A DNA stretch of 64,000 bases from an uncultured bacterium (lineage in GTDB: Bacteria; Zixibacteria; MSB-5A5; GN15; FEB-12). A model generated the notes under the pieces. It was not told the origin of the DNA. It did no database searches and saw only the letters and a program-made list of their open reading frames with translations. Positions 1 through 64,000 of the stretch are shown piece after piece. The stretch is from positions 2,986-66,985 of the forward strand of contig CBDVDR010000009.1 in assembly GCA_965372795.1 (NCBI GenBank), in the 5' to 3' direction. Position 1 is the first letter of the stretch; every line of letters starts with the position of its first letter. The translations under genes and the position numbers were made by a program.

Positions 1-63
1 CTTTTTATAATCTATCCGATAATAATAATATTGAAATATATCATATTTATAAGGAGAAGCTTT

Positions 64-1110
64 ATGTCATTCAAAAAATTCATCCTTTTGTTTTTTATTA
101 TTATATTTATAGTATCATCAATCACAGCTAAAGAAGCTGTCCCCATGAATAAAGTAAAATTAAACAATATCACCGCCACACCAATTAGACTTGGAAATAC
201 AGCTAATAAAGCAGCCGGAGACCCTTGTATTGTTCGTCATGACAATGGTGATAATGCAACAATGTTTGCCTATCCAAGCTGGGTAATCGGTAATGAATTA
301 TATAAAGAACTATTGGACCCGGGTTCAATTTGCGGTGCAGAAGCTTATCCGTTTACCGTTGAGGAAATTCATTTTTATTGTTACTATGCGGCAGCCTCAA
401 CAGATACTTTTTCCGTTGATGTTGAACTCGCCGATTTTTCCAATCCGGCCTGTACGGCACCGGGAGAATTACTGACGGTCTCTTCAGTTTGGGAAATTGA
501 AATTGCCACTGGCGGACTATGGGATATTGTAATTCCACTTGATACTCCACAGGTTGTCTACGAACCGTTTTTTGTCGGAGCATACATTCATAATAAGATC
601 AATCCTAATATTGGACCGGCTGTTGTTACCGATAGTGCTTATACAATCGAATATTGTACTTCTTTCAATTTATGGGATATGGACACCGGATGGGTTGATT
701 TGAACACCCGTGGGTTTATCGGGCGTGTAATTCTATTTGCTTCGGGTACGATAGGCGGCGATGTTAATCCATGCGGATTTACTGATCTCGATCTGGATGG
801 TATTGGCGATCTTTGTGATAACTGTCCGTCTGTTGCAAATCCCGGTCAAGAGGATTCTAATGCTGATGGTATTGGTGATGTCTGTTGTTGTATTGTCAGG
901 GGTGATTTAAACCATTCTGGAGGGTCGATTCCTTCGGATATAACAGATTTAACTATTTTGATAAATTATATGTTTACAACCAATGGAACAATAGATTGTC
1001 TGGAGGAAGCTGATTACAACGGCGATGGTACGACCGATATATCTGATCTGACTAATATGATTAGCTATATCTTCCAGGGAGGTACTCCGCCGGTTCCGTG
1101 CGGTCTATAA
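64..1110 (+). CDS. Secreted protein with thrombospondin type-3-like Ca-binding repeat and C-terminal dockerin-like domain
   Basis: AGGAG RBS before ATG 64; signal peptide; DLDLDGIGDLCDNCP...QEDSNADGIGDVC repeat; duplicated GDLN..DITDLT / ADYNGDG..DISDLT dockerin motif. Confidence 0.8.
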   Translation: MSFKKFILLFFIIIFIVSSITAKEAVPMNKVKLNNITATPIRLGNTANKAAGDPCIVRHDNGDNATMFAYPSWVIGNELYKELLDPGSICGAEAYPFTVEEIHFYCYYAAASTDTFSVDVELADFSNPACTAPGELLTVSSVWEIEIATGGLWDIVIPLDTPQVVYEPFFVGAYIHNKINPNIGPAVVTDSAYTIEYCTSFNLWDMDTGWVDLNTRGFIGRVILFASGTIGGDVNPCGFTDLDLDGIGDLCDNCPSVANPGQEDSNADGIGDVCCCIVRGDLNHSGGSIPSDITDLTILINYMFTTNGTIDCLEEADYNGDGTTDISDLTNMISYIFQGGTPPVPCGL

Positions 1111-1122
1111 AATTTGAATTTA

Positions 1123-1150
1123 AAAAACCCGCTCTTTAGCGGGTTTTTTT
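1123..1150 (+). terminator. Intrinsic terminator
   Basis: AACCCGCT-CTTT-AGCGGGTT hairpin followed by T-tract. Confidence 0.85.
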
Positions 1151-1195
1151 ATATGTGACGCTTGTAAAATTTCAATCAGACAATTATGATATTAT

Positions 1196-1699
1196 ATGGC
1201 AGTGAAAGAAATCCTTCAATTAGGCAATCCCTTGCTTTACCAAAAATGCTCTGAGATAACCGAAGCTGAGCTTGGACTGGCTATTCAGACCTCAAATGAT
1301 TTACATGATACAATGGAGAAATTCAGAGAAATGTATGGTCGCGGTCGAGCCATTTCCGCACCTCAAATTGGAGTAATGAAACGCCTAATTTATATGAATA
1401 TTGAAAAACCGTTGATTATTATAAACCCTACCCTTTGTGAATTTAGTGATGAAACAATTGAGCTCTGGGACGACTGCATGTCTTTCCCTGATCTGGTGGT
1501 CAAAATCAGGCGCCATAAATTTTGCACTTTAAAATATCTGGATGAAAATTTAAACTGTCAAACTTTGCAGCTTGAAAATGATCTGTCTGAACTAATTCAA
1601 CATGAATATGATCATCTTGATGGCATCCTGGCAATTCAACGAGCAATTGATTCAAAATCGATTGCATACCGTAATCAGATTTTTAAAGACAATCAATAA
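1196..1699 (+). CDS. def: Peptide deformylase (atypical motif variant)
   Basis: ILQLGNPLL, GRAISAPQIG, DDCMS and QHEYDHLDG metal-binding motif. Confidence 0.85.
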   Translation: MAVKEILQLGNPLLYQKCSEITEAELGLAIQTSNDLHDTMEKFREMYGRGRAISAPQIGVMKRLIYMNIEKPLIIINPTLCEFSDETIELWDDCMSFPDLVVKIRRHKFCTLKYLDENLNCQTLQLENDLSELIQHEYDHLDGILAIQRAIDSKSIAYRNQIFKDNQ

Positions 1700-1746
1700 T
1701 CAATTTTATATTGTAGTATTTAGAAATTAACCGATAAATATATAAT

Positions 1747-2940
1747 ATGAAACTTTCATCAAAAATCATGCAAATTCAATCATCAGGATCAATGGCTTTT
1801 TTCAAAAGAGTTCAGGAGCTAAAAGATTCCGGACGACAGATTATCTCTCTGGCAACCGGTGAGCTTGACAGCCCGACTCCTGAAAAAACCAAACAAGCCG
1901 GAATAAAGGCAATTGAAAATAATCAGACCAGATATACTACCAATGAAGGACTCTTAGAATTAAGACAGGAAATTTCCAAAACATTTCTAATTGAAAAAAA
2001 ATTAGAATACTCTCCGGATGAAATCTTAATCACAGCAGGAGCCAAACAGGCAATATACAATTTGCTGGTTACCCTATGTAACAAAGATGACGAAGTCATT
2101 ATTTTTTCACCTTACTACCCCACTTACATCGAACAGGTTAAGTTGTGTGAAGGTCTTCCAAAGATTGTCCCATTATATCCTGAAAACAATTATCAAATCA
2201 ACCAGACCGAATTAGAAAATAATATTTCTGACAAAACAAAAATCATAATTATCAACAGCCCTAATAATCCTACCGGTTCGATTTTTAATTCAAAGTCATT
2301 AGAAATTCTATCAGAATTAGTTATCAAACATAATCTCTGGCTGATCTCAGATGAAATTTATGAAAAGATCATCTTTAAACCTGCAAGTTTCCAAAGCCCG
2401 GCTTCTCTTAATCAAGAGATGAAAAAACGAACTTTAATTGTAAGTGGATTTTCAAAATCTTTTGCTATGACCGGATGGAGACTCGGTTATTGTGTTGGCG
2501 ACAGAGATATTATCAGCAAAGCCGCACTTGTACAATCCCATACTACTTCCAATGCCTGTACTATCTCTCAATATGCTGCTCTGACGGCTCTAAGAGCAGA
2601 TTCTGACTATATCAAGACGCTTTTACCGGAACTTGAGCAAAAAAGAAACTTAGTTTCTTTAATTTTAAATCCCATTTTACCACCCAATCAGCAAAAACCA
2701 TCAGGCGCTTTTTATTTCTTAATACCCATAATCGCTCTTGACGAATCACCAAATAATTCTGATTTTAGTTCTTCTTCAGATTTTGCAAATTATCTTCTGG
2801 AGAATTATGATGTTGCAGTCGTTCCCGGGGATGCTTTTGGAGCGCCGAATTATCTTCGTATTTCTTTTGCGGCTTCGTTAAAAGATATCGAAATTGGTTG
2901 CCAAAGGATTCTCAAAGGAATTGAACAAATTTCGAAATAA
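1747..2940 (+). CDS. PLP-dependent class I/II aminotransferase (aspartate aminotransferase-like)
   Basis: NSPNNPTG, ISDEIYE, SGFSKSFAMTGWRLGY PLP-lysine motif. Confidence 0.92.
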   Translation: MKLSSKIMQIQSSGSMAFFKRVQELKDSGRQIISLATGELDSPTPEKTKQAGIKAIENNQTRYTTNEGLLELRQEISKTFLIEKKLEYSPDEILITAGAKQAIYNLLVTLCNKDDEVIIFSPYYPTYIEQVKLCEGLPKIVPLYPENNYQINQTELENNISDKTKIIIINSPNNPTGSIFNSKSLEILSELVIKHNLWLISDEIYEKIIFKPASFQSPASLNQEMKKRTLIVSGFSKSFAMTGWRLGYCVGDRDIISKAALVQSHTTSNACTISQYAALTALRADSDYIKTLLPELEQKRNLVSLILNPILPPNQQKPSGAFYFLIPIIALDESPNNSDFSSSSDFANYLLENYDVAVVPGDAFGAPNYLRISFAASLKDIEIGCQRILKGIEQISK

Positions 2941-2984
2941 TTTGTTATATTACAATTAGGAAAAATAATTTAGGAGCTTGTTTG

Positions 2985-3299
2985 ATGCCGACATATCAAT
3001 ATCAATGCAATGAGTGCAAAGACGAATTTGAAGAATTTCAGTCAATGGTCGAACCCGCCTTGGAAAATTGTACCAAATGCGGCGGTAAAGTTCGCCGTTT
3101 GATCTCCGGTGGTGCCGGATTTCTATTTAAAGGTTCCGGTTTTTATATTACCGACTATCGCAACTCAAATTACAAAAAAGATTCTGCCATGGATAATTCC
3201 AGTGGAACATCAGCCACTTCTAAAACAAATAACAAAAGTTCTTCAGCCTCAAAATCTACGGTTAAAGCTCCTGCATCAAAACCTTCAAACAATAGTTAA
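2985..3299 (+). CDS. FmdB-family zinc-ribbon regulatory protein
   Basis: MPTYQYQCxxC...CxxCGG...FKGSGFYITDY, low-complexity Ser/Lys tail. Confidence 0.9.
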   Translation: MPTYQYQCNECKDEFEEFQSMVEPALENCTKCGGKVRRLISGGAGFLFKGSGFYITDYRNSNYKKDSAMDNSSGTSATSKTNNKSSSASKSTVKAPASKPSNNS

Positions 3300-3315
3300 C
3301 TGATTTGGGGATACT

Positions 3316-4680
3316 ATGGATAGTGCCCTTCTAAACGAATTATCAAAAAGTCTCACTACTTCGAAATCTCTGATAACTGATTTATCGGACTACGAAAAAT
3401 ATTTCCATGACGCCACCGATCATTTTGGGATACCTGATGCTATTCTCATGGCAGAATGTGAAACTGATATTATTGAGACAATAAATTTTTGTAAAATAAA
3501 TAAACTTAAGGTTGTCCCCCGAGGAGCCGGAACCGGACTTTCGGGTGGATGTGTGGCAATAGAAGGCGGGATTTTAATCTCAACTGAGAGAATTGACCAT
3601 ATAAATATTATTCCTGAAAAAAAAATAGCCGTTTGCGGGGTTGGAGTCATTACCAAAGATTTAGTAGATACTGCTGAAAAAATATGTCTGACCTATCCCC
3701 CGGACCCGGCAAGTTTCGATGAATCTACTTTGGGAGGAAATATTGCTGAAAATGCCGGCGGACTGCGGTGTAAAAAATATGGTGTCACCCGTGATTATGT
3801 ACTGGGTATGCGCGGTATTACTATTGATGGCGAAATTATCCTGACAGGCTGTTACAATAACTATCAGGGCTTTAATCTTAATGATCTTTTCATCGGTTCT
3901 GAAGGTACTTTACTAATTATCACTGAAATCACCGTCAGCCTGATCGAAACCCCATTAATAGGTGATACTATCTTAGCCGCTTTTTCAAACGCCGAAGATG
4001 GCGCCCAAACCGTATCTTCCATAATCCAAAATGGAATAATACCGGTCGTAATGGAATTTCTAGATGGCGATGCTGCAGAGTGTTCTAACCAGTATGAAAA
4101 AACCGAAGGGCTTGATAAAGCCGGGGCTATCCTGCTTTTTGAAACCTCGCCGGAAGATTCCAGCCAATCTCAAAAGATCGAAAAACTCTGCAATTCTAAC
4201 AATGCGACCATGATTCGCATCGAAAATGAGCCGGGAAAAGTTGATCAATTATGGAAAGTCAGAAGAAACCTTTCCAAAGCTTCAAAAGCAATTGCTAAAG
4301 TCAGAATTTCAGAAGATGTTGTCGTCCCTGTTTCAAAATTACCTGAACTGGTAAAATTTGTTGCCAAGATGAATGAAGCAAGTCCGGTTTGGATTAACTC
4401 GTTCGGCCACGCCGGAGATGGTAATTTGCATGTTAATTTTCTGTCTCAAAATAAATCCGAGGAAATTTTAGCGGAAATTCAGACGCAAATTGAAAATCTA
4501 ATGACAAAAACACTCGAATTAGGCGGTTCACTCTCCGGCGAGCATGGAATTGGCATCGAAAAGAAAAAATTTCTACCTTTTGAATTCAATAAATCTACTA
4601 TAAAATCTATGATAAACTTCAAAGAGGTCTTTGATCCCGAAAATCTTCTTAATCCCGAAAAAATATTTAAAATAATTTAA
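3316..4680 (+). CDS. FAD-linked oxidase, GlcD / D-lactate dehydrogenase family
   Basis: PRGAGTGLSGG, YPPDPAS, GHAGDGNLH, SGEHGIG, DPENLLNPEK. Confidence 0.9.
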   Translation: MDSALLNELSKSLTTSKSLITDLSDYEKYFHDATDHFGIPDAILMAECETDIIETINFCKINKLKVVPRGAGTGLSGGCVAIEGGILISTERIDHINIIPEKKIAVCGVGVITKDLVDTAEKICLTYPPDPASFDESTLGGNIAENAGGLRCKKYGVTRDYVLGMRGITIDGEIILTGCYNNYQGFNLNDLFIGSEGTLLIITEITVSLIETPLIGDTILAAFSNAEDGAQTVSSIIQNGIIPVVMEFLDGDAAECSNQYEKTEGLDKAGAILLFETSPEDSSQSQKIEKLCNSNNATMIRIENEPGKVDQLWKVRRNLSKASKAIAKVRISEDVVVPVSKLPELVKFVAKMNEASPVWINSFGHAGDGNLHVNFLSQNKSEEILAEIQTQIENLMTKTLELGGSLSGEHGIGIEKKKFLPFEFNKSTIKSMINFKEVFDPENLLNPEKIFKII

Positions 4681-4709
4681 AAAAATAGGTCAGAATAGCC
4701 ACCCTATTC

Positions 4710-4765
4710 TTGACAAATTGTGAAATTTTTCTTAAACTACTAATCAATGTGAAACATTTCACATT
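4710..4765 (+). promoter_or_regulatory. Sigma70 promoter of citrate synthase with two TGTGA-N6-TCACA-type (Rex/CRP-like) boxes
   Basis: TTGACA (4710-4715), 17-nt spacer, TAAACT (4733-4738); palindrome AATGTGAAA-CA-TTTCACATT at 4746-4765; partial box TTGTGAAATTTTTCTTAA at 4718-4735. Confidence 0.7.
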
Positions 4766-4811
4766 TTTGCTGAGAGTACTTTGTTTTATTTTTAACATAA
4801 AGGAGCCTATA

Positions 4812-6095
4812 ATGGCGACGGCAAAAACTTTGAAACAAACTCTGGGTGACATGATTCCAAAACTCAGAGATGAAAGAATGAAACTGATGAAAGCTTCCGG
4901 AGATAAAAAAATCTCTGAAGTTTCAGTTGCACAAGCTATCGGCGGAATGCGCGGAGTTAAAGGAATGGTCTGCGACACATCTGTTGTTGAACCGGACAAA
5001 GGATTAATTATCCGCGGTATTCATGCTCTTAAATTAACTGAGAAACTTCCGGAAGAAATTTTCTGGTTGTTGATCACAGGCAAAATGCCAACCGCTGGCG
5101 AATTGGCATTATTCCAGAAGGAACTTAAATCTTACGGTGAAGTTCCAAAATATATCTGGAAAGTTCTTAAAGCTATGCCAAAAACTTCTCATCCAATGGC
5201 TATGCTGGACACAGCAATTTTGGCTATGGAAAATGAATCAATTTTCCGCAAACGCTATACCGAAGGTATGAAAAAACAGGATTATTGGGAACCAGCCCTT
5301 GAAGATTCTATGAAGATCATGGCTACTATCCATACCATCGCCGCAGGACTGTATCGAATGAAATATAAAAAAGGCGATATGATTGAACCATCCAAAAAAT
5401 TGGATTGGGGAGCCGACTTCGCTCGCATGCTTGGTTTAGCTCCGAAAAAAGGTATCACAGCTAAAATGATGCGTCTCTATCTCGTTCTGCATTCTGACCA
5501 TGAAGGTGGAAACGTTTCCGCTAACACCTGTCATACAGTTGGTTCTGCTCTATCTGATCCTTACTACGCTGTTTCTGCCGGTCTGAATGGTCTTGCCGGT
5601 CCTTTACATGGTCTGGCTAATCAGGAATGTTTAGGTTGGGTCCTCGAAACTATGAAGAAATTCAACGGCGCTCCGACTGAAAAACAAATCCGCGACTATG
5701 CCTGGGAAACTCTCAATAGCGGCAAAGTCATTCCGGGTTACGGTCACGCTGTTCTTCGTGTTACCGATCCTCGTTTCACAGCTTTCAACGCTTTTGGTCG
5801 TAAACATATGGCAAAAGATCCGGTCTTCCAGACTGTTGATCGCGTTTTCCGCATTGTACCAAAAGTTCTTAAAGAGCATGGCAAAGCCAAGAATCCTTGG
5901 CCGAATGTTGATGCCGGTTCTGGAGCCTTACTGTATCATTACGGTATTACTGAATTTGAATATTATACCGTTCTCTTCTCAGTCTCCCGTGCCATGGGTA
6001 TGTTGTCTCAGTTAGTGCTTAACCGCGCTATGGGCACAGCTATCACCCGTCCGAAATCGGTCAGCACTCAGTGGCTGAAAAAAACTGTTAAATAG
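4812..6095 (+). CDS. gltA: Citrate synthase, eukaryote-like (Geobacter-type) subfamily
   Basis: AGGAG RBS before ATG 4812; LHSDHEGGNVSA, GLNGLAGPLHGLANQE, PGYGHAVLRVTDPRF, KNPWPNVDA. Confidence 0.92.
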   Translation: MATAKTLKQTLGDMIPKLRDERMKLMKASGDKKISEVSVAQAIGGMRGVKGMVCDTSVVEPDKGLIIRGIHALKLTEKLPEEIFWLLITGKMPTAGELALFQKELKSYGEVPKYIWKVLKAMPKTSHPMAMLDTAILAMENESIFRKRYTEGMKKQDYWEPALEDSMKIMATIHTIAAGLYRMKYKKGDMIEPSKKLDWGADFARMLGLAPKKGITAKMMRLYLVLHSDHEGGNVSANTCHTVGSALSDPYYAVSAGLNGLAGPLHGLANQECLGWVLETMKKFNGAPTEKQIRDYAWETLNSGKVIPGYGHAVLRVTDPRFTAFNAFGRKHMAKDPVFQTVDRVFRIVPKVLKEHGKAKNPWPNVDAGSGALLYHYGITEFEYYTVLFSVSRAMGMLSQLVLNRAMGTAITRPKSVSTQWLKKTVK

Positions 6096-6117
6096 TTTAT
6101 TACTTTTTAGCATATAA

Positions 6118-6148
6118 TAAAAGGCGGTTCATCTGAACCGCCTTTTTT
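6118..6148 (+). terminator. Intrinsic terminator
   Basis: AAAAGGCGGTTCA-TC-TGAACCGCCTTTTTT. Confidence 0.85.
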
Positions 6149-6223
6149 GTTTGCGTTTAATTTCACTTCACATTATGTTGAAATATGATGGGCTAAGCAG
6201 GTCATTTTGCAAATGAGGAGATT

Positions 6224-7030
6224 ATGAAAAAGAATATTCTAGCGTGGTGTGGCGTTGCATTTGGTATCATTGGTTTCGGTTTTGCTCTTTATTCTCATTA
6301 TGATAATAAATATGAAAAAAGACCAACATTCTATGTCGAACCTCTTCGCACTGAGATCATAAACCGAGATCGTATCTCTGACACTCCGATTAAAGTTTTT
6401 ACTGAAGCTGGCAGAGAAGTCACTTCAGACTTAACTTCCGTTATACTATATTTTTGGAATGCAGGGAAAAAGCCAATAAAATTGAGTGATATTCATGAAG
6501 ATATTGAAATTCAAATAATGGACAGTAACGCTACAATTATTGATTTTGCCCCGCTTAAGAGACCTCTAAAGGAAATAACTAAATTCAGGTTCGTTAGAGA
6601 TTCTTTAAGACACTATCCAACAATTAAAGTAGATTTTCATCTATTGGAACATAATCAGGGCGCAACTTACCAGGTTCTATATGAAGGTGATCCAAAAGCT
6701 AAAATATTAATTGAAGGATATATTGAAGAAACTAATGGGCATATAACAAACAATTCTATAATTGATAATTCTCCAGACTATTTTTCTATAATAATTCTCT
6801 GTTTATTGCTTGCTGGTTGTTTTTACGTTGTTAAACAAATAGCAGAAAAATTCGAAAAGAAATTTGAGAACAAATCATATTATAAATATATTAAAGATGT
6901 AACTGCAATCATTTTAATTATTTCATTTTTTTCCCTATTTATTTTCATCGCAAATTTATATTTTACATATATCAATCCCGATATTGAAGATAAAATCCCA
7001 CAAGCTCTTCAAATTATCGAGAAAGAGTAA
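6224..7030 (+). CDS. Hypothetical membrane protein (N-terminal TM, two C-terminal TM segments)
   Basis: GAGGAG RBS; 268-aa ORF with three hydrophobic segments; no recognisable family. Confidence 0.65.
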   Translation: MKKNILAWCGVAFGIIGFGFALYSHYDNKYEKRPTFYVEPLRTEIINRDRISDTPIKVFTEAGREVTSDLTSVILYFWNAGKKPIKLSDIHEDIEIQIMDSNATIIDFAPLKRPLKEITKFRFVRDSLRHYPTIKVDFHLLEHNQGATYQVLYEGDPKAKILIEGYIEETNGHITNNSIIDNSPDYFSIIILCLLLAGCFYVVKQIAEKFEKKFENKSYYKYIKDVTAIILIISFFSLFIFIANLYFTYINPDIEDKIPQALQIIEKE

Positions 7031-9029
7031 TCTCAACCCCTGCCCCGCCTAATTGACTTTCTGTTACCTTGACCTCGCCCCCGAGTTCAGAAATTATTTT
7101 ATAAACAGTCGGCAGCCCCAAGCCCGTGCCGGCTTCTTTGGTTGTAAAATATGGCGTAAAGACTTTGTCGTAATTCTCTTTCGGAATCCCCGGACCGTTG
7201 TCCTCAAATTTGATCATTACCTTGTCATCTTTTCCAAATGCAGAAATTGAAATCTTTTTCTCAGGTTGATTATCAAACGCCTCTTTGGCATTATTAAAAA
7301 GATTCGACAAAACTTTCTGCAAATCGTCCGGGTTCATTTCAACTGACAAGTCGGTTCCGATATTTGCAATAATATCTATTTGTAACTTTTCCGCTTCCGG
7401 TAAAATAAAACTAACAAATTCTTCCATCAACTTGCTAAGATCAATCTTTTCAAACTTTACCTGGCGATCTTTTGCCAGAGCTAAAAATTTTGTAATAATT
7501 TCATTAAGCCTCATCGTCTCACTTCGAATCTGCTTGGTAAACGAAACAAATTCCTCACTATTCTCCTGCGGCTTAAATTCTCCGGCTAATCTTTGGGCGG
7601 CAATCGAAATTGTATTCAATGGGTTCCGAATCTCATGAGCAACTCCGGCGGCAAGATCACCCATTTCCGATAGCCGTTCTTTGCGAGCAGCCTCTTTTTC
7701 AAAATTCTTCATCCGGGTGATATTATAAATAACAACAATTGTGCTATTATCTTTGCTATCAGAACTTAACTGTGAAGCAGAAACCAGTAATGTTTTCTGC
7801 TCACCGCCAAAAATGTTGGTTGTCTCCGAATCACCTTCAACACTGGAGAGTTCAATAATATTAGATAAAAGTTTATCATTCGGGGGAATAAGTTTGCTCC
7901 ACTTATTTCCAATGCAATCCTTTTTCCCGATAATACGATCAAATGAATTATTACAAAGGGTTATTGTGCCGGAATTATCTATAACCGCTACCCCGGTTCG
8001 CATTTCTTCAAATATTTTATCAGTAATTGATTTTATCTGTTTGTACTGTCGGCTAAGTTCTTTGCGTTTAACCCGCCCGCTTAGATACAATACAACAACT
8101 AACAATAATCCAAACAAAATCACCGATACCGTTATCATCTGGAAATCAAAACCGCGTGAAACCGAATAATAGCCATCCAATGATAATCCCACCCTGAACA
8201 ACCCGATTGGATAATTGTCGATTGTAAAAGGTCGCACTAACTCTAAAACATTTTTCTCTTGAAATTCAAAAATCCGGTTTGAGATTGTATCCTGTTTGAG
8301 AGCTTGTTGCAAAAAAGGATCTGATTCAATGGCAAGGATATCTCCCGGTTTCTCAGATGCAAAAATAATCCCTTCATTGGTTTGATATAAAATATACTCA
8401 ACCCCTTTTTCACGGGACATATTCTGGATCAAAAAACCGATTTGAGTTTCACTTAAGGCACTAATATAATACTGGGCATCAATCGCTAATGCGATGACAT
8501 GTTCAAGATCATTAGTTAATTCCAAATAATAATGGACGGCATCTCCCGGCGTGTCGCCTTGTTCAAGTAACAGAAAATAATTTGTCTCCTGATTTTCAAA
8601 AAGTTCCTCTACTTCACCATAGACAAATTCCGGAAGCTGTGATCTTATGCCTCCGGCTATTCCGGCAGTTATCAAATCTGAGTTCTTATCAAAGATGGAA
8701 ACCGAAAAAAGATTATGATTTAATGCAAAACGAACCAATTCCTGTTCGTCCGACTTGTAATCAATAGTCACAATTTCAACCGTTAGTTCATTGAATCTTT
8801 TCTGGAGGAGTAATTCATAAAATGATTCAGAGATAATAGCATTTTCTGCTGCCTGTGCCAAAGCTTCGGTAAAGGCTGTTCCCTGGGAGGTCAGAAGTTT
8901 CAGACTGTCGGAACGGCTTTCTTTAATGACAAACCAGGTCGATAAAATTACAATCACAGCAAATGTCACCACTACGGCAAAAATAAATCTGTGACTCGCA
9001 CCAGATGATGTCTTGGAATATTCAGACAT
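7014..9029 (-). CDS. Membrane sensor histidine kinase with PAS-like domain (NtrB/AtoS-like)
   Basis: Two TM segments; H-box AHEIRNPL; N-box NLFNNA; DNGPG; FTPYFTTK; GTGLGL. Confidence 0.92.
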   Translation of the reverse strand: MSEYSKTSSGASHRFIFAVVVTFAVIVILSTWFVIKESRSDSLKLLTSQGTAFTEALAQAAENAIISESFYELLLQKRFNELTVEIVTIDYKSDEQELVRFALNHNLFSVSIFDKNSDLITAGIAGGIRSQLPEFVYGEVEELFENQETNYFLLLEQGDTPGDAVHYYLELTNDLEHVIALAIDAQYYISALSETQIGFLIQNMSREKGVEYILYQTNEGIIFASEKPGDILAIESDPFLQQALKQDTISNRIFEFQEKNVLELVRPFTIDNYPIGLFRVGLSLDGYYSVSRGFDFQMITVSVILFGLLLVVVLYLSGRVKRKELSRQYKQIKSITDKIFEEMRTGVAVIDNSGTITLCNNSFDRIIGKKDCIGNKWSKLIPPNDKLLSNIIELSSVEGDSETTNIFGGEQKTLLVSASQLSSDSKDNSTIVVIYNITRMKNFEKEAARKERLSEMGDLAAGVAHEIRNPLNTISIAAQRLAGEFKPQENSEEFVSFTKQIRSETMRLNEIITKFLALAKDRQVKFEKIDLSKLMEEFVSFILPEAEKLQIDIIANIGTDLSVEMNPDDLQKVLSNLFNNAKEAFDNQPEKKISISAFGKDDKVMIKFEDNGPGIPKENYDKVFTPYFTTKEAGTGLGLPTVYKIISELGGEVKVTESQLGGAGVEITLSR

Positions 9030-9073
9030 AATGACAAGCTATTTTATGACAGGCTCAATCGCAATTAAAAAAA

Positions 9074-11020
9074 CTATACGGTTACGCCAACTTGCGCAAC
9101 TTTTGATTCCTCTTTTAGATCGCTTCCCGGTCCTTCAACAGGCAGTTTAAATGAAAACAAGGCACCGTTATCGTATTTATATTCAATCGTCCCAACATGA
9201 CCATCAACAATTTTCTTACAGGTTACCAGCCCGATACCATGCCCTTTTCGTTTGGTTGTAAATCGTTTTTCAAAAAGGACATCTTTTTTTTCTTCGGGTA
9301 CACCGGTACCATTATCTTTTATATCAATTTGTACAAATTTTTCGTTTCCATGTTTAACAAATGATGATCTCAGGCTAATTTGCTTCTCACCTTCAAGTGA
9401 CTGAATAGCTTCAGCTGAATTATAAATTAAATTAATCAAAAGTTGTTGAATCTGTGCAATATCAATCTTAATTAATGGCAGTTCTGTTGATAGCTCGGTC
9501 TTTAATTCAACAGAATCAAACCGATTCTGCGGTTTAAGGAAAGCAATAACATTTTCGATCAGCTGATTGATATCGGCATCATTAAAGACAGCATCTTCAT
9601 GATTAGCATCCATCAAGCCATTGGCAAACCTTGCCACTTTATCAACCGTCCCTCTCATCAATTCAAGTTTCTGGGCTATTTTTTCATCTTTGCCTTTTCG
9701 CATGAAGATTGGAATCAGTTCAAGATTACCGGATAGAACCGCAAGATAATTATTTATTTCATGAGCTATATCCCCCGCCATTTCACCCCGGGTATAATAA
9801 CGATCAATGCGAATCATCATTTCCTGGAAGCTTTTACTTTCAGAAATATCTCTGACAATAAACAAATATGCCGGATATTCCGAATCATGTCCATCAATAT
9901 TTGAGCAAATACAGAATACTGGAAAAATACTGTTGTCTTTCCGTTTCCCGAGTAATTCTATTTCATCGTTTTCTTTATGTTCACTGTTTTTGATTACATC
10001 AAGCATTGATTGAGTGAAAAGTACGTTAATATGCTGATCAAGCATTTGTTCTTTTTCATATCCAAAAGTTTCAGAGGCTTTGTTGTTAAAAACTTTGATC
10101 ATCCCCTGATTATCAGTCGAGATTACGCAATCAGGAGAATCTTCAACCAAGGCTAATAGGAAGGCTCTTGATTCATTCAGTAATTTATTACTGTCCTCTA
10201 AGGCAGTGTTGGATTCTTTCAGACTGTTATAATTTTCCGACAATTTCTGAGACATATTATTATATGAATTGGTCAGCCGTTTGATCTCTTCGTCATCATT
10301 GGCAACATTTATCTGGTTAAATTCACCCTGGGATGTTTTTTCAAATCCAAGAATTAGTTCGTTAAGAGGACTTTTGAATCTGACTGAAATAAGATAAACG
10401 GTTAAAAGAGCAATTAGCGATGAAACAAGAAACAATAAAAGTATGCCATATTTTACATCCGACCGGCTTGAAAACATATAATCATGATCAGAAATTGTCA
10501 CTAAAAGGGCTGATATCTTATTATTAATTTTAAATGGTACAAAATTCAAAAGGTAGTCGGTTTTATAAAAAACAGGACTATACTCATTTAACTCACTTTT
10601 TATATCATTCTGTTTTAAAACATTCCCAACCAATGCTTCAAGCATCTGATCTGAAATCAAATCATCATCCATTGACAAGGGAGAAATATATGTATAGACA
10701 TCTTCAATATTATCCGAAGTTGGACACATCAAAATTTTCACTTGTAAAATTTCTGACTCCATAGCCAGAAGCTTATCAAGACTTTGCTGTATATTCTGGG
10801 TATGAACCACATCATCCAAAAACAAAGAATCTCCGGCAAGCATTTCAGAAATATGGAGAGCTAAAGTTTTAAATTTATAATCCTGCTCAAAAAACTTAAC
10901 ATCATTTTTTTCTGACTCGTTAGAAGTAAACAGAAACAGGGCCAATGCTGAAAATACAAATATTAACTGGAGTATTATCAAATTGCTGATTCTTGTAAGA
11001 AAACTCGGTTTTAATTTCAT
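9074..11020 (-). CDS. HAMP-PAS sensor histidine kinase
   Basis: Two TM segments, HAMP (DEEIKRLTNSYNNM), PAS/PAC, AHEINNYL, DNGTG, FTTK, GHGIGL. Confidence 0.92.
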   Translation of the reverse strand: MKLKPSFLTRISNLIILQLIFVFSALALFLFTSNESEKNDVKFFEQDYKFKTLALHISEMLAGDSLFLDDVVHTQNIQQSLDKLLAMESEILQVKILMCPTSDNIEDVYTYISPLSMDDDLISDQMLEALVGNVLKQNDIKSELNEYSPVFYKTDYLLNFVPFKINNKISALLVTISDHDYMFSSRSDVKYGILLLFLVSSLIALLTVYLISVRFKSPLNELILGFEKTSQGEFNQINVANDDEEIKRLTNSYNNMSQKLSENYNSLKESNTALEDSNKLLNESRAFLLALVEDSPDCVISTDNQGMIKVFNNKASETFGYEKEQMLDQHINVLFTQSMLDVIKNSEHKENDEIELLGKRKDNSIFPVFCICSNIDGHDSEYPAYLFIVRDISESKSFQEMMIRIDRYYTRGEMAGDIAHEINNYLAVLSGNLELIPIFMRKGKDEKIAQKLELMRGTVDKVARFANGLMDANHEDAVFNDADINQLIENVIAFLKPQNRFDSVELKTELSTELPLIKIDIAQIQQLLINLIYNSAEAIQSLEGEKQISLRSSFVKHGNEKFVQIDIKDNGTGVPEEKKDVLFEKRFTTKRKGHGIGLVTCKKIVDGHVGTIEYKYDNGALFSFKLPVEGPGSDLKEESKVAQVGVTV

Positions 11021-11117
11021 ATCTGTACCTTTCCTAAGGACGTAACTATCTGTAAAGTTATAATATTTATATCGACAATTTGCAGGAAAGTTGTATGGAG
11101 TATGATTGATAATTATA

Positions 11118-11190
11118 ATGGGAGCGGTGGAGGGGGATGCCCGACTCTAACGTCAGGTGGCTGGAAACCAGCGCACACCACTCCCATATA
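11118..11190 (-). ncRNA. Candidate small structured RNA (three-way junction), unassigned family
   Basis: GC-rich island in AT-rich spacer; 12-bp closing stem (11118-11129 with 11176-11187) plus two internal hairpins; G-U pairs form only on the minus strand; sigma28-like promoter immediately upstream. Confidence 0.5.
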
Positions 11191-11198
11191 TCTTTTTA

Positions 11199-11225
11199 TA
11201 ATCGGCAAACGGAAATATTATTTAA
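11199..11225 (-). promoter_or_regulatory. Sigma28 (FliA/SigD/WhiG)-like promoter
   Basis: Minus strand TTAA-N15-GCCGATTA versus consensus TAAA-N15-GCCGATAA. Confidence 0.55.
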
Positions 11226-11406
11226 TGTAGTATCGGGTAGTAAATCCGAAAAAATGTAAATTGTGAAGAACCTATTATCTGAATTATAATAACTATAAAT
11301 TGTGAATTCCGCAAGCGAAATCCTTTTATTCCTTGTAACTTAGCAAGTTACAGACTTTACTAAAATCCTATTTCATTAAATATAATAGATAATATGCTCT
11401 AATAAT

Positions 11407-11439
11407 AAAACCCTGAAAAAAATAATATTTCAGGGTTTT
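11407..11439 (-). terminator. Terminator-like inverted repeat downstream of trxB
   Basis: AAAACCCTGAAA...TTTCAGGGTTTT. Confidence 0.65.
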
Positions 11440-11455
11440 AGACGTTTTTTTTATT

Positions 11456-12409
11456 TTATGTGCGTTTTGCAAGCTTATCTTCAAGATCCTCCATACGCTT
11501 CTCAGAGGCTACCGCAGCGGTTGTACCATCGCCAACGGCATTGGTAACCTGGCGCACAAGCTGCGATCTGACATCGCCACAAGCATAAATCCCTGGAACA
11601 GATGTTTCCATTTTGTAATCTGTTATGATAAACCCGCCATCATCCTTTTTAAGTTCTTCCCGAACAAGATTTGAATTTGGACGAAATCCGAGATATGGGA
11701 AAATTGCACCAATATCAAGGGTGCTCTTTTCACCGGTTTTTGTATTTTTTAAAGAAAGATTAGTCACCGATTTTTCGTCACCATTAATAGACTCAACTAC
11801 CGTATCCCACAAAAATTCTATTTTATCATTATCGAATGCTCTTTGTTGAATAATCTTTTGAGCGCGAAGTTTATCACGGCGGTGGATGATATAAACTTTG
11901 GAAGCAAATTTTGTCAAAAACGAACCCTCTTCAACAGCTGCATCTCCGCCACCAACAACAGCAATAACTTTACCTTTAAAAAACGCTCCGTCACAAATAG
12001 CACAATAGGAAACACCTTTTCCGCTGAATTCCGTTTCTCCCGGGACACCAAGTTTTATCGGAGTACCACCGGTGGAAAGAATTGCTGCTTTACCTCGGTA
12101 GCTATTACCGGAAGCACATTTGGCGATCCGATCATCACCATCGCAGTATACTTCAACAACTTCTTCCATCTCAATTTCAAGACCGAATTTTTTTGCATGA
12201 TTGGTAAACTTAATCGCTAATTCGGCTCCTTCAATATGCTCAAATCCTAAATAGTCTTCTACTTCTCCCGTTAATGCAATTTGCCCGCCCGGTAGATATT
12301 TCTCTAAACAAACAGCTTTCCGATTAGCACGGGCAACGTAAAGCCCGGCACAAAGTCCGCCCGGTCCGCCACCGATAATTAAAACATCATATTTTTTTTC
12401 TTCTGACAT
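11456..12409 (-). CDS. trxB: Thioredoxin-disulfide reductase
   Basis: GGGPGG FAD motif, GVSYCAICDG CxxC, VVGGGDAAVEE, HRRDKLRA, GDV..QVTNAVGDG. Confidence 0.95.
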   Translation of the reverse strand: MSEEKKYDVLIIGGGPGGLCAGLYVARANRKAVCLEKYLPGGQIALTGEVEDYLGFEHIEGAELAIKFTNHAKKFGLEIEMEEVVEVYCDGDDRIAKCASGNSYRGKAAILSTGGTPIKLGVPGETEFSGKGVSYCAICDGAFFKGKVIAVVGGGDAAVEEGSFLTKFASKVYIIHRRDKLRAQKIIQQRAFDNDKIEFLWDTVVESINGDEKSVTNLSLKNTKTGEKSTLDIGAIFPYLGFRPNSNLVREELKKDDGGFIITDYKMETSVPGIYACGDVRSQLVRQVTNAVGDGTTAAVASEKRMEDLEDKLAKRT

Positions 12410-12428
12410 TTTCGAAGTCCTTCAATTA

Positions 12429-13313
12429 TTACAAATATTTTTTTATTCCGTTAGAAAATTTAATGGGATTTATCAAATAAAGTTCCATCATTTTTATTAT
12501 ATTTCCACAACTCCCCATCTCCATCATAATCAACTGATCTTTTGTAAAAGGTGCCGGTTTGATTACCTTTTCCAATAAGACAGCAAAAAATTTCATTAAA
12601 CTGATTGGTAAATGAAAATTTATACGTCTTTTTTTTAATCGCTTCTTTAAGATATCCAAAATTTGAAGATATTCAAGTTTTTCCGGTCCGGCAATATCGA
12701 TAATTATATTTTTTATATCATTCATATAAATTGACTTTGAAATGGAGGTTATCAAATCATCAATATAAACTGGTTGCATTAAATACCTCCCGGTGCCTAT
12801 TACAGGGGTTATTAAAGGTATTTTCAATAAACCAATCAGTAAATTCACAAAACCATCCCCCCTGCCATAAATAACCGAGGGTCGTAAAATAAAATAATCT
12901 ATGCCGGAATTAATTATGGCCTGTTCAGCAATATATTTTGATTGAAAATATTTGGACTCTGAATCCCCAGTAGCACCCAACGCAGAAATATAAATTATTT
13001 TTTTAACATCGCTTTCAAGACATGCTTTTACAAGTAAAGAAGTGCCTTCCGTAACTGTCTTTTTAAACGTTTTGCTTCTTGTTTCTGCTATTATCCCCAC
13101 TAAATGAATTACAACATCCAAATCCCGGCAAAATATCTTCAAACTTTCGAAATCTTCTATATTCCCCTGGCATAAATCAATCTTATTTGACTCTACTGAA
13201 ACTTTGGTCACTTGATGGGTTAATACTCGAATTTTATTATCAGACTTTGCAAGATTTTCAACCAGATGAGATCCGATAAACCCGGAACCGCCTGTAACTC
13301 CGATTTTCACCAA
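12429..13313 (-). CDS. NAD(P)-binding epimerase / NDUFA9-like atypical SDR
   Basis: VTGGSGFIG Rossmann motif, ISALGA, YFQSK, LRPSVIYG, QPVYIDD. Confidence 0.85.
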   Translation of the reverse strand: MVKIGVTGGSGFIGSHLVENLAKSDNKIRVLTHQVTKVSVESNKIDLCQGNIEDFESLKIFCRDLDVVIHLVGIIAETRSKTFKKTVTEGTSLLVKACLESDVKKIIYISALGATGDSESKYFQSKYIAEQAIINSGIDYFILRPSVIYGRGDGFVNLLIGLLKIPLITPVIGTGRYLMQPVYIDDLITSISKSIYMNDIKNIIIDIAGPEKLEYLQILDILKKRLKKRRINFHLPISLMKFFAVLLEKVIKPAPFTKDQLIMMEMGSCGNIIKMMELYLINPIKFSNGIKKYL

Positions 13314-13858
13314 TCAATTCCCTTTTGAGCTAAAATTCCTTGCTGATAGGGGTGCTTGATTTCTTTCATTTCAGTAACAAGATCAGCACTTTCCATCAAC
13401 CAGTCAGGTGCATCTCTGCCGGTTATTACTAAATTAAAATCATTATTTCTCAATTTAAGCACTCTTTTTACCTGTTCATCAGTTATCAAACCTAATTTTA
13501 AGGCAACATTCAATTCATCCAAAATAACTAACTTGAATTGATTAGATTCTATTTTTTCACAGGCAAAATCGATCCCTTTTTCTGCTGCAATTTTGTGCTC
13601 TTCAAACTCTTTATTATCATCAACAATGCCGACAAACCCCTCTCCAACTGTATACAACTCAACTTCAGGTTCGAGTCGTTTTATCCCTTTCAGCTCGCCA
13701 TATTTCCAGCTTCCTTTAACAAATTGAATAATACATACCCGCCATTTATAGCCAATCGCTCGAACACACATCCCAAGAGCAGCAGTTGTTTTCCCCTTTC
13801 CGTTGCCGGTATAAACGACTAACAGACCCTTTTTCACTGTTTGATCAGCTTTTTCCAT
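13307..13858 (-). CDS. cobO: Cob(I)yrinic acid a,c-diamide adenosyltransferase
   Basis: YTGNGKGKTTAALG, QFVKG, ILDE, ITGR, ADLVTEM..KHPY..G..AQKGIDW. Confidence 0.93.
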   Translation of the reverse strand: MEKADQTVKKGLLVVYTGNGKGKTTAALGMCVRAIGYKWRVCIIQFVKGSWKYGELKGIKRLEPEVELYTVGEGFVGIVDDNKEFEEHKIAAEKGIDFACEKIESNQFKLVILDELNVALKLGLITDEQVKRVLKLRNNDFNLVITGRDAPDWLMESADLVTEMKEIKHPYQQGILAQKGIDW

Positions 13859-13991
13859 ATTATCCTACTTTATAAAGATTAACCTAACATTACAATATCA
13901 TTAGAAACTGGTTGAATGTCAATCTCTTATAAATAACAAACTTAGCAATAATTATTATTGTATATTTTGTGAAAAAAATAACCAATTGTAT

Positions 13992-14020
13992 TTGACATTT
14001 ATGTCTACTATAATTATATT
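13992..14020 (+). promoter_or_regulatory. Sigma70 promoter of the Rrf2 gene with overlapping palindrome (possible autoregulatory site)
   Basis: TTGACA (13992-13997), 17-nt spacer, TATATT (14015-14020); GACA-TTTA-TGTC inverted repeat overlapping the -35. Confidence 0.5.
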
Positions 14021-14103
14021 ATTTATATAAATTAAGTTAAAATGATGAAATTAATTTTGTCATTTACATATTTGAGTATCATAAATCTTGAAAGAAGGTT
14101 ATT

Positions 14104-14535
14104 ATGCAGTTTACGAAGGCAGAGGAATACGGAATCAAAGGCGTCCTTTTCCTCGCAGAAAAAGCCAAAAATTCAGTAACTCCTCTCTCCGAAATTTCAG
14201 AAGCTAAAAATATTCCTGAGAAATTTTTAGCTAAAATTTTCCAATCTCTTTCAAGGACAGGTATTGTCAGGTCTCACAGAGGTGTCAGAGGTGGATTTAC
14301 ACTCAGCAGAAACCCTGAAGAAATTTCTATCAAAGAAGTACTTGAGGCAATTCAAGGTCCTTATCATTTAATGAAATGCATCAATGATACTGATATCTGT
14401 GAAGAGTCGAATAGATGTGCTATCAGAGATATGTTGATTAAGGCTGAAAATAAGATGAACGAAGTCTTTGAAAGTCATTCTCTGGCTAAGTTAATTGAGT
14501 TTCAAAACGAGAAATTGTTAACCCGGATATTATAG
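14104..14535 (+). CDS. Rrf2-family transcriptional regulator with three Cys (possible Fe-S sensor)
   Basis: EYG..LA...IPEKFLAKI..L...G.V.SHRGVRGGF.L; C-x6-C-x5-C cluster. Confidence 0.9.
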   Translation: MQFTKAEEYGIKGVLFLAEKAKNSVTPLSEISEAKNIPEKFLAKIFQSLSRTGIVRSHRGVRGGFTLSRNPEEISIKEVLEAIQGPYHLMKCINDTDICEESNRCAIRDMLIKAENKMNEVFESHSLAKLIEFQNEKLLTRIL

Positions 14536-14629
14536 TATTTTGTGAAAAAAATATCATAATATAGGTTTACAGCGAGTCATCCAGACTATATCTTGACGCC
14601 TGAACAGCATCGAAAAGGAGAACTAGAGA

Positions 14630-15199
14630 ATGCCTGTTAAATCTGATCGCTGGATTATTGAGATGGCTCGCGACAAGGAAATGATTAAACCTTTCTCAGA
14701 AAGTCAGGTTAAATCTGGTATTAGCTTCGGAGTGTCCGCTTATGGATATGACATAAGTCTCTCCGATGAATTTAAAATTTTAGATACTGACTCTCTTTCA
14801 GAATTAGATCCCAAAAAAGATAATAGTTCCTCATTTAAAGATATTAAAGCTGCGTCGATGTTAATCCCGCCTAATTCTTTTATTCTGGCAAGAACTCAAG
14901 AATATTTTAAAATACCTCGTGATGTTATTACTATTTGTTTTGGTAAATCAACGTATGCACGAAATGGAGTCATTGTGAATGTTACTCCGTTTGAACCGGA
15001 GTGGGAAGGTTATGCAACGATCTCGATCTCAAATACTTCTCCTCTGCCGGTGAGGATCTATGCCAATGAAGGGATTGCTCAATTATTATTTTTAGAAGCT
15101 AAAGAACCCTGTCTTGTGTCCTACAAAGACAAAAAAGGAAAATATCAGGGACAAAAAACAATAACATATTCAAAATCGGATAAAATTGCCGATAAATAG
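14630..15199 (+). CDS. dcd: dCTP deaminase
   Basis: [48 protein letters not shown]. Confidence 0.93.
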
Positions 15200-15243
15200 G
15201 CAAAATAGTATTTAATAAATTAAAGAATTTAGGAGCTTAAGAA

Positions 15244-18200
15244 ATGCTTGATGAGGCTGTAAAAAATAAAGAAATGAACGGAAAAATAGAAAACTCAGGC
15301 AATAGAAAACGCCGAATGGTTACCATTGACGGAAATACTGCCGCTGCTCATGTTGCCCATGCTACAAACGAAGTAATTGCAATCTATCCAATCACTCCCT
15401 CTTCTGATATGGGTGAAATTTCTGACGAAAAGTCAGCTCGTGGTGAAAAAAATATATGGGGAATCGTCCCCGATGTTGTCGAAATGCAATCCGAAGGCGG
15501 TGCCTCCGGTGCCGTACATGGTGCCCTTTCAACAGGTGCTTTAACTACGACTTTTACTGCATCTCAGGGATTATTACTAATGATTCCGAACATGTTCAAA
15601 ATTGCTGGTGAATTGACACCGACTGTCTTCCATGTCTCCGCCAGAGCAGTTGCAACTCATGCGCTCTCAATTTTTGGTGATCATTCTGATGTTATGGCTA
15701 CCCGCTCTACCGGTTTTGGCTTATTGGCAGCCGGCTCCGTTCAGGAAGTGATGGATATGGCTCTGATTACTCAGGCAGCCTCATTAGCCAGCCGGGTTCC
15801 TTTTATACATTTCTTTGATGGTTTTAGAACTTCACACGAAGTTCAAAAAGTTGAAGAAGTATGTTTTGAAGATATGAGTGACATGTTAGATGAAAGACTA
15901 ATCTCAAATCACCGCGCCCGCGCGCTCTCCCCTGACAATCCTACTATTAAAGGTACTTCTCAGAATCCTGACGTTTTCTTCCAAGCCAGAGAAACTATCA
16001 ATAAATTCTATGACGAAACACCTGGTCTTGTTCAGAAAACTATGGACAAGTTTGCTTCCATAGTTGGCAGACAATATAAACTATTTGATTATTACGGACA
16101 TCCAGAAGCTGAAAAAGTTGTCATCATTATGGGAACCGGTGCTGAAGTTGTCCATGAAGTTGTCGATCATCTGGTTGATAAAGGTGAAAAAGTCGGTATG
16201 ATCAAAGTTCGTCTCTATCGTCCTTTCTCATTCGAATCATTTGCCGAAGCTCTGCCAAAATCAGTTAAAAGAGTTGCTGTTCTTGATCGTACCAAAGAAC
16301 CGGGATCTGTCGGCGAACCACTTTATACTGATGTTCAAACTGCTATAAATGAAGCTGTCGATACCGGGATTGCAAAATTTGAAGGTCATCCTCTGGTTGT
16401 CGGTGGACGTTACGGATTAGGTTCAAGTGAATTCAATCCTCCGATGGCAAAAGCAATATTTGATAACTTAGATAAGGAAACACCGAAAAATCATTTCACT
16501 GTCGGCATCAATGATGATGTGACAATGACATCTCTGCCGATTGAAAATTCGATTGATTTGGAAGGTGATAATTTCCGGGGTCTGTTCTTTGGCTTAGGTG
16601 CTGATGGAACCGTCGGCGCCAATAAAAACTCAATCAAAATCATCGGTGGCAATACCGATAACTATGCTCAGGGTTATTTTGTGTATGACTCAAAAAAAGC
16701 CGGAGCAGTTACAGTTTCACATGTCCGTTTTGGCAAAGAATTGATTCGCAAACCTTACCTGATTGAAAGTGCCCAATTTGTTGCCTGTCATAACTTTTCT
16801 TTCCTTGAAAAATATGACATGGTCAACAAACTGATTGAAGGCGGTACTTTCCTTCTCAATTCGCCTATCTCTGCTTCTGAAATCTGGGATCAAATTCCGA
16901 TGGAAGTACAGAAACAAATCATCGAGAAAAAAGCTAAATTCTATACCATTGACGCTCTCGCTCTAGGTAAAAAGCTTGGACTCGGTGCCAGAATTAATAT
17001 GATTATGCAAACTGCTTTCTTCTCAATCTCCGGTATCCTTCCCAAAGATAAAGCTATCGAAGCTATCAAAAAGGCTATCATTGATTCCTATGGCAGTAAA
17101 GGTGAAAAGATTGTCAATATGAACTTTGCCGCTGTTGATGGTGCTGTGGCTGCTATTGAAGAAGTTAAATATCCCGACACTGTTACCAGCACGATCAAAA
17201 TGCCGCCAATTGTTCCGGAAAATTCACCTGACTTTATCAAAAAAGTTACTGCTGAAATTATTGCCGGTCGTGGTGATGATCTACCTGTTTCTGCGTTCCC
17301 GAACGATGGAACATTCCCAACCGCAACAACCAAATACGAAAAAAGAAATATTGCTATTGAAATACCGGTCTGGGATACGGAAACTTGCATCCAGTGTAAT
17401 ATCTGTTCGCTGGTTTGTCCTCATGCAGCTATCAGACCAAAAGTATTTGATAAAAAATATGCTGAAAATGCACCTGAGACCTTTAAGTTTACTGATGCTA
17501 AAACAAAACAATTAGCCGGATTAACTTATTCGTTACAGGTCGCACCTGAAGATTGTACCGGATGTGAATTATGTGTTAATGCCTGTCCGGTGGTTAAAAA
17601 AGATGATCTCGGCAACAAGACCGAATTCAAAGCCATCAATATGGAACCTCAAACTCCGATTCGTGACCAGGAAGCTAAAAACTGGGATTACTTTATCAAT
17701 GAGATTCCTGAACCGAACCCAGAATGGTTTAATGCTCAAACGGTCAAAGGTTCTCAGTTTGTCCAGCCTCTGTTTGAATTCTCCGGTGCATGTGCCGGCT
17801 GTGGCGAAACTCCGTACATTAAACTGATGACTCAATTGTTTGGTGACCGAGCCCTTTGTGCCAATGCTACCGGGTGCAGTTCAATTTACGGGGGTAATCT
17901 GCCAACAACTCCATATTGTCAAAGAAGTGACGGCAAAGGTCCTGCCTGGTCCAATTCACTTTTTGAAGACAATGCCGAATTCGGTATGGGCATGCGTTTG
18001 ACTGCTGACAAGTTGAATGAATACGCTCTTCTGTTAGTTAACAAACTTGTTCCTGAAATGTATGACGAATTCCTTAACGCTTCTCAAAGTACTCAAGAGG
18101 AAATCGAAGTTCAACGTGGCAGAGTTACAAAGCTGATGAAAAAAGTCAACAGCATGGATGAAAACGATGAAGTTATTTCTCTTAAGAGTGTTGCTAACTT

Positions 18201-18876
18201 CCTCGTAAATAAATCTGTATGGATTATTGGTGGTGACGGGTGGGCTTATGATATAGGTTTTGGCGGACTTGATCATGTTCTCGCTTCCGGTAAAAATGTA
18301 AACTTGCTCGTACTTGATACCGAAGTTTACTCAAATACCGGTGGACAGATGTCAAAGGCTACTCCTCGCGGATCAATTGCAAAATTTGCTGCCGCCGGTA
18401 AATCTTTACCGAAAAAAGATCTGGGCTTAATGATGATGTCTTATGGCAATGTCTATGTTGCTCAGGTTTCTCTTGGTGCCAGTCAAAACCAGACCGTCAA
18501 AGCTATTGCCGAGGCTGAAAAGTTTGACGGACCATCATTGATTCTTGCCTACAGTCATTGTATTGCTCATGGCATTGATATGGCTAAGGGACTTGAAGAA
18601 GAAGCAAAAGCCGTCAAATCAGGTCACTGGCTGATGTATCGCTACAATCCTGATTTAATTGATGAAGGTAAAAACCCTCTACAATTAGACTGCAAAGCTC
18701 CAACAATACCATTTGAAGAGTATGCCGGAGCAGAAAATAGATATCGTTCTCTTAAAACTAAGGACAAAGATCGGTATGCTACCCTTATGAAATTGGGACA
18801 ACAGGATTGCGACCGTCGCTGGAATCTGTATTCTCAATTGGCTAAAATGAGTTACACAGAAAACGAAAACGACTAA
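15244..18876 (+). CDS. nifJ: Pyruvate:ferredoxin (flavodoxin) oxidoreductase, homodimeric type
   Basis: YPITPSS, EMQSEGGA, GLGADGTVGANK, two CxxCxxCxxxCP ferredoxin motifs, FSGACAGCGETPY, GGDGWAYDIG. Confidence 0.96.
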   Translation: MLDEAVKNKEMNGKIENSGNRKRRMVTIDGNTAAAHVAHATNEVIAIYPITPSSDMGEISDEKSARGEKNIWGIVPDVVEMQSEGGASGAVHGALSTGALTTTFTASQGLLLMIPNMFKIAGELTPTVFHVSARAVATHALSIFGDHSDVMATRSTGFGLLAAGSVQEVMDMALITQAASLASRVPFIHFFDGFRTSHEVQKVEEVCFEDMSDMLDERLISNHRARALSPDNPTIKGTSQNPDVFFQARETINKFYDETPGLVQKTMDKFASIVGRQYKLFDYYGHPEAEKVVIIMGTGAEVVHEVVDHLVDKGEKVGMIKVRLYRPFSFESFAEALPKSVKRVAVLDRTKEPGSVGEPLYTDVQTAINEAVDTGIAKFEGHPLVVGGRYGLGSSEFNPPMAKAIFDNLDKETPKNHFTVGINDDVTMTSLPIENSIDLEGDNFRGLFFGLGADGTVGANKNSIKIIGGNTDNYAQGYFVYDSKKAGAVTVSHVRFGKELIRKPYLIESAQFVACHNFSFLEKYDMVNKLIEGGTFLLNSPISASEIWDQIPMEVQKQIIEKKAKFYTIDALALGKKLGLGARINMIMQTAFFSISGILPKDKAIEAIKKAIIDSYGSKGEKIVNMNFAAVDGAVAAIEEVKYPDTVTSTIKMPPIVPENSPDFIKKVTAEIIAGRGDDLPVSAFPNDGTFPTATTKYEKRNIAIEIPVWDTETCIQCNICSLVCPHAAIRPKVFDKKYAENAPETFKFTDAKTKQLAGLTYSLQVAPEDCTGCELCVNACPVVKKDDLGNKTEFKAINMEPQTPIRDQEAKNWDYFINEIPEPNPEWFNAQTVKGSQFVQPLFEFSGACAGCGETPYIKLMTQLFGDRALCANATGCSSIYGGNLPTTPYCQRSDGKGPAWSNSLFEDNAEFGMGMRLTADKLNEYALLLVNKLVPEMYDEFLNASQSTQEEIEVQRGRVTKLMKKVNSMDENDEVISLKSVANFLVNKSVWIIGGDGWAYDIGFGGLDHVLASGKNVNLLVLDTEVYSNTGGQMSKATPRGSIAKFAAAGKSLPKKDLGLMMMSYGNVYVAQVSLGASQNQTVKAIAEAEKFDGPSLILAYSHCIAHGIDMAKGLEEEAKAVKSGHWLMYRYNPDLIDEGKNPLQLDCKAPTIPFEEYAGAENRYRSLKTKDKDRYATLMKLGQQDCDRRWNLYSQLAKMSYTENEND

Positions 18877-18897
18877 GTCGTTACAAATCACTATATT

Positions 18898-18925
18898 AAG
18901 GCGGGACTCACCTCCCGCCTTTTTT
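18898..18925 (+). terminator. Intrinsic terminator
   Basis: AAGGCGGGA-CTCACC-TCCCGCCTTTTTT. Confidence 0.85.
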
Positions 18926-19011
18926 ATTTAATTTCAATTATTGAATCAAGAAATCTCCCCATATTTCCGATAATTTTAAGTATAGAATAATCAAACATTT
19001 TGGGAGGTTTT

Positions 19012-19863
19012 ATGCGCTTTTTCAAAGCTGCTATCGTCTTATTTTTAATCATTTTTGTATGTACCTCTGTTTTTGCAGTAACTGATGCTGAAAAACAACT
19101 CATAGACAAATTTATGAAAAAACATAAGAAAAATGATAACTTCAAAAAACTGGGCTGGATATCGGGAAGCTATACTCTTGATCGTATTAACCGTAATAAT
19201 AACTACAACAGTTTTGCTACTTATGAATCAAACAATTTTAACAATACCAATATCTCCTGGTTGAACACTGCCTCTACCTTCGCCCTTGAAGCTGGAATGA
19301 TTTTCGGTGACAAATTTGCATGGTCAGTTGGCGGTGAATACTGGATGAAATTCGGTGAGAACCAATCCGGTACTTTTGACTATAATTCAAGCGGATTAAC
19401 AACAAGTGTAACCGATTTAAAATCTGAAATTAAAGTTTGGGGACTGACAACCGGAGTTAGCTACTATATCACAAATCCTCCAAGTGTCAGCGAACATATC
19501 TCTGAAATGGCTTTAAGAGTTACCTCGTTAGTCGGTTACTATCAGGTAAGTTGGGATTTATGGGAAGGTTATGAAAACCTAAATCTGGTTACCTCTACTC
19601 CAGCCAGTTCCAATACTATTCATAAAGGTTCAGCTCCGGGTATCTCTCTTGGAATGGGCATGGATTATCCTTTGAATATCATGGGTTTAACTGCCGGCGT
19701 TGATTTCTCATACTTTTATCTGAACTTCAACAATGTAGCATGGTATAATGGTTTAGATCAGGAAATTGTCGCAACATATTCAACTGATGCTGATAGCCGG
19801 GTAGACTTAAATTTCTCCGGATTTAGAGGCAAAATTGAATTCAAACGTTATTTCAGTTGGTAA
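19012..19863 (+). CDS. Putative outer-membrane beta-barrel protein
   Basis: GGAGG RBS before ATG 19012; signal peptide; alternating amphipathic strands; terminal aromatic signature YFSW. Confidence 0.65.
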   Translation: MRFFKAAIVLFLIIFVCTSVFAVTDAEKQLIDKFMKKHKKNDNFKKLGWISGSYTLDRINRNNNYNSFATYESNNFNNTNISWLNTASTFALEAGMIFGDKFAWSVGGEYWMKFGENQSGTFDYNSSGLTTSVTDLKSEIKVWGLTTGVSYYITNPPSVSEHISEMALRVTSLVGYYQVSWDLWEGYENLNLVTSTPASSNTIHKGSAPGISLGMGMDYPLNIMGLTAGVDFSYFYLNFNNVAWYNGLDQEIVATYSTDADSRVDLNFSGFRGKIEFKRYFSW

Positions 19864-19945
19864 AATTTGTGAAAGATAGTTTGACAGACAATGAAATGGT
19901 TTTATCTTTAACAAAAATTTACGGAACCAAAATTGGAGAAAAATC

Positions 19946-20953
19946 TTGAATAGCAAATCAACCTCACGTCTGTTTTTCATTGTTTGTCTAATCGTTGGAT
20001 TAGTATTTGGCAATTCTTTTGCCGCCGGTAATTTAACAGTGGACAAAGCGGGACAGATAGGTCAGCCAACCGGAAAAATTGCTTTCATTAGAGACGGCAA
20101 TATCTGGACAATTGATGCTTCCGGCAGCAACCTGATGAAAATTTCCGAAACTACCAATGCCTATGGCAGACTTAGCTGGTCACCGGACGGCAAAGAAATT
20201 CTTTTCACAAGAAGTGGTAAACTCGACCTTAAAGGACCCGATCTGTTAGGTGGAATTCATAAAGTTTATGATTTATTCAAGGCCTACCCTGATTCAGCCA
20301 TAAACAACAACACCATGCACTGGCTTCGCATAACTAATGATCTTGGAAGTCGCGATCCTGACTGGGCTCCTAATGGAGATATTATTTTCTGGAAAGATCT
20401 GAACGCAAATGTTGCCAACGCAGTCCTCCCTAATTATCAGGCTTGCACAATGGACAGCAATGGCGATAATGTAAAAGTCTTACGAAAAGACTGGCAGTTT
20501 ATGGAAGATGCCTACATGATTGCACCTTCGTTAAGTTCTACCGGTTACATGGCATGTGTTATGTTCTTTGATATGAAACCTCAGGGACTGGTAACTTTCC
20601 CTATTGATGAAATTATGACATCTGTTGACACTCTAAAAGTGCGAGCTTTGAAACAACGCAAACGGGTCGCACCTGCTTGGTCGCCTGATGGAAAATGGCT
20701 GGCTTATGTCAGCAGTGACATGAACAAAAGCGGTTTATATATCGCTACACCGGATTTAAAAGAACATTTCCTGACTTTTACTCCTCCGGTTAGTACTTAT
20801 GTTTCATCAATTTCTCCATCATTCTCTGGTGATTCAAAATGGTTAACTTTTGCCACTACTGATGGCTCGGTTTGGATTGTCGACATCACCGGTAACGGTG
20901 CCAGACGATTAACTCCTCCCGGATTAGATAAATCTCCCGCCTGGACAAAATAA
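19946..20953 (+). CDS. TolB-like / PD40 beta-propeller periplasmic protein
   Basis: Signal peptide; repeated SWSPDGK, PAWSPDGKWLAY, PSFSGDSKWL motifs. Confidence 0.85.
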   Translation: MNSKSTSRLFFIVCLIVGLVFGNSFAAGNLTVDKAGQIGQPTGKIAFIRDGNIWTIDASGSNLMKISETTNAYGRLSWSPDGKEILFTRSGKLDLKGPDLLGGIHKVYDLFKAYPDSAINNNTMHWLRITNDLGSRDPDWAPNGDIIFWKDLNANVANAVLPNYQACTMDSNGDNVKVLRKDWQFMEDAYMIAPSLSSTGYMACVMFFDMKPQGLVTFPIDEIMTSVDTLKVRALKQRKRVAPAWSPDGKWLAYVSSDMNKSGLYIATPDLKEHFLTFTPPVSTYVSSISPSFSGDSKWLTFATTDGSVWIVDITGNGARRLTPPGLDKSPAWTK

Positions 20954-20987
20954 TACATTTAAAAATATTTTTTATAAAATATTTATT

Positions 20988-21020
20988 GGCTGCGTTATTT
21001 AATAGCGCAGCTTTTTTTTT
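20988..21020 (+). terminator. Intrinsic terminator
   Basis: GCTGCGTTAT...ATAGCGCAGC followed by T9. Confidence 0.8.
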
Positions 21021-21110
21021 ATTATCCTATTAATAAAAATGTTACTCACTTGACGAATAAGCAGGATTTTGCGTTATTATCTAAAATCAAATAATTGTTA
21101 AACGGTTGAT

Positions 21111-23825
21111 ATGACAAGAGCAAGCATTTTAAAAAAACGACAACGATCTTTCTCTATTATATTTCAATTAATTACTGCTATTATTATTACACTTCTGATT
21201 AGCCAAAATTGCTATAGCCGGGATGTAGTAAACAATAAATCTGATGGCCGAGATGATCTGGCGACTAAATCAAGTGTCCCCTGTGTCGGATACCACAACA
21301 TCGGCAGAATCCAGATGACGGTTCACTCAACTGGCATTATCGCAAAAGGCAATTATATGAGCCATAGCGGTGAAGCGGTTCTTGATTGCTTGACCGGCGA
21401 ACATGTGGGAGCTGGCTTAGAATTTCCAAACGATTCAGAGTTAGATTTTGTCAGCCGGATGGAATATTGGTTCGGAGCTGTCATAGGCCGTGATAGTTTA
21501 GTCTCTTCCTCTTTTAATACCGACCACTGGTGGTCAGAACCTGAACCTGAACTATTCCAGGACCCTTCATTCGGAGGTGTTCAATATCGCTCGACTATCG
21601 ATCAAGACCCAACCTATCATAGTGGTGCTGTTTCAGAACAGGATTACATCGCTGTATTTAATGATTCCGAAAGACGATTAACTTATGATCGAATCAGACA
21701 GACCGAACATAAACCTTTAAATATTCAGGTTGTGCAAAAATCTTATGCCTGGTCATACCCTTATGCCGAAGATTTTATTTTAATAAATATGAACATCAGC
21801 AACCAAGGGGACAAGGTTCTAAATGATTTCTATTTTGGGATTGCGCCCAAACCGTCGGTTTCACTTTATGTAAAAAACCCTCGTGACTATGATGATATTG
21901 TTGGATTTTTACCAGACTACGAATCGTTTCAGGGATGTGGCTATCGCGACACTGTAAATATTGCCTGGTTCGCTGATAACGACGGCGACCCCTTTCAGGG
22001 CGAGTTTATTGATGAAATCAACTGGTTTTGTGATGGAGGAATAATTGTTCGAGGACCTATCGTTATGCCTAAATGCGACCCTTATAAATCCACTCCCCAT
22101 GTTGGCGGAATTAAATTCATTGATAGCAAACTCACCAAAGATGATCTTTCTTTTAACTGGTGGAAAGACTGGTACTACCCCGCCTCCAGTTTTGCGCCTG
22201 TCAAAAACGATGCTAAAGTTCCTTATGCAATCAATCCTTATCTTACTACTTCAGTCGGCGATCAGAACAAATTTTATTTGATGAGTAACAAAGAGATTGA
22301 CTATGATGTAACTGATATTGCTCTAATTCGAGAATCTTTTACCGATTGGACCTTACCGACCAACGAACAAATTGCTTCCATCGGAGTCGGCTCCATGGGA
22401 AGTTATGGTTGGAGACAGGGTGAATTTGTTTTTTCCCGCGGTCCTTTTACAATTTCCCCCGGTGCCTCTATTGATATTGTCTTTGCTGTTATTGTAGGAG
22501 AAAATTTACATACCGACCCGAACAACCATCGTCACCTGCCTAACTCTCCCCATAAATTTAAAGAGAATCTTGATTTTTCCGATCTGACTAAAAATGCAAT
22601 GTGGGCAAACTGGGTTTATGATAACCCCGGTGTAGATACCGACGGTGATGGATATTTTGGCAAATATCGTATTTGTATTAAAGACTCGGTTGCTACCGAT
22701 TCCGGATGGGTTGCCGCTGCTGCAGATACTTTCTTTTATGAAGGTGACGGCATCCCCGACTGGCGTGCTGCCGGACCTCCCCCCTCTCCGACATTCTGGA
22801 TTGAACCGCTGGTTAATGGAATCCGGGTTCGCTTCAATGGTTCCTTATCGGAAACCGAAAAAGATTACATGACCGGCAAAGCAGATTTTGAGGGATACCA
22901 TGTCTGGTTAGGGCGCGATGATCGGGAGTCAAGTTTATCCTTAGTCGGTAATTACGACCGCCTTAATTTTGACAAATTAACTCTTAATCGTAAACTTAAT
23001 CCATTGCCCGATTATGAACTTCTTGATGACCCCTATACTCTCCAGGAACTGCGCTGCCTGTATGGTGAAGGTTCTGATCCATGTTTCGACAGCAGTTTTA
23101 ATCCAATTCTCTACAATCGCAATAATCCATTTTATCAATCCGGAACTGATTCGGTTTTTATCTTTGCCCCCCACAATTTTAATTCATCGGAATTAGGGGT
23201 CACAAGTCCGATTAGAAAAGTTTATCCCGATGAACCTCCTCCGCCTGACTATATTCATCCCGACTCGCTTTCCGATGAGTGGTACACCGAAGAAGGATTC
23301 TTAAAATATTACGAATACGAACTTATTATTGAACGCCTGCTCCCAACCGTTCCGTATTGGATTAATGTCACCGTCTTCGATCATGGTTCTCCAAAATCAG
23401 GTCTATTTCCCTTGGAGACTCCCAAAAGAGTCGGCATGCAGGAACTCTATCCATACATCAGCGGTATTCAGTCAGACACAACCGAATTAAAAGCTTATGT
23501 ATACCCCAACCCTTACCGTATTGATGATAACTACCGTCAAGCCGGCTATGAAGGGCGTACAAATTATGACTTGCCTAATGACAAAGTAAGAAAAATTCAC
23601 TTTGCAAATTTACCTGCCAAATGTACTATTTCGATTTTTTCAATTGATGGTGATTTGGTTCGCGAGATTCATCATGATTTTGATGGGACCGATCCTAATC
23701 GTTTTCATGATACCTGGAATTTAATCAACCGCAACCGCCAGATTATAGTATCGGGATTATATTACTGGACGGTCGAGGATGATAACGGCAAAGTTCAAAT
23801 GGGAAAACTTGTTGTTATAATGTGA
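21111..23825 (+). CDS. Large secreted protein (paralog A) with T9SS-CTD/FlgD-like C-terminal domain
   Basis: Signal peptide; DTDGDG Ca-binding-like loop; FN3-like region; C-terminal VYPNPY...IFSIDGDLVR...WNL...SGLYYWTVE...GKLVVIM. Confidence 0.75.
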   Translation: MTRASILKKRQRSFSIIFQLITAIIITLLISQNCYSRDVVNNKSDGRDDLATKSSVPCVGYHNIGRIQMTVHSTGIIAKGNYMSHSGEAVLDCLTGEHVGAGLEFPNDSELDFVSRMEYWFGAVIGRDSLVSSSFNTDHWWSEPEPELFQDPSFGGVQYRSTIDQDPTYHSGAVSEQDYIAVFNDSERRLTYDRIRQTEHKPLNIQVVQKSYAWSYPYAEDFILINMNISNQGDKVLNDFYFGIAPKPSVSLYVKNPRDYDDIVGFLPDYESFQGCGYRDTVNIAWFADNDGDPFQGEFIDEINWFCDGGIIVRGPIVMPKCDPYKSTPHVGGIKFIDSKLTKDDLSFNWWKDWYYPASSFAPVKNDAKVPYAINPYLTTSVGDQNKFYLMSNKEIDYDVTDIALIRESFTDWTLPTNEQIASIGVGSMGSYGWRQGEFVFSRGPFTISPGASIDIVFAVIVGENLHTDPNNHRHLPNSPHKFKENLDFSDLTKNAMWANWVYDNPGVDTDGDGYFGKYRICIKDSVATDSGWVAAAADTFFYEGDGIPDWRAAGPPPSPTFWIEPLVNGIRVRFNGSLSETEKDYMTGKADFEGYHVWLGRDDRESSLSLVGNYDRLNFDKLTLNRKLNPLPDYELLDDPYTLQELRCLYGEGSDPCFDSSFNPILYNRNNPFYQSGTDSVFIFAPHNFNSSELGVTSPIRKVYPDEPPPPDYIHPDSLSDEWYTEEGFLKYYEYELIIERLLPTVPYWINVTVFDHGSPKSGLFPLETPKRVGMQELYPYISGIQSDTTELKAYVYPNPYRIDDNYRQAGYEGRTNYDLPNDKVRKIHFANLPAKCTISIFSIDGDLVREIHHDFDGTDPNRFHDTWNLINRNRQIIVSGLYYWTVEDDNGKVQMGKLVVIM

Positions 23826-23851
23826 TGATTCGCAGTCAGCCATCTGGGGCA

Positions 23852-24083
23852 GATTTTCTTTGTAGGGCAGTGATCCCTGTGATCCTGCCATGTTTCCTTA
23901 GGAGAAGACGAGAGTTCACCACGGTGGGTGGCACCCTCAAACTTGTTTGGGGGTGATTCTATTGATGCAAGCGAAACAATCTCAGTAGGTCGAAACTAAC
24001 CAACCCTCGGTTTCCCGAAACCTGCCAATCTTGATTTTCTTTGTAGGGCAGTGATCCCTGTGATCCTGCCATGTTTCCTTAGG
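23852..24083 (+). repeat. Cluster of GTAG-type REP-like elements including a 51-bp exact direct repeat
   Basis: GATTTTCTTTGTAGGGCAGTGATCCCTGTGATCCTGCCATGTTTCCTTAGG at 23852-23902 and 24033-24083; another GTAGGTCG.. unit near 23985. Confidence 0.8.
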
Positions 24084-24238
24084 GGCAGACGATGATTTCC
24101 CACGGCGAAGTGTAATAATTCGCAGAGAATGCGACCGATAATTAGCCCTCATTCAATCCTTGACAAACATATCCTCAATTTATAACTTTATTCATAGGTT
24201 CCTTCACCAAGGGAAACAGGACGGGGATATCTGATATT

Positions 24239-26836
24239 ATGAAAAGATTTATTTCTACATTGTTTAACAAAACTAATACATATATATTTTTATCACTGTT
24301 CATATTTCTACTCTACGGTGTGACTGAAATCACGGCTAGAGAAAAATATACTGTAAAAACGAAATCATTATCTGAAATTTATAATCTTCAAGCTGGTGCT
24401 CACAATATAGGAAATATATCAATAATTGTTAAAAACTATGGTAAAATAGGTAGGCGTTTTTGGGAAGGTTTGAATGATTTCCATACAGGTGAAGGTATTT
24501 GGAAATCTTGTGAATATCCCAAGAACTCTCAATTAGATTATTTCCTTGAAGGGATGTTATGGGTTGGGGCTGTAGTGGGTAATGATACTTTGGTATCTTC
24601 TGGAAGAGACTATGGGTATGGGCTTAAAAGTTTAGGTGAGTTCTCGCCAGGTTTCATTCCGGATGGGGATATGCTATATAGGTCAACCCTTGAATTAGAT
24701 GATAACCTAAAAAAGGATGCGGTTTCGGAACAGGATTTCATTGCTGTATATACCGACACATTTCTTCAGGTTTCTTATGATGAAATCACCAGAATGCCTC
24801 ACAAACCTTTACATCTTGAAATTACTCAGAAATCATATGCCTGATCATATGAATATACTGAGGATTTCGTCTTACTTGAGTACACTATTAAGATTATTGG
24901 TCAAAAAAAATTAAATGACCTATACTATGGAATGCATATATTAGCTGCTACTGGTATAACACAATATATGAACTTATGGGACAATACCTGTGGTTATCTA
25001 AAATCATTTAAATCCTTTCAAGGTTGCAATTACAAGGACACAATTGACATGGTCTGGTTTGCTAATGCTGATGGTGATCCATATAAGGGTGAATTTATAG
25101 ATGATATTGTTTGGGCAGATAATCGTGCTTACAAATCGACAACAAGTGTTACTGGGATTAGATTTCTTAATAAGAAGAAGGAAGGTACTAAAGATTCTTT
25201 CAATTGGTGGTCTTCCAGATATGAAGTATTTGAATTTGGTCCCAGGCTCAGACAAAACTTTCGGGATTTTGGTACAGGTGATATTGGTTATCCTGCCGGA
25301 GATAAAAACAAATATTATTTGATGGGAAATGGTGAGATTGATTATGATCCTGTCTATATTCCCTTCATACGTGAGGATGATCCTTTATGGCAATATCCTG
25401 GTCAAAACGTTTCTGAGACAATGCCAAAGACCGGAGCACTATTTGATATATTGTTATCTTCTGGTCCAATAACTCTAACGCCAGGTGCTTCTACCAAATT
25501 TGTATTAGCAATAGTCGGGGGAGAAAATTTTCATACTGACCCTAACAATTTTAATAACAATTTTGCCACTAATCCTGAAGCGTACTACTCAAACTTAGAT
25601 TTCTCTGATCTGGCTAAGAACGCCATGTGGGCATCATGGATTTACGACAACCCCGGTATCGACACCGATGGCGATGGCTACTACGGTAAATACCGCATTT
25701 GTATTCTCGACTCGGTCGAAACCGACAACGGCTGGGAAGTAACCAAAGCCGACACATCGTTCTACGAGGGGGACGGCATCCCCGACTGGCGCGCCGCCGG
25801 ACCGCCCCCCGCCCCCGAGTTCTGGGCTGAACCGGTAACGAATGGCATTCATGTCCGCTTCAACGGACACCGCTCGGAGACTGAAAAAGACTTTATGACC
25901 GGCGAGATAGATTTTGAGGGCTATCATATCTGGCTTGGTCGCGACGAACGCGCCACCTCACTCTCGATGGTCGCCTCGTATGATATTCTTAACTACGACA
26001 AATATTACTGGGATAAAAATCTGCGACCCATACCGAATTATCTGCTTGATGACATCCCGCAAACCTATGAGCAACTAAGCTGTCTTTATGCTGACTGCGA
26101 CGAATCTTTTAACCCGCTCGATTACACAAGAGGAACCCCGTACGATCATCCTGACTTTGCTGATTCATTTTTTATTTTTTTGCCTCATAATTTTAATGCT
26201 TCTGTTCCCGGTGTGACTTCAAAAATCAGAAAAATTTATCCTGATGTTATCGACCCTCGTACAATTCCACCTGATTCAATCTCTGATGACATGTACACCG
26301 ATGATGACTACTTAAAATTCTTTGAATATGAATTCACAATTGAGAACGTGCTTCCAACCGTGCCATATTATGTTAATGTCACTGCCTTTGATTTTGGTTC
26401 ACCCAAAGCCGGCTTAAGTCCGCTTGAAACCTCGAAGACTCTTAACTGCCAACAGACCTACCCGTTAAGCCCGGGAACCAATCTGGGTTCCGATAATTTG
26501 AAAGCATATGTCTATCCAAATCCATATCGCAAGGATGGCGACTACCGCAGCAACTCCTATGAGGGACGACTGAAAGATTTCCTTCCGAATGATAAAGTTC
26601 GTTCGATCCAGTTTGCGAATCTTCCGGCAAAATGCACGATTCGAATATTTTCTTTAGACGGTGATTTAGTACGTGAGATTCACCACGATTTTGATGAGAC
26701 TGACCCGAACCGTTTTCATGATGAATGGAATCTGATCAACCGCAACCGCCAGATTATTGTATCGGGATTATACTACTGGACTGTCGAGGACAGTTCCGGC
26801 AAAGTTCAAATGGGAAAACTTGTAGTTATAATGTAA
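24239..26836 (+). pseudogene. Large secreted protein (paralog B) interrupted by one in-frame TGA at 24842-24844
   Basis: ORFs 24239-24844 and 24932-26836 are in one frame; QKSYA*SYEYTEDF aligns with QKSYAWSYPYAEDF in paralog A. Confidence 0.8.
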
Positions 26837-26855
26837 TTGATATTTCAAAAAATTA

Positions 26856-26890
26856 AAAAAAAGAGCATCTCAATTTGGATGCTCTTTTTT
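26856..26890. terminator. Bidirectional intrinsic terminator
   Basis: AAAAAAAGAGCATC...GATGCTCTTTTT between convergent genes. Confidence 0.8.
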
Positions 26891-26907
26891 ATCTACAGAA
26901 TATTATT

Positions 26908-28407
26908 TTATCTGGTCGGTTTTTTCCAGTTGGAAAGCATATCAATTAGAAGTCTCATTCCGATTCCGGTTGTTCCTTTGGGAATATACGGACGGCCTTT
27001 CTTTTCAATATCAACATAGGCAATATCGATATGCGCCCAGGGATAATCGCCGATGAAATTCTCAAGAAACGCCGCAGCCTTGCAGGTCCCGGCATCACGC
27101 CCGCCCGAATTGACCAGATCGGCTATATCCGATTTCATTGCCTCGCCATAAGCATCCCAAAGCGGAAGCTGCCAGACTTTTTCTGAAGTATTTTCCGAAG
27201 CGGTATACAGCATATCAATTAGCTTTTTGTTCCTGCTGAACACCGGGGCGCCCTCATAACCAAGACTATATAATGTTGCTCCTGTTAATGTTGCGACATC
27301 AATAACAGCTTGAGGATTAAATTTATTGGCATAATCCAAAGCATCCGCCAACACCAATCGACCTTCTGCATCGGTATTAATAATTTCAATGGTGATACCT
27401 TTACGGGAGGTATGAATATCGCCCGGCTTGGTTGCTGTTCCCGACGGCATATTTTCAGTTGCCGGAACCAGAGTTACAATATTTAAAGGCAGTTTCAATT
27501 TTGAGGCGGTTACGATGGCTGAAATAACAACCGCCGCTCCGGTCATGTCACCTTTCATCTCTTCCATTCCTAATGAAGCTTTCAACGAAATACCGCCGGA
27601 ATCAAAAGTGACGCCTTTACCAACTAAAACAACCGGGTCCTGACCTGATTTACCGCCGTTATATTTTAAAATAATAAAACGAGGCGGTTCAACCGAACCG
27701 TTTGAGACTCCTAACAAAGCTCCCATCTTTTCTTTTTCAATAGCTTTCTTATCAAGTATCTGACAGGTCAGTTTATTTTCACGAGCAAGTTTTTGGGCTA
27801 TTTGTCCAAATTTTGTCGGAGTCAGAAAATTTGACGGGGTTGCCGATAAAGTACGGACCATACATTGCCCCTCGCCTGTAATTCTTCCCCGTTCAACGGC
27901 CGCTTCCATTTTCTTGCGGATTTTAGCTGAAGGTGCCGCGAAAATTAAATCTTTCAATTTCCTTTTATCAACCGCATTCTCACCGGACTTGAACTCAAAT
28001 AATTTAAAACCGCCCAGTAAATAACCCTCAATTGCCGCCTGAAACATTTCCTTATCTTCAAATTTATCAAAATAGAAGACTGCTTTTTTTGAATTGACCA
28101 GCGGTTTATGTCGTGCCAGAGTCCCGCAAGCATTTCTAAAACAGTCCGGCGTAACTTTTTTCTTATCTCCCATTCCGACAATCAGAACTTTTTTAGCATT
28201 GAATCCATCGAGATTATAAAAATCAATAAACTCGCCTGCTTTGCCTGAAAAATCTTCAGCCTCTAATTGATCGGTTAAAGCTCCACCCGAGGCAGCATCG
28301 ATAAGCTTTAAAGTTTTATCGGTAATTTTTGAAAATGCCGGCGTAAAATAGACAATTGCATCGCCGGTTATATTTTCAATCGCATCAAACATGTAATTTA
28401 TTTTCAT
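26908..28407 (-). CDS. pepA: Leucyl aminopeptidase (M17)
   Basis: LVGKGVTFDSGG, MKGDM, ENMPSG, NTDAEGRL, ATLTGA, WAHIDIA. Confidence 0.95.
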   Translation of the reverse strand: MKINYMFDAIENITGDAIVYFTPAFSKITDKTLKLIDAASGGALTDQLEAEDFSGKAGEFIDFYNLDGFNAKKVLIVGMGDKKKVTPDCFRNACGTLARHKPLVNSKKAVFYFDKFEDKEMFQAAIEGYLLGGFKLFEFKSGENAVDKRKLKDLIFAAPSAKIRKKMEAAVERGRITGEGQCMVRTLSATPSNFLTPTKFGQIAQKLARENKLTCQILDKKAIEKEKMGALLGVSNGSVEPPRFIILKYNGGKSGQDPVVLVGKGVTFDSGGISLKASLGMEEMKGDMTGAAVVISAIVTASKLKLPLNIVTLVPATENMPSGTATKPGDIHTSRKGITIEIINTDAEGRLVLADALDYANKFNPQAVIDVATLTGATLYSLGYEGAPVFSRNKKLIDMLYTASENTSEKVWQLPLWDAYGEAMKSDIADLVNSGGRDAGTCKAAAFLENFIGDYPWAHIDIAYVDIEKKGRPYIPKGTTGIGMRLLIDMLSNWKKPTR

Positions 28408-28492
28408 TAAACTCTCCTTTGATTTTTCAAAAAATATAATATTTGAAGATTAAGAGCAACTATTAAGTTAAATTTTAGTAGAAACGAATTAC

Positions 28493-29692
28493 TTAGTATT
28501 TTGTGGATAAAAATGAATTATAATTTCTAAGAGTTTCTTCGAAATTATCTGATCCGAATTTTTTGAAGAATGCTTCGGCAAGAACCAGGGCAGCAGCGGC
28601 TTCACAAACCACGCCTAAAGCCGGTACCACACAATTATCAGTGCGTTCAACCATCGCCTCTGATTTTACTTTGGTTTTGACGTTCACTGATTTTAATGGC
28701 TGATTCAAAGTAGAAATCGGCTTATTCCCAATTTTGATTATAATATCTTCACCATTGGTCATTCCGCCTTCAAGCCCGCCGGCATTATTGGTCTTTCGAA
28801 AAAAGTATTTCTTTTTCGGATCACCATCAGAATCATAAAATATTTCATCATGAACCTGCGATCCTAATTGTTCGGAAGCTCTGAACCCGGCTCCAATTTC
28901 AACTGCTTTTACCGATTGAATAGACATCAAGGCTTGAGCCAGTAATCCATCGAGTCTATCCGACCATTGCGACAATCCTCCCAATCCGATTGGAAGTCCC
29001 CGAATTATCAATTCAACAACGCCCCCGAGAGAATCTCTTTTCTTTTTAGCGGCTTTTATTGCATCTATCATTTTTAATGTACAACTGTCATCAAGACAAC
29101 GAACTTCCGAATTTTCCACTATCTCTTTTAATTTATTTAAATCCGAATAGTCGATTTCATTTTCAAGAGTAACATCGCCAATTTTGATGACATGACTTAA
29201 GACTTCCACTCCAAACTGTTCCAGCAACTGTATCGCCACTGCTCCGGCGGCTACGCGGGCGGCTGTCTCGCGAGCTGAGGCGCGCTCGAGCACATTTCTT
29301 AAATCATGATGATTCCATTTAACCCCTCCCGGAAGATCGGCGTGCCCCGGTCGGGGCGTACTGGTTTCATAAGCCAATCGTTTTTCCTTGAGATTAAGAT
29401 CATCTGAAATCGGGTTAACCGGATGCATTATTTTATCCCAATTTTCCCAATCTTTATTTTTTATGACAAGCGTTACCGGTCCGCCAAGAGTGTAACTATT
29501 TCTTATACCGGAAACAATCACAGCTTTATCGGTTTCTATTTTCATTCGTCCCCCGCGTCCGTATCCTTTTTGACGACGGGCAAGATGAAAATTGATCTTA
29601 TCGATTTCTATTTTAAAACCGGCTGGCAAGCCATCAATTATTGTAGTTAATTGAGGACCATGAGATTCGCCTGAAGTTAAATACTTAAGCAT
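28493..29692 (-). CDS. aroC: Chorismate synthase
   Basis: TSGESHG, RRQKGYGRGGRM, PRPGHAD, ERASARETA, NNAGGLEGGMTNG. Confidence 0.96.
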   Translation of the reverse strand: MLKYLTSGESHGPQLTTIIDGLPAGFKIEIDKINFHLARRQKGYGRGGRMKIETDKAVIVSGIRNSYTLGGPVTLVIKNKDWENWDKIMHPVNPISDDLNLKEKRLAYETSTPRPGHADLPGGVKWNHHDLRNVLERASARETAARVAAGAVAIQLLEQFGVEVLSHVIKIGDVTLENEIDYSDLNKLKEIVENSEVRCLDDSCTLKMIDAIKAAKKKRDSLGGVVELIIRGLPIGLGGLSQWSDRLDGLLAQALMSIQSVKAVEIGAGFRASEQLGSQVHDEIFYDSDGDPKKKYFFRKTNNAGGLEGGMTNGEDIIIKIGNKPISTLNQPLKSVNVKTKVKSEAMVERTDNCVVPALGVVCEAAAALVLAEAFFKKFGSDNFEETLRNYNSFLSTKY

Positions 29693-29729
29693 ATATAAAG
29701 TTATTGAATTGTTAAGAGTCGGTCAACAG

Positions 29730-31058
29730 TTAATCAGAAACCTTTTCCAGTGGAGGATTATGGTTCCATTTTGAATCGGCTATCATATTTTTTGTGCGTT
29801 CTTCTATTTTATCATCAATATTCATTGCACTTGAGACATTATAAAAATCATCATGATTAATAGGTGAAATCTCTTTCATCTCATCTAAAACCGCAACAAT
29901 CTTTCTAACTGCTTTGTCGATTGTTTCAAGGGTTACCGGTATCTGTTCTGTCAACCTATCCATTTTCCCTTTTTCAAGTAACATTCTCATTATTTGTGAG
30001 CGGCCATAAATAGCCATGGCTGAATTATTGATATAATGAGAAAGGGTTGCCATTGCTATATTTTTAGCTTCAATAGCACCTTTGTCATGTTCTTCCATTA
30101 GCAATTTCCGGCTTAATTCCTGACGTTCATTAAATAGACTTTCAATCGTCAGATAAGTTTTCCAGATTTCCTGATTGGCTTTAATTAACATTTCCTCATG
30201 GTCACCAATATCAACGCCTAAGTACTCACTCATTTTTAAAGAACTACCCATTAAGGTTGATGAGATTTCATCAATGTTGTCCTGGCGAAGGTTTAAGGCT
30301 GTGAATAAACGATCTATTGCGGTCAATCTATCTTCAAGATTCGTATTTTTCCCTGAGAAGTTGTCAGTTGATAATTGAACAGCGAGTTTAACTATATTTC
30401 CAAGAACATTTTTTCTATCAATTGTTAATGCTGAGTGATGTTCAGACACAGACGTGGCTATGTATTCAGGAAGTTTCCAGGTTTTAGCTAAATGCATACC
30501 CACTTCACAATGGTCTATCCCAAATACTTTCTTTTCAGCAACCAGCAGACTTTCATTATGATTACGACCTTTTACAATTTGATAATAGCTGTCGGGATAG
30601 TGATGGATAAAAAACATTATTCCGATATCTGTCAGCAACCCTGCAATTAATGCTTCCTCAGGAGTCGGATAATTAACCATCTTTGCAATTTTTTCACTGG
30701 CAGCCGCTATAGAGATTACATAACTAAAAAAATCTTTTTGATTAATTCCAGATTGCTCACCTATCATTTTAGGATGAAAGATAGATGTTGAAAGGGCAAG
30801 GCATTTAACGGAAGTTACACCAAGATGCTGTACTGCTTGATGAACAGTTTTGATTTCGTTGCGACTAATATATAAAGCAGAATTAGCAACTTTAAGCAAG
30901 TTTCCGGTAAGTGATGGATCTTTTAAGATAATTTTTGCAAGTGAATCTGCAGAGTAATCATCTTTGCCAACTTCGTGTAATATATCTGACAATACCTGAG
31001 GTAATGACAATAATCTTTTGTTACTTCTAATTTCATCAACGATTCTAATCTTGTCCAT
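29730..31058 (-). CDS. HDOD-domain signalling protein with C-terminal HisKA-like helix pair
   Basis: LSLPQV...DPSLTGNLLKVANSA...AGLLTDIG...GIDHCEVG..LAKTWKLP..I..HH; C-terminal ATLSHYINN. Confidence 0.85.
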   Translation of the reverse strand: MDKIRIVDEIRSNKRLLSLPQVLSDILHEVGKDDYSADSLAKIILKDPSLTGNLLKVANSALYISRNEIKTVHQAVQHLGVTSVKCLALSTSIFHPKMIGEQSGINQKDFFSYVISIAAASEKIAKMVNYPTPEEALIAGLLTDIGIMFFIHHYPDSYYQIVKGRNHNESLLVAEKKVFGIDHCEVGMHLAKTWKLPEYIATSVSEHHSALTIDRKNVLGNIVKLAVQLSTDNFSGKNTNLEDRLTAIDRLFTALNLRQDNIDEISSTLMGSSLKMSEYLGVDIGDHEEMLIKANQEIWKTYLTIESLFNERQELSRKLLMEEHDKGAIEAKNIAMATLSHYINNSAMAIYGRSQIMRMLLEKGKMDRLTEQIPVTLETIDKAVRKIVAVLDEMKEISPINHDDFYNVSSAMNIDDKIEERTKNMIADSKWNHNPPLEKVSD

Positions 31059-31131
31059 ATGCTGCCTTTCAATAATCTTATATTATCTATCGACAGCAAA
31101 TAAATATGGCTTAACGGTTTATAATGAGAAT

Positions 31132-34056
31132 TCAGGAAAAAGACCTGTTGGACACGGCTGATTTTATCAGGTCTGTTAGCTGTTCAATTCGAAACGGCTT
31201 GTATAAAACTTTGGTTATACCCGAGGCTTCCAAATCTGCTTCATCAACCTTGACTTCCCAACCGGTTAAAAGAATAATTGGTATTTTTTTATGAATTTGG
31301 ATGATTTTACGGGCTGTTTCAAGCCCTGACATACCAGGCATAGCTAAATCGGTCAAGATCAGATCAAATTTCGTCTCTCCAGCCAATTTTATGCCCTCTT
31401 CGCCCGATAGGGCTGTAGTTATCTCATAACCAAGGGATTGACACATCGCTTTCAAAAGCTCAATTATTACCGGTTGATCATCAATCGCTAATATTTTGAT
31501 TTTATCAGATTGGTGAGAACCGGCAATTTGCTGTGATTTCATTAAAGGAAATTTGAACGACAAATATGAAGGCGACTGACTATATCTGTCATAGGAGTAA
31601 AAGCAGGAATCATCAAGATAGTTCAAAAAAGAATCTGAGGGTCGAAATTTAAGCACTTCCTCAGGAAGAGAATATTTGCCAAATGAGGAGACCTCTTCTA
31701 CCGGAGGGAAATTCTTCCGGTGGCGGGAAATATCAAGGAATAAATAATTATCTTTCTCATAATTATTTATTGTGATAATATCTTCCTCGCTTGCTGTTGA
31801 AGCAAACCGATTAACAGCTTCTTCAAATATTTTTTCAATTTGCTCAGGGCTGAAATCTAAATTACTTTTTGAATCGGATGTTATATTTACTTCTCTCGGA
31901 ACTCCCCCGATCATAAATAAATTATCAGAAATATGAGATCGATTCAAAGTCCGCAGTATTATTGATCCAAATGATTTTTTTTCTTCATCAAGTAACAATT
32001 TTTTTTCTGAAGATATTTGACCAAGTGTCCTTTTCAAAAACCTTGCTGCTGATTCAGCCTCGGTTAGTATTGACCTGAACTGGTTTTTTACTTCGCCGGA
32101 AATATCATCACGGGATTGGGCAAGTTCTGCGTTTCCAATCACTGCCGATAAATGATTATTAAGCTGATTTATAGCCAACCCGAAATCATCAGGTTCTTCT
32201 TTAAAAGATGAGGCTGCTTGTTGATGATATAAAAAGTCAATCGTTAATCCGATTGAATATAGATCAACTGCTAAGGTTATCAAGCGTTCAAGTTCCGGAA
32301 GCTCATCAAGGGTTAAATCATATATGAAAACTTTGACAACGCCGATTACATTGCCTGTTCGGCAAACAGGGCAGGTTGCCATGAAAGATGGTAAACCGCG
32401 TTCTCCAAATAGTTTTAGTATCTTGTCTTTGTTATTTAATTCATATGATTCAAGAGCTTTACCAACCTTGGCTTTCCCCTGTACAAAGGCAGGTCTGACA
32501 GTAGCGGCAGAAATCCCGACCGTTCCCTCACCGGGGTAAATATGTAAATCTGAAATTGCTTCCTGATTATATTTATAACCATCAAACGGCTTGAACGAAC
32601 CATCGGATTGTTTAACAAAGGCGACTACTGAACTTTTTTGAGGTAGAAATCCGGTAAGGTGCTCTATTAAATAGCCGGGATCGCTCTCATATTGTTCAAG
32701 ATCCTTAAAACGCAACAATTGGATGATCTGCTCAAATCCTTTTCGTCTGGTAATATCAAGACGGGTGCTGTCCTGCTGAATCAAAATCAAAATAGCAATC
32801 CTTGAGAACAATTCGAGAAACTGTAACTCATTATCAGCCACTTTGAAAATTGACGATTCCTTTCTCAAAAGGATAGCGTATTTATTATTACCCTTTGCCA
32901 CTGGAAATACTAATGATGATAAAGTTATAAACCTTTGTCCGTCTTCTGTGGTTGATTCCTGATTGATTATAATCGGTTTATTTTTATCAAGCGCATCGAC
33001 TAATGCGGTTTTATAATTTTCTGAAAAACTTAACAGCGGTTCGTTTCCGTCAATAACTTTAAACTGACCGTTAACTATTCCGAAAATATGAACACTTTTA
33101 CTCTCTGCAAAGCCGGTTAATCCCTGACAAAAAGATGATAGTGAATCGCTCTTATCAAGTTTCTGAGTTACTGAAGTAAAGCGACTGAACAGCTCATTTT
33201 GAAGCTGCTTTGTCTTTTCAATCTCTTTAACTGCATTAGCATTTTCTCTGGTTAAACGAGCTGACTTAATTTTTTCTGCAAGCCATTCTGCAACCGGGGC
33301 AAGGTAATTAATATCTGAGCGGCTAAAATGATTAGCATGTTCTGATAAAAGTATAATCCCCCCGATTTTTTCGGTTCCGGAAACAAAAGGTAAAACAAGT
33401 CCCGACTTAAAACGAGACTCAACTTTTTCACCGGTTGTGTCTACAAACTTAAATTCACCCGTTAACATCGGCTCACCCAGATCAACTGTTTGACTAACGA
33501 TATTTCTTTCCAAAGGATAACGCTCTAAATAAACGGTCTCTTTTTGTGTAAACCCGGCTGATGCGGTTAATACAAATTGGCGTCTGACCCGGTTAATTAG
33601 AAAAATTCCTCCTGATGTTTCAGGAAGTTGCGAGATGATCTCTTTAATTGAAATATTTAGAAGCTCTAATAAATGATATGGATCACGGGCATCCCTTTGA
33701 AGATTAGTCAGGATGCTTAGTTTTTGTTTATGGTTTTCTATCTCAGATCGTTTTGTTTGCCAAAAATCGGCATAAAATGACAAACCGACAATAACCAAAA
33801 AGAGTCCCGTCAAAAACAAAACTAACTGGGCAACATCGATATATAAATAGGCTCCTTCAAGAAACCAATCTTGATAAGCTGACAATGATTTTAGTGACTG
33901 CCACAGGGATACGCTAAATAAAATTATTCCGCCGGCTAAAAACACAAATCTACCCGACAGGTCTCTTTCCTTGAAATAACCTAACCTGATTATAAGAAAT
34001 GAAATAGTTATAAGAACTGATAAAGGTAAAATGAGCGAAAATACAAAACTGCTCAT
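31132..34056 (-). CDS. Membrane GAF-domain hybrid sensor with degenerate kinase core and intact receiver domain
   Basis: Three N-terminal TM segments; GAF-like regions; NQLNNHLSAVIGNAEL (His absent); REC motifs AIDDQ, LTDLAMPGMSG, LTG, KPF. Confidence 0.8.
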   Translation of the reverse strand: MSSFVFSLILPLSVLITISFLIIRLGYFKERDLSGRFVFLAGGIILFSVSLWQSLKSLSAYQDWFLEGAYLYIDVAQLVLFLTGLFLVIVGLSFYADFWQTKRSEIENHKQKLSILTNLQRDARDPYHLLELLNISIKEIISQLPETSGGIFLINRVRRQFVLTASAGFTQKETVYLERYPLERNIVSQTVDLGEPMLTGEFKFVDTTGEKVESRFKSGLVLPFVSGTEKIGGIILLSEHANHFSRSDINYLAPVAEWLAEKIKSARLTRENANAVKEIEKTKQLQNELFSRFTSVTQKLDKSDSLSSFCQGLTGFAESKSVHIFGIVNGQFKVIDGNEPLLSFSENYKTALVDALDKNKPIIINQESTTEDGQRFITLSSLVFPVAKGNNKYAILLRKESSIFKVADNELQFLELFSRIAILILIQQDSTRLDITRRKGFEQIIQLLRFKDLEQYESDPGYLIEHLTGFLPQKSSVVAFVKQSDGSFKPFDGYKYNQEAISDLHIYPGEGTVGISAATVRPAFVQGKAKVGKALESYELNNKDKILKLFGERGLPSFMATCPVCRTGNVIGVVKVFIYDLTLDELPELERLITLAVDLYSIGLTIDFLYHQQAASSFKEEPDDFGLAINQLNNHLSAVIGNAELAQSRDDISGEVKNQFRSILTEAESAARFLKRTLGQISSEKKLLLDEEKKSFGSIILRTLNRSHISDNLFMIGGVPREVNITSDSKSNLDFSPEQIEKIFEEAVNRFASTASEEDIITINNYEKDNYLFLDISRHRKNFPPVEEVSSFGKYSLPEEVLKFRPSDSFLNYLDDSCFYSYDRYSQSPSYLSFKFPLMKSQQIAGSHQSDKIKILAIDDQPVIIELLKAMCQSLGYEITTALSGEEGIKLAGETKFDLILTDLAMPGMSGLETARKIIQIHKKIPIILLTGWEVKVDEADLEASGITKVLYKPFRIEQLTDLIKSAVSNRSFS

Positions 34057-35378
34057 TAATTTATCTCCTCAAGTTCTCCATGAAGGGTAAAGGCATCAGT
34101 TGCGGTTACTCTGATAGGTAAAATCGTACCCGGTTTTATATCTCTGCCAACCTTGAAAATAACGGTCTTATTTCCTTCAGTACGGGCACGAAGCTGTTCG
34201 TTACTTTTCCTTGAGTAGCCTTCGACCATGCTTGGTTGGACCCGGTTCAGTTCCCTCAAGTTTTGTTCGTAGCTGATTCCCTGTTGAAGTTTGATCAATT
34301 TGTTTAATCTTCTAATTTTATCTTTTTCAGGAACATCATCTTCAAACTTAGCCGCCGTAGTACCGGGGCGAACCGAATATCGAAACATGAAAGCAGTATC
34401 GTAACGTGCTTTTTTTACAGCTTCAAGAGTTTCCTCATATTCTTTTTCTGTTTCAGTAGGAAATCCTACAATCAAATCAGTCGTTAGTGAAACATAATCC
34501 AGTTTCTTTCGAATATACTCAACAATACTCATATAATGTTCAATCGTATAAATCCTGCCCATCTTTTGAAGGACTCTGTTATTCCCCGACTGAATCGGTA
34601 AATGAATGTGTCTCATCAACCGTGGTTCCTCAGCCATAACATCGACCAGCTCTCTTGAAAGGTCTTTAGGATGGGAAGTCATAAATCTCAATCTGGGAAT
34701 TCCGGTTTCACTTGCTACTCTTTTGAGTAGCGTTGGAAAATCGACATCATTATACCGATAACTATTTACATTCTGCCCTAGCAGAGTTACCTCGACGACC
34801 CCTTCATCAACCATCTTTTTGACAGAATCAACAATATAGTCATCCGAATGACCGACTTCTTTCCCTCTTACATACGGCACTATACAGTAGGTACAAAAAT
34901 TGTTGCATCCCCTTGAAATCGTAATAAACCCTGAATAAGGTGTTTCTTTAGTCGGCGCAATCATATCGAGGTTTTCATGTCCAAACGCGGTCATGACTTC
35001 TGAGGTGCCTTCTATCCCCTCGAGAACATCCGGCAATTCAAATAATCTATCTGTACCCAGAACAAAGTCAACATGAGGAACCCGTTCGATTATTTTATCT
35101 GCAAGTCTTTGAGCCATACACCCAACCACAGCAACTTTAAGATGGGGTTTCCTGCGTTTATATTTATATATTTCACCTAACCGGCCAAACACTCTGTCTT
35201 CTGCTTTTTCACGAACGGAACAGGTATTGAAAATCAGCAAATCGGCTTCCTGCTCGGTCGAAACTCTCCGATATCCTCTGGTTACCATTGTAGATGCAAG
35301 CGTAGATGAATCAGCGAGATTCATTTGGCAGCCATAGGTTGATATATGAAATGTTTTAACTTTCTTCTCTTGACGCAC
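34056..35378 (-). CDS. miaB: tRNA-2-methylthio-N6-dimethylallyladenosine synthase
   Basis: TYGCQMN, NTCSVREKAE, GCMAQ, radical-SAM CNNFCTYC, LLGQNVNSY, TSHPKD, C-terminal TRAM; TAATG overlap with next gene. Confidence 0.96.
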   Translation of the reverse strand: MRQEKKVKTFHISTYGCQMNLADSSTLASTMVTRGYRRVSTEQEADLLIFNTCSVREKAEDRVFGRLGEIYKYKRRKPHLKVAVVGCMAQRLADKIIERVPHVDFVLGTDRLFELPDVLEGIEGTSEVMTAFGHENLDMIAPTKETPYSGFITISRGCNNFCTYCIVPYVRGKEVGHSDDYIVDSVKKMVDEGVVEVTLLGQNVNSYRYNDVDFPTLLKRVASETGIPRLRFMTSHPKDLSRELVDVMAEEPRLMRHIHLPIQSGNNRVLQKMGRIYTIEHYMSIVEYIRKKLDYVSLTTDLIVGFPTETEKEYEETLEAVKKARYDTAFMFRYSVRPGTTAAKFEDDVPEKDKIRRLNKLIKLQQGISYEQNLRELNRVQPSMVEGYSRKSNEQLRARTEGNKTVIFKVGRDIKPGTILPIRVTATDAFTLHGELEEIN

Positions 35379-35462
35379 TGTTTACCTCTTTGGTATGTAC
35401 ATACGGTAAAATCTCATGAAAATGATAAGATTTTTTCCGAAAAATGCAATAAAAACTTAAAC

Positions 35463-35495
35463 AAAAAAAACAGCCCAAAAGTTTGGGCTGTTTTA
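35463..35495 (-). terminator. Intrinsic terminator after the M1 peptidase gene
   Basis: AAAACAGCCCAAA-AG-TTTGGGCTGTTTT with A-tract (T-tract on minus strand). Confidence 0.8.
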
Positions 35496-35515
35496 AATTT
35501 TAAAAAAATTATACT

Positions 35516-37756
35516 CTATTTTGCGCATCCGACTTGTGGCGGTGGACCATTATTGAAAAGATAATCAACAAGGGCTGTCAAATCAGAAATATTGATCTCA
35601 CACGATCCGTCAATATCCGCCAGATGAAGCACCGGAGGTTCTGCCCCATGATTGAACAAGTACTCAACTAAAGTGGTCAAATCTGAGATATTGATTTCTC
35701 CGCTGATATCAATATCACCCGGTATTCCAATATATTCACTAAAGCTGATTGTATAAGTAGCATCATCAATTTTAGAAGTACCCATTTCGGTCACTCTGAC
35801 TGTAAATGTAAATGAACCGGTTTCAGTAGATGCTCCTGTTAGAGTACCGTTTGAATTAAAAGTAATCCCATCAGGAAGGTTTCCATTTCTAAATGAATAA
35901 ATAAACCCGGAGCCATAACCGCGAGCATCAATAGTATCCGCATAATTTTCAAATTGAACCCCATCAGATAAATCTTCATCGTACGTAATTATATGAACCC
36001 CCCAGGATTCGGTACTGACGGTTCGTAAGACCCACTCATTGGGATCAAAATCAATTGATAAAACCTCTGGAGATACATTTAGTTTTATCAGCTGTTCTCT
36101 CTGATTTATCTCAACAGTCATGGTGTCGTTGGTTCCGCCAAGATAATTAAAGCTCAAATCAACCGGCATTGTAAAAACCAGCGGTTGAGAAGTTTGATAC
36201 TGCCTGACATATAGATAAATATCAAAACCGGAGTCTTCAGATGGTTCCTGCCAATAAGAATAGCTGTACTTAGGGTAATACGTTCCATATATCCATTCTT
36301 CAAAAAACCAGTCAAGCTCGACTCCTGATACATTTTCAAATATATCTCGGAATTGTTCTGTGGTTGCTGATTTATAACGATATTCAGAATTATAATACGC
36401 CTCAACACCCTGGAAAAATAATTCATCGCCAAGCACGCCGCGAAGCATATGCACCACCCAGGCACCTTTATCATAAACAATTGATCCAAAGATATTCCAA
36501 ACATTGGTTGTGTCGGCAATATAAATACTCCCGCCGTTAGTAAATCTCATTTGCCCCATATAATCATGATATGCCGGCCAGCCTCCCAAACCTTCCTCAT
36601 AAATAGCTTCAGCATAAGAAGCCCAGCCTTCATTGAGCCAGATATGACCCCACGAATCACAGGTTATCATATCACCCCACCATTGGTGAGCAGCTTCATG
36701 AACAACTACCGGTGTAGAAAAACCGAACGATCCGCCGGACATTGAAGTAATAGTCTGGTGCTCCATGCCTCCGCCCCATTCAAAATTGGCATGACCATAT
36801 TTTTCATCAGGATAAGGATACATTCCAAAGGCATCAGATAAAATTGTCAAAATCTGAGGGGTCAATCCATAACGGGATAACGAATAAACATATCTGTCAG
36901 GATAAACAGCATGCACTAATAGCATAGTATCCAAACCGTCATTATAAACCCATTCATCATTCCATACAGTATAATTTGATATAGCCACTGAGAATAAATA
37001 AGTCGTAATAGGATATCTCACCCGGTAATAAAAGGTCTGGGCATTGGCCCCAAATTGGACCGTAGAATCTAAGGTACCGTTTGATGCACAGTATAAAGAT
37101 GTATCAACCGTAATTGCTATATTCATTGAATCCGGTTTATCGTCCATCCGGTCTTTACAGGGCCACCAGGTTCTCGCAAAATATGGCTCTGAAAGTGAAG
37201 AAATGGCTCGCTTTCCCAAACGCCAATCAAAACTAAACGCCTGAAACCCGCCTTCGGTTGGATGACCATAATAATAAAATTCAAATTCAAATTGTTCGCC
37301 GGTATTATAAATTTGATCAAGGGTCACGGTTACAACATTACCCGATCTGGTATATGAAAGATTGCCGGAAGGTGCAACTATGGAGTCGATTGACATATTG
37401 TAATAATAATCAACTTGTATGACATTGACTCCATCCTCGGCAGCCTCGGCAACAAATTTTACTACTCCGTAGAGCACTTCGTTTGTGTCGTTAACTCTGA
37501 TATTAACATCATAGAATAAGACATCATAGTTTAACTGGGTGTTAAGTAACTTTTCCTCAGCTGCTAATTGGCGGTAAACAGCTGCTTGTTTATAAGCCTG
37601 GGATTTCATTTCCCACATTTTTTTATGAATCTCTGACGGGGATTGATTATCCCAATCAATATCTTCATCAAGGTCTAAAGCAAATGTTGGCATTGTGAAG
37701 ATTAAAGTGAGGATTGTAAGGCAAAAAAAGGTGCGAATCTTGTTACCGCCTGTCAT
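35516..37756 (-). CDS. Secreted M1-family aminopeptidase with Ig-like domain and C-terminal dockerin-like domain
   Basis: GGMEH, HEAAHQWWGD...WLNEGWA, YDKGAWVVHMLR; GNLPDGITF..GTLTG Ig repeat; duplicated DID..EINISDLT dockerin. Confidence 0.9.
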   Translation of the reverse strand: MTGGNKIRTFFCLTILTLIFTMPTFALDLDEDIDWDNQSPSEIHKKMWEMKSQAYKQAAVYRQLAAEEKLLNTQLNYDVLFYDVNIRVNDTNEVLYGVVKFVAEAAEDGVNVIQVDYYYNMSIDSIVAPSGNLSYTRSGNVVTVTLDQIYNTGEQFEFEFYYYGHPTEGGFQAFSFDWRLGKRAISSLSEPYFARTWWPCKDRMDDKPDSMNIAITVDTSLYCASNGTLDSTVQFGANAQTFYYRVRYPITTYLFSVAISNYTVWNDEWVYNDGLDTMLLVHAVYPDRYVYSLSRYGLTPQILTILSDAFGMYPYPDEKYGHANFEWGGGMEHQTITSMSGGSFGFSTPVVVHEAAHQWWGDMITCDSWGHIWLNEGWASYAEAIYEEGLGGWPAYHDYMGQMRFTNGGSIYIADTTNVWNIFGSIVYDKGAWVVHMLRGVLGDELFFQGVEAYYNSEYRYKSATTEQFRDIFENVSGVELDWFFEEWIYGTYYPKYSYSYWQEPSEDSGFDIYLYVRQYQTSQPLVFTMPVDLSFNYLGGTNDTMTVEINQREQLIKLNVSPEVLSIDFDPNEWVLRTVSTESWGVHIITYDEDLSDGVQFENYADTIDARGYGSGFIYSFRNGNLPDGITFNSNGTLTGASTETGSFTFTVRVTEMGTSKIDDATYTISFSEYIGIPGDIDISGEINISDLTTLVEYLFNHGAEPPVLHLADIDGSCEINISDLTALVDYLFNNGPPPQVGCAK

Positions 37757-37949
37757 AAAAACATCCCTTTGGTTGTATACCTGCAATCGTGTTGCACGGC
37801 AGTAGTTTAGAAAAACAAGGTGCTGTTGTCTTTTTATAAGTTATTATATTTTACAAAATTGTCAAGAAAATTGAAATACCCATAAAAAAGCGTTTCATAA
37901 TTTTAATTATAAAACGCTTTATTCGAAGATATGTTTAGTCTTTGTTTAT

Positions 37950-40274
37950 TTAATAAGGATTCCCGCAAGGCAGCGGTCCTTTGTTAAATAAATATGAGAC
38001 AAAAATTGTTAAATCAGAAATATTAATTGTAAAATCACAATTCATATCACCCACTATTCGTTCTGGTTCCGGTTCGGCTCCCTTATTGAAAATATATTCA
38101 ACCAGCTTTACAAGATCAGTTACATTAATTTCGGCATTGTAATCCCAGTCACCATGGAATCTCCACACTTTGAGAAGCATCGCAACCTTTTGAGGAGAAT
38201 TAACTGCATCTTCAGATGTCACCGTAAAGGAGTCAGGATAAATCCCAAAAACCATCCCGGTCGCATCAACATTAAAAGCTGAAATTCCTTGCACCTCGCC
38301 TGAGATAACACTTGGATTAAACCACGAGACCGATTCATTTAGTTCCCAGGCTAAACATCCGCCGTATTTATTGTTTATTGTGATTCCAAAAGCTAATCCG
38401 GGAACAGAGTTTTCCTGCACCGGAATTACATAACTGGGGTTTGAAATCACAAGTTCCGGCGGTTGATCCCCTGCAATAACATTATATTTTACAATCATAG
38501 TATCTGTTTTATTTATTGAGGTTGAGGCGTTTACTACTATTGTATCAAAATATAATCCGACCGGTAACCCAAGTAAGTTAGCTGTGGCTATAACATACAA
38601 TGGTGCCTCTCCACCAGCTTGGTTCAAATCAAAATAGATTGATTCATACTCAAGATCAAAAAAGAGCGGATCGTCTCCTCCCGAATTTTGTATCAGGAAA
38701 TTTGAGGTCGGAGGTTCGATACCCGCACCCATTGTACATTCATATACTGTGATTGAAAGAGTATCCTGCAAAATATTTATTTCAGCAGGAGTATTTGTAA
38801 AGTGCATATGAAAGACTACCGGTTGGGGCGAGTTGATCGCTTCGTTCGAATAAACCCAAACCGTATCCATGAAATCATCGCCGTCACTCCCGGCTACAAC
38901 TTTAAACCCTACCTCAACCTCATCAGGCACAGTACCACTGGTAGGAGTCAGAGTCAAAATTCGCGGTGAATCCTCTTCTACCCAATACGACATCGACCCG
39001 GCGCCACCATTTGAAATACTGAAAGTCCAGGGAGGAATAGAACTTGTCGGTGTTGGGATATTGACATAATTAAACTGGTCGTGGACTTCAATAATAGGGA
39101 GATCGGAACCAATCCCCAAATAGACGGGAATCGAAACTGGACTGTTGGAAGCACTTGGATCAGTAATAACGATCATATCAAAATAATTATCGAATGCTAA
39201 TCCGGTTATATCAACCGTTAATGTAATAACCTCTGCTTCTGTTCCGGAAACAGGGCTTAAATTTAACCAGGGTTCAGAATTGGAAATTATCCAATTTAAA
39301 GTCTGCCCGCCGCTGTTTAAAATTGTAAAAGTCTTACTGGCCGGATTACTGCCACCTGCTACAGCATTAAAATAAAATTCAGTTTCACTGACTTCAATTA
39401 CCGGCGGTGGAGCTTCAATATTAACGGTCACCTTTACTTCCTGAGGTGAATTATCCGCATCACCTGAAACGACTAAGATCGTTTCACTATAATTACCGGC
39501 AGCTAATCCTGAAATATCAATCAAAGCATTTATTGATTTTGGCGTTGTACCTTGATCTGGTGAAAGAATCAACCAACCTGAATTTTCAAACAGATCAAAA
39601 TTAAGAGGTCCGCCATCGGAGCTGACAGTAAAGTTTTGAGATACCGGATTTGAGCCGCCTTCCAATGCCGAAAAATGAATTGAATCGGTTGATACAATCA
39701 AATTTGAAGTTGTCGGGGCTGTCGGATCAAAAATCGTATAACAGAATGGTCCGCCCCAATCGGGAAACTTATCCCCCTCAGGAGTTGACCAGGTCCATTG
39801 GCTAATCGGAGGATAGAAAGTTGAATCGATACAAATATCCCCCTGATGATATGAAGCATCAATAGGACCAACTGTAATCGTATAGGTTATTTCATTAAAT
39901 CCATCAGGGATACCTGTGGCAAACAAACGGAAACCTGCAAACCCAATCGTATCAGCCCCCATGCCATCTAAACTAAACTCATTAACAAAAACTTGTTCGA
40001 ACATTGAGGGTGTAATAGTTCCGGTTAGTGCCGGAACCGTTTGAGCCCATTGAGCATCCGAATTAGAATAAATCCTAAAACCGTTGCTGTGCCCCGTCAC
40101 ATTGACACCGGAATTATTATTGGTTCTTATATAAAATGTTATCGGCGTGTTGATATTTAAGGTATCAGTATTCCATAACCCATCAACATGATCAATTGTG
40201 TAAACACCCTGCCCCTGTCCAAAAGCTGCTAATGGTAGAACTGCTATAAGTAAGAACCAGCAAAATCTTTTCAT
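37950..40274 (-). CDS. Secreted multi-domain protein: N-terminal beta-sandwich (cohesin-like?), several BACON-like Ig repeats, C-terminal dockerin-like domain
   Basis: GGAGG RBS before MKRF; repeated W/L..SP..GT and NSPQ motifs typical of BACON-like domains; GDWDYNAEINVTDL / GDMNCDFTINISDL tail. Confidence 0.75.
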   Translation of the reverse strand: MKRFCWFLLIAVLPLAAFGQGQGVYTIDHVDGLWNTDTLNINTPITFYIRTNNNSGVNVTGHSNGFRIYSNSDAQWAQTVPALTGTITPSMFEQVFVNEFSLDGMGADTIGFAGFRLFATGIPDGFNEITYTITVGPIDASYHQGDICIDSTFYPPISQWTWSTPEGDKFPDWGGPFCYTIFDPTAPTTSNLIVSTDSIHFSALEGGSNPVSQNFTVSSDGGPLNFDLFENSGWLILSPDQGTTPKSINALIDISGLAAGNYSETILVVSGDADNSPQEVKVTVNIEAPPPVIEVSETEFYFNAVAGGSNPASKTFTILNSGGQTLNWIISNSEPWLNLSPVSGTEAEVITLTVDITGLAFDNYFDMIVITDPSASNSPVSIPVYLGIGSDLPIIEVHDQFNYVNIPTPTSSIPPWTFSISNGGAGSMSYWVEEDSPRILTLTPTSGTVPDEVEVGFKVVAGSDGDDFMDTVWVYSNEAINSPQPVVFHMHFTNTPAEINILQDTLSITVYECTMGAGIEPPTSNFLIQNSGGDDPLFFDLEYESIYFDLNQAGGEAPLYVIATANLLGLPVGLYFDTIVVNASTSINKTDTMIVKYNVIAGDQPPELVISNPSYVIPVQENSVPGLAFGITINNKYGGCLAWELNESVSWFNPSVISGEVQGISAFNVDATGMVFGIYPDSFTVTSEDAVNSPQKVAMLLKVWRFHGDWDYNAEINVTDLVKLVEYIFNKGAEPEPERIVGDMNCDFTINISDLTIFVSYLFNKGPLPCGNPY

Positions 40275-40482
40275 CGAAGCCTCCATGCGATAAGAATAAG
40301 CTATTACTTCAATTTAAGACGCAAATACTCCGACAAACAAAAGATGTAAGAAAATTTTTTTTATAATTAAGTAAAACAGATCATATAGTATGATTCGAAA
40401 AGTATTTATCGTCCTTTTTCTTTAAAATACTAATCTTTTATCAATTTTGTCAAGGGAAAAAGAATGGACAAATTGAATCAAT

Positions 40483-42972
40483 TTATTTCTTAACAGTCCG
40501 GGCGACTTTGGATTTTGTTTTTGAAATGGTTTTCTTTTTCTTGGCTTTGCGGGATTTCCTTTTTGCCTTTTCTATTTCTTCGGCAAAAACTTTTTCAAGA
40601 GTGAAAGTCGAAGGAGTAAAATCAAGCAGACAAACTTCAAATAACTCATCTACTCGTTCAATATAAGTAAATTTCATTTTTCTGATGATCTCTTTAGGGA
40701 GCTCTTTAAGATCTTTCTCATTCTCTTTTGGAATTGCCACATGATATATCCCGGAACGATAGGCAGCGGATATCTTCTCTTTTATCCCTCCTACCGGAAG
40801 AACTTTTCCGCGAAGTGTTATCTCGCCGGTCATTGCCACATCATTTCTAATCGGGCGTTCTGCCATCACCGAAGCTATAACCAAACAAACGGTAATACCG
40901 GCTGATGGTCCATCCTTTGGAATGGCTCCCGATGGAAAGTGAACGTGTATATCAAACTCATTAAAATCATTATAATCAATACCAAGCATATCAGCTTTTG
41001 AGCGAACATAAGAAAACGCAGCTTGAATAGATTCGCGCATGACTTCCCCAAGCGAACCGGTTGTGAAAATCTGCCCGTCACCTTTCATCTTCAAGCCTTC
41101 AATAAACATCAGATCACCGCCGGATCCGGTCCAGGCTAAACCGTTGGCCGAACCTATTTCCGGTTGATTGTCTGGCTTTTCTGGAATAAATATTGACTGA
41201 CCGAGGAAACTTTCAAGGTTTTTTTCACTTACCCGCCAGGTACTTTTACTTTTTTCAGCTTTTTGAAGAGCAATTTTTCTGAATATTTTTTCAATTTGCT
41301 GAGAAAATCCGGAAAGTCCGGCTTCAAGAGTATAATAATTAATAATCTTTGAAAGAATCTTCTCTGTATATTTAACTTCTGATTTCAAAATACCATGTTT
41401 TTTAAGTAAGCTTGGGATAATATACCGCTTGGCAATTACAATCTTTTCTCTCTCAATATATCCGGGAAATTCTAAAATTTCCATTCGTTCGATAAACTGC
41501 TCCGGTATCTCTTCATAGGATCGTACCGCACAGATAAAAAATATCCGACTAAGATCAAAGGGTACGCCAATATAGTTATCTAAAAAGCGATTATTTCGAC
41601 GATTATCAATAACATCAAGAAGAGCCATGTTCACCGAAGAATCATTGTCCAAATTGAAATAATCTATATCTTCGATCAAAATCACAGGATCACATGAACC
41701 CGCATCTTTTAATGTACGGATTATCCTGCCCGGCATTGCGCCCAGAAATGTTCGTGGGTTCCCTTTGATTTCTGAAGCATCAGAAATCCCGCCGGCGGAT
41801 ATACGAATAAACTCTTTACCCAGCGCATGAGCGATTGCCCGTGCCAGGGAGGCTTTTCCGGTTCCGTGAGCTCCGACCAGGCAAAGTGCCGGACCTTCAT
41901 TGACGCCGCCTAACAACTTTCTCACTGAAAGTCTCTGAAGAATCTGTTCTTTAATATTTTTAGGTCCGAAATATTCGTTTGATAGGATTTTCTCTACATC
42001 AGAGATTTTGTATTCTTCTGAAGAAAATTTGCCCCAGGGCAAAGATAATATCCAGTCAAGATAATTTTTTGTCACACCATACTCAGCTGATGCTGTTGAT
42101 AATTGTGATAACCGGTCGGCTTCAATTATCGCTCGTGATTTAACTTCTGCCGGCAACAATGAATCCGCTTTTATTATTTTTTTAATCCGGGAAGCTTCTT
42201 TTTCTTCAGTAAAATCTTCTCCAAGCTGTTTTCGAATCTCATGTAATTGAAGTTTCAAATAATTCTTCTCTTGCTCCCGTTCCATGAGTGATTTGACGTT
42301 GCTGTCAATCTTATGAGTTGTTGCAGCCCGGTTTAGCTCAAGATTCAAATGATAAAGCAATTTCTCAAAACGAGCCCGCAAATTCACTATTTCAAGAATT
42401 TCCTGTTTGGATTGAAGCGGCAGACAGAAATTTGCTGCGACGGCATCAACAAAACAGGATGGATCGGTATCATTCATTTCCAATATATGTAATAATTCAG
42501 GGGAATATGTCGTGTCCAGATTGATGATTTCATGAGTTATTTCATTAACATTATCTATCAGCGAATCAATATTTTTGGGCTTGTAACTCGGCGCCTGAAG
42601 TTTGTCAGCAGTAGCAACAACAAATGGTTCTACATTTAAAATTTTATTTAAAACAACTCTTCGAATACCTTCAATTGTAACATTCAAAGAGTTTCCCGAC
42701 CCTTTACGACTATCCCGTACTTTAGCAATAACTCCAACCTGACTAAGAAAAGGCGTTTTTCCACTATTCTCAGGCTTTGCTGAATACGAGGCGACAAACT
42801 CCACCCGTTTGGATAGACAATGCTCTATCAGCTTCAAATTTGAAGCCTGTCCGACCTGCAAAGTCATCATCATACCCGGAAATAATACCCCTGTCTTAAG
42901 CGGTAAAACCGGATATTCTTCGACCATATCGGTAGCCAATATCGGTAAACTATGTTTTGTTTTAATAATCAT
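40483..42972 (-). CDS. lon: Lon protease homologue with degenerate AAA+ motifs
   Basis: Lon N-domain (PVLPL..VLFPG), YLDWILSLPW, GLAWT, PKDGPSAG Ser and GGIKEK Lys dyad; Walker A GAHGTGKAS, Walker B ILIEDID. Confidence 0.88.
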   Translation of the reverse strand: MIIKTKHSLPILATDMVEEYPVLPLKTGVLFPGMMMTLQVGQASNLKLIEHCLSKRVEFVASYSAKPENSGKTPFLSQVGVIAKVRDSRKGSGNSLNVTIEGIRRVVLNKILNVEPFVVATADKLQAPSYKPKNIDSLIDNVNEITHEIINLDTTYSPELLHILEMNDTDPSCFVDAVAANFCLPLQSKQEILEIVNLRARFEKLLYHLNLELNRAATTHKIDSNVKSLMEREQEKNYLKLQLHEIRKQLGEDFTEEKEASRIKKIIKADSLLPAEVKSRAIIEADRLSQLSTASAEYGVTKNYLDWILSLPWGKFSSEEYKISDVEKILSNEYFGPKNIKEQILQRLSVRKLLGGVNEGPALCLVGAHGTGKASLARAIAHALGKEFIRISAGGISDASEIKGNPRTFLGAMPGRIIRTLKDAGSCDPVILIEDIDYFNLDNDSSVNMALLDVIDNRRNNRFLDNYIGVPFDLSRIFFICAVRSYEEIPEQFIERMEILEFPGYIEREKIVIAKRYIIPSLLKKHGILKSEVKYTEKILSKIINYYTLEAGLSGFSQQIEKIFRKIALQKAEKSKSTWRVSEKNLESFLGQSIFIPEKPDNQPEIGSANGLAWTGSGGDLMFIEGLKMKGDGQIFTTGSLGEVMRESIQAAFSYVRSKADMLGIDYNDFNEFDIHVHFPSGAIPKDGPSAGITVCLVIASVMAERPIRNDVAMTGEITLRGKVLPVGGIKEKISAAYRSGIYHVAIPKENEKDLKELPKEIIRKMKFTYIERVDELFEVCLLDFTPSTFTLEKVFAEEIEKAKRKSRKAKKKKTISKTKSKVARTVKK

Positions 42973-42988
42973 TTGTTCTATTTTATTG

Positions 42989-43015
42989 TTATCGGCTTAA
43001 CTTAATGTGTCTTCA
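42989..43015 (-). promoter_or_regulatory. Sigma28-like promoter upstream of the Lon homologue
   Basis: Minus strand TGAA-N15-GCCGATAA (exact -10 consensus). Confidence 0.55.
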
Positions 43016-43142
43016 TACTGACACCATACATTTCTTCTTTTTTATAACAATTGACAATTTGCCAACTCTATTTCTTTTAACAAGTCAATCCTTATATCCG
43101 TTCCTTGATATTTTTTAAGCTTACCAAATTGATTTAGCCTAC

Positions 43143-43172
43143 AAAAAAACCCCAATAGAATTGGGGCTTTTT
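43143..43172 (-). terminator. Intrinsic terminator after the helicase gene
   Basis: AAAAAAACCCCAAT-AGA-ATTGGGG. Confidence 0.75.
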
Positions 43173-43191
43173 GTCAATTTTAGCCTGAAAT

Positions 43192-46053
43192 TTATATCCG
43201 GCTTTCACCATACAAATCGTTTTGAGGTGACGGCGTAAACCTTTTAACGGAAACCGACTGTTCTCGGGTGTCAAAATTTAAAGCCAGCTCCTGAAGCTCG
43301 TAATCCGGATTATCCTTGAGATTTCCAAAATCGATCTTAATTTTAGATGGCTCAACATTAAGCCGGTAATAACCGAGCCGATTATTTTCGATAATTTGCC
43401 AGTCCATCCTTAAACCGGAATTCAGCTCGTTTTTCATCCGATAAAGATATCGCGCCTGATTGAAACCAACCTCGATATCCTCTTTGTAAATCCAGCCCGC
43501 CCCGTCAGAAATCCGGGCACATGCTAGCTTGGTAAAATACTTAAACGACTTCCCGGTCAGACGAACTGGAAAACCGTTTATCTTAATCAAATACCGCTCC
43601 CGCTCATAACCGCCATCAATCTCAATTAATTCCGGTTTGGAAAACAGTACTGCCCCGCCATCATTAAGCCCCACATCCTTCATTGTGGTTTCGGTCCTCA
43701 CTTGAACCTCCTCTTTAATTAAATCTGTTTTATCATTAACTATCTTTGACTTATCCATATTGACTATTACGCTGTGAATATCTTCGACGGTCATATTACA
43801 TAACTGCGAAAGCTCCTCAACGCCTGCTTTCTGCAGGGCGATATAGTCATTTCTATTCAAAATATTTTTAAAATACTTCTGCCATTCCTGCCAATTCGAG
43901 CTCATCCCCCAGCGCAGTGAAAAAGCGTATTTCTCCAACTGCTCTCTGGTTGTCTGATTTTGCTCGGTAACCTCAACCAGACTTGCCAGAGCCAGAACCA
44001 GATGAGCCGCCGTCTCTCCCAAATAGGTGATCTGCCCCAGATGAATCTGAAAACGTTCTTCTATCCGCCGTACCGGCATCATGGAAGACCATTCACAAAG
44101 CAGTAAAACTGCCTTCAATGATGCTGCCCCGCGATAGGTCAGTGGCTCATTCCGGTGACTTTCCGGTAACAGCCAGCCGGCATCACTCAAAAGATGATCG
44201 TAACGGCGATAAAGAATTTTCAAAGGTTCATTTTCCGCCAGTTCATATCGGGACAGAATCGACGGCGGAAGACTCCAGCAGGGACCGCTTAACGCCAGCG
44301 AAACCCAGCCGGCTAAACTTTCAGGACACCCTCGCCTTGATTTTAATTTCCGTAAATAGTAAACCGCCTCACGAACCGACAAACCGGATTTTGAGGTCAC
44401 ATCACCCAATTTAGTTGGCGACAAAGTCTCTTTATTTTCGACATTATCATATTTTAAAAAACTCTTATCAATCAGCAACTGCACCGCCTCGTCAAAATCA
44501 AAAGCACTGATCGCCTCACTCTCATTTAAACGGGCATGTAAAGTCTGTCGATATAGCTCGACAAGAGAACCGGAGCTATCGGCAAGGCGCGAAACGACCA
44601 TATCAAGTATCCAGTCAATCAGCGGTATCCCGGAAAAGGCTGACTTCATCGGCTCCTGCTGTTCTCCAGCAATATAATTATTCCATAGCACATCACGATC
44701 AAATGAACTCTCCGCCAGTACCACCGCCCGGCCCGAACAGTTGCTTTGATTGCCAATCAAACGACCGGCACGACCCGTCATATTATCAAATTCCGCCCGG
44801 CTTACCGGCACCAGCATCGGCTGATCATGGTACTCGCCCGAAACATATTTTACCGTCTCCAGATAAACCGTGTCAACCGGAAGATTCACCCCCATAGCTA
44901 AAGTAGTAGTTGAGATTATTACTCTAATCTCTTTATTTGCAAAAGATTGCTCAACGATTTGCCTTTGACCTAAAGTAAGGTCGGAACTGTGAAAGGCTAT
45001 TCCGCGACTCATCACCTGGCACAATGAGCGAATCAAAAACGACGGTTCTTCATCCTCAAGTTGCTTTATTGCCTGTGAAGCGCTCCCCCAGTTCACCGAG
45101 GCAGCCAGCCGGAAAGCACAATTGACCGTATCCATTCTTGACTTCAAAAAGATCAGCGTCGAACCTTCGGCGGCTTTGATCTGCTTGATAAATGAGTCAA
45201 ACAAATTATCACCGGGATCATCACCCGGAAAGGGCTCGCTTCCGTCAAGATGACTGTTGAAAGATCGATAACAGAATTTACCCCCGGCAGCCACGCCCCG
45301 AATCAAATCAACCGGACGGGAACTCTCCTCAACCAGCGTTGCCTCCATCCATTCAGCCAATTGCTCACCCGAACTGGCGTAACCAGTGTGACCGGCATAG
45401 CCAGCGTGACCGGCATAACCAGTGGGATTGGCATAGCCATCATTATCACATTCGATGCTGTTATTGATTACTGCCGAAAGTCCTATCAGCGATGGCTTGT
45501 AGACCGAGGCTTTAATTTTGGTCAGCAGGCGCTCAAGAATCGCTCCTCTTCCCGGCTCGCTGATAGTCTGGATTTCATCGATCAGAACCATGCCGATATT
45601 TTTCAGATTGTCCATTGAGGAAGTCAGAAGCATATCAAGTTTTTCATAGATAGCAACCGCAATTTGATAATTGCCGGAGCTGAAAGCTTTGTCATTTTCA
45701 GGATGATCGCCGGTAACAATCAGACATTTGATCCCCATGGATGAATAGGTTTCATTGAACAGACGATATTTTTGTTCCGCCAGAGATTTGAGCGGAAACA
45801 GCATAATTACTTTCTGACGTACCGTTAAAGCGCGCATAGCCGCCATCTCAGCACAAAACGATTTCCCCGATGAAGTCGGAGCCGCAATCAGCATATTAAC
45901 CGATTGATAACGGCTGTTACCGGTCGGTCGGCCAATCAGACCTTTGCGGACAGCTTTGCTTTGTACCGGAAGCAAGGCTTCGCCCTGGCGTTTCTGCCAG
46001 ATATCAATGACCCGTTTCGGGATTCCATACTTTTCAAGTTCAATTAGTTGCAT
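43192..46053 (-). CDS. Ski2/Hel308-like SF2 helicase fused to a C-terminal OmpR-type winged-helix-like domain
   Basis: LLPVQ, APTSSGKS, PLKSLA, TGD, DEIQ, STTTLAMGVNLP, MTGRAGR; ratchet/HhH-like region; tail LTGKSF..L..GWI..NQARYLYRMK..IENNRLGYYRL. Confidence 0.88.
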   Translation of the reverse strand: MQLIELEKYGIPKRVIDIWQKRQGEALLPVQSKAVRKGLIGRPTGNSRYQSVNMLIAAPTSSGKSFCAEMAAMRALTVRQKVIMLFPLKSLAEQKYRLFNETYSSMGIKCLIVTGDHPENDKAFSSGNYQIAVAIYEKLDMLLTSSMDNLKNIGMVLIDEIQTISEPGRGAILERLLTKIKASVYKPSLIGLSAVINNSIECDNDGYANPTGYAGHAGYAGHTGYASSGEQLAEWMEATLVEESSRPVDLIRGVAAGGKFCYRSFNSHLDGSEPFPGDDPGDNLFDSFIKQIKAAEGSTLIFLKSRMDTVNCAFRLAASVNWGSASQAIKQLEDEEPSFLIRSLCQVMSRGIAFHSSDLTLGQRQIVEQSFANKEIRVIISTTTLAMGVNLPVDTVYLETVKYVSGEYHDQPMLVPVSRAEFDNMTGRAGRLIGNQSNCSGRAVVLAESSFDRDVLWNNYIAGEQQEPMKSAFSGIPLIDWILDMVVSRLADSSGSLVELYRQTLHARLNESEAISAFDFDEAVQLLIDKSFLKYDNVENKETLSPTKLGDVTSKSGLSVREAVYYLRKLKSRRGCPESLAGWVSLALSGPCWSLPPSILSRYELAENEPLKILYRRYDHLLSDAGWLLPESHRNEPLTYRGAASLKAVLLLCEWSSMMPVRRIEERFQIHLGQITYLGETAAHLVLALASLVEVTEQNQTTREQLEKYAFSLRWGMSSNWQEWQKYFKNILNRNDYIALQKAGVEELSQLCNMTVEDIHSVIVNMDKSKIVNDKTDLIKEEVQVRTETTMKDVGLNDGGAVLFSKPELIEIDGGYERERYLIKINGFPVRLTGKSFKYFTKLACARISDGAGWIYKEDIEVGFNQARYLYRMKNELNSGLRMDWQIIENNRLGYYRLNVEPSKIKIDFGNLKDNPDYELQELALNFDTREQSVSVKRFTPSPQNDLYGESRI

Positions 46054-46181
46054 AATGTCTCGTCCCTCTCTGTTCCTGCGTTGTTCACAGACTTCGTCTG
46101 ATTATTCTCTTCGTCTGGTTATTCCAAACTCCTATTTTTCAAAAATTCCAACTCCCCCGTTTAGCTCCTATTCTCAGAAAA

Positions 46182-46258
46182 CATTAAAGCCACCCAGTGG
46201 CTCAACGCCAACTCGTGACTCATATACTACCCAGTGGCATTAAAGTCACTCAGTGGCT
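46182..46258 (-). repeat. Triple short hairpin repeat between the Zn-ribbon gene and the helicase
   Basis: CATTAAAGCCACCCAGTGGCT (46182-46202), CTACCCAGTGGC (46227-46238), CATTAAAGTCACTCAGTGGCT (46238-46258). Confidence 0.7.
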
Positions 46259-46464
46259 TAAATGCTACAGCTTTCAAATCCACAACCCGGACAACTGTGA
46301 CAGCTCCCCAATCTGACCATACCGCTTCCGCAATCGGGACAGGAACCATCGTTGAGATAGCTGTAATTTTCGCTCTGATTATCTTCTTCGTATCCCCCGC
46401 GATTCACACCAAACATCATCCCTGTATTAAGAGCCATCTCTTCGTTGTTATTGTAAGATTGCAT
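46258..46464 (-). CDS. Small Zn-ribbon protein (CPxCG-x8-C-x2-CxxCG-x3-C)
   Basis: AGGAG RBS 6 nt before ATG 46464; CPDCGSGMVRLGSCHSCPGCGFESC resembles the C-terminal Zn ribbon of class II RNR (NrdJ) proteins. Confidence 0.75.
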   Translation of the reverse strand: MQSYNNNEEMALNTGMMFGVNRGGYEEDNQSENYSYLNDGSCPDCGSGMVRLGSCHSCPGCGFESCSI

Positions 46465-46506
46465 TGACATCTCCTTTGCCTTATTAGTTCAAATCAGCGT
46501 AAAACC

Positions 46507-46535
46507 ATAATACTGCACATTTGTGCACTTGTCAA
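46507..46535 (-). promoter_or_regulatory. Sigma70 promoter with a palindromic operator in the spacer
   Basis: Minus strand TTGACA-N17-TATTAT; TGCACA-TT-TGTGCA at 46514-46527. Confidence 0.75.
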
Positions 46536-46686
46536 GCAGGATTTACAGATTTAATACTTATTTTTTGAGATTATTAGATAAGTTATTGGTAGAGTGGGGA
46601 TTGGTTGATTTGATTGTCGGATTATTTTTGCTTCTGATGCGAGAATCCACCCTGCATTTACTTAGTAGCCATTAATCAGTGCAGGA

Positions 46687-46748
46687 GAGTAGGTCAGGAG
46701 GCGTGCCCTCCTGACATCTTCGACAACATCACAGGGGCTCTGTCCTAC
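46687..46748. repeat. REP doublet (GTAG...CTAC), left flank of cassette
   Basis: GAGTAGGTCAGGAG-GCGTGCC-CTCCTGACA hairpin plus inverted unit ATCACAGGGGCTCTGTCCTAC. Confidence 0.75.
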
Positions 46749-46810
46749 TTTTACTGCATACTGAGATAAGGAAAATGATGGACTTATCCACAGAAAATAG
46801 TAAAAAATGA

Positions 46811-47716
46811 TCAAACCTTATTATGATTAGACGAGGCTTTATCCGCCCAAAATGTTATATCTTCTTCATTATCTACTGATAAATATATATTTCCATTACT
46901 TCTAGTTGTTAGAATTCCCTTAGCTTCGTATATACATTTGTCCGAAAGATTTTTATATTTTATACCATCAGAGTATTGTAAATATTGCGAAGAAACATCT
47001 GATGTGTCTTTATCAAATTCACTAGCTTTTGAAAGAATTGATATTTTCACGTTACCCGTTAAATCAAATAACGTGGATGGAAATCCTGATTTGTGACCAT
47101 GATGTGGAGCAATAAGAATATCCAGTCCCTTCTTCATTGTCTCAACAAAGCCTTTGTCATTATTAGCTAACCATTCCCAACCAGCAAATTCTAAATCGCC
47201 TCCATATAATACTTTGATACCTTTAAACTCAAAATATCTCAGTATACTTGAATTATTTTTTATTTTTTCAGAAAGTTTCTCATCTTTTTTTACAACATCC
47301 ATAGGTATTTTAAAAGTCTTATGAATATCAAACCCCCAAAGAACTTTCTCTGGATTATTACCTCTATATTTTTTATTTATATATTCTTTATATTCGCCAT
47401 GAATAGATTCATTTGTGGGAAATTCTTCATAATCTCGTTTATGCAACAAATAGGGTTCAAATTTTTGTTTCACTTTCTTAGCATTTTTAACATGATCATC
47501 ATCAGGATGAGTAATATGAAGCAAGGCTAACGGATATATAAATCCATTCTGTGTTCTATACGATTTAATACCTAACCATTTTTTAAGGGTTCTTATCTGA
47601 TCAATCGGACATTTTTTTTCACTGTGCGATCCACAATCTACCATCATAGCATACCCACTTGGAGAGGCGATTATGCTACAAGCAGCATTATTAACATCGA
47701 AAATTATTATCTTCAT
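46811..47716 (-). CDS. ComEC/Rec2-type metallo-beta-lactamase-fold hydrolase
   Basis: Probable start MKIIIFDV at 47716; MVDCG, ITHPDDDHV, NNSSI, GGDLE, APHHGHKSG, TTRSNGNI. Confidence 0.85.
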   Translation of the reverse strand: MKIIIFDVNNAACSIIASPSGYAMMVDCGSHSEKKCPIDQIRTLKKWLGIKSYRTQNGFIYPLALLHITHPDDDHVKNAKKVKQKFEPYLLHKRDYEEFPTNESIHGEYKEYINKKYRGNNPEKVLWGFDIHKTFKIPMDVVKKDEKLSEKIKNNSSILRYFEFKGIKVLYGGDLEFAGWEWLANNDKGFVETMKKGLDILIAPHHGHKSGFPSTLFDLTGNVKISILSKASEFDKDTSDVSSQYLQYSDGIKYKNLSDKCIYEAKGILTTRSNGNIYLSVDNEEDITFWADKASSNHNKV

Positions 47717-47724
47717 AATCAACG

Positions 47725-48378
47725 CTACTCTTTCAAGTTCAACATAACTGTTTTGAAAACTAACCCCCTGGCAATGCCTCTGCTTCTCCAAAGGAACAAC
47801 AGGAATACAGCGACACTTACCCCACCCAAATAAACATTGTTGTTAATAAACAGTACTATGCTAATGATCATAAAGTCTACCATTATCACACGAGCAAATA
47901 AATAGCTTCTATTGGCAATCTTGACCTCATCTGAATTACTCACATTCGCATAAAGTTTCCAAAAGATTCCTTGTGATATGCTGTTATCCTTCTTTGATCT
48001 TCCAATGAATATTGGCATATCAGAGTAATCAGATTTAATAATTGTGTCATATTCTTCAGAGAGATTCAGCCTGTCAATAATAGCAAGCCTGTTTTGTTCA
48101 TTCTTGACAACCGGATTGTCTTTGTAAAGAAATACTTGAGAAGGTCTTCTGCATCTAAAAAATAAATCAATGACAAATTCAAGCTCATGAGATACTATTT
48201 GTAATATTTCACCAGTTATAAACGCACAACAGAAAAACAGAAATGTATAAAAGACATCCAATTTTGCGTCTAGCAAGGGAGTAATGCTATCCCCGTAAAT
48301 AAAAAAGAGTGTCGCAAGTAACAAGCCACCAGGCATTACTCGGGTCATTAGCTCATCTATTGTAAAGTTGCTTATCAT
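47725..48378 (-). CDS. Uncharacterised four-TM membrane protein
   Basis: Two N-terminal and two C-terminal hydrophobic helices around a soluble loop; RVMPG motif; stop 8 nt before the MBL start. Confidence 0.75.
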   Translation of the reverse strand: MISNFTIDELMTRVMPGGLLLATLFFIYGDSITPLLDAKLDVFYTFLFFCCAFITGEILQIVSHELEFVIDLFFRCRRPSQVFLYKDNPVVKNEQNRLAIIDRLNLSEEYDTIIKSDYSDMPIFIGRSKKDNSISQGIFWKLYANVSNSDEVKIANRSYLFARVIMVDFMIISIVLFINNNVYLGGVSVAVFLLFLWRSRGIARGLVFKTVMLNLKE

Positions 48379-48691
48379 AAATCTCTATCACTATTAGAAT
48401 TAAATCCAAGTTGGGCAGGGTCCCTGTGATCCTGCTATTTTAATTTTTTTCTTTAGTAACTTTTCTACGCACATCAAAGATAACACAATCTTCTATGTTT
48501 GTAAAGAATCTTGAGTATTACAAATTCCCCACCAATTCACTGATGAATCAATTCTTACACCTATTAATAAAAAGAGTAACGGTAAGTTATGTCTAAAACC
48601 CCAACCAAAAAAAACAAGAAATCACACAATGCGAAAAATCACAGAAAATCCCAAAAACCACGTTTAAAGTACCGTAACATTAAAAGTAACA

Positions 48692-48950
48692 AAACGAACC
48701 CATTTTCACTGTACAAATAATCACCACAATGACTTACAGCGAAAACAAGGGCTATTAAGGATAATCACACAGTTGGCGGCAGAATTCGTAGGGCAGAACC
48801 CCGCCTTTGGCGGACTATTAGCCTTTAGCGGTTCTGCCAATTTGTCAGGAGCGCAGGGCTCCTGACCTACTCAAACTACAAAACACAAAAGTGAGCAAAC
48901 GAACCCATTCTCATTGTACAAAGAATCACCACAATGACTTACAGAGAAAA
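48692..48950 (+). repeat. 54-bp direct repeats enclosing a REP doublet (right flank of cassette)
   Basis: 48692-48745 and 48897-48950 match at 50/54; inside are GTAGGGCAGAACC..GGTTCTGCC (48788-48838) and TGTCAGGAG-CGCAGGG-CTCCTGACCTACTC (48843-48872). Confidence 0.8.
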
Positions 48951-49065
48951 AATGAAGTATTTGAAAAAAAACATACGATGTATGCCTTAGGAGAAATCAC
49001 ACCGTGTGTGCGCCAGAATAAACCACACGAAGTGTGCACGAAGTATATCAAAGTGGCAATGCCAC

Positions 49066-49096
49066 AAAAAAGGCACCTCTTTCGAGATGCCTTTTC
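49066..49096 (-). terminator. Intrinsic terminator after the tonB operon
   Basis: AAAAAAGGCACCTC-TTTC-GAGATGCCTTTT. Confidence 0.75.
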
Positions 49097-49158
49097 ATAT
49101 TTCATATTCCGCTATGCGGAATCAATCCCACCGCGTGGGGTCAATCCCATTATATGGG

Positions 49159-49896
49159 TTATCCGTCTGTAAGTTCGAATTCTACCTTATAAGTCACCCA
49201 GACCTTGACCGGACGGCCATTCTGGATACCGGGTTTAAACTTACATTTATAAGCCGCTTTAACAGCCGATTCATCAAGAGAGGTTACGCCGGATGTTTTT
49301 CCAACGATAGCTTTCATGACTTCACCCTCTTCATCAATCAGCGCACTGACCCAGACCAAACCGGTAATACCGGCTTGCTTTGCCAGACGAGGATATTTCG
49401 GAGTATGCTGATAAATCATTTCCGGATAAATTTCTACCGGCACAAAATCGGTCGGCGACGGAAGAAATTCATCATCACCAATATCAACCACAATATCGCC
49501 GTCCCCATCAGACGCTTGAATATCCGGGGCAACGATCTCAGCCAGATCTTCACGAGATGCAATAACAACATCATCATCAAGAACCTCATCATCAGCCACC
49601 GGTTTTGGAATACCTACTTTCGGCATTGCCACATTCGGCTGACTGACCTGAACCTGAGGCGGTCTTTTTGAAACACTGGGAGGTGGTCCCAGATCGGCAA
49701 CAGTTTTAATAACCACTGCCTGAGCAATAAATTCGTCGTCTCCACCTACTGAGCTTACAATCCATGAGACAAGCAAAATAGAAAAAACCAAAGCCAGTGT
49801 AAATACGGTTCCAAGCAGGAAATTTCGCTGGTATTTTGATTTTAGCTCAAACGCTCCATAGGGCGAGTAGATGGCACTTTCATGTAGACCTGCCAT
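49159..49896 (-). CDS. tonB: Energy transducer TonB
   Basis: YGAFELK N-terminus, single TM, Pro-rich linker, YPRLAKQAGITG.V.V.ALID..G.V, FKPGIQNGRPV. Confidence 0.92.
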   Translation of the reverse strand: MAGLHESAIYSPYGAFELKSKYQRNFLLGTVFTLALVFSILLVSWIVSSVGGDDEFIAQAVVIKTVADLGPPPSVSKRPPQVQVSQPNVAMPKVGIPKPVADDEVLDDDVVIASREDLAEIVAPDIQASDGDGDIVVDIGDDEFLPSPTDFVPVEIYPEMIYQHTPKYPRLAKQAGITGLVWVSALIDEEGEVMKAIVGKTSGVTSLDESAVKAAYKCKFKPGIQNGRPVKVWVTYKVEFELTDG

Positions 49897-50546
49897 TATA
49901 GTTCACCTCTTCCTACAGCTTCGCTTACAGCAGCTTCCATAATTTTATCATCTCTATCTTCCCAATCGCCAATTGCATAACGGTAAGAGAATTTTTCATC
50001 TCTAGTAAGGTCTTCAACTTTTTTATCAAGTTGTTCAGCGGTAAACGCATTCCAGGACCGCTCAATCAGATCAATCTCATCAAGAATATTCACCATATCA
50101 GCATAAGTTGCCTCACGGTGAATTAGAACCAGAGTATTCAGTTTGCTGTTTTCGCGATTCTGATGGGTTAAAAGTCCCTGAAGAGTATCAGACCATAACA
50201 AATATGCAACTGTATCCGGTGTTTCCGGACTTTTGGGAAGTAACAGAGGAAGATTTTCAGGAGTCGGAGTTTTCAGATTCCACCAGAAACGGCTCTCTCC
50301 GTCGACACGGATACTGAGCAGATTGGATTCTTTAACTTCAACTTCTTCTTCCTGATCTTTCGGGGGCAAATTGATTTCCATTGCCTGCGGCATGGAGAAC
50401 ACCGTTGACACCATATAGAAAATTAACAATAAAAATGCGATATCGACCATAGGGGTCATATCAATTTTAATTGAGATTCTTCGTTTAGGTCGCCGAAGTC
50501 CTTTTTTACCTGGCTTTGGAGCCCGTTGTGCTACATCACCTGCCAT
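49896..50546 (-). CDS. exbD: Biopolymer transporter ExbD (copy 2)
   Basis: IDMTPMVDIAFLLLIFYM TM with conserved Asp; YADMVNILDE. Confidence 0.9.
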   Translation of the reverse strand: MAGDVAQRAPKPGKKGLRRPKRRISIKIDMTPMVDIAFLLLIFYMVSTVFSMPQAMEINLPPKDQEEEVEVKESNLLSIRVDGESRFWWNLKTPTPENLPLLLPKSPETPDTVAYLLWSDTLQGLLTHQNRENSKLNTLVLIHREATYADMVNILDEIDLIERSWNAFTAEQLDKKVEDLTRDEKFSYRYAIGDWEDRDDKIMEAAVSEAVGRGEL

Positions 50547-50621
50547 TTATTTTAGTTACTCCTTATCAACATTTTACTGTCAATAGTTATACGTATTAAC
50601 TATTGCCTTCGTCGTTAAAAA

Positions 50622-51092
50622 CTACGCCTCAACTTCATTATCAGTAATAATCAGGAATCTTTCGAGGTGGTTTTCCTGCATCGAAGACATAACATCTTTC
50701 ATTATTCCAAAACTTGCTCGTCTATCAGCTTTAATCACAATTAAAGCTTTTCTATTTATGGCTCGAGCTTTGTTGATTGCTGTAGGCATATCATATTTAT
50801 TTACAGTCAACACTTTACGGCCGACTGTCGGAATTTCTTTACCATCAATTATGATGGTTGTCTTAATAACATAATCGACATAAATCGAGTCATATTTTGT
50901 GACAGTAATATTAATAATATCCTTAGCCGGCAACTCAATCATAGAATGCGACTGCGGTAGTTCCACCGCACGAGCCTCCGGTGGTTTAAACGTAGTCGTA
51001 GCCATATAGAAAATCAACAGCAGAAATGCGATATCAACCATCGGGGTCATATCGATTACGATAGATACGCGCCGTTTTTTCTTAGTTGCCAT
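50622..51092 (-). CDS. exbD: Biopolymer transporter ExbD (copy 1)
   Basis: IDMTPMVDIAFLLLIFYM; IVIKAD..ASFG..KDVM. Confidence 0.9.
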   Translation of the reverse strand: MATKKKRRVSIVIDMTPMVDIAFLLLIFYMATTTFKPPEARAVELPQSHSMIELPAKDIINITVTKYDSIYVDYVIKTTIIIDGKEIPTVGRKVLTVNKYDMPTAINKARAINRKALIVIKADRRASFGIMKDVMSSMQENHLERFLIITDNEVEA

Positions 51093-51096
51093 AGTA

Positions 51097-51855
51097 TTAG
51101 ATTCCTTGCTTATCTTTCAAAATCTGGAGAACTTCAAAAGTGGCTTCATCAGTAGTATAGTTGAAAGCATCAACTTTGTTAACGAAGAAGTTGTAGAAGA
51201 AAATACCCACAATACCTGACAGAAGACCACCGGCTGTATTAACCAGAGCTTCAGAAATACCGGTTGCTAAAGCAGTAGCATCAATGACACCGCCTTCAAC
51301 ATTACCAGTAGCAGCAAAGGCACGAATCATACCAATAGTAGTTCCTAAAAGACCAACCATGGTAGCAATAGATGCAATAGTTGAAAGAGCGATCAAGTTA
51401 CGTTCAAGTAATGGTCCCTCTAAAGCATTAGCTTCTTCAATCGCAGTCTGAGTCAAAGCAATTTTCTTTTCAGCATCATAGTTATTATTATCTTTTACTT
51501 CGCGAAAGCGTTCAATACCGGCACGAAGGACATTAGCAGTTGTACCGCGCTGTTTATCACAAGCAGCCAAAGCACCATCAAGATCATCGCCGTTGATCAG
51601 AGTTATAACCTTTTTGAAGAAAACCTGAACGGAGCTTTTGCCTTTAGCAACGCCGTATAGTGAAAGATAGCGTTCTACGACAAAAACGAGCAGCATAATA
51701 AAAATCTGGATAAGTAGAACAACAAGAGGTCCACCCTGATAAATTGAGTGGATAATAGCATTCTCAGAAGTTCTGAAAACACCATACCAAAGACCAAAAC
51801 CGATTGCAAATGCCACAATAGCATTCAACGTGACAAAGAGAGTTTGTTTAAGCAC
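51097..51855 (-). CDS. exbB: MotA/TolQ/ExbB proton channel protein
   Basis: LSTIASIATMVGLLGTTIGMIRAF; LATGISEALVNTAGGL; GGAGG RBS before GTG. Confidence 0.92.
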   Translation of the reverse strand: MLKQTLFVTLNAIVAFAIGFGLWYGVFRTSENAIIHSIYQGGPLVVLLIQIFIMLLVFVVERYLSLYGVAKGKSSVQVFFKKVITLINGDDLDGALAACDKQRGTTANVLRAGIERFREVKDNNNYDAEKKIALTQTAIEEANALEGPLLERNLIALSTIASIATMVGLLGTTIGMIRAFAATGNVEGGVIDATALATGISEALVNTAGGLLSGIVGIFFYNFFVNKVDAFNYTTDEATFEVLQILKDKQGI

Positions 51856-51886
51856 TTAACAATTCCTCCAACCTATTTTATTAAAA

Positions 51887-52870
51887 TTAAATTTCAACAC
51901 CTTTAACAGCAACCAATACAAATCCAGCCATAGATACAAAGACACCCCAGGATAAAGTTCCCAAAAATGCCCCAGGTCCGTAGCTGCTGCCAATACTTTG
52001 ATATACCGAAACTGCATCAAAACTGTATTCCGCTCCTATAAAAGAAAGAGATAGTGCCGCTACAAAAATCAACACCGGAATCCAGTTCAATTTTACAATT
52101 TTCTTTAAAAACAAAGCTTTTTCATCATCAGTCCCCTTACCCCCATACAAGCCGAACATTGTGTAAGCCGGAAGACCTATACAAAGAATCGTGTAGACCA
52201 ATAACAGAGCGGCTGATAACATCAGAATAAATCCCGATGAAAACACCATTCCTCCAACAGAACCCAATGAGACAATTGAACCTATGCCGGTAAGCTGGTC
52301 ATATTCACGATTGATTTTTTTCTTGGCAACATAAGAGTGAAGGATTTCTTCACTGGTACCTTCATTGGAAATAGGGTCTATTTCCCCAGCAATAGTTTCA
52401 CCTTCAATTGCATCAGTAACTGCTGTATCACCTTCAATAACTTCTGTTGAAGCACCATCCTGTGCCACAGCATCCTCAACTCCCGCAATTGCCAATGAAT
52501 CTACAAGAGAATCACCGAGCACAGCCTGAGTTGATTCTACATTAGAAGTTACCGGAGTGACCTCTTCAATAATTTCATTGTATGCAGAATACCAAGGTAA
52601 AAACAGGGCCGCAATAATTATTACACAAGTAATAGTCATCACTATTCTGTCACCGAATGAAACCCTTTCACCGGTTAAGGTGCAAGCTTCACGGATAATT
52701 TCGCCCTTTGCTCTTTTTTCCAATACCGACTTAATCAGCTTTTCTTTTTCAGCATCAGATTTAAACAAATCTTTTGGTTTTCCAGGATGTACTTCAAAAC
52801 CGATATAACTAAATCGTTCTTTCTCCGTAATCCTCTTTATGGAGCCAACCTTTTTTTCTTCATCTGCCAT
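51887..52870 (-). CDS. Hypothetical multi-pass membrane protein with acidic extracytoplasmic loop
   Basis: ALFLPWY TM, long D/E-rich segment, further TM helices; lies inside the exbBD operon. Confidence 0.7.
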   Translation of the reverse strand: MADEEKKVGSIKRITEKERFSYIGFEVHPGKPKDLFKSDAEKEKLIKSVLEKRAKGEIIREACTLTGERVSFGDRIVMTITCVIIIAALFLPWYSAYNEIIEEVTPVTSNVESTQAVLGDSLVDSLAIAGVEDAVAQDGASTEVIEGDTAVTDAIEGETIAGEIDPISNEGTSEEILHSYVAKKKINREYDQLTGIGSIVSLGSVGGMVFSSGFILMLSAALLLVYTILCIGLPAYTMFGLYGGKGTDDEKALFLKKIVKLNWIPVLIFVAALSLSFIGAEYSFDAVSVYQSIGSSYGPGAFLGTLSWGVFVSMAGFVLVAVKGVEI

Positions 52871-52892
52871 TCAGACTCCCAAACTTCAATTA

Positions 52893-54827
52893 TTATTTAT
52901 TAGTATCATCAAAAAATTCAAACCTAGTATCATCCTGACCTTTTTTGGCCTGTTCATTAGTAGTATCACACTTTAACACTTTGCCGTACCAGTTATAGGC
53001 GTTTTTGAAATCATCATTCGCATCCTGTTTGTCATTCGCTTTAGCAGCGGCACGAAGATGATAACACTGAGCAACCCATAAAGTCAAATCGACATCGTTA
53101 CATTTACCTCCGTCTGAGGTAGTGCAAGTATATGCATCTTTTAAATATTTAAGAGCAAGACCATAATTTTTGTCACAGATACCGCCAAAATAAGAATATC
53201 CAATAGCTTTTTTTGCATCACAATTATCAGGTTCAATATCGAGAAGTTTTTTATAATATTCTACACCGTTGGTACAATCGAATAAATTTCTTAAATAATT
53301 ATCAGAGATAAGAAGCAAAACTTTTGTATCCGACGGGAAGTAAACGAGATATTGCTTATAATAATCTATTGCAACTTCAAAATAATTTATGTCAGGATCA
53401 ATACCACCGGTTCCAATCTCACCATCTTCTTCAAGATCTTCTTCAAGTTCCAAATCATCACCCTCAGAAGCATTATTGGCGATGCTCAAGGCACACGAAC
53501 CGGCATTTTTTAAGATCAAAGCGGAAGTGGAATCAATACCAATTTCAATTCTCTTGTTATAATATTCAAGAGCCTGTGCGTAGCTTTTCATATTATGATA
53601 AGCAAGAGCCATGCTCTGGACAAGACGCTTCTGATCAGGTCTCTCTTTTAAAGATATCGTATAATATTTTGTTGCAGAGGCAAAATCTTTATTCGGTTTA
53701 CGATAGTAATAAGAGTCACCCAACAGGCGGTATAATTCCGAACCTCTAATTTTATTTTTATAATTTCCATCTTGCTGTGCAACCCAATCAATATGCTTTA
53801 ATAACATATCAGCTGCTTTAACATAATCTTTTATGCCCCACAATGATTTGCCGTAATAGAAATAAATATCACGGGGCTCATACGGAATTGCAAGAACCTG
53901 ATCGAAATAAGAGGCAGCATCTTCAAAACCATTGATATTTGCATATGACATTGCTGTCTCAAAATATACTCGTACATAATTTGAATCAGCTTTTACATCG
54001 GCTAATTCAAGGAATTTTTTATAGGAACCAATAGCATCAATAAACCTGCTTTTGCGTTCTTCACGTGACCGGGAAGACATCGCCGCTTTAAAATAAATCC
54101 CTCCGGCACGCATCCAGGCTTGTGCATGGGTGCTGTCTTTGGTTAAAACAACTCTAAGTTTTTCAATAGCACAATTGTAGTCTTTCATCTCAAGACATGC
54201 TTCAGCCCAATGGAAATAGACTTCCTTAGATGCCGTATCAACTGCAAGAGCTTTTTTATATTCGCTGATTGCTAAAGATGGAATGCCCTGAAAAAAATTG
54301 GCATCACCCAAATTAATATGAAATTCGGCGTTATCCTTGTCGCCTATCAGAGCAGCTCGGAAGGCTCTGTCAGCATCAACATATTCCCCTTTTTCCAACA
54401 GAATAAGCCCCATGCCATTTTCAAACTTATATTTCTCTTTTTTTGCTTTTTTTCTGCCCTGCAAAAAAACTTTCTCAGCCTCATCAATGTCACCAAGCTC
54501 TAATAGACATAACCCAGCATAGTATTGAGAATCAAAATGTTTTTTCTTTTTCTTAGCCGATTTCTGAAAATTTTCAAGGGCTTTTTCATAATCATACTGA
54601 GCATAATAAATCTGACCGAGAGCGTAATAATTATAGTAATATCCTTCATCGACAGCTATCTCTTTATTTATTAATCCGATCGCTTTAGTTGTATCACCGG
54701 AATTCAAAGCTGCAACAATATTAGCTTTTAATTCTACTGAATTTACAGACGACATGATACTCAATGATAGGAAACAAACGACGGCTAGAGAAAGCCAAAT
54801 TTTTCTGCTGCTTTTTTTCAAACTCAT
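52893..54827 (-). CDS. Exported tetratricopeptide-repeat protein
   Basis: Signal peptide from MSLKK (54827); many TPR units (YYALGQIY..A, HINLGDA..AISEYKKAL); acidic linker. Confidence 0.85.
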   Translation of the reverse strand: MSLKKSSRKIWLSLAVVCFLSLSIMSSVNSVELKANIVAALNSGDTTKAIGLINKEIAVDEGYYYNYYALGQIYYAQYDYEKALENFQKSAKKKKKHFDSQYYAGLCLLELGDIDEAEKVFLQGRKKAKKEKYKFENGMGLILLEKGEYVDADRAFRAALIGDKDNAEFHINLGDANFFQGIPSLAISEYKKALAVDTASKEVYFHWAEACLEMKDYNCAIEKLRVVLTKDSTHAQAWMRAGGIYFKAAMSSRSREERKSRFIDAIGSYKKFLELADVKADSNYVRVYFETAMSYANINGFEDAASYFDQVLAIPYEPRDIYFYYGKSLWGIKDYVKAADMLLKHIDWVAQQDGNYKNKIRGSELYRLLGDSYYYRKPNKDFASATKYYTISLKERPDQKRLVQSMALAYHNMKSYAQALEYYNKRIEIGIDSTSALILKNAGSCALSIANNASEGDDLELEEDLEEDGEIGTGGIDPDINYFEVAIDYYKQYLVYFPSDTKVLLLISDNYLRNLFDCTNGVEYYKKLLDIEPDNCDAKKAIGYSYFGGICDKNYGLALKYLKDAYTCTTSDGGKCNDVDLTLWVAQCYHLRAAAKANDKQDANDDFKNAYNWYGKVLKCDTTNEQAKKGQDDTRFEFFDDTNK

Positions 54828-54888
54828 AATCCTTATGCTTTTTTTCACAGTTAGGCAAATTATAGAGAAATCACTCAAAGTCAAGCAT

Positions 54889-55134
54889 TTATTTAGCGTT
54901 TAACCCCTTGCTCCAAGCAATTATACTCTCATTTAACTTTTTAATTTCACCGGCAGATTGAATTAATAAGATTACAATCGCCAGCAAAGTTAACATTATT
55001 TGAACGCTCAATGTCAACATATGTCCAAATCTTATTTGAACATAAATTAAAGCAATTGTTAAAATTATAGCACTTAGTAAATTTAATACCCGTGTAACCA
55101 CTTTAACAATTATAATGTTCTGATTATTATACAA
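54889..55134 (-). CDS. Small two-TM hypothetical protein
   Basis: GGAGG RBS before TTG 55134; two hydrophobic helices; first gene of the operon. Confidence 0.5.
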   Translation of the reverse strand: MYNNQNIIIVKVVTRVLNLLSAIILTIALIYVQIRFGHMLTLSVQIMLTLLAIVILLIQSAGEIKKLNESIIAWSKGLNAK

Positions 55135-55182
55135 ACGATTCCTCCAAATCTTCCCAGGATGTCCTTGTTTAATATAATTATC

Positions 55183-55198
55183 ACAACATCCGTGCCAA
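55183..55198 (-). promoter_or_regulatory. Sigma54-like (-24/-12) promoter
   Basis: Minus strand TTGGCACG-GATG-TTGT versus consensus TGGCACG-N4-TTGC. Confidence 0.45.
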
Positions 55199-55391
55199 TT
55201 ATGCCTCCATCTTGTTTTGTAATCGTTATTTTATTGTTATTGAATACCTTATAGAATAATTATTGGAAATGTTTCACTCTTTCCAATAATTGACATTACG
55301 CAGTTATTGCGTATAGAATTAGTCGCACTGAAAATGGAGATCGTAAGTCTTAGTGGATAAATGCCTTAAGCGAGCCCAAGAAGCGCATTTA

Positions 55392-56507
55392 TTAATCCTT
55401 TAAAATTTTGATTCGTATATATCCACTATTTTGAAGAATAAAATTTGCCAGGACTTTTGTTTCTACGGGATGGCCACTATAATCCAGAGCCGGATAAAAC
55501 CTCTTATTTTTGATCATTTGGAAAATTGGTTTTCGGTTTCTTTTCTTCATTTTACTGAATCGTGAGATTTTTGCTTTTCCGGAAGTATCTACGGAGAATA
55601 AAATCAAGACCGAATCCTTAGATATGTTTCTTGAAGCGGAGAGAAAATTATCGGGAGAAATAAATGCCGGAATTGGCTCCTGTAAATTACCCACTGTATC
55701 CGGGATAAGCTTTAATTGCAGATTGTGATAATATGAATCCCCATCCTTATTTGACGGATACCACGGGATGGTGGGATAGTTTACATATGGAAAAAAAGAA
55801 ACAATCAAATAATTTTCAGATGCAACCGGCTGGTTATCAATAAATGCGGGTTTAAATTTTGCCCATTGAATGGCTGATTGAAGCTGAACATCGTATTGAC
55901 TATATGTTGAAGATATTTTTTTGATTTCTACTGGATTTCCTGTTTCATCTATATTCACTTTAAACAATATAAAGGGATTGGCTGTCAAGCTATCGTTTGG
56001 CTCCAAATCACAATAATAGGTAGGGAAAAAATCTAATTTTGCAAATTCAACCTGAATTGAATCAAAAGCAGAGAAGTAAAGGGCTCTGTTAAATATTTTA
56101 CGGGCGGTATCGATAGGAAAGTAAACTTCCGGGAAAATCACTTTTTTTTCAAATCGAAGAATACAAGGCAGTAAGAAAGCTACTTTCTTGCCATCTTTTT
56201 TTGCAGCCTCAAATTTTACAGACATCAAATTATCTCTAAAATAATCGACATAGGCTAAATCCTGTACTGTTTCAGGAGTTATTTTTTTAATCTTCCCCTT
56301 CTTATCTATAGTAAGATGCACCTTCACATCGTAAATACCATCAACAATTGCAAGCCACCGTTTAGCCGGCTTAAACTTAAATGGTTTAGGAATCGGCAAT
56401 TGCCAACCAAATAATTCGGGGCGATCCTTGGCAAAGGTTGATAAGGGGAAACAAACTAAGACTATTAAAATTAATAATTTTCTCATAAACACTTTTGGTC
56501 TCATCAT
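55392..56507 (-). CDS. Exported protein with three TonB C-terminal-like repeats
   Basis: Signal peptide; three V.IDxxG...F.(P/A)A..(D/G)..V units. Confidence 0.65.
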   Translation of the reverse strand: MMRPKVFMRKLLILIVLVCFPLSTFAKDRPELFGWQLPIPKPFKFKPAKRWLAIVDGIYDVKVHLTIDKKGKIKKITPETVQDLAYVDYFRDNLMSVKFEAAKKDGKKVAFLLPCILRFEKKVIFPEVYFPIDTARKIFNRALYFSAFDSIQVEFAKLDFFPTYYCDLEPNDSLTANPFILFKVNIDETGNPVEIKKISSTYSQYDVQLQSAIQWAKFKPAFIDNQPVASENYLIVSFFPYVNYPTIPWYPSNKDGDSYYHNLQLKLIPDTVGNLQEPIPAFISPDNFLSASRNISKDSVLILFSVDTSGKAKISRFSKMKKRNRKPIFQMIKNKRFYPALDYSGHPVETKVLANFILQNSGYIRIKILKD

Positions 56508-56625
56508 TATTTCTTATTAAACAATAATAAAAGAGAGTGGCTTCACAAAAAACTAAAATTTTCAACTTGTTATAATTTGACTACGTTTGTAAAATACAAG
56601 AGATCATTTAAACGAGTTTAATATT

Positions 56626-57507
56626 ATGAAAAAATATCATCAGATAACTATTGTTTTAGTCATTGCTTTTTACTCTTACTCATTCGGTCAGAGTTCAATT
56701 ACTATTGATCATATTGACGGTGAAATCTCCCCGGGAGTTGTAAATATCTATAATGACATAACTTTCTATTTTCGGATGACCAACAATAGTGGTTTTTCAA
56801 TTGTAGGTTCCACCAATGGATTTGAAATCTATTCACCGGATAATGCCGTTTGGGATACTATTATCCCTGAATTTACAAATTCAAATTACGTTACTATCTA
56901 TGACAGCCTCATTTTCATCAACCAATTTAGTTCCAGAGAACCAAGTTATGATACTATCGGATTTGGCGGTTTTGATATACCAATCGGTGGAGAACCACCT
57001 GAACAAATAGGCATCCCGACTGGATTTAATGAAGTTTTTGCTAAAATGACAATTCAATTTAGCAGTGGGAATGAAAATAAACATATCTGTATTGATTCTG
57101 CTTTTTATCGCTCGGGTGGAAACTGGGTTTGGTCATACATACGTCCAACGAATGGTGATCTTCGAGCTTCATGGAGTGGTCCTTTTTGCTATGAATTAAC
57201 CAATATACCAACGGCTGTACATGAAATTTCGCCTGTTGATCTTCCAAAACAATTTAAGCTCCACCAAAACTCCCCCAATCCGTTTAATGCCAGCACCCGG
57301 ATTGAGTTTGATCTCCCTCAAGTAACAGATTTTAATCTTTCGATATTTAATATTACCGGTCAGTTAGTAAAGTCTTTTTCATCTGAAAGAGCCAAAGGCA
57401 GTCAATCCATTATCTGGGATGCGTCCTCGGTGGCGAGCGGAGTTTATTTGTACCGCCTATCTGCCGGTGAATTTCAGGATGTAAAGCGGATGGTTTTGAT
57501 TAAATAA
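56626..57507 (+). CDS. Secreted protein with T9SS type-A-like/FlgD Ig C-terminal domain and an N-domain shared with 37950-40274
   Basis: LPKQFKLHQNSPNPFNASTRIEF...IFNITGQLV...WDA...SGVYLYRL...KRMVLIK. Confidence 0.85.
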   Translation: MKKYHQITIVLVIAFYSYSFGQSSITIDHIDGEISPGVVNIYNDITFYFRMTNNSGFSIVGSTNGFEIYSPDNAVWDTIIPEFTNSNYVTIYDSLIFINQFSSREPSYDTIGFGGFDIPIGGEPPEQIGIPTGFNEVFAKMTIQFSSGNENKHICIDSAFYRSGGNWVWSYIRPTNGDLRASWSGPFCYELTNIPTAVHEISPVDLPKQFKLHQNSPNPFNASTRIEFDLPQVTDFNLSIFNITGQLVKSFSSERAKGSQSIIWDASSVASGVYLYRLSAGEFQDVKRMVLIK

Positions 57508-57636
57508 AATGCGATAAAACAAACAATCTCCGTTTTGTTTTTATTTGCTCAAAATCATAATAATAATTATATATAGTAATAGGATTGAGGATTAATCTCT
57601 AAAATTTGTAATTATCTATTAAAAGGAGAAGATATT

Positions 57637-57756
57637 ATGGCTAAAGGGCAAGATAAGGGTCAAAAAGAAAACAAGAAAAAGGCTAAAAAATCTACCAAGG
57701 AAAAACGTAAAGACAAAAAAGATAAGAAAAATAAGAAAACAAGCGATTCTGTTTAG
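57637..57756 (+). CDS. 39-aa lysine-rich small protein (not in ORF track)
   Basis: AAGGAG RBS; MAKGQDKGQKENKKKAKKSTKEKRKDKKDKKNKKTSDSV; terminator downstream. Confidence 0.7.
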   Translation: MAKGQDKGQKENKKKAKKSTKEKRKDKKDKKNKKTSDSV

Positions 57757-57795
57757 CTTGTAATATGAAAAGTAACCATTCTTTGAAATTGTCAT

Positions 57796-57826
57796 AAAAA
57801 AAGCCCTGTATCAACAGGGCTTTTTT
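57796..57826. terminator. Bidirectional intrinsic terminator
   Basis: AAAAAAGCCCTGT-ATCA-ACAGGGCTTTTTT. Confidence 0.85.
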
Positions 57827-57844
57827 GCTATCAAAATTCAATAT

Positions 57845-60142
57845 TTAATAATTATTATATAAATCTTCAATCGCATCAACAATCTTAGCAACGGTCGGTA
57901 AACAGGCAGCATCTCCATCCATTCCATAAGCGACTCTGGAATCAATGGCGGTAACCAGTTTAACCGGAGCTTCAAGATCAAACAATCCCTCACCACTGGT
58001 TATAATTCCTGAAATTGTATTTGCAGAACCGCCATTAAAGCGATCCTCAGTTACCACAAGAACCTTGCCGCACTCTTTGGCAGTGTTTAGAATTGTTTCC
58101 TCGTCAATCGGTTTCAACGTCCGTAAATCGATAATACGTACATTGATACCTTTCTCACGAGCCAGTTCGGCAGCTTTTCTGCTCATTTGAACGGTTGTGC
58201 CATAGGTGATGAGTCCTATATCTGAAGCTTCTTCATTGTAAACTTTGGCTACTCCAAAAGGTATTAATTCATCAATATCAGGCAGTGCGGTTTCGATTGG
58301 AACCCCTTCCCAATCCCGACGATTGTATAAGGCTACTGATTCGCAGAATAAAACCGGATCATCACATGCCCAGGCTGTTTTTAATAATCCAGCCGCATCA
58401 TAGGCATTTGATGGAACAGCGATTAAAAGACTTGGAATGTTCATCCAGGTTCCCAGATTGCTCTCACTGTGCCAGAATGCCCCAGCACCCTGTTTGTAAC
58501 CGCCATATGTGGTTCTGATCACCATCGGCATGGTCCATTGCCCATTGGACCGCTGATAAGTAGTACAGATTCGATCTTTGAGCACCTGAAAAGCGGGAGA
58601 CATATAATCTAAAAATTGAATTTCAGGAATCGGACGCCGACCCTGATAACAATGTCCGGTTGCTCGACCCAAAATACCGGCTTCATCCAATGGAGTATTA
58701 AAACACCGATCGTTACCAAATTCACGCTGTAAATTTTTCGAAACCAGAAATACTCCGCCCTTGCCTTTGAGATTTTTCTGTTTTTCAACTTCCTGAATCA
58801 TGTGACCCGAGAAATCGGCGACATCTTCACCAAACAAAAGAACATCATCAGTCATTTGAAACAGATCAAACATCGTGTAATTGACTGCAAATCGCATTGT
58901 CATTGGACCGATATCTTCAGGCAATTCAGGAGTTTGGTAATAGCCCTTTTCATGATATTCTTTAAATTTCTTTTTTCTATCTACTTTGGAAGCCTGACGA
59001 TATTTTTTCCAGGTTTCTTTGGTCTTTTCAAAATCGTAAGCGTAGACCTTGTCCAGAATATGCTCTTTAGTTTTTGGTACAAAAGTCTCAACAGCTTTTA
59101 TTGATAACTTGGTAATTTCTTTATCAAGTTCATCCCACATTGTACTAATCTCTTTGGGAGTAATGATGCCTTCTTCTATTAGAGTATTGGCAGTCTTTAA
59201 GACACAATCATTATAAGTATGCCAATCCTGTTCTACCGGATCCATATAAAATGATTGATCATCCGATCCCGAGTGTGATCCCTCGCGGGTAACTTTAATA
59301 TTTGCCAGAACCGGACCCTTGCCTGTTCGAGAATACTCAACGGCTTCTTTAACTTTTGCAAGAGAGTCTTTGATATCGGTACCGTCAATCTGCATGATTT
59401 TTAAACCAAAGCGCTGGAATCCTTCAAACGGCGTAGTTGGATCGCCCTCAGGGAACTGTTCTTCGACAGAAACAGAAATTGCCCAGCCACAGTTATAAAT
59501 TGCAAATATATTAGGTGTTTTTTCAAAAGCTGAATAGAAAACCGCTCTTGCGAATTCAGGCGACGACGAAGAACCTTCACCAATACAACACAGTGCGATG
59601 GCATCACTCTTATAGGCTCCACCAGGTATTGGTGCATTTTCTGAGATAGGAACCTGACATTTAATTGCAGCACCTAATCCGGCAGCTTCAAGAGCATGGG
59701 AACCGGTAGGAGAAGCCTGAGGAAGGATGCTGAACTGGGGATAAGCCGGATGAGCCGGGATTTGCTGCCCGCCAATCTGTGATCGGGAATCGCCAATGGC
59801 TTCAAGCATTTTTTCCCACAAGGAAGATCCTCGATGTAGATCAAATGCTTTATTTCTATAATATCCTATAAACGGATCGGTTACTCTTGTTTCTTCAGCT
59901 AAGGCAACATCGATAAGTTCTTTACCGCCGCAGCCAATGAAAAACCGGTTGTAACCTTTTCTGAGCAATAGCTTTTCTTCACGCTCCACCCGTCTGGCTT
60001 TGAGCATGGTATATAACATGCCCTTAAGTTCTTTAGGAGTTTTCCCTGAATATTCTTTGAGGGGCTTATTTTCGTCTTTTACCTTAGGCTTAGCCTCGCC
60101 CTCGTACTGAGTAAGTTTATCAATTAAAGTAAGCAGTTCCAA
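57845..60142 (-). CDS. 2-oxoacid dehydrogenase E1 alpha/beta fusion (branched-chain/pyruvate type)
   Basis: GEG..YN..WAIS TPP motif, HSGSDD, GEDV..GGVF, NTPLDEAG, EIQFLDY, HS, IDLRTLKP. Confidence 0.9.
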   Translation of the reverse strand: MELLTLIDKLTQYEGEAKPKVKDENKPLKEYSGKTPKELKGMLYTMLKARRVEREEKLLLRKGYNRFFIGCGGKELIDVALAEETRVTDPFIGYYRNKAFDLHRGSSLWEKMLEAIGDSRSQIGGQQIPAHPAYPQFSILPQASPTGSHALEAAGLGAAIKCQVPISENAPIPGGAYKSDAIALCCIGEGSSSSPEFARAVFYSAFEKTPNIFAIYNCGWAISVSVEEQFPEGDPTTPFEGFQRFGLKIMQIDGTDIKDSLAKVKEAVEYSRTGKGPVLANIKVTREGSHSGSDDQSFYMDPVEQDWHTYNDCVLKTANTLIEEGIITPKEISTMWDELDKEITKLSIKAVETFVPKTKEHILDKVYAYDFEKTKETWKKYRQASKVDRKKKFKEYHEKGYYQTPELPEDIGPMTMRFAVNYTMFDLFQMTDDVLLFGEDVADFSGHMIQEVEKQKNLKGKGGVFLVSKNLQREFGNDRCFNTPLDEAGILGRATGHCYQGRRPIPEIQFLDYMSPAFQVLKDRICTTYQRSNGQWTMPMVIRTTYGGYKQGAGAFWHSESNLGTWMNIPSLLIAVPSNAYDAAGLLKTAWACDDPVLFCESVALYNRRDWEGVPIETALPDIDELIPFGVAKVYNEEASDIGLITYGTTVQMSRKAAELAREKGINVRIIDLRTLKPIDEETILNTAKECGKVLVVTEDRFNGGSANTISGIITSGEGLFDLEAPVKLVTAIDSRVAYGMDGDAACLPTVAKIVDAIEDLYNNY

Positions 60143-60379
60143 TTTAATCCTCCAATATTTCCATATTTTTTATATCTTATCTCTGGTATACAACAAACTT
60201 GTTTTGATTTTGCTCCCCAAAAAAACATTTTTTTATGAATTTGCAAAAGAATTATTAATAAAATTGAAAAAAATGTACCTTAGGGACATTTTCAGTCCTC
60301 GATTGATTTAACTTGAATTAAATCCTTAATTTAAATATTATATTTCTAGTACAAAATGATATAAAGAAAGGAAGCATAA

Positions 60380-62404
60380 ATGCCCTCAAATAGCAATAAA
60401 ACAAAGACTAAGAGGACAAAAAGATATATCACAGAAGTGGACCTTTATAAGTTAAAAATTCCAACTTCAGTAGCGATTTCACCTTCTGAGAACAAAATCG
60501 CCTTTACTATTGATCGGATGGATAAAAAAGAGAATAAATACTTCTCCAATATATTCATACTCGATATATCAACTGGATTAAGCCAGCAGTATACCCATGG
60601 TAATTATAATGACCATACCCCGGTTTGGTCGCCGGATGGTGATAAATTAGCCTTTTTATCATCCCGGGACAAAAAAAGCTGTATTTACATCATTTCTGTA
60701 TCCGGTGGGTCTGAAAAGAAGGTTTTTGATTGTGAGGGAGCTATTGGAAGCCTCCAATGGACTCCCGATGGGAAACAGTTCCTTATAAATATGAGATATA
60801 ATGATTCTCATTTCATTGAAGATAGCAAGAAGAAAACAGAACCTCCCGTCTTCCGTCATGTTACCAGATTATTTTTCAGATTAGATGCGGTCGGATACCT
60901 GCCAAAAGACACTTTCCAAATTTACTCATTGGATATTGAAACCGGAAATACGAGAGTTATTACAAAAGGTAAAAGAGACAATATCTCTCCGAATCTTTCT
61001 TCTGACGGTAAATGGATTACTTATGTTTCCAATCGCTCCAAAGATCCTGATCTGAATACAATGAGGGACGATCTTTTCATTATCCCGTTTAAAGGTGGAA
61101 AAGAAAAACTTATCCCCACTCCTGCCGGTCCTGTTGCCGTTCCTATTTTCTCTCCCGATTCTAAACAGATAGCCTATCTCGGGCACGACAACCCGAATGA
61201 TGCCTGGGGTGTAACAAATATTCATATCTGGAAAGTCGGATTAAACGGTAACCCTAAAGCAAAAAATCTCATGCCTAAATTTGACCGCATGGCTTTGGAT
61301 CAATCAATTGCCGATATGGGTGATGTTCACGGTCCCGCCCCTATTTTCTGGTCAAAAGATAATAAACGTATTTATTTCGTTTCATCGGATACCGGTGCCA
61401 CAAATTTATATTATGTCCCTCATTCGGGTGGAAAACCGACCGGAATTTTCAAAGGAAAAAACCATATAAAAGCCTTCTCTGTAAACGGTAAAACAAAAGT
61501 TACCGCTTTAATTTATGCTGACATTAATAATCCCGGTGATATCGTCACCTGCCCAACTCAATACAAAGGTGAAAAGAAAGCGGTTCAACATACCGATTTA
61601 AACCGTTTTCTGTCTTCAGAAATTAAATTGGGTAAAACCAAAGATCTATTTTTCAAATCATTTGATGGCACCGAAGTTCAAGGCTGGCTGCTTTTACCTC
61701 CGAATTTTAACCCAAATAAGAAGTATCCATCAATCCTCCAGATTCATGGCGGACCAAGAACTCAATATGCTCATTCTTTTTTCCATGAAATGCAATTTCT
61801 CGCTGCCAAAGGGTATGTTGTTTTCTATACTAATCCAAGGGGAGGTTCCGGTCGCGGGGAAACCTGGGCCGATGCAATCGCCGGCGGATGGGGTGATCTT
61901 GATTATCAGGACTGCATGGCAGCCGCTGACTATATGGAAAATCTTAAATTTGTCCACCCTAAAAAAATGGGTGTCACCGGCGGATCATACGGCGGCTATA
62001 TGACAAACTGGATAATCGGACATACCAACCGTTTTGCAGGAGCAGTTACCCAGCGTTCGGTTGTAGATTTAAAATCTTTTGTCGGTTCCTCAGATATCGG
62101 GTTTGATCTTCCCCGAGAATTCGATGGCTCGCCCTGGACCAACAAAGAGAACTATGAACATCGCTCTCCGATTACTTACTTCAAAAAAGTTAAAACTCCG
62201 GTTCTAATCATTCACAGTGAACAGGATTTAAGATGCCACATTGAACAGGCTGATCAGATGTTCGTCATGCTTAAATCACTTGGTAAAAAAGTTGAGATGG
62301 TTCGGTTCCCCGAAGAACCGCACGGGCTTTCAAGGCATGGACGTCCTGACCGCAGAGTTGCAAGACTTGAGTGGATCAATAAATGGTTCAAGAAATATTT
62401 ATAA
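60380..62404 (+). CDS. S9 family peptidase (acylaminoacyl/dipeptidyl peptidase) with beta-propeller
   Basis: PD40 repeats; IHGGP, NPRGGSG, GGSYGG nucleophile, EQDLRC, HGL. Confidence 0.93.
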   Translation: MPSNSNKTKTKRTKRYITEVDLYKLKIPTSVAISPSENKIAFTIDRMDKKENKYFSNIFILDISTGLSQQYTHGNYNDHTPVWSPDGDKLAFLSSRDKKSCIYIISVSGGSEKKVFDCEGAIGSLQWTPDGKQFLINMRYNDSHFIEDSKKKTEPPVFRHVTRLFFRLDAVGYLPKDTFQIYSLDIETGNTRVITKGKRDNISPNLSSDGKWITYVSNRSKDPDLNTMRDDLFIIPFKGGKEKLIPTPAGPVAVPIFSPDSKQIAYLGHDNPNDAWGVTNIHIWKVGLNGNPKAKNLMPKFDRMALDQSIADMGDVHGPAPIFWSKDNKRIYFVSSDTGATNLYYVPHSGGKPTGIFKGKNHIKAFSVNGKTKVTALIYADINNPGDIVTCPTQYKGEKKAVQHTDLNRFLSSEIKLGKTKDLFFKSFDGTEVQGWLLLPPNFNPNKKYPSILQIHGGPRTQYAHSFFHEMQFLAAKGYVVFYTNPRGGSGRGETWADAIAGGWGDLDYQDCMAAADYMENLKFVHPKKMGVTGGSYGGYMTNWIIGHTNRFAGAVTQRSVVDLKSFVGSSDIGFDLPREFDGSPWTNKENYEHRSPITYFKKVKTPVLIIHSEQDLRCHIEQADQMFVMLKSLGKKVEMVRFPEEPHGLSRHGRPDRRVARLEWINKWFKKYL

Positions 62405-62418
62405 AATAACTTTGCAGT

Positions 62419-62450
62419 AAAGCAGCATTAGCAATAGTGCTGCTTTTTTT
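62419..62450. terminator. Bidirectional terminator
   Basis: AAAGCAGCATTA-GCAA-TAGTGCTGCTTTTTTT between convergent genes. Confidence 0.75.
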
Positions 62451-62868
62451 ATGAAGAGATTACCCGATAACCTTCAGCTTTTAAATAACGTACAGCTTCT
62501 GCTCTGGTGCGAAATGTTTTTGAGACCGATTTTGCGCCGCCTCGATCAAACATCTTCAATAATTGTCCATAGCGAACCGGATTATTAATTACATAGGCCT
62601 GAACCACCATATTATTTTTCATGCACCAGTCCATATGCTCGCCAATCTTATCAATAACCTCAGGGGTTCCGGCTTTCCAGTTTATTAAATCAATTAATTT
62701 AGCCCACGGTTTAGATATAATTGATGCTGCTTCTTCTTTGAAGTCTTCGTGATAACTAGAAGCGGTATCAATTCTCCAAACTCCAAAAACTTTGGCATAC
62801 ACGATACGATTTTTCTCATCCACACTTATATTATATTTGAATTGCCAGTCAGGCATTTGATGCTCCAT
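62449..62868 (-). CDS. Hypothetical protein, possibly SpoIIAA/STAS-SEC14-like
   Basis: beta-alpha pattern with LIDL..W and a C-terminal F.T.AEA..YL signature. Confidence 0.5.
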   Translation of the reverse strand: MEHQMPDWQFKYNISVDEKNRIVYAKVFGVWRIDTASSYHEDFKEEAASIISKPWAKLIDLINWKAGTPEVIDKIGEHMDWCMKNNMVVQAYVINNPVRYGQLLKMFDRGGAKSVSKTFRTRAEAVRYLKAEGYRVISS

Positions 62869-63116
62869 GAAAATTTAAAGATTATTAGAAATGTAAAGTA
62901 CTCTTCTAAGTTGAGATAAATTGAGTAAAATGTCAATTCTTTTATTTACACCGCCTAATTTATCCAGACATTATCTCTTTTCAAGTTATATAGTTTTATT
63001 CAATTTTAACAATATTATTCGAAAATCTTTGTTAGATATATCCCTTCCTCATCTTATCTATATACGATTCAAAGGCAAGTTTTGTTAAGTTTGTTTATAC
63101 TTTTTTAAGCCAATAA

Positions 63117-63944
63117 TCAATTATGAATGTATATCAATTTATTTTTATAATCGATTGTAATTTTATGTTGGTATAAAAAAGTTGAACCGAGAATTCCTTC
63201 AAATTCTGCGCGCGGAAGAGATCTTTTTAAACGTTTAAAATCATTAATAATGAAGGCAACATTATTTGATAACAATACATCACTCACTTTAACACTTTTA
63301 AAAAGCTCATATTTAGACTCAGAAGGTTGAATATCCAATTTGTCAGCCAGAGATTTAGAAATTGAAGTAAAAGATGCACAATAATCAAGAATCATTGGCG
63401 CCTTAATTTCATCCTCAAATATCGCATCAACCAAGATTAGATGCCTATACATCTCAAATGAATATTCATGATACTTATTCCCATTTAAAAATTCAGGTTT
63501 TTCAGGTTCAAGCAATATAGTTTTATTGGGGTAATCAATCGTAATATAAAACCCTTTTAGTATCTGATACCCAATAACACCATCAGGCATTCCTGCCGAT
63601 TTATCCTTAATAATATCTGTCATATCAATTGCAATCGCTTTGATATTTGTTAGAACTTCATCTCCAATTTGAAGCGATTTAATACTGATAGGTGATGCCT
63701 TTGAAATACCTTTAACACCGGTAACTGGACGGCTCGGACGAGAAATTATATTGAGATTATTTTCCCTGGCAAAGGTGCGGTCTATATAAAATTGGTCAGC
63801 TCCGGTATCAATACCGAAGGTTCCTGTTACTTTTCCGTCGATTGTAACCTGCACTTCAACCAGACCCCGTTGGGGATCAAAAGGAAGGCTGCTCCCGAAA
63901 GTGGAAGCAGCCATTATAAATATTATAAGCAATTTAATGATCAT
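63117..63944 (-). CDS. Exported tandem retropepsin-like aspartic protease
   Basis: Signal peptide; FGIDTGA...DGVIG and MILDYCAS...EGILG; IDY motifs end each half. Confidence 0.85.
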   Translation of the reverse strand: MIIKLLIIFIMAASTFGSSLPFDPQRGLVEVQVTIDGKVTGTFGIDTGADQFYIDRTFARENNLNIISRPSRPVTGVKGISKASPISIKSLQIGDEVLTNIKAIAIDMTDIIKDKSAGMPDGVIGYQILKGFYITIDYPNKTILLEPEKPEFLNGNKYHEYSFEMYRHLILVDAIFEDEIKAPMILDYCASFTSISKSLADKLDIQPSESKYELFKSVKVSDVLLSNNVAFIINDFKRLKRSLPRAEFEGILGSTFLYQHKITIDYKNKLIYIHN

Positions 63945-64000
63945 TGCAGTTTCTTAACAAAAGATTATACCAGTGATTCTGACCGTCGACGGATATATAC

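Follow-up and report, generated by a model that had tools for sequence, protein, structure and literature searches.

This locus raises the question of whether a small gene pair enclosed by inverted hairpins was carried to its place by those hairpins, and what such a pair might do for the cell. Within the window (the whole 64,000-nucleotide stretch of DNA that was analysed), two co-oriented genes occupy a 1.65-kb AT-rich segment, in which a 217-aa gene for a protein with 4 TM segments (TM217) is followed after an 8-nt gap by a 301-aa gene for an MBL-fold hydrolase (MBL). The preliminary description had taken them for REP-delimited cargo moved in trans by a RAYT, possibly forming an undescribed two-gene defence system. 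Its account of the operon itself was accurate: the GC profile and the translations gave the AT-richer two-gene operon, the 8-nt gap and the THPDDDH motif of the hydrolase as claimed, and no transposase or integrase was seen among the genes adjoining the pair.

The pair and its conserved surroundings

The genes and promoters of the locus are listed below by position, strand and the evidence that defines them.

46258-46470, minus strand: orf70, a small Zn-ribbon-like protein, left border of the variable interval (tblastn synteny)
46507-46535, minus strand: strong sigma-70-like promoter of the orf70-helicase operon (TTGACA-17-TATTAT, 11/12)
46811-47716, minus strand: MBL-fold hydrolase of ComEC type, 301 aa, P0001 (Pfam, PADLOC, fold match)
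47725-48378, minus strand: 4-TM protein, 217 aa, P0002 (translation)
48477-48505, minus strand: promoter-like site that could drive the TM-MBL operon (TTTACA-17-TATCTT, upstream TG, 9/12)
49159-49896, minus strand: tonB, right border of the variable interval (Pfam TonB_C, synteny)

The interval 46750-48700 had a GC content of 0.26-0.38, with 0.40-0.52 in the flanking genes, and the cassette interval (GC 0.33) lies at the 5th percentile for its length. The promoter-like site at 48477-48505 is a consensus match alone, such sites being as many in the region as in shuffles. On the left, orf70 is the first gene of a conserved orf70-helicase-Lon backbone and was found upstream of the helicase in 10/10 relatives' loci (tblastn); it has no Pfam family and weakly resembles the C-terminus of the B12-dependent RNR. 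The motif that encloses the promoter in front of it is kept in genus G002, and the same ACTGCACATTTGTGCACTTGTCAAGC stretch occurs at locus L081. On the right, tonB is the last gene of a conserved exbB-exbD-exbD-tonB block. The helicase, which is Hel308-like, was present in 25/25 relatives, and the order exbB-exbD-exbD-tonB ... orf70-helicase-Lon was seen in most of the 10 loci compared.

The content of the gap between tonB and orf70 varied by genus: some gaps are empty (0.5-0.8 kb), and others hold a tonB paralogue or different ORFs. GTAGG REPs were found in the orthologous interval of G002, G004, G005 and G013, all of which are devoid of TM217-MBL cargo there, and in G005 a REP at the same relative position stands beside a different cargo. 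In the nearest genome (66% helicase identity) the contigs break in this region. In G001, which belongs to the same genus, the tonB contig ends 157 nt past tonB and the helicase contig starts inside orf70; a G001 contig that overlaps the tonB contig runs into a carboxyltransferase-like gene (named by eye). A look-up of public sequencing runs that contain 46300-49300 gave none.

Vertical inheritance of the pair across relatives, which the preliminary description had set out as the contrary case, does not agree with these comparisons, given that the pair was missing in 38/40 relatives while the backbone was conserved; the remaining two had MBL as weak partial matches of 31-35% identity. The cassette is single-copy in this genome. 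Low GC, near-absence in relatives and a conserved backbone around differing interval contents together argue for a foreign origin of the pair. The pair was thus imported horizontally and now occupies a variable chromosomal spot. The hairpins around it are copies of the host's own repeats, and we consider it likely that they do not form the ends of a mobile element. On present evidence this is an ordinary islet, gained by horizontal transfer and lying in a variable region.

Hairpins around the pair and the REP family of the genome

Six repeat features were delimited around the two genes.

46687-46716 (also given as 46689..46717), plus strand: REP type A, subfamily GAGG...CCTC, left outer arm (repeat search, folding)
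46728-46750, minus strand: badly decayed inverted REP, b-like, with CTAC facing the cargo, partner in the left doublet
48410-48436, plus strand: slightly decayed REP type b, a third REP type (GTAGGGCAGGATCCCTGTGATCCTGCC), head facing the cargo (-6.0 kcal/mol, 4/200 shuffles)
48567-48961, no strand: mosaic of dispersed host repeats (blastn, pieces recurring on many other contigs)
48788-48838, plus strand: REP type B, long-loop hairpin, left half of the right doublet (GTAGGGCAGAACC...GGTTCTGCC, -14.5 kcal/mol)
48843-48872 (also given as 48843..48870), minus strand: REP type A, subfamily GAGC...GCTC, right outer arm

The two inverted 30-nt copies at 46687-46716 and 48843-48872 were present as described, with 27/30 identity (90% complementary). 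Using a search that lists every palindromic site on both strands, we found the pattern GTAGGTCAGGAG-N7-CTCCTGAC at just these two sites in the 64-kb window, where 0 were expected (100 shuffles). Folding as ssDNA gave both A hairpins a stem of 9 bp and a loop of 5 nt (-9.7 and -10.0 kcal/mol), a stability reached by 0/200 shuffles. The compensatory swap proved real, the ninth stem pair being G-C in one A copy and C-G in the other, and it separates two REP subfamilies, each of which has other copies in the genome. The left copy is nearest to C8:54281-54311 (97% over 31 nt) and the right copy agrees at 100% over 31-32 nt with others on contigs C2 (two) and C27 (blastn), which rules out that the two are each other's closest relatives.

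The GTAG...CTAC doublets were clear on the right and could be confirmed in part on the left, where the partner is badly decayed. The right doublet, a B unit followed by an inverted A unit over 98 nt, recurs at C20:53449, C10:90873 and C1:207309. The left partner at 46728-46750 folded at -1.8 kcal/mol, with 14/200 shuffles folding as well, and is 83% complementary to 48408-48430. That a decayed unit lies near 48410-48437 was borne out by the slightly decayed type-b REP at 48410-48436. The cargo is tightly bracketed, with one b-type unit 60 nt past the MBL stop and another 31 nt before the TM start, both heads pointing inward. Units this near both gene ends leave no space for a promoter within the foreign DNA, which counts against the reading that the REPs are host repeats and not cassette ends.

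The mosaic includes a 75-nt unit in two copies (D1 family, 84% identity), one at 48682-48756 and one at 48887-48961, with the right doublet between them. A local duplication or an att site was considered for this direct repeat and rejected, as it belongs to a dispersed repeat family (blastn). Around the cargo no target-site duplication was found, just an 18-nt direct repeat of 83% that we take as chance, and a search of 46000-49500 against Rfam (E up to 1) gave a sub-threshold snoRNA match alone, likewise taken as chance.

The hairpins carry the marks of REPs. They have a 5' GTAG and a GC-rich imperfect palindrome, their copies are dispersed, extragenic and in part arranged as inverted doublets, and the genome has a RAYT. 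Genome-wide, GTAG was followed by a hairpin at 124/10,833 occurrences (1.1%), compared with 0.28-0.45% for six control tetramers. A census by our own hairpin rules, which miss decayed units such as both b units here, counted 89 GTAGG units in 62 clusters over 3.35 Mb. The REP-A 27-mer was identical in 19/25 relatives, other families included, showing that the REP family is the host's own and common across the order.

Inverted flanking as the chance outcome of dense REPs, another contrary case in the preliminary description, is not supported, since 89 units in 3.35 Mb are not dense and the bracketing is non-random. Cluster pairs 0.4-3.6 kb apart numbered 13 against 3.3 expected, a count reached in 0/5000 simulations, and 8/14 of the REP-bracketed intervals lay at or below the 6th GC percentile. 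The bracketed islets hold an NB-ARC protein, a ROCO protein, AbiEi/AbiEii, a KAP NTPase, DUF4238 and unknown proteins, and they lie between housekeeping genes. Two islet genes were searched in relatives, and neither was found (0/25 for either). Single genes tightly bracketed by REP-A were also seen in G004 and G025. The association of REP clusters with islets is thus non-random, and REPs being merely resident does not explain it.

Other readings of the locus were weighed. If the genome's RAYT bound the flanking REPs on ssDNA and cleaved the inverted copies, the 2.1-kb segment could have moved as an oversized REPIN-like unit. A RAYT gene was indeed recovered by search (at C1:111466-111987; NF047646, 90.5 bits vs a cut-off of 80), with a b-type GTAGG REP 167 nt upstream; four copies of another hairpin repeat, 45 nt long, also surround the gene, and either repeat could be cognate. 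The outer A units stand in inverted orientation and have GTAG on their outer side, the arrangement of a REPIN, and cluster pairs bracket islets above chance. In the available text of a study of the E. coli enzyme, TnpA-REP cuts ssDNA at C|T within CTAC and also more than 400 nt away from a BIME, and it can exchange strands (PMC3333891), properties that make a RAYT-made excision between two inverted REPs chemically conceivable. Against this stand the one copy of the cassette in the genome, the absence of a flanking target duplication, and outer REPs that belong to different subfamilies, each nearer to copies elsewhere (97% and 100%) than to the other (27/30), so that the ends are not mutually closest. 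At the eight AT-rich islets the geometry was not fixed, the inner orientation being mixed (minus/plus in three, plus/minus in three, minus/minus in two), and in other genera the REPs of this interval occur without the cargo. A GTAGG hairpin stood beside the cassette in 0/35 genome and 0/37 metagenome homologue loci (0/72), and the same cargo with the same ends was not found at more than one place among this genome and those loci. Movement of genes by RAYT is not described in the available text of two sources (PMC3390384, PMC3333891), and REP, BIME and REPIN elements, as portrayed there, differ from the present interval in containing no genes and measuring about 100 nt; no result here shows that 2.1 kb moved as a unit. 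The claim of REP-delimited cargo moved in trans by RAYT is therefore not supported, and we regard this route as very improbable.

The REPs might instead act as landing pads or portable homology, with host recombination integrating or swapping DNA at REP clusters, whether REP-flanked DNA of related donors or any DNA that enters at the hairpins; REP-bracketed islets would then arise with no dedicated recombinase. The identical 27-mers in relatives, the excess of close cluster pairs with their eight AT-rich intervals, the tested islet genes missing from relatives, the different cargo beside a REP at the same site in G005 and the single bracketed genes in G004 and G025 all fit this, and REPs are reported as insertion-sequence targets in what is available of one source (PMC1525189). 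However, 27-30 nt of homology is short for RecA-type exchange, REPs may simply build up in long unconstrained spacers made by insertions, and the nearest cassette homologues were found in unrelated phyla without REPs, so that the donor need not have carried any. In Pseudomonas, according to the accessible part of one report, it is the old core regions that REPs mark, recent islands being REP deserts, and this fits passive flanking equally well (PMC3390384). We consider landing pads unlikely. A wider version, in which defence or accessory islets of 1-4 genes are captured or swapped between shared REPs, by RAYT cleavage at the CTAC/GTAG heads next to the cargo or through REP homology, and TM217-MBL is a new functional defence system, appears quite unlikely; if true, it would amount to a recombinase-free cassette system for defence genes in an order-level clade.

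Under the reading that we prefer, horizontal import beside host repeats, the cargo would have entered a REP-rich intergenic hot spot or been exchanged there. The REPs around it would not be the ends of a transposable cassette; in a secondary role they may separate the cassette from the neighbouring promoter, as terminators or insulators. The link between REPs and islets, together with REP sequence shared across genera, makes an old question testable in a little-studied lineage, namely whether REPs merely gather at hot spots of insertion or contribute to their making.

The MBL hydrolase and its membrane partner

Several lines of comparison place the hydrolase with the ComEC type. It matched Pfam Lactamase_B at 24.7 bits, and its best PDB match by sequence was ComEC/Rec2 (E 0.0012, hmmsearch), with the common stretch NNxS...GDxE...APHHGxKS. 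The AF2 model (pLDDT 87) had as its best PDB fold the ComEC MBL domain 9ic4 (E 4.8e-10, TM 0.63/0.70, Foldseek), and the phosphorylcholine esterase Pce was also among the best fold matches. The invariant residues include H70, D72, D74, H75, D174, H205, H206 and H208, showing that the family retains its predicted metal-binding residues. The motif reads HxDxDH (THPDDDH), so that Asp replaces the second His of the canonical HxHxDH of MBL enzymes, and this sets it apart from ComEC/Rec2. The two are alike in having an MBL domain of ComEC type associated with a membrane component, whereas ComEC unites its MBL and competence domains in a single long polytopic chain and the present locus has a separate soluble MBL and a TM gene.

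Among models of defence proteins, the hydrolase matched PADLOC PDC-M48B almost from end to end (E 9.3e-20, 69 bits; residues 26-306 of the 326-aa ORF on positions 5-276 of the 291 of the model), an entry to which PADLOC gives no curated cut-off, PDC entries being candidates only. It also weakly matched the PADLOC models LmuA and RTasMBL. The NCBIfam 6A-MBL enzyme model NF058524 gave 46.1 bits and did not reach its curated cut-off of 220. A PHROGs tail-protein match (E 5e-4) was weak and was disregarded.

TM217 is laid out as two TM hairpins around a soluble middle of about 85 residues. A hydropathy scan of its homologues, of which 59 were found, gave 2-4 hydrophobic segments at matching places, with 4 in five of them. 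No family was found for it in Pfam, PADLOC, NCBIfam or PHROGs, and its AF2 model (pLDDT 86) had no PDB match at E up to 0.001. In the ESM Atlas it fell among unnamed clusters alone, with recognition below the usual mark. The family comprises 68 representative clusters, the longest member having 302 aa, and no fused TM-MBL form was found among them. A complex prediction with MBL and TM217 both given as alignments, run with no controls, scored 0.00 and is neutral on binding.

Distribution, neighbours and probable function of the pair

The pair is distributed patchily across phyla at 55-69% identity, with homologues in CPR phyla, Bacteroidales, Hyphomicrobiales, Gammaproteobacteria, Lentisphaeria, Opitutales and Elusimicrobia. 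A TM217 homologue lay directly upstream of MBL in 11/35 genome loci. In metagenomes, scanned with the TM alignment (best match 58%, the scan not returning the closest TM relatives of 72-77% identity), MBL lay directly downstream of TM217 in 31/37 loci. All of the loci with at least 900 nt of room had it there (25/25), and the 6 loci with no MBL match had at most 583 nt left after the TM gene. These counts show that TM217-MBL is a fixed unit across many phyla. At other loci the hydrolase had a different partner: PDC-M48A proteins in L041, L047, L049 and L051 (E 1e-43 to 1e-48), a 198-aa TM protein in L035-L037, and a patatin-like lipase in L045 and L055. We claim no homology among the three types of TM partner, for which profile comparison gave probabilities of 1.9%, 36% and 3.2%.

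A clear defence system or mobility gene was found within three genes in 11/26 genome loci, a raw count with no background control. These neighbours were type I RM, AbiL, Septu, a Mokosh-like helicase, PycTM, integrases, serine recombinases and relaxases. The other 15/26 loci had ordinary neighbours or none nameable.

A function outside defence was also weighed, namely that the pair is a membrane-associated phosphodiesterase system with a housekeeping-like or niche role, such as ComEC-like processing of incoming DNA or Pce-like trimming of phosphodiester-linked envelope components. The best fold matches (the ComEC MBL domain and pneumococcal Pce) favour it, as do the 15/26 loci with no nameable defence or mobility neighbour and the envelope genes beside the pair in L033 (glycosyltransferases and MBOAT) and L048 (UDP-glucose dehydrogenase). 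However, such a role agrees poorly with the cross-phylum patchiness, with the absence of the pair from almost all relatives, with the exchange of the partner for a patatin or other small TM proteins, and with the RM, AbiL, Septu and recombinase genes that adjoin it; the TM partner, moreover, has no Pfam match and hence no similarity to the ComEC competence domain. We judge this role unlikely.

The pair is, in our reading, a candidate defence pair, a variant at a REP-marked hot spot, and probably a phage-defence module. In its full form, this reading holds that the pair is an anti-phage or anti-plasmid module, in which MBL would act as a metal-dependent nuclease or phosphodiesterase, and the membrane protein would either tether or gate MBL at the inner membrane or be a membrane-damaging effector; taken jointly, we favour this by a little over even chances. 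The exchange of the partner for lipases and other TM proteins makes the effector role the favoured one for the membrane protein.

The idea of an undescribed two-gene defence system stood in so far as the pair is foreign, fixed and often near defence or mobility genes, and it needed correction in that the hydrolase is already flagged as the PADLOC candidate PDC-M48B. For the TM partner the novelty is retained, as it is distinct from PDC-M48A and its family is absent from the libraries. Both systems combine a small TM protein and an MBL in two genes, and the hydrolase matches PDC-M48B near full length; in contrast, TM217 had no PADLOC match even at E 10, reached 1.9% probability against PDC-M48A in hhalign, is longer (217 vs about 165 aa) and is always upstream. 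PDC-M48 is itself a candidate system in PADLOC. In the searchable literature no experiment on the pair or on PDC-M48 was found, nor any paper that names PDC-M48. TM217 is thus a family new to Pfam, NCBIfam, PADLOC and PHROGs and without structural relatives in the PDB, and still it is tied to a ComEC-type MBL in many phyla. As a candidate for a minimal two-gene defence module the pair can be tested at little cost, and through it one could ask which role a ComEC-like nuclease has at the membrane.

Two other defence-linked MBL groups invite comparison. The 6A-MBL system of Pseudomonas aeruginosa, to whose enzyme model the hydrolase bears a weak likeness (46 bits vs 220), contains ubiquitin-related parts according to the available text of a review (PMC13276650), whereas no such parts were seen among the neighbours here. 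Defence-linked MBLs with remote homology to ComEC/RNase J are reported, in the accessible part of a preprint, to be Zn-dependent dsDNases (bioRxiv 10.1101/2025.11.14.688446). This family, the protease-activated MBL dsDNase effectors of Avs, Hachiman, DRT and related systems, compares with the present hydrolase through its link to defence and its remote ComEC homology, and the weak LmuA and RTasMBL matches are in keeping with this, but no protease or sensor gene stands beside the pair in the window and its partner is a membrane protein. Among the homologue loci, an S24 peptidase gene was found upstream of the pair in L029 and L031 only.

Layout of the locus and its hairpins

The genome of the window (3.35 Mb in 69 contigs, 38.0% GC; the window is C9:2986-66985) carries the gene pair, TM217 for the 4-TM protein and MBL for the hydrolase, within a run of minus-strand genes.

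Features of the locus, in minus-strand order (window positions)
49159-49896, minus strand: tonB, first in this order
Between tonB and the 217-aa ORF: non-coding stretch of 780 nt
47725-48378, minus strand: TM217, 217-aa ORF, with an 8-nt gap to the MBL ORF
46811-47716, minus strand: MBL, 301-aa ORF, start ATG at 47716
Between the MBL ORF and the 70-aa ORF: non-coding stretch of 340 nt
46258-46470, minus strand: orf70, 70-aa ORF
43192-46053, minus strand: Hel308/Ski2-like helicase of 953 aa, followed by Lon

The GC content drops to 0.26-0.38 over 46750-48700 and is 0.40-0.52 in the helicase and tonB genes. The repeats and layout were as reported in the preliminary description, including the inverted arms and their folds, the stem swap, the doublet, the decayed unit and the AT-rich gene pair. 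The 30-nt inverted copies form outer arms at 46687-46716 and 48843-48872, and these two arms were the only matches to GTAGGTCAGGAG-N7-CTCCTGAC in the window (0 expected). Each arm forms a hairpin of about -10 kcal/mol, with 9 bp in the stem and 5 nt in the loop (0/200 shuffles as good), the ninth stem pair being G-C in one arm and C-G in the other. The right arm makes up the inverted part of a doublet, where it is paired with a long-loop GTAG hairpin (48788-48838), and past the left arm comes a badly decayed unit in inverted orientation (46728-46750; -1.8 kcal/mol). Another REP type, GTAGGGCAGGATCCCTGTGATCCTGCC, is represented at 48410-48436 by a slightly decayed copy. The cargo is directly abutted by these two decayed units and not by the outer arms; the former lies 60 nt past the MBL stop codon, the latter 31 nt ahead of the TM217 start codon, and the GTAG heads of both point at the genes. 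No GTAGG REPs other than those around the cassette were found in the 64-kb window.

The remaining part of the right-hand spacer (48567-48961) is pieced together from other dispersed repeats. Among them is a family of about 75 nt, with window copies at 48682-48756 and 48887-48961 and further copies at C1:284593-284649, C17:48178-48241 and C4:211399-211462 and on contigs C12 and C23. Its core reads ...AACGAACCCATT.TCA.TGTACAAA.AATCACCACAATGACTTACAG..., and it often adjoins REPs. We rejected a local duplication as the origin of the two spacer copies, since the family is dispersed in the genome. Rfam gave no match for this family in the window, and a scan of the cassette region returned nothing useful.

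Origin of the pair and the role of the REPs

Judged by its distribution among relatives, the gene pair is foreign in this genome. A search of 40 relatives with MBL gave two matches only, both weak and partial (31-35% identity), and the helicase was found in 25/25 relatives. Among the loci of ten relatives the exbB-exbD-exbD-tonB and orf70-helicase-Lon blocks recur and the content of the tonB-orf70 gap varies: it is a spacer of 0.5-0.8 kb in G015 and G014, holds a second tonB in G003, G004, G010, G013 and G005, and contains unrelated genes in G009 and G011. The one genome from the same genus has contig breaks here. The alternative cargo of G005 (L023:6965-10236) consists of ORFs of 348 and 628 aa with no Pfam family, located at the same site between the second tonB and orf70, with a GTAGG REP directly beside the first ORF. 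In G002 (L081:6871-7600), repeats that include a REP-A doublet fill the stretch from the helicase start to a conserved promoter motif, and the small orf70 gene looks disrupted.

The preliminary description had allowed that inverted flanking might be expected by chance if REPs were dense. Under our own hairpin rule, GTAG was followed by a hairpin at 124 of 10,833 occurrences, and six control tetramers gave 49-138 hairpins from more numerous occurrences (0.28-0.45%). A filtered census yielded 89 GTAGG units in 62 clusters, with 13 neighbouring cluster pairs 0.4-3.6 kb apart compared to 3.3 under uniform placement, a number matched in 0/5000 simulations. Chance is thus not the explanation of the REP bracketing. 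The GC content was at or below the 6th percentile for length in 8 of 14 bracketed intervals. Their contents include an NB-ARC protein, an LRR-Roc-COR protein, AbiEi/AbiEii, a KAP NTPase (PDC-S20/QatA-like), DUF4238 with DUF5677 and several proteins without families, flanked by housekeeping genes such as lepA, cdaA, hisS and queA; two intervals hold ordinary genes. The NB-ARC gene of one islet and the DUF4238 gene of one islet were each found in 0/25 relatives. In the relatives G004 and G025, single genes, mostly without Pfam families, are tightly bracketed by REP-A. Besides the cassette, seven AT-rich intervals of 1.7-3.5 kb lie between GTAGG REP clusters amid housekeeping genes; the NB-ARC protein among their contents is STAND-like.

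AT-rich bracketed intervals (contig positions; extracted locus)
C1:150477-154586; L064
C1:280823-284577; L065
C3:193875-196379; L068
C17:26044-31158; L070
C20:30269-32171; L072
C20:51699-53924; L073

The earlier proposal was a cassette delimited by REPs and moved in trans by a RAYT enzyme; the sequence evidence argues against the REPs being the ends of a mobile element. This genome has one copy of the cassette, and a GTAGG hairpin stood beside it in 0/35 genome and 0/37 metagenome loci. The outer arms do not hold up as matched ends either, as they belong to two different subfamilies: the left (GAGG...CCTC) is closest to C8:54281 (97% over 31 nt) and the right (GAGC...GCTC) has identical counterparts on C2 (two) and C27. 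Other genera also have members of both subfamilies, and because each has copies elsewhere, the "compensatory swap" in the stem is a family trait and not local co-evolution. The REP-A 27-mer (GTAGGTCAGGAG-N7-CTCCTGAC, up to 2 mismatches) was present in 19/25 relatives (reversed control pattern, 0), among them members of other families of the order, with helicase orthologues at just 36-55% identity, and sequence conservation over such a range looks unusual for a REP. The orthologous region between tonB and the helicase has GTAGG REPs and lacks this cargo in G002, G004, G005 and G013, and in G005 a GTAGG REP directly adjoins the different cargo, in the corresponding place upstream of orf70. The inner REPs of the eight AT-rich bracketed intervals, with the decayed b units taken for the cassette locus, were oriented minus/plus in 3, plus/minus in 3 and minus/minus in 2. 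A RAYT gene was present, scoring 90.5 bits (cut-off 80), with a b-type REP 167 nt upstream.

In the simplest account, a foreign two-gene module would have either inserted into or been swapped at a variable, REP-rich spacer between core genes, and the REPs would either merely accumulate in such spacers or help create them. The distribution described for Pseudomonas in PMC3390384 fits such passive flanking: there, old core DNA is marked by REPs, and islands of recent origin form REP deserts. IS elements are reported to target REPs for insertion (PMC1525189). An active role is possible, because E. coli TnpA-REP, as described in PMC3333891, cleaves single-stranded DNA at C|T in CTAC and at distant sites and carries out strand exchange.

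The RAYT gene (C1:111466-111987; surrounding region L003:1150-2010) has around it a 45-nt hairpin repeat without GTAG, CTGTCGGGTCACAATTTTTGCAAGCAAAAATCAAGACCCAACAGAAC, in four copies. A second Y1 protein of 324 aa is encoded on the 1.8-kb contig C52 (L001:562-1536), with a broken copy on C43; its N-terminal Y1 (RAYT/IS200-like) domain scored 65.8 bits, short of the 80-bit cut-off, and its C-terminal part resembles the DNA-binding end of DnaA.

The two proteins, their partners and a possible defence role

MBL narrowly passed Pfam Lactamase_B (24.7 bits) and matched PADLOC PDC-M48B nearly end to end (E 9.3e-20); with 46 bits it stayed well short of the 220 set for the 6A-MBL model, and we found no literature naming PDC-M48. 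Residues H70, D72, D74, H75, D174, H205, H206 and H208 are invariant in 20 homologues. The top fold match of the AlphaFold model (pLDDT 87) was the ComEC MBL domain 9ic4 (E 4.8e-10), followed by the phosphorylcholine esterase Pce, and the best sequence match among solved structures was ComEC/Rec2 (E 0.0012). "ComEC-type MBL hydrolase" is a fair name. Defence-linked MBLs of remote ComEC/RNase J homology were shown in bioRxiv 10.1101/2025.11.14.688446 to be Zn-dependent dsDNases.

TM217 has a soluble middle part between two TM hairpins, and its second helix carries conserved polar residues. No family was found for it in Pfam, NCBIfam, PADLOC or PHROGs and no fold match in the PDB, and the ESM Atlas gave nothing useful. 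The family is small (68 representative clusters), and since none exceeds 302 aa, there is no TM217-MBL fusion among them.

MBL homologues (305 at E ≤ 0.001; identity 52-69%) span CPR phyla, Bacteroidales, Alpha- and Gammaproteobacteria, Lentisphaeria, Opitutales and Elusimicrobia. TM217 was directly upstream of MBL in 11/35 genome loci. The TM-alignment search of metagenomes placed MBL about 8-54 nt downstream of TM217 in 31/37 contigs and in every one of the 25 that offered 900 nt or more of space; the six that lacked an MBL match had at most 583 nt left past the TM gene. The MBL partners of TM217 fall into two subclades (52-64% and about 27% identity). Other partners of MBL were true PDC-M48A proteins (L041, L047, L049, L051; E 1e-43 to 1e-48), a 198-aa TM protein (L035-L037) and a patatin-like lipase (L045, L055), with no profile similarity seen among the three TM partner types. 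By raw, uncontrolled count, a clear defence system (type I RM, AbiL, Septu, Mokosh-like helicase or PycTM) lay at most 3 genes away in 7 of the 26 genome loci with neighbour lists, and an integrase, serine recombinase or relaxase lay near MBL in 8; combined, 11/26 had a defence and/or mobility neighbour.

We lean slightly towards reading the pair as a defence-type module. MBL would act as a metal-dependent nuclease or phosphodiesterase, and the membrane protein may serve as its tether or gate, or else as a killing effector. CBASS and Pycsar have exchangeable membrane effectors, a pattern resembling this partner swapping. Because the partner is replaced by patatin or other small TM proteins in a similar manner, the analogy favours an effector role for the TM protein.

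In L045:2327-7073, L038:3390-5939 and L055:6904-8912, 2-3 MBL paralogues are stacked together with a gene for a patatin-like lipase and small ORFs of unknown nature, which hints at larger forms of the system. In two CPR genomes, a gene for an S24 (LexA/repressor-like) peptidase (L029:6384-7052, L031:6629-7279) immediately precedes the TM-MBL pair; its product could be a regulator or a third component.
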